From positions 1 to 15,997 of the forward strand of contig CAVHFU010000032.1 in assembly GCA_963635575.1 (NCBI GenBank): DNA of 15,997 bases, written 5' to 3'. Under the pieces are notes generated by a model. It was not told where the DNA came from and searched no databases. It saw only the letters and a list, made by a program, of their open reading frames with translations. Of this stretch, positions 1-15,997 are shown piece by piece; the first letter of the stretch is position 1; every line of letters begins with the position of its first letter. Source of the DNA: a bacterium. Lineage in GTDB: Bacteria > Bacillota > Clostridia > TANB77 > RGIG9151. The translations under genes were made by a program, and so were the position numbers.

Positions 1-64
1 GAAAGGGTATGTTTATATAGTTGTTTTTGACCTTATAAACATATTATACGAGGAGTGAATCTTA

Positions 65-1111
65 TTGAAAAAGAAAAAAGATGAAATAACCATCCGTTCC
101 AGCGCAGCGGAATACTTGACCTATGTCACCTCTATCGGCGATCAGCAGGACAGTATTGAAATGCGCTACGAGGATGAGAATATATGGCTGACTCAGAAGA
201 TGATGGCCACATTGTACGATGTTGGTTTGCCGACGATAAATGAACATATTAAAAAGATTTATGCAGATAGTGAATTAGAAGAGTCTGCAACTATTCGGAA
301 TTTCCGAATAGTTCAAACCGAAGGCTCACGTCAGGTGACTCGTGATACAAAGCATTATAATCTTCAAATGATTATCGCTGTCGGATTTAAAGTGAACAAT
401 GAGCGAGCAGTGCAATTCCGTAAGTGGGCCAATGGCATCGTGAAGGACTACACCATCAAAGGCTGGGTTATGGATGATGAGCGTCTGAAAAATGGTGGTT
501 CTGTGCTTACAGTAGAATACTTTGATCGTTTGTTGGAGCAGATTCGTGAAATCCGTCTGTCTGAGCGCAGATTCTATCAGAAGATAACGGATATCTATGC
601 TACAGCTCTTGATTATGATCGTACAGCAAAAACAACAAAGCAGTTTTTCACTAAGGTACAAAATAAAATGCACTTCGCAGTACACGGGCATACTGCAGCG
701 GAGTTGATTTACGAGCGAGCCGATGCAGATAAGCCACACATGGGATTAACCACTTGGGCATCAGCACCGGAAGGCAAGATTGTAAAAAGTGACGTAAGTA
801 TTGCGAAAAATTATCTGAGTGACCAGGAGATACGATCTTTGGAACGTATCGTATCCGCTTATCTGGATTTGGCAGAAGACCGCGCAGAACGTCATATTCC
901 AATGACAATGGAAGACTGGTCAAAGCGTCTGGATTTATTTCTGATGGCAGATGACCGTGAAGTGCTTCAGGATGCAGGTAAGATCACAGCAGAGATTGCA
1001 AAGGCAAAAGCTGAGACTGAATTTGAAAAATATCGTGTGGTTCAGGATAGATTGTTTATGTCGGATTTTGATAAGTACATGCTAGAGTTAGAAGAGAATG
1101 TAAAGAAATAA
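65..1111 (+). CDS. rhuM: RhuM-family protein, intact copy
   Basis: 348-aa ORF. TTG start lies 9 nt after GAGGAG (50-55). Conserved blocks (NIWLTQKMMATLYDV, YNLQMIIAVGFKVNNERAVQFRKWAN, SERRFYQKITDIYATALDYD) match the RhuM family as I remember it. Hand-counted GC is 23/60 and 29/60 for lines 61-120 and 121-180, against 12/60 for line 1501-1560 in the neighbouring gene. Confidence 0.8.
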   Translation: MKKKKDEITIRSSAAEYLTYVTSIGDQQDSIEMRYEDENIWLTQKMMATLYDVGLPTINEHIKKIYADSELEESATIRNFRIVQTEGSRQVTRDTKHYNLQMIIAVGFKVNNERAVQFRKWANGIVKDYTIKGWVMDDERLKNGGSVLTVEYFDRLLEQIREIRLSERRFYQKITDIYATALDYDRTAKTTKQFFTKVQNKMHFAVHGHTAAELIYERADADKPHMGLTTWASAPEGKIVKSDVSIAKNYLSDQEIRSLERIVSAYLDLAEDRAERHIPMTMEDWSKRLDLFLMADDREVLQDAGKITAEIAKAKAETEFEKYRVVQDRLFMSDFDKYMLELEENVKK

Positions 1112-1264
1112 TGTCGTTATTGCGAGTTGGGACGGTTACGTTGCTATGTCGTGAATAGTGCCTCAAAGCATTGTAAATAAAGGAATTTTGAATTTTTAAA
1201 AATCACTTAGTACAACAAAATGTCATTCGCGTTTCGAACCATATTTCCCAAAACCACAAAAAAC

Positions 1265-1293
1265 TTGAATTTGAGAAATAGAAATGGTATAAT
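1265..1293 (+). promoter_or_regulatory. sigma-A type promoter for the ATPase gene
   Basis: -35 TTGAAT (1265-1270), 17-nt spacer, extended -10 TGgTATAAT (1285-1293), about 40 nt upstream of the start codon. Confidence 0.6.
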
Positions 1294-1334
1294 ATGATAA
1301 AACACGGATAAAATAAATAGAGGTGAGTAATCAT

Positions 1335-2522
1335 ATGAAGATAATAGAACGAGATTATTTACAAAAGTTGATAAATGTAATAGGGACTCCAGATATAAAA
1401 GTAATAACTGGAGTTAGACGTAGTGGAAAATCAAAATTGCTAGAAATATTTGAAGATTATATAAGGGAAAATATTGAAGAACATAATATAATTAGTATAG
1501 ATTTTAATTTACTAGAATTTGAATATTTGCAGAATTATAAAGAATTGAATGCCTATATTGAAGGAAAATACAGAGAAGGCAAAAAGAATTTTATTTGTAT
1601 AGATGAAATACAAATGTGTGATAATTTTGAGAAAGCTATAAATAGTTTACATGCGACTGAAAAATACGATATTTATTTAACTGGTTCAAATGCTTTTTTG
1701 TTGAGTAGTGATTTAGCAACACTATTTACAGGAAGAACTTTTGAAGTCAAAATTTATCCTTTTTCATTTAAGGAATTTTTAAAATATTATGAATTTGAAG
1801 ATGTAGACTCAGCTTTTGATAAGTATGTATTAGAAGGTGGCTTATCAGGTTCTTATCTATATAAAACAGATGAAGATAAATATAACTATATTTCAGAAGT
1901 ATATAGAACGTTAATTGTGCGAGATATAATTAAGAGATATAAAATAAAAAATAAGGAATTATTAGATAATTTGAATGATTTTCTAATGGATAATATATCT
2001 AACATGACAACAGCAAGGAATATAACAAAAGAATTAAATTCTAACAGTACAGAAATTAATCATAAAACGATTGGCTCTTATATTAAATATTTATGCAATG
2101 CTTTTTTATATTACAATGTTAAGAGGTACGATATCCAAGGTAAAAAGTATTTAACAATGCAAGAAAAATATTATTTAGTAGATCAAGGATTTAAATATGC
2201 AAGGTTAGGAACAAAAAATATTAATTATGGAAGAATTTATGAAAATATTGTAGCAATAGAATTATTAAGACGTGGATATGAACTATATGTTGGGGTTTTA
2301 TATGGTAAAGAAGTAGATTTTGTGGCGATAAAGCAAAATGAAAAAATATATATTCAAGTGTCAGATAATATAAGCGATGAGAAAACTTTTAAAAGAGAAG
2401 TAGATTCACTATTAAAAATTAAAGACGCATATCCTAAAATGATTATAGCTAGAACAAAACATGATAAGTATCAATATGAAGGTATAGAAATTATAGATAT
2501 TGCGGAGTGGTTAGCTAATTAA
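1335..2522 (+). CDS. AAA-family ATPase with DUF4143-type C-terminal domain
   Basis: Walker A-like GVRRSGKSK and Walker B-like FICIDEIQ. Length and layout fit the AAA_14 + DUF4143 'ATP-binding protein' family. The ORF opens at GTG 1323, but ATG 1335 lies 9 nt after GAGGTG (1320-1325), so 1335 is preferred. Extremely AT-rich (about 20% GC in a sampled line). Confidence 0.8.
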   Translation: MKIIERDYLQKLINVIGTPDIKVITGVRRSGKSKLLEIFEDYIRENIEEHNIISIDFNLLEFEYLQNYKELNAYIEGKYREGKKNFICIDEIQMCDNFEKAINSLHATEKYDIYLTGSNAFLLSSDLATLFTGRTFEVKIYPFSFKEFLKYYEFEDVDSAFDKYVLEGGLSGSYLYKTDEDKYNYISEVYRTLIVRDIIKRYKIKNKELLDNLNDFLMDNISNMTTARNITKELNSNSTEINHKTIGSYIKYLCNAFLYYNVKRYDIQGKKYLTMQEKYYLVDQGFKYARLGTKNINYGRIYENIVAIELLRRGYELYVGVLYGKEVDFVAIKQNEKIYIQVSDNISDEKTFKREVDSLLKIKDAYPKMIIARTKHDKYQYEGIEIIDIAEWLAN

Positions 2523-2534
2523 ATATTAAAAAGA

Positions 2535-2722
2535 ATGGCAAACGGAAAGAGTTTAGAAACTGATATAGTAATACCCAAAAATTATTTATCTAAGGAGGAA
2601 CTCGAAAGTTTAGAACTAGTAGTATCGGCTTTTCTGGATTTAGCAGAAAATAGAGCAAAAAACATATTCCAATGACAATGGAAGATTGGTCTACGAGAAT
2701 AGATAAATTTTTATTTGACGAT
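2535..2722 (+). pseudogene. Decayed fragment of a second rhuM-family gene (internal/C-proximal part, frameshifted)
   Basis: Frame 1 (2535-2675) reads MANGKSLETDIVIPKNYLSKEELESLELVVSAFLDLAENRAKNIFQ*. This aligns to the intact copy's ...KIVKSDVSIAKNYLSDQEIRSLERIVSAYLDLAEDRAERHIP. After a 1-nt loss in the A-run 2657-2662, the next frame (2663-2722) reads HIPMTMEDWSTRIDKFLFDD, matching HIPMTMEDWSKRLDLFLMADD. The string catattccaatgacaatggaaga is identical in both copies (893-915 and 2663-2685). About 240 N-terminal codons are missing and similarity stops after 2722. Confidence 0.75.
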
Positions 2723-2910
2723 TTATTAATTATTTGTGATATAAGTATACGTAGCAAACGTTCAACTATTAAGAGTACGTATTAAGTAATAGTCAGTTAT
2801 ACCCAAATATATAAAAAGTAACTATTCATAATTAACAAACATATCACGTCGAGACGGTGTGCCAATTGGAGAGAGTATAGTGTAGTTATAAAAAAGGAGC
2901 AGATGAACAT

Positions 2911-3435
2911 ATGAAATTAGAAGATTATGTAACAAACATTCCGGATTATCCGAAGAAAGGAATTATATTTAGAGACATATCTGGACTTATAGCACATCCT
3001 GAGGCATTTTCGAACTCTATTGATGAACTTAGTAAGCTTATTGAAAACGAAGAATACAAAAGTTTCGTGTGTGCCGATGCAAGAGGCTTTATATTTGGGT
3101 CGGCTCTTGCATATAAAAACCATAAAGGTGTTATTATGGCTAGAAAAGCTGGAAAGTTGCCAATGGAAACGGAAAAGATGGCTTATAAGTTAGAGTACGG
3201 AATGGCAGAAGTCGAGATAGAAAAGTGTCTCATAAATAAAGGTGATAAGGTTGTCATAGTTGATGATTTACTTGCTACAGGAGGGACAACAAACGCAATT
3301 GCACAAATTGTTGAAAAGCTGGGTGGAGAAGTAGCAAAGATTATATTTGTCATAGAATTAGAAGGTTTAGGAGGCCGTGAATTACTTTCAAAATATAAAG
3401 TAGAATCACTAATAAAATACAAAGAAGAATTATAG
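2911..3435 (+). CDS. apt: Adenine phosphoribosyltransferase
   Basis: 174 aa. Has the N-terminal IPDYPKKGIIFRDIS motif and the PRPP-binding loop VVIVDDLLATGGT. AAGGAG lies upstream of the ATG. Confidence 0.95.
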   Translation: MKLEDYVTNIPDYPKKGIIFRDISGLIAHPEAFSNSIDELSKLIENEEYKSFVCADARGFIFGSALAYKNHKGVIMARKAGKLPMETEKMAYKLEYGMAEVEIEKCLINKGDKVVIVDDLLATGGTTNAIAQIVEKLGGEVAKIIFVIELEGLGGRELLSKYKVESLIKYKEEL

Positions 3436-3474
3436 TATGTAAACTTTATTTTTGGCAAAAATTATTACTTAATA

Positions 3475-3508
3475 AAAATCGTTGACCCTAATTAGTCAAC
3501 GATTTTAA
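3475..3508. terminator. Bidirectional intrinsic terminator shared by apt (+) and the surface-protein gene (-)
   Basis: Perfect 12-bp inverted repeat aaaatcgttgac (3475-3486) / gtcaacgatttt (3495-3506) with an 8-nt loop. It is flanked by A-runs and T-runs on both sides and sits between two convergent stop codons. Confidence 0.8.
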
Positions 3509-3536
3509 AATACATAGTTAGAAAGAAATACTTTAG

Positions 3537-4907
3537 TTATGCACGGATTATGATCGCTATAAACAATGCTATTAATATAATAGTACATACTATAATTAAT
3601 GCGTAAGGTATCTCATATACCTCGACATTTATAGTGTCTGAACTTCCTAAAAGTGAAACTGTTACGGCAGTTTTGCCTTTTAATACGCCTGTAATCTCTC
3701 CGTTATTGGAAACGGTTGCGATACTTTCATCAGCACTAGTCCATATTTCTAAATTTTTGTCTATAATATTTTCAAACCCTTTTGGAATTGTAGAAATTAT
3801 TGAAGTGATTTTTATACTTTCACCTTTTTTAATTCTCATGCTATCTTCTAATGAAATACTATACTCTATTTCCTTTAAATCTTCTTTTGGAATTGTAGAA
3901 TATTCTATTATTTTCGGAACAATAACTAAATTTATTTCTTCCTTCGAGGTATCTAGAGGGATTTTGTTGCTGACACCTGCATCTAAAGTATTAATTTTCC
4001 CATTTAACAAATTTACGGATGCCTGATTAATTGTACCTGTAACAGCTGGGTCGTCTTTTTCACCACCAACATAAAATTTGTCTACTACGCCACCATTTAC
4101 TGTAGTTACGGACTTATTAACAGTGCCACGATTAACAGACTGATATATTCCGACTTCTCCGCCATTTATTATTAGAAAAGTTGAATCTGTATAACCGTTG
4201 GAACCTCCTGCGGTTAGATAGGCATTTTTAAGATCACCGTTATTTATAATTATATTAGTGGATCCGGTATAGGCATAGCCTTGCCCACCACCCCAAGCAC
4301 TATTAGTGATATTTCCACCGTTTATAGTAAGATTAGCCAGGTTTACGCGAGTTTTTGAATTTATCGGTTCGTCAGCTGTGCCACCCGAATAAATCTTTTC
4401 ATTTATTTTTGCATATGCAGCACCTCCGGCGATTGCAGAGTTTACAGTTCCGTTATTAATTGTGACATTAGCTGTGTTTACTGTTGAAAATATTAAGCCT
4501 CCACCATATAACGATTCTGTTACATTTCCACCGTTAATAACTACATTTGATGTTTTTACTTGTGCGATAGAGCCTTCATCGGTAGACACACCTCCACCAT
4601 AAATAAATGCGATTTTTCCGCTTTCCATTGTTATACTAGAGGTTTCATAATTCGAACCATTTTTTCCACCACCGAAAATATATCCACTTGAATTTAGGGT
4701 TTGAGTATTTTTCCCACTATTCCAAGTTACAGTAACTGTGTTTTCTGTTTCTCCGGAAGTGACCGTAATCGGAGTGCCATTTGCAAAAAAAGCTCCTGTT
4801 TCATTAAAACTTGCATCATATATAGGGGAATCTTGTGCATGGGAAATTGTATTAAAAGAAAACAAAACTGTAAAAGTTAGTATTAAGCAAAAGAATATTT
4901 TTTTCAA
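3537..4907 (-). CDS. Secreted cell-surface protein: signal peptide, Gly-rich beta-solenoid-like repeats, Big_2-like Ig domain, C-terminal membrane anchor
   Basis: TTG start lies 7 nt after GGAGGA on the minus strand. N-terminus MKKIFFCLILTFTVLFSFNTISHA is followed by QD, a signal-peptide-like arrangement. About 8 degenerate repeats of the type (V/I)xINGGxVxxxxYGGG occur with roughly 22-27 aa periodicity. The segment ...WTSADESIATVSNNGEITGVLKGKTAVTV... resembles bacterial Ig-like group 2. The extreme C-terminus ALIIVCTIILIALFIAIIIRA is a hydrophobic helix. No LPXTG motif. Confidence 0.75.
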   Translation of the reverse strand: MKKIFFCLILTFTVLFSFNTISHAQDSPIYDASFNETGAFFANGTPITVTSGETENTVTVTWNSGKNTQTLNSSGYIFGGGKNGSNYETSSITMESGKIAFIYGGGVSTDEGSIAQVKTSNVVINGGNVTESLYGGGLIFSTVNTANVTINNGTVNSAIAGGAAYAKINEKIYSGGTADEPINSKTRVNLANLTINGGNITNSAWGGGQGYAYTGSTNIIINNGDLKNAYLTAGGSNGYTDSTFLIINGGEVGIYQSVNRGTVNKSVTTVNGGVVDKFYVGGEKDDPAVTGTINQASVNLLNGKINTLDAGVSNKIPLDTSKEEINLVIVPKIIEYSTIPKEDLKEIEYSISLEDSMRIKKGESIKITSIISTIPKGFENIIDKNLEIWTSADESIATVSNNGEITGVLKGKTAVTVSLLGSSDTINVEVYEIPYALIIVCTIILIALFIAIIIRA

Positions 4908-5035
4908 TTTTCATTCCTCCTCACATATAAATAGTATTCATTCTTTTTGGATTTGTTTACATATTAGGCGGTGATTTCTGAAAAATGTATGCGTAAATAA
5001 TAAGGGTAATTTGTCGAAAGATAATTGTTTCTTTA

Positions 5036-5064
5036 TTGACTTTTTGTGATGGAAATTATAGAAT
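5036..5064 (+). promoter_or_regulatory. sigma-A type promoter of the rex-adhE-hyd operon
   Basis: -35 TTGACT (5036-5041), 17-nt spacer, -10 TAGAAT (5059-5064), about 40 nt upstream of the rex ATG. AGGAGG RBS at 5091-5096. Confidence 0.6.
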
Positions 5065-5103
5065 TATATCGATAATGGAATATCAATATGAGGAGGCGAG
5101 AAA

Positions 5104-5763
5104 ATGGACTGCGAGATTTATAAGTCTGTGCCTACTGCGACACTTTCAAGATTACCGATTTATTACAGATATCTAATTAAACTTCAAAAGTTTGGGGAAA
5201 AAAATATATCGTCGGCTAAAATTTCGTCCGATATGAATTTAAGTGCCGTTCAGGTAAGAAAAGACCTCGCTTGTGTGAGCAGTATTGCAGGTAGACCCAA
5301 AACTGGCTTTGATGTCGATGAGCTAATTAAAGATATTGCCTTATTTTTAGGGTATGACAATACAACAGACGCAATAATAGTTGGGGTAGGGCAACTTGGG
5401 AGAACCTTATTATCTTATGCGGGATTTGAGAATTATGGATTAAATATTGTTGCAGGGTTTGATGTGAATGAAAAAATTATTGGTAGCAAGGTAAATGGCA
5501 AGCTTATAATGCCTATTGAAAAATTAAAGAATTTTGCTGAGCGTATAAATGCACATATTGGCATAATTACTGTTCCATATCAAGAAGCACAAAAAGTTTG
5601 TGACGTGTTGGTTGAGGCTGGAATAAAGGCAATTTGGAATTTTGCACCTACACATATTTATGTGCCGGAGGGGGTAGTAATAAAAGATGAAGATATTGCC
5701 TCGTCGTTAGCTATATTATCCGGGCAACTAAAAGATTTATATAAAGGAGAGAGAGTATTATGA
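5104..5763 (+). CDS. rex: Redox-sensing transcriptional repressor Rex (NADH/NAD+ sensor)
   Basis: 219 aa. N-terminal winged-helix LSRLPIYYRYL...VRKDL, Rossmann motif GVGQLGRTL, and C-terminal WNFAP block, all typical of Rex. Confidence 0.9.
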   Translation: MDCEIYKSVPTATLSRLPIYYRYLIKLQKFGEKNISSAKISSDMNLSAVQVRKDLACVSSIAGRPKTGFDVDELIKDIALFLGYDNTTDAIIVGVGQLGRTLLSYAGFENYGLNIVAGFDVNEKIIGSKVNGKLIMPIEKLKNFAERINAHIGIITVPYQEAQKVCDVLVEAGIKAIWNFAPTHIYVPEGVVIKDEDIASSLAILSGQLKDLYKGERVL

Positions 5764-8339
5764 GAGATGTTAATGAAATGGTAAATGAGTTAGCAGTCAA
5801 GGCTGAAAAAGCTCTTAGAGAGTATATGCTCCTTGACCAAAAACAAGTCGACAAGATAGTTAATGCGATGGCATTAGCGGGACTTGACCATCATATGGAA
5901 CTAGCCAGAATGGCTGCCGAGGAGACCAATAGAGGTGTGTATGAAGACAAGGTTATTAAAAATATTTTCGCTACTGAATATATATGGCATTCGATAAAAG
6001 ATGAAAAAACAGTAGGAACTATTGAAGAAAATGAACTTGAAGGGTATGTTGAAGTGGCAGAGCCAATAGGAATTGTTGCCGGAGTTACACCGGTTACAAA
6101 CCCAACTTCTACAACAATGTTTAAATCATTAATTTGTGCAAAGGCTAGAAACCCTATTATATTTGGATTTCATCCGTCTGCTCAACAATGTTCAAAAAGA
6201 GCTGCTGAAATCTTAAGAGAAGCTGCTGTTAAGGCGGGAGCTCCTGAGGATTGTATTCAATGGATAGAAGAACCATCTATTGAAGCGACTACTGCTCTTA
6301 TGAATCATCCAAGTGTTTCTCTTATTTTGGCAACAGGTGGTGCCGGAATGGTTAAATCTGCGTATAGCTGCGGAAAACCTGCTTTAGGTGTTGGACCTGG
6401 TAATGCACCTTGCTATATTGAAACTACTGCAAAGCTAAAGAGAGCTTGTACAGACTTAATGCTTTCTAAAACTTTTGATAATGGTATGATCTGTGCGTCC
6501 GAACAGGCTGTCGTTGTTGATAGGGTTGTTCAATCAGCCTTTGAAGAGTATATGAAGGCGAATAATTGTTATTTCTTAAATGATGATGAAATCAGACAAC
6601 TTACGGAATTTATGATGCCTGAGGGTAAACTTAATTCTAAAGTTGTTGGTATGCCGGCTAGTGTTATTGCAGAAATGGCGGGAATAAATGTAGATAGCAA
6701 AACTAAGATTTTAATAGCTAAGCTTGACGGGGTTGGACCTGAATATCCGCTTTCAAAAGAAAAGTTATCTCCTGTTTTGGCGTACTACGTAGTAGACGGA
6801 TATGAAGAAGGTTTTGATGTTTGTAAGAGAATCTTAGATTTTGGCGGACTTGGACATTCAGCTATTATTCACAGCAATAATGAAGGGATTATTAAGAAGT
6901 TTGGCGAAGCGATGAAGGTTGGAAGAATAATTGTTAATTCACCTTCTTCACAAGGTGCAATTGGCGATATTTATAATACAAATACTCCGTCACTTACTTT
7001 AGGATGCGGTTCTTATGGACATAACAGTACGACCTCTAATGTATCTACCGTGAATCTTATAAATAAAAAGAAAATAGCAGAAAGAAGGGTTAATATGCAA
7101 TGGTTTAAAATTCCACCGAAGATTTATTTTGAAAAAGATTCAATTCAATATTTAGAGAACATGGAAGGTATTTCTAGAGCATTTATTGTTACTGACCCAA
7201 TGATGGTAAAACTCGGGTATGTTGATAAGGCATTATATTATCTAAGAAAAAGAGAGCAATATTGTCACTCAAAGATTTACTCAGACGTTGAGCCTGATCC
7301 GGATGTAGATACAATTATGCGCGGCGTAGCAGAAATGCGTGACTTTAAGCCGGATGTTATCATTGCTATTGGCGGTGGTTCTGCAATTGACGCAGCTAAG
7401 GGTATGTGGCTATTTTATGAGCATCCTGATGCTACTTTTGATGGACTTAAACAAAAGTTTATGGATATAAGAAAAAGAGTTGTTAAATTCCCTAATTTAG
7501 GACAATTAGCAAAATTTGTTGCTGTGCCTACAACAAGTGGAACAGGTAGTGAAGTTACAGCGTTTGCAGTTATTACAGATAGGAAGAATGGAAATATTAA
7601 ATATCCTTTGGCGGATTATGCATTAAAACCGGATGTTGCAATTATTGACCCACAATTTGTAATGAGTCTACCAAAATCTTCAACAGCAGATACCGGTATG
7701 GACGTTTTAACACACGCACTAGAAGCATATGTTTCTAATATGGCTAGTGATTATACTGATGGTCTTGCACTTCAAGCTATGGACTTAGTATTTGACTACT
7801 TGAAACGTGCTTATGACCATGGTGAGGAAGATGAGAAAGCAAGAGAGAAAATGCATAATGCAAGTTGTATTGCCGGAATGGCATTTACTAATGCTTTCTT
7901 GGGATTAAACCACAGTATGGCTCATAAATTAGGAGGGGAGTACCACATTCCTCATGGTAGAGCGAATGCAGTATTGCTTCCGTATGTTATAAAATACAAC
8001 GCAACAAAACCTACAAAATTTGCTACATTCCCTAAATACGAATACTTTGTTGCAGATGAGAAGTATGCGAAAGCCGCAAGATTTATCGGACTTGCAGGAA
8101 ATACAACAGAAGAAAGTGTAGATAACCTAATTAAGGCTATAAGACAATTAATGAGAGATTTAAATATGCCGATGTCTATTCGTGAATGTGGTGTAGATGA
8201 AGACGTATTTATGTCGGGATTAAGAAAATTAGCTGAAAATGCTCACGACGACCAATGCACAGGTGCAAATCCAAGATATCCTCTTGTTGAAGAAATTATG
8301 GAGCTTTATAAACAAGCTTATTACGGAGAGGAAAATTAG
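5760..8339 (+). CDS. adhE: Bifunctional acetaldehyde-CoA / alcohol dehydrogenase
   Basis: 859 aa. The N-terminal ALDH domain has the catalytic-Cys block [11 protein letters not shown]. The C-terminal Fe-ADH domain has [10 protein letters not shown] and [18 protein letters not shown]. The ATG overlaps the rex stop (ATGA, 5760-5763). A GGAGAGAGAG SD lies upstream. Confidence 0.97.
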
Positions 8340-8355
8340 AAAGGAGAATATAGTT

Positions 8356-8604
8356 ATGGTATTGAAGGTTTGCGTAGGAAGTTCATGTCACTTAAAAGGT
8401 TCTTATGATGTTATTGAGAAATTTAAAGAACTGTTAAAAAAATATGAAGTAGAAGATGTAATAGAGTTACAAGCAAGTTTCTGTCTTGGACATTGCTCAG
8501 AGGGCGTTACTGTTAAGGCTGACGAGAGATTTATATTAAATGTTAATGCTGACAATGCAGAGGAGATTTTTATAAATGAAATTTTGCCGTCTGTAAACGG
8601 TTAG
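8356..8604 (+). CDS. Small thioredoxin-like [2Fe-2S] ferredoxin (NuoE/HydC-like fold)
   Basis: 82 aa counted from ATG 8356, which lies 9 nt after AAGGAG (8341-8346). Cys pattern is Cx4Cx31Cx3C (CVGSSC ... CLGHC). The tracked ORF start at 8239 lies inside adhE and has no SD. Confidence 0.8.
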   Translation: MVLKVCVGSSCHLKGSYDVIEKFKELLKKYEVEDVIELQASFCLGHCSEGVTVKADERFILNVNADNAEEIFINEILPSVNG

Positions 8605-8617
8605 GAGTGAGAGCTTT

Positions 8618-10324
8618 ATGGAGGAATATTTAGAATTTAAAAATGCAAAATGTAAAGACTGTTATAAATGCCTAAGAGAATGCCCCGTAAAAGCTATAAA
8701 AGTTGTGGATCACCAAGCTAAAATTATAAAGGAAAGATGTATTTTGTGTGGCAAATGCACTAAGGTTTGCCCACAAAATGCAAAACGAGTACACAGTTCT
8801 AAAGACGAAGTGCTAGAGTTAATAAGGAATAATAAAAAAGTTGTGGCAAGTATTGCACCTTCATTTGTTTCAAGTTTTAAAGTAAAAGATTTTTCTATTA
8901 TGAAAATTGCTTTATGTAAGCTTGGCTTTTTCGATGCAGAAGAGACTTCAATCGGAGCAAATGTAGTAGTCCAAGAATATGAAAAGCTTTTAAAAAGTGG
9001 AAAGTATAAGAACTTTATTACGTCTGCCTGTCCGGCTATAAATAGGATGATACAAATTTATTATCCTAAAGTATTACCTTATTTAGCTCCTGTTGATACT
9101 CCGGCTGTTGTACACGCTAAAATGATTAAAGAAGCGGATAGTGAAGCAAAAGTTGTTTTCATAGGACCTTGCATAGCAAAAAAGATGGAAGGTAAAGAAA
9201 GCAAGGTTATAGATGGTGTATTGACTTTTGAAGAACTTTTAGAGTTATTTAATGAAAATAACATTGATCTGTCAATGATTTCTGATGTGTCTGTTGATGA
9301 GGATAAGAAGATTACAAACAGAGCGAAGTATTTCCCTATTAGCAGAGGAATTATAAAGTCTTTTGCTACATTACCTGAGGGGTATGAGTATATAGCTATT
9401 GACGGAGTTGAACGTTGCTTTGAAGTATTAAATAGTATGGATGAGCTTTCCGGTATATTCTTAGAGATTAATAGTTGTGCGGGAGCTTGTATAAACGGGC
9501 CTTGTAGCTTGACAAAGGAAAAGGAATGTATAAACTCAAATGCTACAATAAGGAACTATGTAAAAAAAGAATTAGAAAACAGTATCGGAAATGAAAAGGT
9601 GCAATATGACTTAGATTTTACTAAAGAATACGATAGATTAAGGGCTGGTGATATTCCGGGAACAGATAAGCAAATCGAGGCTATACTAGCTAAGACCGGA
9701 AAACTAAAACCGGAAGATGAGCTAAACTGCGGTGTGTGTGGTTATTCTACTTGCCGTGCAAAAGCTTGGGCGGTACTAAATGGATATGCAGATATTGATA
9801 TGTGTCTTCCATATATGAGGAAGAAAGCGGAATCTATGTCATATGAAATTATTCAAAATAGTCCAAACGGAATTATAGTTGTAGATAATGAATTAAAAAT
9901 TGTGGATATAAATGCGAAGGCAATGGAACTTGGCGGTATGATAGGGTATGATGTTAAAGGTAAATATGTCGTTGATTACTTTGAGCCGACCGACTTTGTG
10001 TTTGCACTAAATGATGAAAAGAATGTTATAAGAAAGAAAATGTATATTCCAAAAACAAAATCTTATGTTGAACTTTCTGTTACCTATATGAAAGAGCATA
10101 AGACTATGTTTGCAATTATGAAGGATATTACAAGTGGTGTAAATTATAACGAGAAACTAAATAGTGTTAAGCAAGAAACTTTTAAAACCACAGATGAAGT
10201 TATAAACAAACAAATGAGAGTAGTTCAAGAAATTGCATCGTTACTTGGTGAAACTACGGCAGAGTCAAAAGTGGCATTGCTTAAGTTAAAGAAGACCTTG
10301 CAAGAGGAGGAGGAAGAAGAATGA
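8618..10324 (+). CDS. hydS: Sensory-type [FeFe]-hydrogenase-like protein (HydS/HfsB-like): 2x[4Fe-4S] ferredoxin domain, H-cluster domain, Cx2Cx4Cx16C motif, PAS domain
   Basis: N-terminus has CKDCYKCLRECP and CILCGKCTKVCP. H-domain motifs are TSACP (L1), GPCIAKKME (L2) and EINSCAGACING (L3). CGVCGYSTC-x16-C lies at 9728-9805. A PAS-like segment (NSPNGIIVVDNELKIVDINAKAMEL...) spans about 9833-10136. The C-terminus is a helical tail ending in EEEEEE. Confidence 0.85.
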   Translation: MEEYLEFKNAKCKDCYKCLRECPVKAIKVVDHQAKIIKERCILCGKCTKVCPQNAKRVHSSKDEVLELIRNNKKVVASIAPSFVSSFKVKDFSIMKIALCKLGFFDAEETSIGANVVVQEYEKLLKSGKYKNFITSACPAINRMIQIYYPKVLPYLAPVDTPAVVHAKMIKEADSEAKVVFIGPCIAKKMEGKESKVIDGVLTFEELLELFNENNIDLSMISDVSVDEDKKITNRAKYFPISRGIIKSFATLPEGYEYIAIDGVERCFEVLNSMDELSGIFLEINSCAGACINGPCSLTKEKECINSNATIRNYVKKELENSIGNEKVQYDLDFTKEYDRLRAGDIPGTDKQIEAILAKTGKLKPEDELNCGVCGYSTCRAKAWAVLNGYADIDMCLPYMRKKAESMSYEIIQNSPNGIIVVDNELKIVDINAKAMELGGMIGYDVKGKYVVDYFEPTDFVFALNDEKNVIRKKMYIPKTKSYVELSVTYMKEHKTMFAIMKDITSGVNYNEKLNSVKQETFKTTDEVINKQMRVVQEIASLLGETTAESKVALLKLKKTLQEEEEEE

Positions 10325-11481
10325 GCCTTTTTCTCGAATACGGATACACTTCTCTTAATAAAGTGGGAGAGGAATTGTGCGGGGATAATGTAGATATTGC
10401 AGTTAATGGAAAGTATACTACTTTGGTTTTAGCTGATGGTCTTGGAAGTGGGGTAAAGGCTAATATATTATCTACACTTACTTCTAAAATCTTATGTACA
10501 ATGATTTCTAATGATATAGACATTGAAGAATGTATTGAAACAATAATACAGTCATTGCCTGTTTGCAAAGTTAGAGGACTTGCATATTCCACATTTTCTG
10601 TTGTTCATATAGATAATGAAGGAAAAGGCTATTTAGTTGAATTTGATAATCCACAAGCGATTTATTTACACAATAATAAGGCTTTGGATTTTGAAAGAGA
10701 ACGACTTGATATTTTAGGAAAAGTTGTATATAAAACAGAAATTGAATTAGAGCCGTCCGATGTAATTGTGGTTATGTCGGATGGAACAGTTCATGCAGGA
10801 ATTGGAATGCTTCTTAATTTAGGATGGCAAAGGGCAGAAATTATGGAGTATTTAGAGAAAACAGTTACTCCAAAAATGTCTGCTAGGTGTATAGCTTGTT
10901 TACTTGCATCTGCTTGTAATGATTTATATCTTGATAAACCGGGCGATGACACTACTGTTGCAGCTGTTAGAATAAGAGAAAATTCTCAAATTAACATTAT
11001 GGTAGGCCCACCGGTAGATAAGTCTAGAGATAACGAGTATATAGGTGAATTTATGCATATGCAAGGTAAGCATATCGTATGCGGAGGTACAAGTTCTCAG
11101 ATTGTTGCAAGATATTTAGGCGAAGAGCTTCATACAAGCTTAGACTTTTCAGATAAAGAAATTCCGCCTATTGCATTTATAAAAGGAATTGATTTAGTAA
11201 CAGAAGGTGTCATTACAATTAGAAAGCTTCTTAGTATGTCTGAAAAATATTTAGATGTCAAAGATGTTACGCCTAAGTATTATGTAAAAAATGATGGGGC
11301 ATCTTTACTGGCAGAAGCCTTATTTGAAGATGCAACAAATGTTAATTTTTTTGTTGGACAAAGTGTAAACGTAGCACATCAGGGGTTACCTATTGATACG
11401 ACGATGAAGCTAAAACTAGTTGAGTCATTATCCGAGAACTTAAAGAAAATGGGCAAAGTTGTTACTGTTAAGTATTTTTAG
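10321..11481 (+). CDS. PP2C/SpoIIE-family serine phosphatase with an unassigned ~165-aa C-terminal domain
   Basis: 386 aa. Metal-ligand blocks CGDN, LADGLGSG, MSDG and GDDTT are typical of SpoIIE/RsbU-type PP2C. The ATG overlaps the hydS stop (ATGA, 10321-10324). GGAGGA lies 6 nt upstream. Confidence 0.85.
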   Translation: MSLFLEYGYTSLNKVGEELCGDNVDIAVNGKYTTLVLADGLGSGVKANILSTLTSKILCTMISNDIDIEECIETIIQSLPVCKVRGLAYSTFSVVHIDNEGKGYLVEFDNPQAIYLHNNKALDFERERLDILGKVVYKTEIELEPSDVIVVMSDGTVHAGIGMLLNLGWQRAEIMEYLEKTVTPKMSARCIACLLASACNDLYLDKPGDDTTVAAVRIRENSQINIMVGPPVDKSRDNEYIGEFMHMQGKHIVCGGTSSQIVARYLGEELHTSLDFSDKEIPPIAFIKGIDLVTEGVITIRKLLSMSEKYLDVKDVTPKYYVKNDGASLLAEALFEDATNVNFFVGQSVNVAHQGLPIDTTMKLKLVESLSENLKKMGKVVTVKYF

Positions 11482-11493
11482 GGGAGGTATATT

Positions 11494-12027
11494 ATGAGAG
11501 TTCTTATAGCATCAGATATTCATGGTTCCGAGTTCTTTATGAGGAAGTTAATGGAACGATATGCAAAAGAGAATGTTGAACAACTTATTTTGTTAGGAGA
11601 TTTATATTATCATGGCCCGAGAAATTCTTTGCCTGAAGGATATAACTCACAAAAGGTAGCGGACATCTTAAATAATATTTCGGACAAAATTTTATGTGTT
11701 AGAGGAAATTGCGATAGTGAGGTAGATGAGATGATTTCAAAGTTTCATTTTACTGAGAACTTGCAATTATATATAAACAATAAAAAAGTATTCCTCACAC
11801 ATGGTCATAAACTAGATGAGGAAAACTTGGTAAATGCTTATGACATCATTATCTATGGTCATTTGCATACCGGATTTATTAAAAAAGTGAAAAATACAAT
11901 AGTGGCTAATACAGGTTCGGTGTCACTACCTAAGAACAAAACAGCCAATAGCTACATAATTCTTGATGATAACAGAATAGAGTTGAAAGATTTAGCAGGA
12001 AATTTAATTGAAAGTGAGGATTTTTAG
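11494..12027 (+). CDS. yfcE: YfcE / MJ0936-family metallophosphoesterase (phosphodiesterase)
   Basis: 177 aa. Motifs SDIHGS, LLGDLYYHGPRNSLPEGY, VRGNCDSEVD, LTHGH, YGHLH and NTGSVSLPK are collinear with E. coli YfcE as I remember it. GGAGG lies 6 nt upstream of the ATG. Confidence 0.85.
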   Translation: MRVLIASDIHGSEFFMRKLMERYAKENVEQLILLGDLYYHGPRNSLPEGYNSQKVADILNNISDKILCVRGNCDSEVDEMISKFHFTENLQLYINNKKVFLTHGHKLDEENLVNAYDIIIYGHLHTGFIKKVKNTIVANTGSVSLPKNKTANSYIILDDNRIELKDLAGNLIESEDF

Positions 12028-12028
12028 G

Positions 12029-13462
12029 ATGAAAAAGTTTGATACAAAAGTTCAACATCTTAAATATAAAGTTTTAAGGGAGGTAATAAAAAAGGCAGAT
12101 GCAGACGATTTACAAAATGTCTATCGCGATGTGCCAAACATTGTAGTACCTGGTCCTAAGGCAAGTATGAGATGTTGTATATATAAAGAAAGAGCTATTG
12201 TTCAAGAAAGAATTAAAATGGCTCTTGGTGGAGACAAGGAAAATCCTAATGTTGTTGAAGTTATAGATATAGCATGTGATGAATGTCCAATTGAAGGAAT
12301 GTTGGTGACACAAGCATGCCGTGGATGTATAGTTAACAGATGTACAGAAGTATGTCCTAGGGGAGCTATTAGCATTATCAACAAGAAGGCTGTAATAGAC
12401 AAAGAAAAATGTGTAGAATGTGGCTTATGTACGAAAGCTTGCCCATATTCAGCTATTATTGCTCAAAAAAGACCTTGTGTAAATAGTTGCAAAGTTAAAG
12501 CCATTAGTATGGGAGAAGATAAAAAGGCTGTAATAGATAATGACAAGTGTATTTCTTGTGGTGCTTGTGTTTACCAATGCCCATTTGGCGCTATTGTGGA
12601 CAAGTCTTTAATTATGGAAGTATTAAAGATATTAAAGGATTCTGACAATAATAAGAACTACAATGTTTATGCGGTTATTGCTCCTTCAATTGTTAGCCAG
12701 TTTAAGTATGCAAAAATTGAACAAATCATTACCGGTATCAAGAAGTTAGGATTCCACCATGTAGTTGAAGCTGCATTGGGTGCAGACATTACTTTATATC
12801 ACGAATTAGGAGAGCTAAAAGAAAAAGGTGTTATGACCACATCTTGTTGTCCATCATTCGTTATGTTTATTGAGAAGAATTTCCCTGAATTAACTAAATA
12901 TATTTCAAGTTCTGTTTCTCCAATGGTTGAGACAGCTAAGCTGATTAAGAGATCTGATCCTACTGCAAAGGTTATTTTCATAGGACCTTGTTCTAGCAAA
13001 AAACGTGAGTATAAGTTGCCTAAGACTGGAGGAGCTATTGATAGTGTTTTATCATTTGAGGAATTACAAGCGTTCTTTGATGCTAGGGAAATAGATATTG
13101 CATCATTAGAAGAATCCTCTTTAGATAATGCATCTTATTACGGAAGAATATTTGCAAAGTCAGGTGGTATTGCTAAGGGTGTACGTGAAATCGGAGAAAG
13201 TATGGGACTTGATGTAAAACCTGCAGTAATGAATGGAATTGATGAATGCAGAGCTAATTTATTAAGATTAAAAGCTAATAAAGCTGTTGAAAATTTCTTT
13301 GAAGGAATGGCTTGTGACGGTGGATGCTTAAATGGTGCGTTGTGCTTAAGCCATGGCCCTAAAAATGCAGCTGATGTAGATAAGTATGGTGAGGATGCTA
13401 AAGAAAAGAGCATAGATAATTCTGTAAGGTTATATGAAATGAGCCTTAAGAAATCTGAATAG
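12029..13462 (+). CDS. hydA: Catalytic-type monomeric [FeFe]-hydrogenase with multi-[4Fe-4S] N-terminus (HydA2/HfsD-like, group B-like)
   Basis: Canonical H-cluster motifs TSCCPSF (12839-12853), GPCSSKKRE and EGMACDGGCLNG. N-terminal cluster motifs are CRGCIVNRCTEVCP, CVECGLCTKACP and CISCGACVYQCP. ATG 12029 lies 8 nt after GTGAGGA and 1 nt after the yfcE stop. It is preferred over the tracked TTG 12008, which lies inside yfcE. Confidence 0.9.
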   Translation: MKKFDTKVQHLKYKVLREVIKKADADDLQNVYRDVPNIVVPGPKASMRCCIYKERAIVQERIKMALGGDKENPNVVEVIDIACDECPIEGMLVTQACRGCIVNRCTEVCPRGAISIINKKAVIDKEKCVECGLCTKACPYSAIIAQKRPCVNSCKVKAISMGEDKKAVIDNDKCISCGACVYQCPFGAIVDKSLIMEVLKILKDSDNNKNYNVYAVIAPSIVSQFKYAKIEQIITGIKKLGFHHVVEAALGADITLYHELGELKEKGVMTTSCCPSFVMFIEKNFPELTKYISSSVSPMVETAKLIKRSDPTAKVIFIGPCSSKKREYKLPKTGGAIDSVLSFEELQAFFDAREIDIASLEESSLDNASYYGRIFAKSGGIAKGVREIGESMGLDVKPAVMNGIDECRANLLRLKANKAVENFFEGMACDGGCLNGALCLSHGPKNAADVDKYGEDAKEKSIDNSVRLYEMSLKKSE

Positions 13463-13497
13463 AAGTTGGAAATTACAAATAAACTTCACAAAAAAAG

Positions 13498-13525
13498 TTG
13501 ACAAAAATGGAATTATGTATATAAT
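13498..13525 (+). promoter_or_regulatory. Near-consensus sigma-A promoter for the orphan gene
   Basis: -35 TTGACA (13498-13503), 16-nt spacer, -10 TATAAT (13520-13525). Confidence 0.65.
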
Positions 13526-13589
13526 AGAAGATGTAAGTAAGGAATAAATGTTTAACCTATCCATTTTTTTGGAGGGAGGATGTAGTAAA

Positions 13590-14102
13590 ATGGAGACTGG
13601 TAAGAAGAGGTATCCAAATATTTTAATAGAAGGAGAAAATCGTATGAAGTATAATAATCCGGAGGCTTTGGAAAGAAAGTTAAGAGGCATCATTGAGAAA
13701 AGACGTGAAGATGAAGCAAAGGTTAAAGAAGTTCCACATGAGGTGATGTATGACAGGATGGTTCAGGAAGCTGTTCTAGTTATTACGAGCCAATGGGAAA
13801 CACAGTGCAAGTTTTATAGTATCGAGAGAGGTACTGAACTAGTAGCAAGGGCTTTTTTCGTTGTTGAAAATACACTTCACCTCTATAGTGATATTTTTGG
13901 GGTAATTAATCCTAAAACAGGAAAGAGTTGCTTTTATGAGGGATTTAAGTTTGAGTCTATGGACGAATTCTGGAAGTATGTAGAGGATGTTAAAAAGCAG
14001 CTTCCCGAACAAACGGGAGTTATGAAGAAAAGGAAGGAAAATACAACAGTATTTTCCGATGGGCCGGAGGTGCACGTATCCTTCACCTTTAAGATCGAAT
14101 AA
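13590..14102 (+). CDS. Hypothetical protein, no family recognised
   Basis: The ORF runs to the stop at 14100-14102. There are two plausible starts: ATG 13590, 9 nt after GGAGGGAGGA, and ATG 13644, 8 nt after AGGAG. The gene is bracketed by a consensus promoter and a strong terminator. Confidence 0.6.
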   Translation: METGKKRYPNILIEGENRMKYNNPEALERKLRGIIEKRREDEAKVKEVPHEVMYDRMVQEAVLVITSQWETQCKFYSIERGTELVARAFFVVENTLHLYSDIFGVINPKTGKSCFYEGFKFESMDEFWKYVEDVKKQLPEQTGVMKKRKENTTVFSDGPEVHVSFTFKIE

Positions 14103-14109
14103 AAACTTT

Positions 14110-14142
14110 ATACAGTTGGCGAAAGCCAACTGTATTTTTTTC
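14110..14142 (+). terminator. Rho-independent terminator
   Basis: 11-bp stem atacagttggc / gccaactgtat with a GAAA tetraloop, followed by a T7 run (14135-14141). Confidence 0.85.
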
Positions 14143-14212
14143 TTTTTAAATATATTGAGGCAAACATAGTGGAATGATATGATGTAGAAGAATATTAAGG
14201 AGATGAATTAAT

Positions 14213-14626
14213 ATGTGGATTCTATTTGCAATACTTTCGTCTGTTTTTGCTGCTGCAACATCAATTTTAGCTAAAATTGGAATAGATGGAGTTAATTCTA
14301 ATTTAGCTACTGCTATAAGAACAGTTGTTGTAGTTGTTATGGCATGGGGAATGGTTTTCCTTACAAATGCACAAAGTGGAGTAACTGAAATTAGTAAGAA
14401 AAGTTGGATATTTTTAATTTTATCAGGTCTTGCGACTGGGGCATCTTGGCTTTGTTATTATAGGGCTCTACAAATAGGGGATGTGTCTAAAGTAGCACCT
14501 ATTGATAAATTAAGCATTGTAATTACACTGATTTTGGCGTTTGTTATTTTACATGAGGAGTTTACGACTAAGTCAATTATAGGTGCTGTACTAATTACGG
14601 CAGGTACATTTGCTATGATTTTTTGA
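14213..14626 (+). CDS. Small single-domain EamA/DMT-family membrane protein (4-5 TM helices)
   Basis: 137 aa and highly hydrophobic. The pattern ...SILAKIGIDGVNSNLATAIRT...WLCYYRALQIGDVSKVAPIDKLS... is typical of about 140-aa EamA-like transporters. AAGGAG lies upstream. Confidence 0.8.
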   Translation: MWILFAILSSVFAAATSILAKIGIDGVNSNLATAIRTVVVVVMAWGMVFLTNAQSGVTEISKKSWIFLILSGLATGASWLCYYRALQIGDVSKVAPIDKLSIVITLILAFVILHEEFTTKSIIGAVLITAGTFAMIF

Positions 14627-14689
14627 AAATATGAATATAAAAGCGTTTTATGGGTAAGCTAATATGGAAATGTGAAGGTTATGTGAAAA

Positions 14690-14716
14690 TTAGCACTCTA
14701 TACTTGACAGTGCTAA
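14690..14716 (+). promoter_or_regulatory. CIRCE element (HrcA operator)
   Basis: TTAGCACTC-N9-CAGTGCTAA against the consensus TTAGCACTC-N9-GAGTGCTAA, so 17 of 18 arm positions match. Confidence 0.85.
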
Positions 14717-14731
14717 TCTTGATGATATAAT
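14704..14731 (+). promoter_or_regulatory. sigma-A promoter of the Hsp20 gene, overlapped by CIRCE
   Basis: -35 TTGACA (14704-14709, inside the CIRCE spacer and right arm), 16-nt spacer, extended -10 TGaTATAAT (14723-14731). Confidence 0.7.
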
Positions 14732-14830
14732 TGGTAATGTAAGAGATAAGAAGATACCTCTTACAGAGAAAATTAAATATGTGCTACCTGAAATGGTGTC
14801 AACACATAAATATGAAAGGGAGAGATTTAT

Positions 14831-15250
14831 ATGATGATGATACCAAGAAGAAATGATTTTGATTTATGGAGTGATATGTTTAGAGATTCTTTCTTTACAG
14901 AGCATGAAGCTAAGATGATGAAAACAGATATTAAAGAAGAAAAGGACAGATTTCTAATAGACATTGACTTGCCAGGTTATAATAAAGAAGATGTAAAAAT
15001 TTCAGTAGAAGATGGATACTTAAATGTTCAAGCAACAATGGATTCTAGTAAAGAAGAAAAAGGAAATGGTAAGTTTGTAAGAAGAGAAAGATATGTAGGA
15101 AGTTGTTCTAGAAACTTCTATGTAGGCGATGAAGTTAAGAGCGAGGAGATAAAAGCTTCTTTGAAAAACGGAATTTTGAAATTGGAAATTCCTAAGAAAG
15201 ATGAGACTAAAAAGTTGCCTGAAAAGAAATACATTGCAATTGAAGATTAA
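14831..15250 (+). CDS. Hsp20/alpha-crystallin family small heat-shock protein
   Basis: 139 aa. The alpha-crystallin domain DIKEEKDRFLIDIDLPGYNKEDVKISVEDGYLNV...RRERYVGSCSRNFYV...ASLKNGILKLEIPK resembles clostridial Hsp18. GGGAGAG SD upstream. Confidence 0.92.
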   Translation: MMMIPRRNDFDLWSDMFRDSFFTEHEAKMMKTDIKEEKDRFLIDIDLPGYNKEDVKISVEDGYLNVQATMDSSKEEKGNGKFVRRERYVGSCSRNFYVGDEVKSEEIKASLKNGILKLEIPKKDETKKLPEKKYIAIED

Positions 15251-15256
15251 TGTGTT

Positions 15257-15294
15257 AAATATGCAGAGTTTAAAAAAACTCTGCATATTTTTTG
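15257..15294 (+). terminator. Rho-independent terminator
   Basis: 15-bp stem aaatatgcagagttt / aaactctgcatattt with a 4-nt loop, followed by a T-run. Confidence 0.85.
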
Positions 15295-15357
15295 TCATTT
15301 TATAGTCACTTAAATTTTGTATAGTTAAGTTATAATTAGAAAAGTTAGGTGATGAAA

Positions 15358-15558
15358 ATGAGAATATTAGAAGAAATATCCACACATGCCGCTGGTGGAG
15401 ATGCAATGGTAATTGTTTTAGAAGGAAAAGGAAGATTTACAATTGGCGGTGACATATATGTATTAGAAGAGAGACAAACAATCGTTATGCCTAAAGATAT
15501 TCCTCATAGTGTTTTTGGAGAAGAGAAATTTAAAATGTTGCTTGTAGTTTCATTCTAG
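15358..15558 (+). CDS. Short cupin-domain protein, possibly an N-terminally truncated remnant
   Basis: The C-terminal cupin strands are recognisable (AMVIVLEGKGRFTIGGDIYVLEERQTIVMPKDIPHSVFGEEKFKMLLVV). Only about 66 aa are present, against the roughly 100 aa usual for such proteins. ATG 15358 lies 6 nt after AGGTG. Only about 60 nt separate it from the upstream terminator, so there is no room for the missing strands. Confidence 0.5.
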   Translation: MRILEEISTHAAGGDAMVIVLEGKGRFTIGGDIYVLEERQTIVMPKDIPHSVFGEEKFKMLLVVSF

Positions 15559-15584
15559 TAGAAAGTAACTATGGAATTTGGGAG

Positions 15585-15617
15585 CTGTAAAAAATGAGTT
15601 TTTACAGTTCTTTTTTT
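15585..15617 (+). terminator. Weak AT-rich hairpin plus T-run after the cupin ORF
   Basis: ctgtaaaaa(a) / tttttacag stem with a tgag loop, followed by ttcttttttt. The stem is almost all A/T, so function is uncertain. Confidence 0.35.
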
Positions 15618-15623
15618 GTACTA

Positions 15624-15652
15624 TTGACAGACACCCCTGAGGGGTGTACAAT
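15624..15652 (+). promoter_or_regulatory. csoR promoter with a CsoR-type operator filling the spacer
   Basis: -35 TTGACA (15624-15629), 17-nt spacer, -10 TACAAT (15647-15652). The spacer contains the perfect palindrome ACACCCCT-g-AGGGGTGT (15631-15647), the C4/G4 inverted-repeat style known for CsoR operators. Confidence 0.75.
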
Positions 15653-15685
15653 TTCCTTAGCAAGTAATAAGGAGATGATGTTTTG

Positions 15686-15997
15686 ATGAGCTGTGAAAAG
15701 TGCAGTAAATGTCAGATGTGCCAAAAATCTACGCATAGGACAGACGAGGAGAAAAAGCAACTTACCAAGAGATTGAACATAATAGAGGGGCAAATAAGAG
15801 GAATAAAGCAAATGATTGAAGATGACAGGTATTGTGCGGATATATTAATGCAATTATCAGCCATTGGGAAATCTTTAGAAGGTGTTGAAATGCAAATAAT
15901 GGAAAGCCATATATCAAATTGTGTCGCCTCCGAGATTAAAGCCGGAAATTCGGAAATAGTAAAAGAGGTAATGGAATTGTTTAGGAGATTAAGGTGA
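15686..15997 (+). CDS. csoR: CsoR-family (DUF156) metal-sensing transcriptional repressor, Cu(I)-type C-H-C signature, with Cys-rich N-terminal extension
   Basis: Core LTKRLNIIEGQIRGIKQMIEDDRYCADILMQLSAI...ESHISNC carries the Cys ... His-x3-Cys ligand pattern. The TGA stop falls exactly at 15995-15997. The start is ATG 15686, or TTG 15683, downstream of AAGGAG (15669-15674). Confidence 0.88.
   Translation: MSCEKCSKCQMCQKSTHRTDEEKKQLTKRLNIIEGQIRGIKQMIEDDRYCADILMQLSAIGKSLEGVEMQIMESHISNCVASEIKAGNSEIVKEVMELFRRLR

Follow-up and report, generated by a model that had tools for sequence, protein, structure and literature searches.

How fermenting bacteria sense H2, and how they shift between forming acetate only and forming acetate plus ethanol, is mechanistically still open, and the matter bears on rumen methane and on biofuel strains. 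We analyzed a stretch of 15,997 nucleotides of a clostridial contig (hereafter, the window), in which the gene of a redox-sensing repressor is followed by genes of ethanol and H2 formation. The locus raises the question of whether these genes form a single unit, to which kind of system they belong and how they would be controlled. A first-pass annotation of this DNA had described a gap-free operon under one promoter, of a composition not known to it from described clusters, and had suggested post-translational control of electron partitioning on top of transcriptional regulation by Rex.

All seven genes lie on the + strand and start with ATG (Table 1). The junctions, in order from rex to hydA, measure -4 (ATGA), 16, 13, -4 (ATGA), 12 and 1 nt, and each of the seven starts is preceded at 5-12 nt by a purine-rich SD site. 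A second, independent gene caller run on the source contig returned the identical seven products (219, 859, 82, 568, 386, 177 and 477 aa). The first-pass annotation had placed all of these genes, junctions and SD sites correctly, as well as the promoter-like site, and profile matches and junction coordinates bear out its gene identities as well as its gap-free single-promoter layout. The unit is a tight seven-gene operon, and a further copy of the cluster known from Ruminococcus albus and Clostridium thermocellum.

Table 1. Positions of the genes and regulatory features of the seven-gene unit in the window
Feature	Position	Strand	Description
Promoter, sigma-70 type	5036-5064	+	TTGACT-17-TAGAAT; 10/12 positions match
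Candidate operator	5068-5087	.	Dyad ATCGAT-N8-ATCAAT (TCGATAATGGAATATCAA at 5069-5086); starts 4 nt past the -10 hexamer
rex	5104-5763	+	Redox-sensing repressor, divergent subfamily; NF003994 273 bits (cut-off 130)
adhE	5760-8339	+	Bifunctional acetaldehyde-CoA/alcohol dehydrogenase; NF010378 1397 bits; start overlaps rex stop
fdx	8356-8604	+	Small thioredoxin-like [2Fe-2S] ferredoxin, HfsA-like; PF01257; Cys pattern CVGSSC...CLGHC
hydS	8618-10324	+	PAS-containing [FeFe]-hydrogenase-like putative sensor (HfsB/HydS)
PP2C	10321-11481	+	SpoIIE-family Ser/Thr phosphatase (HfsC); PF07228; start overlaps hydS stop
yfcE	11494-12027	+	YfcE-family metallophosphodiesterase; NF006988 193 bits (cut-off 117)
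hydA	12029-13462	+	Monomeric group-B ferredoxin-type [FeFe] hydrogenase (HfsD/HydA2); TIGR04105 542 bits (cut-off 450)

The closest counterpart is the R. albus 7 locus on pRUMAL01 (RUMAL_RS17350-17385), which reads rex-adhE-phosphotransferase-fdx-fdx-hydS-PP2C-hydA2 and has the order, orientation and tight junctions of the window. It holds an orthologue of every window gene but yfcE, with identities of 42% for rex, 48% for adhE, 39-41% for fdx, 42% over the full length for hydS, 45% for PP2C and 59% for hydA/HydA2. The cluster is plasmid-borne. It differs from the window in two added genes, for an APH-like kinase and for a further [2Fe-2S] ferredoxin, and in the L1 motif of its HydS, SSCCH in place of TSACP. 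A putative eight-gene R. albus cluster with the gene content of the pRUMAL01 locus is down-regulated 111-fold at low H2; the cluster is reported as H2-responsive and co-regulated, with AdhE and HydA co-induced (PMC6776011). In C. (Acetivibrio) thermocellum, Cthe_0422-0430 (Clo1313_1799-1793) encode Rex, AdhE, an aminoglycoside-phosphotransferase-like protein, a hypothetical HfsA-like protein, an Fe-S/HydS protein, a SpoIIE protein and a hydrogenase. This locus has the kinase and no yfcE, and the downstream hydrogenase is trimeric and NADH-linked/bifurcating (Cthe_0428-0430), whereas the window has a monomeric group-B HydA. Cthe_0422-0432 respond as a block (PMC3848806), and deletion of hfsB raises ethanol (PMC5707799). 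Since rex and adhE already lie inside the co-regulated cluster in both organisms, the composition is not new.

The core of the unit corresponds to hfsABCD of Thermoanaerobacterium saccharolyticum, which encodes a small protein, a PAS [FeFe] hydrogenase, a Ser phosphatase and a ferredoxin-linked hydrogenase similar to HydA2 (PMC5707799, PMC11837493). As in the window, no kinase is part of this operon; yfcE is missing too, and adhE (Tsac_0416) and rex are treated as loci apart from it (PMC5707799). Of the genetic evidence that the module is regulatory, that from hfsABCD is the strongest: deletion of hfsB raises adhE expression and ethanol, and hfsC and hfsD are required (PMC5707799). That PAS-containing HydS and PP2C constitute a putative H2-sensing module tied to adhE and hydA is a published hypothesis for both R. 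albus (PMC6776011) and hfsABCD (PMC5707799), in agreement with the initial proposal for the window. The HydS domains, PP2C, fdx, hydA and the upstream rex-adhE pair of this cluster type are all present in the window, and the APH-like kinase is missing. We consider it likely that the unit is the orthologue of the R. albus pRUMAL01 and C. thermocellum rex-adhE-hfs clusters and acts as a single-promoter cassette for high-H2, high-NADH fermentation.

We surveyed synteny in 80 species loci, with denominators of 72, 62 and 54 for individual neighbours. The fdx-hydS-PP2C order is invariant (72/72 loci), with fdx immediately 5' of hydS in all. Downstream, hydA follows PP2C in 52 of 62 loci; upstream, rex occurs in 22 of 54 and full-length adhE in 16 of 54. 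Overall, the cluster is widespread, with at least 580 matching stretches among species-representative genomes, many Bacteroidales included. The adjacency of rex and adhE to the hyd genes, for which the first-pass annotation had suggested a synteny search, recurs in many species. The two differences that it had pointed out, a missing kinase and an added yfcE, are both real in comparison with R. albus and C. thermocellum. However, the kinase is also absent from 68 of the 80 loci (present in 12), and yfcE between PP2C and hydA is rare (5/62 loci). Within the window, tblastn with the L013 kinase returned no APH-like kinase, and adhE and fdx are 16 nt apart.

Canonical Rex regulons combine a winged helix and a Rossmann NADH sensor with adhE and hydrogenase targets, autoregulation and an 18-bp 7-4-7 dyad (PMC8457756). 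The window Rex has the two-domain architecture (winged-helix PF06971 and Rossmann PF02629, with the Rossmann motif GVGQLG at aa 94-99) and matches the Rex structure 3wg9 (E 2.7e-41). The locus lends no support to ordinary Rex control, as first supposed. No canonical Rex box (TTGTGAA-N4-TTCACAA or TTGTTAA-N4-TTAACAA) with up to three mismatches occurs near positions 4908-5103, and the best candidates 5' of rex have four mismatches. In its place stands a variant dyad, TCGATAA-N4-TTATCGA, whose half-site TCGATAA shares 4/7 positions with the canonical TTGTGAA. The recognition wing is remodelled as well and reads VRKDLACVSSIAGRPKTGF, compared to IRxDFSYFGxxGxxGYGY in solved Rex structures. According to our sequence comparison, a distinct DNA-binding wing is common to all cluster-linked Rex proteins, and R. 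albus Rex has the divergent wing of the window Rex. C. thermocellum Rex_1799 is a divergent paralogue, for which the available part of PMC8457756 reports no binding motif.

The candidate operator came from a scan with the canonical Rex-box pattern and has the same 7-4-7 register. It is the sole match to the consensus in the window, with two mismatches to TCGATAA-N4-TTATCGA and a G-rich spacer. A single site of this quality would not reach significance in a stretch of 16 kb without the comparative data. In 1.29 Mb of related loci we found 15, 20 and 23 sites at 0, 1 and 2 mismatches, compared to 0, 0-1 and 2-8 in the shuffled loci. All 58 sites lie directly 5' of rex, adhE or fdx, apart from those in front of a fumarase/aspartase-family gene in four Bacteroidales loci, and a spacing of N8 is strongly preferred across loci. 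R. albus has a perfect related ATCGAT palindrome 5' of rex, which differs in its spacing (N9 instead of N8) and lies upstream of the likely -35. Because many operator-bearing loci have no rex within 10 kb, a regulator other than Rex could act at the site. The closest relative, the sister species L001, has a deletion of rex and has retained the promoter: despite the deletion, the two hexamers stand unchanged at the corresponding site, and the operator has decayed. An equivalent promoter, TTGACA-17-TATGAT, occupies this place in another locus, L002.

In HydS of Thermotoga maritima and in further putative sensory [FeFe] hydrogenases, a PAS domain and an additional [4Fe-4S] site accompany an H-cluster domain whose proton-transfer residues are altered. 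HydS of the window is composed of two Fer4 domains (2x[4Fe-4S]), Fe_hyd_lg_C (PF02906), a PF04060 FeS domain and PAS. Its H-cluster motifs are TSACP, in which the first Cys of the canonical TSCCP is replaced by Ala, GPC and SCAGAC. The replacement is not universal, with TSACP in 48 and TSCCP in 22 of 77 orthologues. HydA has the canonical TSCCP, together with MACDGGC. YfcE exceeds the cut-off of its family HMM (Table 1) and that of TIGR00040 (97.7, cut-off 56); its metal ligands and the motifs DIHG, GDLY, GNCD, THGH and GHLH are intact. Judged from these motifs, the phosphodiesterase is intact; its gene was inserted in this lineage.

For PP2C, the AF2 model has a pLDDT of 81, the N-domain matches SpoIIE 5mqh (E 1.4e-12) and the metal-binding Asp residues D22, D39, D154, D209 and D210 are invariant. 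Its C-terminal alpha/beta domain (aa 222-386) is conserved and uncharacterised; it gave no hit in Pfam and nothing significant in the PDB. The same domain also forms a protein of its own, whose neighbours are an APH-like kinase and a [2Fe-2S] ferredoxin of the HfsA type. For this reason the domain may serve as phospho-acceptor in a new kinase/phosphatase switch under redox control, which would carry the HydS signal. The window itself encodes neither a kinase nor a substrate for PP2C. A partner-switching module (SpoIIE/RsbU PP2C, STAS protein and anti-sigma kinase) is not supported, as only the PP2C fold matches; STAS and HATPase domains are absent from the seven products and from the flanking products scanned.

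These features may be joined in one reading, which we put forward tentatively and with the chances somewhat against it: a distinct Rex subfamily with its own operator, and a phospho-relay through the PP2C C-terminal domain. In the Rex part, the wing VRKDLAxVSxxxGKP[KR]xGF would recognise the non-canonical operator ATCGAT-N8-ATCGAT. The subfamily would take in R. albus pRUMAL01 Rex, which shares the wing, and C. thermocellum Rex_1799 would be placed with it by synteny only.

Within the cassette, regulation would start from the first product of the operon itself. The divergent Rex, with its NADH-binding Rossmann domain, is predicted to bind the dyad at 5068-5087, and a rise in NADH/NAD+ would release it and turn on all seven genes, in a negative autoregulation. 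Overlapping or 1-16 nt junctions, with an SD site for each gene, would couple translation. If the roles proposed in the literature for R. albus are carried over, AdhE would reoxidise NADH to form ethanol and the group-B HydA would reoxidise reduced ferredoxin to form H2. Both sinks would be needed together once a bifurcating hydrogenase fails to dispose of both carriers, which would explain why AdhE and HydA are on one mRNA. The two are best understood as sinks, one for NADH and one for ferredoxin, that are required together, and not as competing branches. The invariant core of a small [2Fe-2S] protein, HydS (proton-relay Cys to Ala, extra Fe-S site, PAS) and the PP2C phosphatase probably turns H2 or redox state into dephosphorylation of a phosphoprotein, with feedback on expression. 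A sensor role of this core is probable from its domains, its conservation and the published genetics.

The first-pass annotation had favoured another output, in which HydS, PP2C and YfcE would control AdhE and/or HydA after translation, so that electrons are divided between ethanol and H2 by H2 pressure, on top of ordinary Rex control. The intact PP2C catalytic site and YfcE metal ligands are consistent with it, as is the rise of NADH-ADH activity without NADH-ALDH in T. saccharolyticum hfsB mutants, in which the authors saw a hint of post-transcriptional regulation (PMC5707799). We regard this output as unlikely, however, as transcript-level changes dominate the published effects, namely the 111-fold change in R. 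albus (PMC6776011) and that of adhE mRNA in T. saccharolyticum hfsB mutants (PMC5707799). Moreover, AdhE and HydA are under one promoter here and co-induced in R. albus, as partners and not alternatives; one promoter cannot shift the AdhE:HydA ratio because both rise and fall together. YfcE cannot be a general transducer, since its gene is missing from 57 of 62 clusters. The lack of a canonical Rex box also argues against this output, and phosphorylation of AdhE or HydA is not documented in the cited literature.

It seems to us distinctly improbable that the genes are not one transcription unit, that is, that transcription of the distal genes starts from promoters within hydS or PP2C and compactness reflects genome streamlining only. 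Promoter-like sites matching 10/12 positions do occur on the + strand at 9509, 10946 (with a TG extension) and 12305, and the presence of a separate operator for each of rex, adhE and fdx in many relatives shows that promoters under separate regulation exist elsewhere. However, such sites are only as frequent as expected by chance (78 in the window, 70 +/- 8 in shuffles), and by this measure the 5036-5064 site alone is not above chance either. The largest intergenic space is 16 nt, two junctions overlap, the window has a single copy of the operator and orthologous clusters respond as a block. Inside the operon there are only three terminator candidates, all weak (5-6 bp, at 6645, 8494 and 12771); the whole window has 11, compared to 6.5 +/- 3.4 in shuffles. 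No terminator lies directly 3' of hydA (fold z-score -0.10) and the first good one, at 14110-14135, is past the next gene, which leaves the 3' end of the transcript undefined. For this next gene there is a separate promoter at 13498-13525, which matches 12/12 positions.

That fdx, HydS and PP2C instead join HydA in a heteromeric Hfs hydrogenase, as its subunits or accessory factors, forming an electron-transfer complex and not a sensor, has little chance of being right. In favour of it, the four genes are always linked and coupled in translation, the hfs operon was first taken as the main hydrogenase, hfsABCD deletion lowers hydrogenase activity (PMC5707799) and 22/77 HydS orthologues keep the canonical TSCCP. 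Against it, deletion of hfsB alone raises hydrogenase activity and alters adhE expression (PMC5707799), the window HydS lacks the proton-relay Cys and has a PAS domain, PP2C phosphatases are not known to serve as redox subunits, and 10 of 62 loci have fdx-hydS-PP2C without a downstream hydA.

The window is thus no new kind of system, and the single-promoter cassette remains our preferred reading. As far as sequence comparison can tell, what is new here is the variant dyad, the shared divergent wing of Rex, and the loss of rex with the promoter kept in L001. The comparison yields three testable handles. The first is a candidate operator for an unstudied adhE-linked Rex paralogue. The second is the natural rex deletion in the sister species, where the promoter is kept. 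The third is a conserved trio, in which the C-domain goes with a kinase and a ferredoxin; it hints at where the PP2C signal may go. If the distinct Rex subfamily is real, it would supply a candidate DNA motif for Rex_1799, as this paralogue is described in the available part of PMC8457756, and would define a dedicated adhE/hfs-hydrogenase regulon common to Clostridia and Bacteroidales.

An independent gene caller, run on the source contig in the Logan assembly of SRR13434665, returned the same seven products as the first-pass annotation, and the positions of the seven open reading frames agree (see table). The six junctions measure -4, 16, 13, -4, 12 and 1 nt, and an SD-like purine run lies 5' of each of the seven starts. 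Pfam and NCBIfam also confirmed all seven proposed identities: Rex (NF003994, 273 bits against a cut-off of 130), AdhE (NF010378, 1397 bits), a thioredoxin-like [2Fe-2S] ferredoxin (fdx), HydS with two [4Fe-4S] motifs, an H-cluster domain, a PF04060 Fe-S motif and a PAS domain, a SpoIIE-family phosphatase (PP2C), YfcE (NF006988, 193 bits against a cut-off of 117) and HydA, a TIGR04105 monomeric group-B [FeFe] hydrogenase (542 bits against a cut-off of 450).

Genes of the operon in the window, and contexts of the stand-alone C-terminal domain of PP2C (C-domain) in related loci
Feature	Locus	Position	Strand	Remark
rex	window	5104-5763	+	ATG start
adhE	window	5760-8339	+	ATG start
fdx	window	8356-8604	+	ATG start
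hydS	window	8618-10324	+	ATG start
PP2C	window	10321-11481	+	ATG start
yfcE	window	11494-12027	+	ATG start
hydA	window	12029-13462	+	ATG start
Stand-alone C-domain	L084	1525-2323		fdx, C-domain
Stand-alone C-domain	L085	316-2018		APH-like kinase, fdx, C-domain
Stand-alone C-domain	L088	3060-5489		LysR, APH-like kinase, fdx, C-domain
Stand-alone C-domain	L091	3060-5504		LysR, APH-like kinase, fdx, C-domain, NfnAB-like genes
Stand-alone C-domain	L090			HydS-like gene, two small ORFs, C-domain

Comparison with known clusters places this operon in company. On plasmid pRUMAL01 of R. albus 7, the annotated record gives the order rex, adhE, phosphotransferase, fdx, fdx, hydS, SpoIIE phosphatase and hydA2, with tight junctions, and six of the window's seven genes, yfcE being the exception, have orthologues there at 39-59% identity. 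A putative eight-gene cluster in R. albus is expressed at a 111-fold lower level when an H2 consumer is co-cultured (Greening et al. 2019, PMC6776011); the same study calls the sensory hydrogenase co-transcribed with hydrogenase and alcohol dehydrogenase, and ascribes a phosphatase subunit to it. The C. thermocellum genes Cthe_0422 (rex), 0423 (adhE), 0424 (aminoglycoside phosphotransferase), 0425 (hypothetical), 0426 (Fe-S protein), 0427 (SpoIIE) and 0428-0430 (hydrogenase) respond as a block (PMC3848806). Both T. saccharolyticum and C. thermocellum make more ethanol when hfsB, which encodes the HydS homologue, is deleted; in the former adhE expression also rises, and the effect needs hfsC and hfsD, the PP2C and hydA counterparts (PMC5707799). 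The window operon is therefore a further member of an already described cluster type, and the earlier statement that rex and adhE had not been described inside such a unit was wrong, as both lie within the R. albus and C. thermocellum clusters. A literature search for phosphatase-linked hydrogenases of "Group C3" gave no result.

The protein collection holds more than 8000 relatives of the PP2C, mostly of about 386 aa. We scanned one genome per species, which gave at least 580 loci. The seven window proteins were mapped by tblastn onto the best 80 of these, each with its 10-kb flanks, and only loci with enough flank were counted. Among these best 80, fdx and hydS lie directly upstream of PP2C in every case (72/72) and hydA lies downstream in 52 of 62, while rex is found upstream in 22, full-length adhE in 16 and only its Fe-ADH half in 7 of 54 loci. 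An APH-like kinase gene (PF01636, 250 aa), absent from the window, separates adhE from fdx in 12 of the best 80. The combination of rex, adhE and yfcE without the kinase recurs in one other species of this set (L002); L004 and L013 share the three genes and carry the kinase in addition. The AdhE of the window is 76-80% identical to that of Bacteroidales and Muribaculaceae clusters and only 47-48% identical to that of the Clostridia clusters with the closest PP2C (L004, L005 and L013), so that the cluster appears to be a mosaic, or adhE from two lineages was recruited beside hfs.

The gene yfcE is restricted to one part of the PP2C tree and lies between PP2C and hydA in 5 of 62 loci of the best 80 (L001, L002, L004, L013 and L076). 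YfcE is intact and evolves faster than its neighbours: it is 85% identical to its counterpart in the sister species (L001) and 61% to that in L002, as compared to 93% and 83% for PP2C. It may be a passenger or a participant.

The two hydrogenases differ in their active-site motifs. HydS of the window has TSACP for the canonical TSCCP, GPC for MPC, and SCAGAC, and these changes would fit a poor catalyst. Across 77 orthologues, drawn from L001-L080 and L082, the first of these motifs reads TSACP in 48, TSCCP in 22, TSSCP in 4 and TSVCP in 2; the R. albus protein has SSCCH. The Cys-to-Ala change was thus rejected as a defining mark of HydS, since TSACP occurs in only 48 of the 77. HydA of the window retains TSCCP, and the HydA proteins adjoining HydS orthologues always keep CCP.

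The structure model of the PP2C (pLDDT 81) matches the SpoIIE, RsbU and RsbX phosphatases, and the aspartates that bind metal are invariant. The last 165 residues of the protein make up a highly conserved alpha/beta domain, which has no Pfam match even at E = 10 and no Foldseek match in the PDB at E <= 0.001; the best PDB matches are FwdB (8.8e-3) and the UbiX and methylglyoxal-synthase folds (TM 0.35-0.40), and no fold was assigned. A library-wide search with this domain returned 913 representatives, mostly PP2C fusions of about 390 aa and some stand-alone proteins of about 165 aa. CGG(T/S)(T/S), which in the window PP2C is the CGGTSS loop at aa 254-259, and TEG are invariant across fused and free forms, and DGAS and NxAHQ are strongly conserved in both. 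In four of the stand-alone contexts (L084, L085, L088 and L091) the free domain directly follows an HfsA-like [2Fe-2S] ferredoxin, with no hydrogenase or PP2C nearby. The APH-like kinase lies 5' of the ferredoxin in three of the five informative contexts, and LysR further 5' in two. These arrangements suggest that the core of the signalling may be kinase, [2Fe-2S] protein and C-domain, with HydS and PP2C as additions in the hfs clusters. The window retains the ferredoxin, HydS and PP2C with its C-domain, and lacks the kinase in cis.

The promoter-like TTGACT-17-TAGAAT at 5036-5064 was found as described, with 10 of 12 positions matched. Since the scan found 78 such sites as compared to 70 +/- 8 in shuffles, which is no more than chance, its credibility comes from conservation in relatives. 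Within the operon we found only three weak hairpin candidates of 5-6 bp, and the total for the window is near the shuffle mean. No terminator follows hydA, which corrects the earlier account: the sequence there folds no better than its shuffles (z = -0.10). The first convincing terminator, at 14110-14135, is strong and bidirectional and lies past the next gene. Because hydA lacks a terminator, the operon may read through into this ORF (13548-14102, 170-184 aa, without Pfam match), which lies directly 3' of hydA and has a perfect 12/12 promoter of its own (13498-13525). An Rfam scan of the entire window returned no matches, and therefore no riboswitch or leader.

The flanks of the window hold several other features. 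A CIRCE element (the HrcA operator), TTAGCACTC-N9-GAGTGCTAA with one mismatch, lies at 14690-14716, with a chance expectation of 0.01 sites per window; it overlaps the -35 of a perfect 12/12 promoter (14704-14731), downstream of which is an Hsp20 gene (14831-15250). A gene for a CsoR-type metal-sensing repressor (PF02583, 15683-15997) runs off the window end. At the other end, a low-GC stretch at 1000-2900 (24-28%, compared to 33-38% across the operon) contains an AAA_14/DUF4143 ATPase gene (1323-2522), preceded by a RhuM-family gene (65-1111), and may be acquired DNA.

An ordinary Rex operator was rejected: no canonical box with up to three mismatches lies near the promoter, counts across the window are at chance, and in relatives the best canonical sites 5' of rex differ at 3-6 positions, mostly 4-5. 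When the Rex pattern was run over sequence 5' of rex in related loci, another dyad with the same 7-4-7 geometry emerged, TCGATAA-N4-TTATCGA. Across 1.29 Mb of loci there are 15 exact copies, 20 with one mismatch and 23 with two, compared to 0, 0-1 and 2-8 in block shuffles, and ATCGAT cores at N8 spacing give 41 matches as compared to 1-10 at other spacings. All 58 sites lie just 5' of rex, adhE or fdx, save in four Bacteroidales loci. In these exceptions (L006, L021, L031 and L037; ~13318-13340) rex lies 3' of hydA and the dyad follows rex. In the two that were checked, L006 and L037, the gene after the dyad is of the class-II fumarase/aspartase family, followed in L006 by Nqr genes, which hints at a wider NADH-linked regulon.

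The single copy in the window, TCGATAATGGAATATCAA at 5069-5086, begins 4 nt after the -10 hexamer, so that transcription would be expected to start within it; in L002 the -10 is likewise followed by TATA and then TCGATAA. R. albus has a perfect ATATCGATA-N7-TATCGATAT palindrome 5' of rex, and a Monoglobus plasmid locus (L083) is without the dyad, so the operator is not universal. A literature search for the dyad sequence and Rex gave unrelated primer matches only. All cluster-linked Rex proteins, including that of R. albus, have in common the wing VRKDLAxVSxxxGKP[KR]xGF, where structurally solved Rex proteins have IRxDFSYFGxxGxxGYGY instead. According to Hebdon et al. (PMC8457756), the adhE-linked C. 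thermocellum Rex_1799 is only 34-36% identical to characterised Rex proteins, and the canonical motif was determined just for the other paralogue, Rex_2471. By inference from these sequence patterns, this divergent Rex subfamily would use the dyad as its operator. The sister species L001, the closest in the best 80 of at least 580 loci with proteins 85-95% identical to those of the window, offers a natural experiment. There, about 600 nt of rex are lost (L001 5289-5437 compared to window 5024-5756). The promoter block is kept, its hexamers unchanged, and some 70 nt from the 3' end of rex stand directly before adhE; the dyad has decayed. This loss of rex together with operator decay fits the dyad as a Rex operator.

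Most likely, all seven genes are driven by one promoter and one candidate operator, and Rex, encoded by the first of them, would keep them repressed as long as NADH stays low. NADH would then be spent on ethanol through AdhE, and reduced ferredoxin on H2 through HydA. In the R. albus model both sinks are needed together at high H2 (PMC6776011), because the bifurcating hydrogenase no longer reoxidises both carriers, and this joint need would explain why adhE and hydA share one mRNA. It argues against the partitioning between ethanol and H2 branches that had been proposed. HydS, the ferredoxin and PP2C probably add an H2-specific input. The interest of the operon as first stated is modest; worth following are the candidate operator with its putative Rex subfamily, and the trio of kinase, ferredoxin and C-domain.

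Follow-up and report, generated by a model that had tools for sequence, protein, structure and literature searches.

Does an [FeFe]-hydrogenase that carries all four cysteine ligands of the H-cluster, with several of the residues around it replaced, serve as a working enzyme or as a sensor? The question is raised by hydS, a gene on a stretch of 15,997 nucleotides (the window) from a mesophilic gut Clostridia MAG, in which a second hydrogenase gene, hydB, is found downstream. Both belong to a string of seven genes that overlap or nearly abut, namely rex, adhE, hfsA, hydS, PP2C, yfcE and hydB. The features of this string, with those inside hydS, are as follows.

5104 to 5763, + strand: rex, redox-sensing transcriptional repressor, first in the string (NF003994 Rex, 273 bits, cutoff 130; Pfam Put_DNA-bind_N and CoA_binding)
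5760 to 8339, + strand: adhE, bifunctional aldehyde/alcohol dehydrogenase (Pfam Aldedh, Fe-ADH and ADH_Fe_C)
8356 to 8604, + strand: hfsA-like gene, small thioredoxin-like [2Fe-2S] protein of 82 aa (PF01257 2Fe-2S_thioredx, 32.9 bits, cutoff 24.8)
8618 to 10324, + strand: hydS/hfsB, putative sensory [FeFe]-hydrogenase of group C3, 568 aa (own translation, motif and domain searches, CpI alignment, AF2, Foldseek)
8651 to 8770, + strand: two CxxCxxCxxxC [4Fe-4S] motifs of the HydS N-terminus, aa 12-22 and 41-51 (motif search, Fer4 families)
8834 to 9502, + strand: H-domain of HydS, aa 73-295 (Pfam PF02906 Fe_hyd_lg_C, E 1.2e-45)
9728 to 9805, + strand: C-terminal Cx2Cx4Cx16C motif of HydS, predicted fourth [4Fe-4S] site (exact motif, PF04060)
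9830 to 10138, + strand: PAS domain of HydS, aa about 405-507 (PF00989, TIGR00229, AF2)
10145 to 10315, + strand: C-terminal helical hairpin of HydS, aa 510-566 (conservation, AF2)
10321 to 11481, + strand: hfsC-like SpoIIE/RsbU-type PP2C Ser/Thr phosphatase, 386 aa (PF07228; PDB sequence matches to SpoIIE and RsbX)
11494 to 12027, + strand: yfcE, YfcE-family phosphodiesterase (NF006988, 192.9 bits, cutoff 117)
12029 to 13462, + strand: hydB/hfsD-like gene, group B monomeric [FeFe]-hydrogenase (TIGR04105 FeFe_hydrog_B1, 541.9 bits, cutoff 450; motifs; CpI alignment)

Motif search in the N-terminus of HydS revealed CKDCYKCLREC (aa 12-22) and CILCGKCTKVC (aa 41-51), with all eight cysteines invariant in alignment A1. 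The H-domain carries L1 as TSACP (A137/C138), L2 as GPCIAKKME (G183/C185/K188) and L3 as EINSCAGAC (N285/C287/C291). Our own translation and motif search put all motifs essentially where the sequence-only reading had seen them; for L1, its span of 9020-9034 covers TSACP, while the full ITSACP (aa 134-139) occupies 9017-9034. PCIAKKME of L2 lies at aa 184-191 (nt 9167-9190) and EINSCAGACING of L3 at aa 283-294 (nt 9464-9499). Further downstream, CGVCGYSTCRAKAWAVLNGYADIDMC (aa 371-396, nt 9728-9805) is the exact Cx2Cx4Cx16C motif that had been noticed there, and the Pfam family PF04060, "Putative Fe-S cluster", matches aa 369-398 (39.7 bits, E 3.8e-10); its four cysteines are invariant across 198 relatives. 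Besides the H-cluster, HydS is therefore predicted to have three [4Fe-4S] sites, two at the N-terminus and one at this motif. The PAS-like domain, previously placed at about 9833-10136, agrees with a TIGR00229 (PAS S-box) match on aa 409-514 (30.9 bits, cutoff 22.9), with PF00989 starting at aa 410 (Pfam, 24.2 bits against 22.6) and with a five-strand PAS-like sheet in the AF2 model (pLDDT about 72-84). For the H-domain, the pLDDT was 82-93 over most of its length and lower in a few blocks of 10 residues, and the best Foldseek matches of the model were [FeFe]-hydrogenases (E about 1e-17), so that AF2 and Foldseek confirm the modelled hydrogenase fold. Searches of the PDB by sequence or fold returned no solved structure of group B or C, the top matches all being group A.

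For a view of the active site, HydS was aligned to CpI of C. pasteurianum, whose sequence was verified against the PDB (1-574). A137, C138, C185, C287 and C291 of HydS correspond to C299, C300, C355, C499 and C503 of CpI, the equivalence of A137 and C299 being a matter of motif-anchored sequence alignment alone. G183, N285 and A157 align to M353, M497 and S319, and the CpI loop with Glu279 and Glu282 falls in a gap. Hence the earlier claims that HydS keeps all four H-cluster cysteines (C138, C185, C287 and C291) and has Ala at the relay position were both borne out. The Met of L3 is replaced, as had been stated, yet it stands two residues before the first Cys (E-I-N-S-C) and not directly in front of it. 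Among 198 relatives, the four ligands are invariant and Lys358 (CpI numbering) is kept in 195, while Pro231 and Ser232 are kept in a sample of 20 relatives aligned to CpI, which points to selection acting at the H-cluster site. HydS thus has every residue needed for holding an H-cluster, namely the four Cys, Lys358, Pro231 and Ser232. By the same alignment, it is without the group A proton relay, with C299 and S319 both replaced by Ala and the E279/E282 loop gapped, and without either Met framing the diiron site (M353 to Gly, M497 to Asn).

Asn at the M497 position is invariant in the 120 closest relatives; at the C299 position, Cys instead of Ala is present in 49 of these 120 database proteins. 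The change of Ala back to Cys that the sequence-only reading suggested has already been made in T. maritima HydS (TmHydS), where the A131C variant lost 40% of H2 oxidation and 20% of H2 production (PMC10055695). Since so many relatives have Cys and this variant is less active, Ala at the C299 position is not required for the function of the family; it is neither diagnostic nor causal.

According to its architecture and motifs, HydS can be placed in group C (M2f) as a phosphatase-linked [FeFe]-hydrogenase of subtype C3, like TmHydS, R. albus HydS and Thermoanaerobacterium HfsB, and we regard the sensory explanation to which this placement belongs as probable overall. M2f enzymes are defined by two N-terminal [4Fe-4S] clusters followed by an H-domain, the Cx2Cx4Cx16C motif and a PAS domain, and they conserve neither C299 nor the proton pathway; the Cx2Cx4Cx16C motif was defined for M2e and M2f enzymes (PMC8163306). 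The following sequence features of group C were found in HydS: the four H-cluster Cys, the N-terminal clusters, Cx2Cx4Cx16C, PAS and the replacements of relay and Met residues. Subtype C3 of HydDB is the phosphatase-linked one (PMC5037454), and hydS is encoded together with a Ser/Thr phosphatase of the SpoIIE-type PP2C kind. With the NCBIfam models, HydS stayed below cutoff for group B (TIGR04105, 188 against 450) and for group A (TIGR02512, 80 bits against 406). A prototypical group A enzyme was rejected, as the motifs read TSACP, GPC and EINSC and not TSCCP, MPC and ExMxC with the C299/E279/S319/E282 relay. Group D (M2e, TamHydS type), which has no PAS and Ser/Thr at M353, was rejected because HydS has a PAS domain and Gly at that position.

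The likeness to TmHydS, drawn from published architecture and residues, extends to the domain order (two [4Fe-4S], H-domain, Cx2Cx4Cx16C, PAS), to Ala at C299 (A131 and A137, respectively), to Gly at M353 (G177 and G183) and to the proton-pathway residues E279, E282 and S319, conserved in neither protein. The core of the sequence-only reading, a slow or sensory protein built like TmHydS, agrees with what has been published on group C/M2f enzymes (PMC8163306, PMC10055695). Differences concern the M497 position (Ser267 in TmHydS, Asn in HydS), the F417 position (Tyr223 versus Phe) and the host, a thermophile in the case of TmHydS. With A131, G177 and S267 at C299, M353 and M497, TmHydS displays an activity far below that of prototypical enzymes (PMC10055695). 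The group D enzyme TamHydS, also a putative sensor, shares with HydS the N-terminal clusters, the H-domain, Cx2Cx4Cx16C and a relay Cys that is not conserved; where HydS has a PAS domain, Gly and Asn, group D enzymes are without PAS and carry Ser/Thr and Leu at M353 and M497, respectively. In TamHydS, the cluster at the C-terminus kept its redox state under H2 (PMC13104023).

The downstream paralog, called HydA in the sequence-only reading, is a group B hydrogenase and not a prototypical enzyme. Its motifs are L1 TSCCP, L2 GPCSSKKRE and L3 EGMACDGGC, with TTSCCP at nt 12836-12853, PCSSKKRE at nt 12986-13009 and EGMACDGGCLNG at nt 13301-13336 by motif search; PCxxKxxE of L2 is indeed common to both proteins. 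BLASTP aligned HydS and HydB with 32% identity over 334 aa (E 3e-39), the three motifs being free of gaps. It had been proposed that the paralog retains the catalytic-type second-sphere residues lost from HydS. This holds for Cys299, Ser319 and Met497 in the CpI alignment, but like HydS it has Gly at Met353 (F-I-G-P-C), and therefore not all of these residues are retained. CpIII, the group B enzyme of C. pasteurianum, shares with HydB the relay Cys and the Phe/Gly pair at CpI T351/M353 (F-I-G-P-C), and differs in TSCCCP with an extra Cys and in Ala at S232, where HydB has TSCCP and keeps Ser. As for the start of hydB, the ORF tool gave TTG at 12008, while ATG at 12029 comes after the yfcE stop.

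Within the string, the rex stop overlaps the adhE start, the hfsA ATG at 8356 is preceded by an AAAGGAG ribosome-binding site, and the PP2C start at 10321 overlaps the hydS stop. The AF2 model of the PP2C (pLDDT 83) matched SpoIIE in Foldseek (E 9.5e-14); its C-terminal part (aa 223-386) is an uncharacterised alpha/beta domain with no Pfam match, and the Foldseek matches of the whole model were dominated by the PP2C domain. Comparison of related loci revealed that PP2C adjoins hydS in 79 of 80 and the 2Fe-2S (hfsA) gene in 73 of 79, that a group B hydrogenase gene follows in 56 of 73, and that, of the 70 loci with enough sequence, 23 carry adhE as the next gene upstream of hfsA and hydS, in Clostridia as well as Bacteroidales. 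The yfcE gene between PP2C and hydB is a lineage-specific insertion, present in only five of 80 related loci, all of them close relatives. In line with the sequence-only reading, a family search of 15 ORFs found no match to the maturases HydE, HydF or HydG in the window; the scan comprised 14 of 15 plausible ORFs of at least 100 aa plus the 82-aa hfsA, and the ORF at 15683-15997 is cut by the window end. Domain search gave no family match for orf184, and neither a kinase, nor a STAS protein, nor anything else that would be an obvious substrate of the phosphatase is encoded in the window. For Rex, searching with the operator patterns TTGTTAANNNNTTAACAA and TTGTGAANNNNTTCACAA, up to three mismatches being allowed in each, turned up no site close to the promoter region 4908-5103, and the counts were no higher than in shuffles; no inverted repeat was found in this region either.

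Two known systems resemble this arrangement. The hfsABCD genes of Thermoanaerobacterium saccharolyticum and T. thermosaccharolyticum encode, in the same order, a small FeS protein, a PAS hydrogenase (HfsB), a Ser phosphatase and a ferredoxin-linked hydrogenase, the likeness being one of gene order and protein type and not of sequence orthology. They are genetically linked to adhE expression and ethanol yield, and deletion of hfsB raised the adhE transcript 2-3 fold together with the ethanol yield (PMC5707799). In the window, by comparison, rex and adhE are joined physically onto the front of the cluster, and yfcE lies between phosphatase and hydrogenase. The other is the HydS cluster of Ruminococcus albus 7, in which the sensor gene shares a transcript with adhE and the genes of a phosphatase and a ferredoxin-only hydrogenase, and the whole cluster responds to the H2 level, being 111-fold down when H2 is kept low (PMC6776011). 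The catalytic partner in R. albus is classed there as group A1 (PMC6776011) and that in the window is of group B, and a Ser/Thr kinase reported beside R. albus HydS has no counterpart in the window.

The best-conserved segment of the HydS family lies behind the PAS domain. The core of the C-terminal hairpin, KQMRVVQEIASLLGETTAESKV (KQMRVxQEIAxLLGETTAExKV), has a column conservation of 0.91-0.96 across 198 relatives versus 0.5-0.85 elsewhere and 0.5-0.65 in most of the PAS domain, and is nearly unchanged in relatives just 36-40% identical overall. AF2 models it as helices 510-543 and 548-566 with low pLDDT. No Pfam family matched it, and its motif string was absent from the searched papers and the supplements on TamHydS and group D. 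A complete relative of 470 aa without PAS keeps the hairpin, with a 2Fe-2S gene upstream and a PP2C gene overlapping downstream. It is conceivable, and we put it forward tentatively, that the hairpin and not the PAS domain is what stays constant for signalling among phosphatase-linked sensory hydrogenases, acting as a coupling or docking module for the SpoIIE-type PP2C. That a conserved, unannotated helix follows PAS and persists in the PAS-less relative may be a new observation. A search for the helix in other proteins gave 618 matches; nearly all of the 150 listed have it at the C-terminus, and most of those listed look like truncated HydS fragments. One differing architecture was seen among them, a zinc-ribbon protein (P0269) on a contig of 831 nt, followed by a UppP-like gene and not by a phosphatase gene.

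What, then, does HydS do? We consider it likely that it is an H2 or redox sensor signalling via PP2C to AdhE and the group B hydrogenase. Judging from characterised relatives, H2 would react at its H-cluster with slow turnover and with reduced states stabilised; with these properties, HydS would report H2 or redox status instead of carrying flux. Its state may be relayed via the C-terminal FeS/PAS/helix region to the adjoining SpoIIE-type PP2C which, via a putative phosphoprotein, would tune AdhE and the group B hydrogenase at the level of expression or activity, and high H2 would direct electrons to ethanol instead of H2. We know of no direct demonstration of H2 sensing or phosphatase control for any group C enzyme, so this reading of HydS draws on homology and gene context. 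[quoted passage not shown] The sequence-only view, by which HydS can bind an H-cluster but has lost the canonical relay and works slowly or as a sensor, is supported as far as sequence reaches.

TmHydS and TamHydS bind [2Fe]adt, react with H2 and show measurable H2 oxidation and evolution (PMC8163306, PMC10055695), and because they catalyse H2 turnover a catalytic role for HydS is also conceivable. HydS could then work as one subunit of an Hfs hydrogenase made up of several proteins, in which HfsA, HfsB and HfsD carry electrons or turn over H2, with fine-tuning by PAS and phosphatase. Co-linear, tightly packed genes would fit such a complex, as would N-terminal clusters resembling an ordinary electron-transfer relay (PMC8163306) and the lowered hydrogenase activity of T. 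saccharolyticum after deletion of the whole hfsABCD operon (PMC5707799). Deletion of hfsB only, however, raised hydrogenase activity and altered adhE expression, which its authors read as regulation (PMC5707799); moreover, the canonical proton pathway is absent from HydS and both framing Met are replaced, its constant partner is the phosphatase rather than the group B hydrogenase, and the PAS-less relative keeps the phosphatase with no hydrogenase gene adjoining. We therefore judge a subunit role unlikely. Rex, an NADH/NAD+ sensor, stands at the beginning of the operon, the authors of the T. thermosaccharolyticum work considered the PAS domain of HfsB possibly responsive to redox potential, and hydE, hydF and hydG are not in the window; this could speak for HydS using its Fe-S clusters and PAS to sense the cellular redox state (such as the ferredoxin pool, or NADH with the help of partners), with a vestigial H-domain devoid of a functional [2Fe] subcluster. 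Given the conservation of the four Cys, Lys358, Pro231 and Ser232, as well as the [2Fe]adt binding and H2 reactivity of TmHydS and TamHydS, this is the least probable of the explanations; maturase genes are commonly located elsewhere in the genome, and the neighbouring HydB needs maturases anyway.

As a discovery, the hydS locus is of small value, its worth being confirmatory: published work on group C already covers the architecture and the Ala/Gly/non-Met substitutions as well as the additional cluster motif, PAS, the neighbouring phosphatase and the link to adhE. For the sensory reading preferred here, the conserved C-terminal helix of HydS and the C-terminal domain of the PP2C are concrete places to seek the signal path. 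The rex-adhE-hfsA-hydS-PP2C-hydB arrangement is widespread, occurring in uncultured Clostridia of gut and rumen and in Bacteroidales, and group B hydrogenases have been reported as dominant in gut H2 production in the same lineages (PMC12578642). The spread of this arrangement supports H2-responsive switching between H2 and ethanol as a common circuit in gut fermenters.

HydS, the 568-aa translation product of 8618-10324, is by its domains and motifs an uncharacterised member of a well-described kind of group C [FeFe]-hydrogenase. A motif search of the protein located the following elements.

Sequence motifs of HydS
aa 12-22 and 41-51, plus strand, two ferredoxin-type CxxCxxCxxxC motifs
aa 134-139, nt 9017-9034, plus strand, L1, ITSACP
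aa 184-191, nt 9167-9190, plus strand, L2, PCIAKKME, with Gly183 just before it
aa 283-294, nt 9464-9499, plus strand, L3, EINSCAGACING
aa 371-396, nt 9728-9805, plus strand, exact Cx2Cx4Cx16C

Pfam recognised two Fer4 domains, Fe_hyd_lg_C at aa 73-295 (E 1.2e-45), PF04060 at aa 369-398 and a PAS domain from aa 410, and aa 409-514 matched TIGR00229. As these searches agree with the motif search, the domain description and coordinates of the sequence-only reading are correct. The AF2 model (mean pLDDT 71, most of the H-domain 82-93) matched structures of group A [FeFe]-hydrogenases with an E of about 1e-17. Residues were mapped onto the group A enzyme CpI of C. pasteurianum, with its sequence verified against PDB chains 1C4A/4XDC (residues 1-574), in a MAFFT alignment together with HydS, the downstream group B enzyme and 20 relatives.

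Residues of HydS and the downstream enzyme at CpI positions
C299, proton relay: HydS A137; downstream enzyme C280
C300, H-cluster ligand: HydS C138; downstream enzyme C281
S319, proton pathway: HydS A157; downstream enzyme S300
M353, frames diiron site: HydS G183; downstream enzyme G326
C355, H-cluster ligand: HydS C185; downstream enzyme C328
K358, second sphere: HydS K188; downstream enzyme K331
M497, frames diiron site: HydS N285; downstream enzyme M434
C499, H-cluster ligand: HydS C287; downstream enzyme C436
C503, H-cluster ligand: HydS C291; downstream enzyme C440

Judged from this alignment, the predicted cofactor sites of HydS are intact, with all four Cys ligands present as had been proposed, while the protein lacks the proton relay as well as the two framing Met: Ala aligns with the relay position, and the Met of L3 is replaced by Asn. 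CpI Pro231 and Ser232 are retained in HydS, and the E279/E282 segment falls into a gap in both proteins of the window. The two are 32% identical over 334 aa (BLASTP, E 3e-39), their three motifs being in register, and F-I-G-P-C is common to both; on this alignment, the claim that the paralog keeps catalytic-type residues stands for C299, S319 and M497, but not for M353, which is Gly. An extra Cys of HydS, C296 (9503-9505, INGPC), lies five residues past the last H-cluster ligand. All of the 120 closest database proteins have it, as do 63 of 78 loci, and a similarly placed Cys occurs in the group B paralog (NGALC).

The downstream enzyme scored 541.9 bits against TIGR04105, the curated group B model (cutoff 450), and the motif search revealed TTSCCP (12836-12853, plus strand), GPCSSKKRE and EGMACDGGCLNG (13301-13336, plus strand). 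It has the Phe/Gly pair in common with CpIII, but TSCCP where CpIII has TSCCCP (PMC12138974).

The relay position proved variable among relatives. In the 120 closest database proteins (at least 59% identity), the counterpart of A137 (nt 9026-9028) is Ala in 71 and Cys in 49, while Ala at S319, Gly at M353 and Asn at M497 are all invariant; more distant loci carry Ser, Pro, Asp or Thr at the relay position. In HydS of T. maritima (TmHydS), the A131C exchange lowered H2 oxidation by 40% and H2 production by 20%, from which its authors deduced that protons take an alternative path (PMC10055695). The Ala named in the sequence-only reading as a cause of slow or sensory tuning is present, but given the Ala/Cys mixture and the loss in A131C its causal weight has to be softened, and the gain of activity proposed for an Ala-to-Cys reversion runs counter to the published mutant (PMC10055695).

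The M2f type of group C is described by two N-terminal [4Fe-4S] motifs, an H-domain, Cx2Cx4Cx16C, a PAS domain and loss of C299 and the proton pathway (PMC8163306), and HydS displays all five features. The likeness to TmHydS named in the sequence-only reading was borne out by these same features (PMC8163306, PMC10055695); TmHydS has A131, G177 and S267 at C299, M353 and M497 (PMC10055695), where our HydS has A137, G183 and N285. Group D (TamHydS type), which has no PAS and Ser/Thr at M353, was considered and rejected, since HydS has a PAS domain and Gly at M353. HydDB subdivides group C by the neighbouring regulator, C3 being “phosphatase-linked” (PMC5037454), and here a PP2C gene starting at 10321 overlaps the hydS stop.

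Genes of the string
5104-5763, plus strand, rex
5760-8339, plus strand, adhE
8356-8604, plus strand, thioredoxin-like 2Fe-2S protein (hfsA-like)
8618-10324, plus strand, hydS
10321-11481, plus strand, PP2C, SpoIIE/RsbU-type, 386 aa
11494-12027, plus strand, yfcE, YfcE-family phosphodiesterase, between PP2C and hydB
12029-13462, plus strand, hydB, group B hydrogenase

From 5104 to 13462 all genes share one strand, with junctions overlapping or of about 1-14 nt. For the hfsA-like gene the likeliest start is ATG 8356, behind AAAGGAG, the mechanical ORF start at 8239, inside adhE, probably being too far upstream; hydB probably starts at ATG 12029 right behind the yfcE stop, with TTG 12008, the mechanical start, likewise too far upstream. 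A promoter-like site lies at 5036-5064. No terminator-like site was found at any gene boundary inside the string, only three weak 5-6 bp stems within coding sequence, and a perfect sigma-70-type consensus promoter (TTGACA-16-TATAAT, 13498-13525) opens the next unit. This promoter is followed by a 184-aa ORF (13548-14102) with no match to Pfam or any other family, and a strong bidirectional terminator hairpin (14110-14135) lies 3' of it. As previously noted, no HydE/F/G maturase was matched among 15 window ORFs scanned (the 82-aa hfsA and 14 of 15 plausible ORFs of at least 100 aa, the last of which runs off the end of the window). The left end (65-2522) encodes a RhuM-family protein and an AAA_14/DUF4143 ATPase, unrelated to the hydrogenase cluster.

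The genome closest to the window (98% identity) is a MAG of an uncultured member of Clostridia, obtained from a Hadza gut sample. In a set of 80 related loci, drawn from Clostridia, Bacteroidales and further lineages and counted where enough sequence was available, the phosphatase is the constant neighbour of hydS (79/80); a 2Fe-2S gene adjoins in 73/79, a group B hydrogenase lies past PP2C in 56/73, Rex occurs in 38/80, AdhE directly upstream in 23/70 and yfcE in 5/80, this lineage only. The full rex-adhE-hfsA-hydS-PP2C-hydB order was present in rumen/gut Bacteroidales (L032, L040-L045, L048, L060, L078) and in MAGs labelled Clostridia/Bacilli (L005, L051-L055, L062). Bacteroidales AdhE is 76-77% identical to that of the window but HydS only about 56%, a hint that parts of the cluster may have moved between phyla. 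Thermoanaerobacterium hfsABCD has the same gene arrangement, and deletion of hfsB, encoding its PAS hydrogenase, raised adhE transcript and ethanol yield (PMC5707799; PMC11837493). A further match to the string is the R. albus cluster comprising adhE, ferredoxin-only hydrogenase, group C sensor and phosphatase, which was 111-fold downregulated during co-cultivation with an H2 consumer (PMC6776011).

Following TmHydS/TamHydS biochemistry and hfs/R. albus genetics, H2 would react slowly at the H-cluster of HydS, whose state would pass via the C-terminal region to PP2C, which in turn would act on a phosphoprotein setting adhE and hydB output. In TamHydS, H2 drew no response from the C-terminal cluster (PMC13104023). 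Since both TmHydS and TamHydS turn over H2, HydS is possibly a catalytic subunit of a multi-protein Hfs hydrogenase, but the phenotype of the hfsB-only deletion argues against this, as does a constant neighbour that is a phosphatase and not a hydrogenase. The invariance of every H-cluster ligand makes it unlikely that HydS is a pure redox sensor whose H-domain is vestigial. The putative slow or sensory H-cluster protein of the sequence-only reading is thereby supported, with the corrections made here.

The AF2 model of the phosphatase (pLDDT 83) matched the SpoIIE phosphatase domain (E 9.5e-14). PP2C is about 70% identical where HydS is 56-62%, and its length is 386 aa in nearly all relatives among the matches listed. 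Its second domain (aa 223-386, 10987-11478), predicted as alpha/beta with pLDDT mostly 85-94, contains the invariant motifs VCGGTSS, TEGV and VGQSVNVAHQGLPID and gave no Pfam match or family assignment.

In HydS, the highest column conservation among 198 relatives (0.91-0.96) falls after the PAS domain, at aa 521-560 (nt 10178-10297); most of PAS reaches 0.5-0.65 and the motif regions of the H-domain 0.7-0.85. The core of this unannotated, predicted C-terminal helix, KQMRVVQEIASLLGETTAESKV (KQMRVxQEIAxLLGETTAExKV), is near-constant in loci 36-40% identical overall; it matched no Pfam family, its motif string was not found in the literature searched, and AF2 of the monomer gave a helical hairpin with low confidence. 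Against 1.84 billion representative proteins, the 55-aa segment yielded 618 matches; of the 150 listed, almost every one sits at a protein C-terminus, and most resemble HydS-family fragments. P0247 (L082, 6001-7413) is a complete 470-aa HydS relative which lacks PAS and keeps the helix, its Cx2Cx4Cx16C running nearly straight into it; a 2Fe-2S gene lies upstream, a SpoIIE PP2C gene overlaps downstream and no hydrogenase gene comes next. The 182-aa protein P0269 (L081, 78-626), on an 831-nt metagenome contig with a UppP-like gene downstream, combines a zinc-ribbon-like CxxC pair at its N-terminal side with the same helix motif in its interior (EKQMRVVQEIASLLGETVAETK), and may be a genuine second context or an assembly artefact.

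Solely this helix and the second domain of the phosphatase go beyond the literature found. Taken together, the conservation of the helix, the PAS-less P0247 and the conservation and second domain of the phosphatase suggest that the C-terminal helix of HydS may be the coupling element to the phosphatase.
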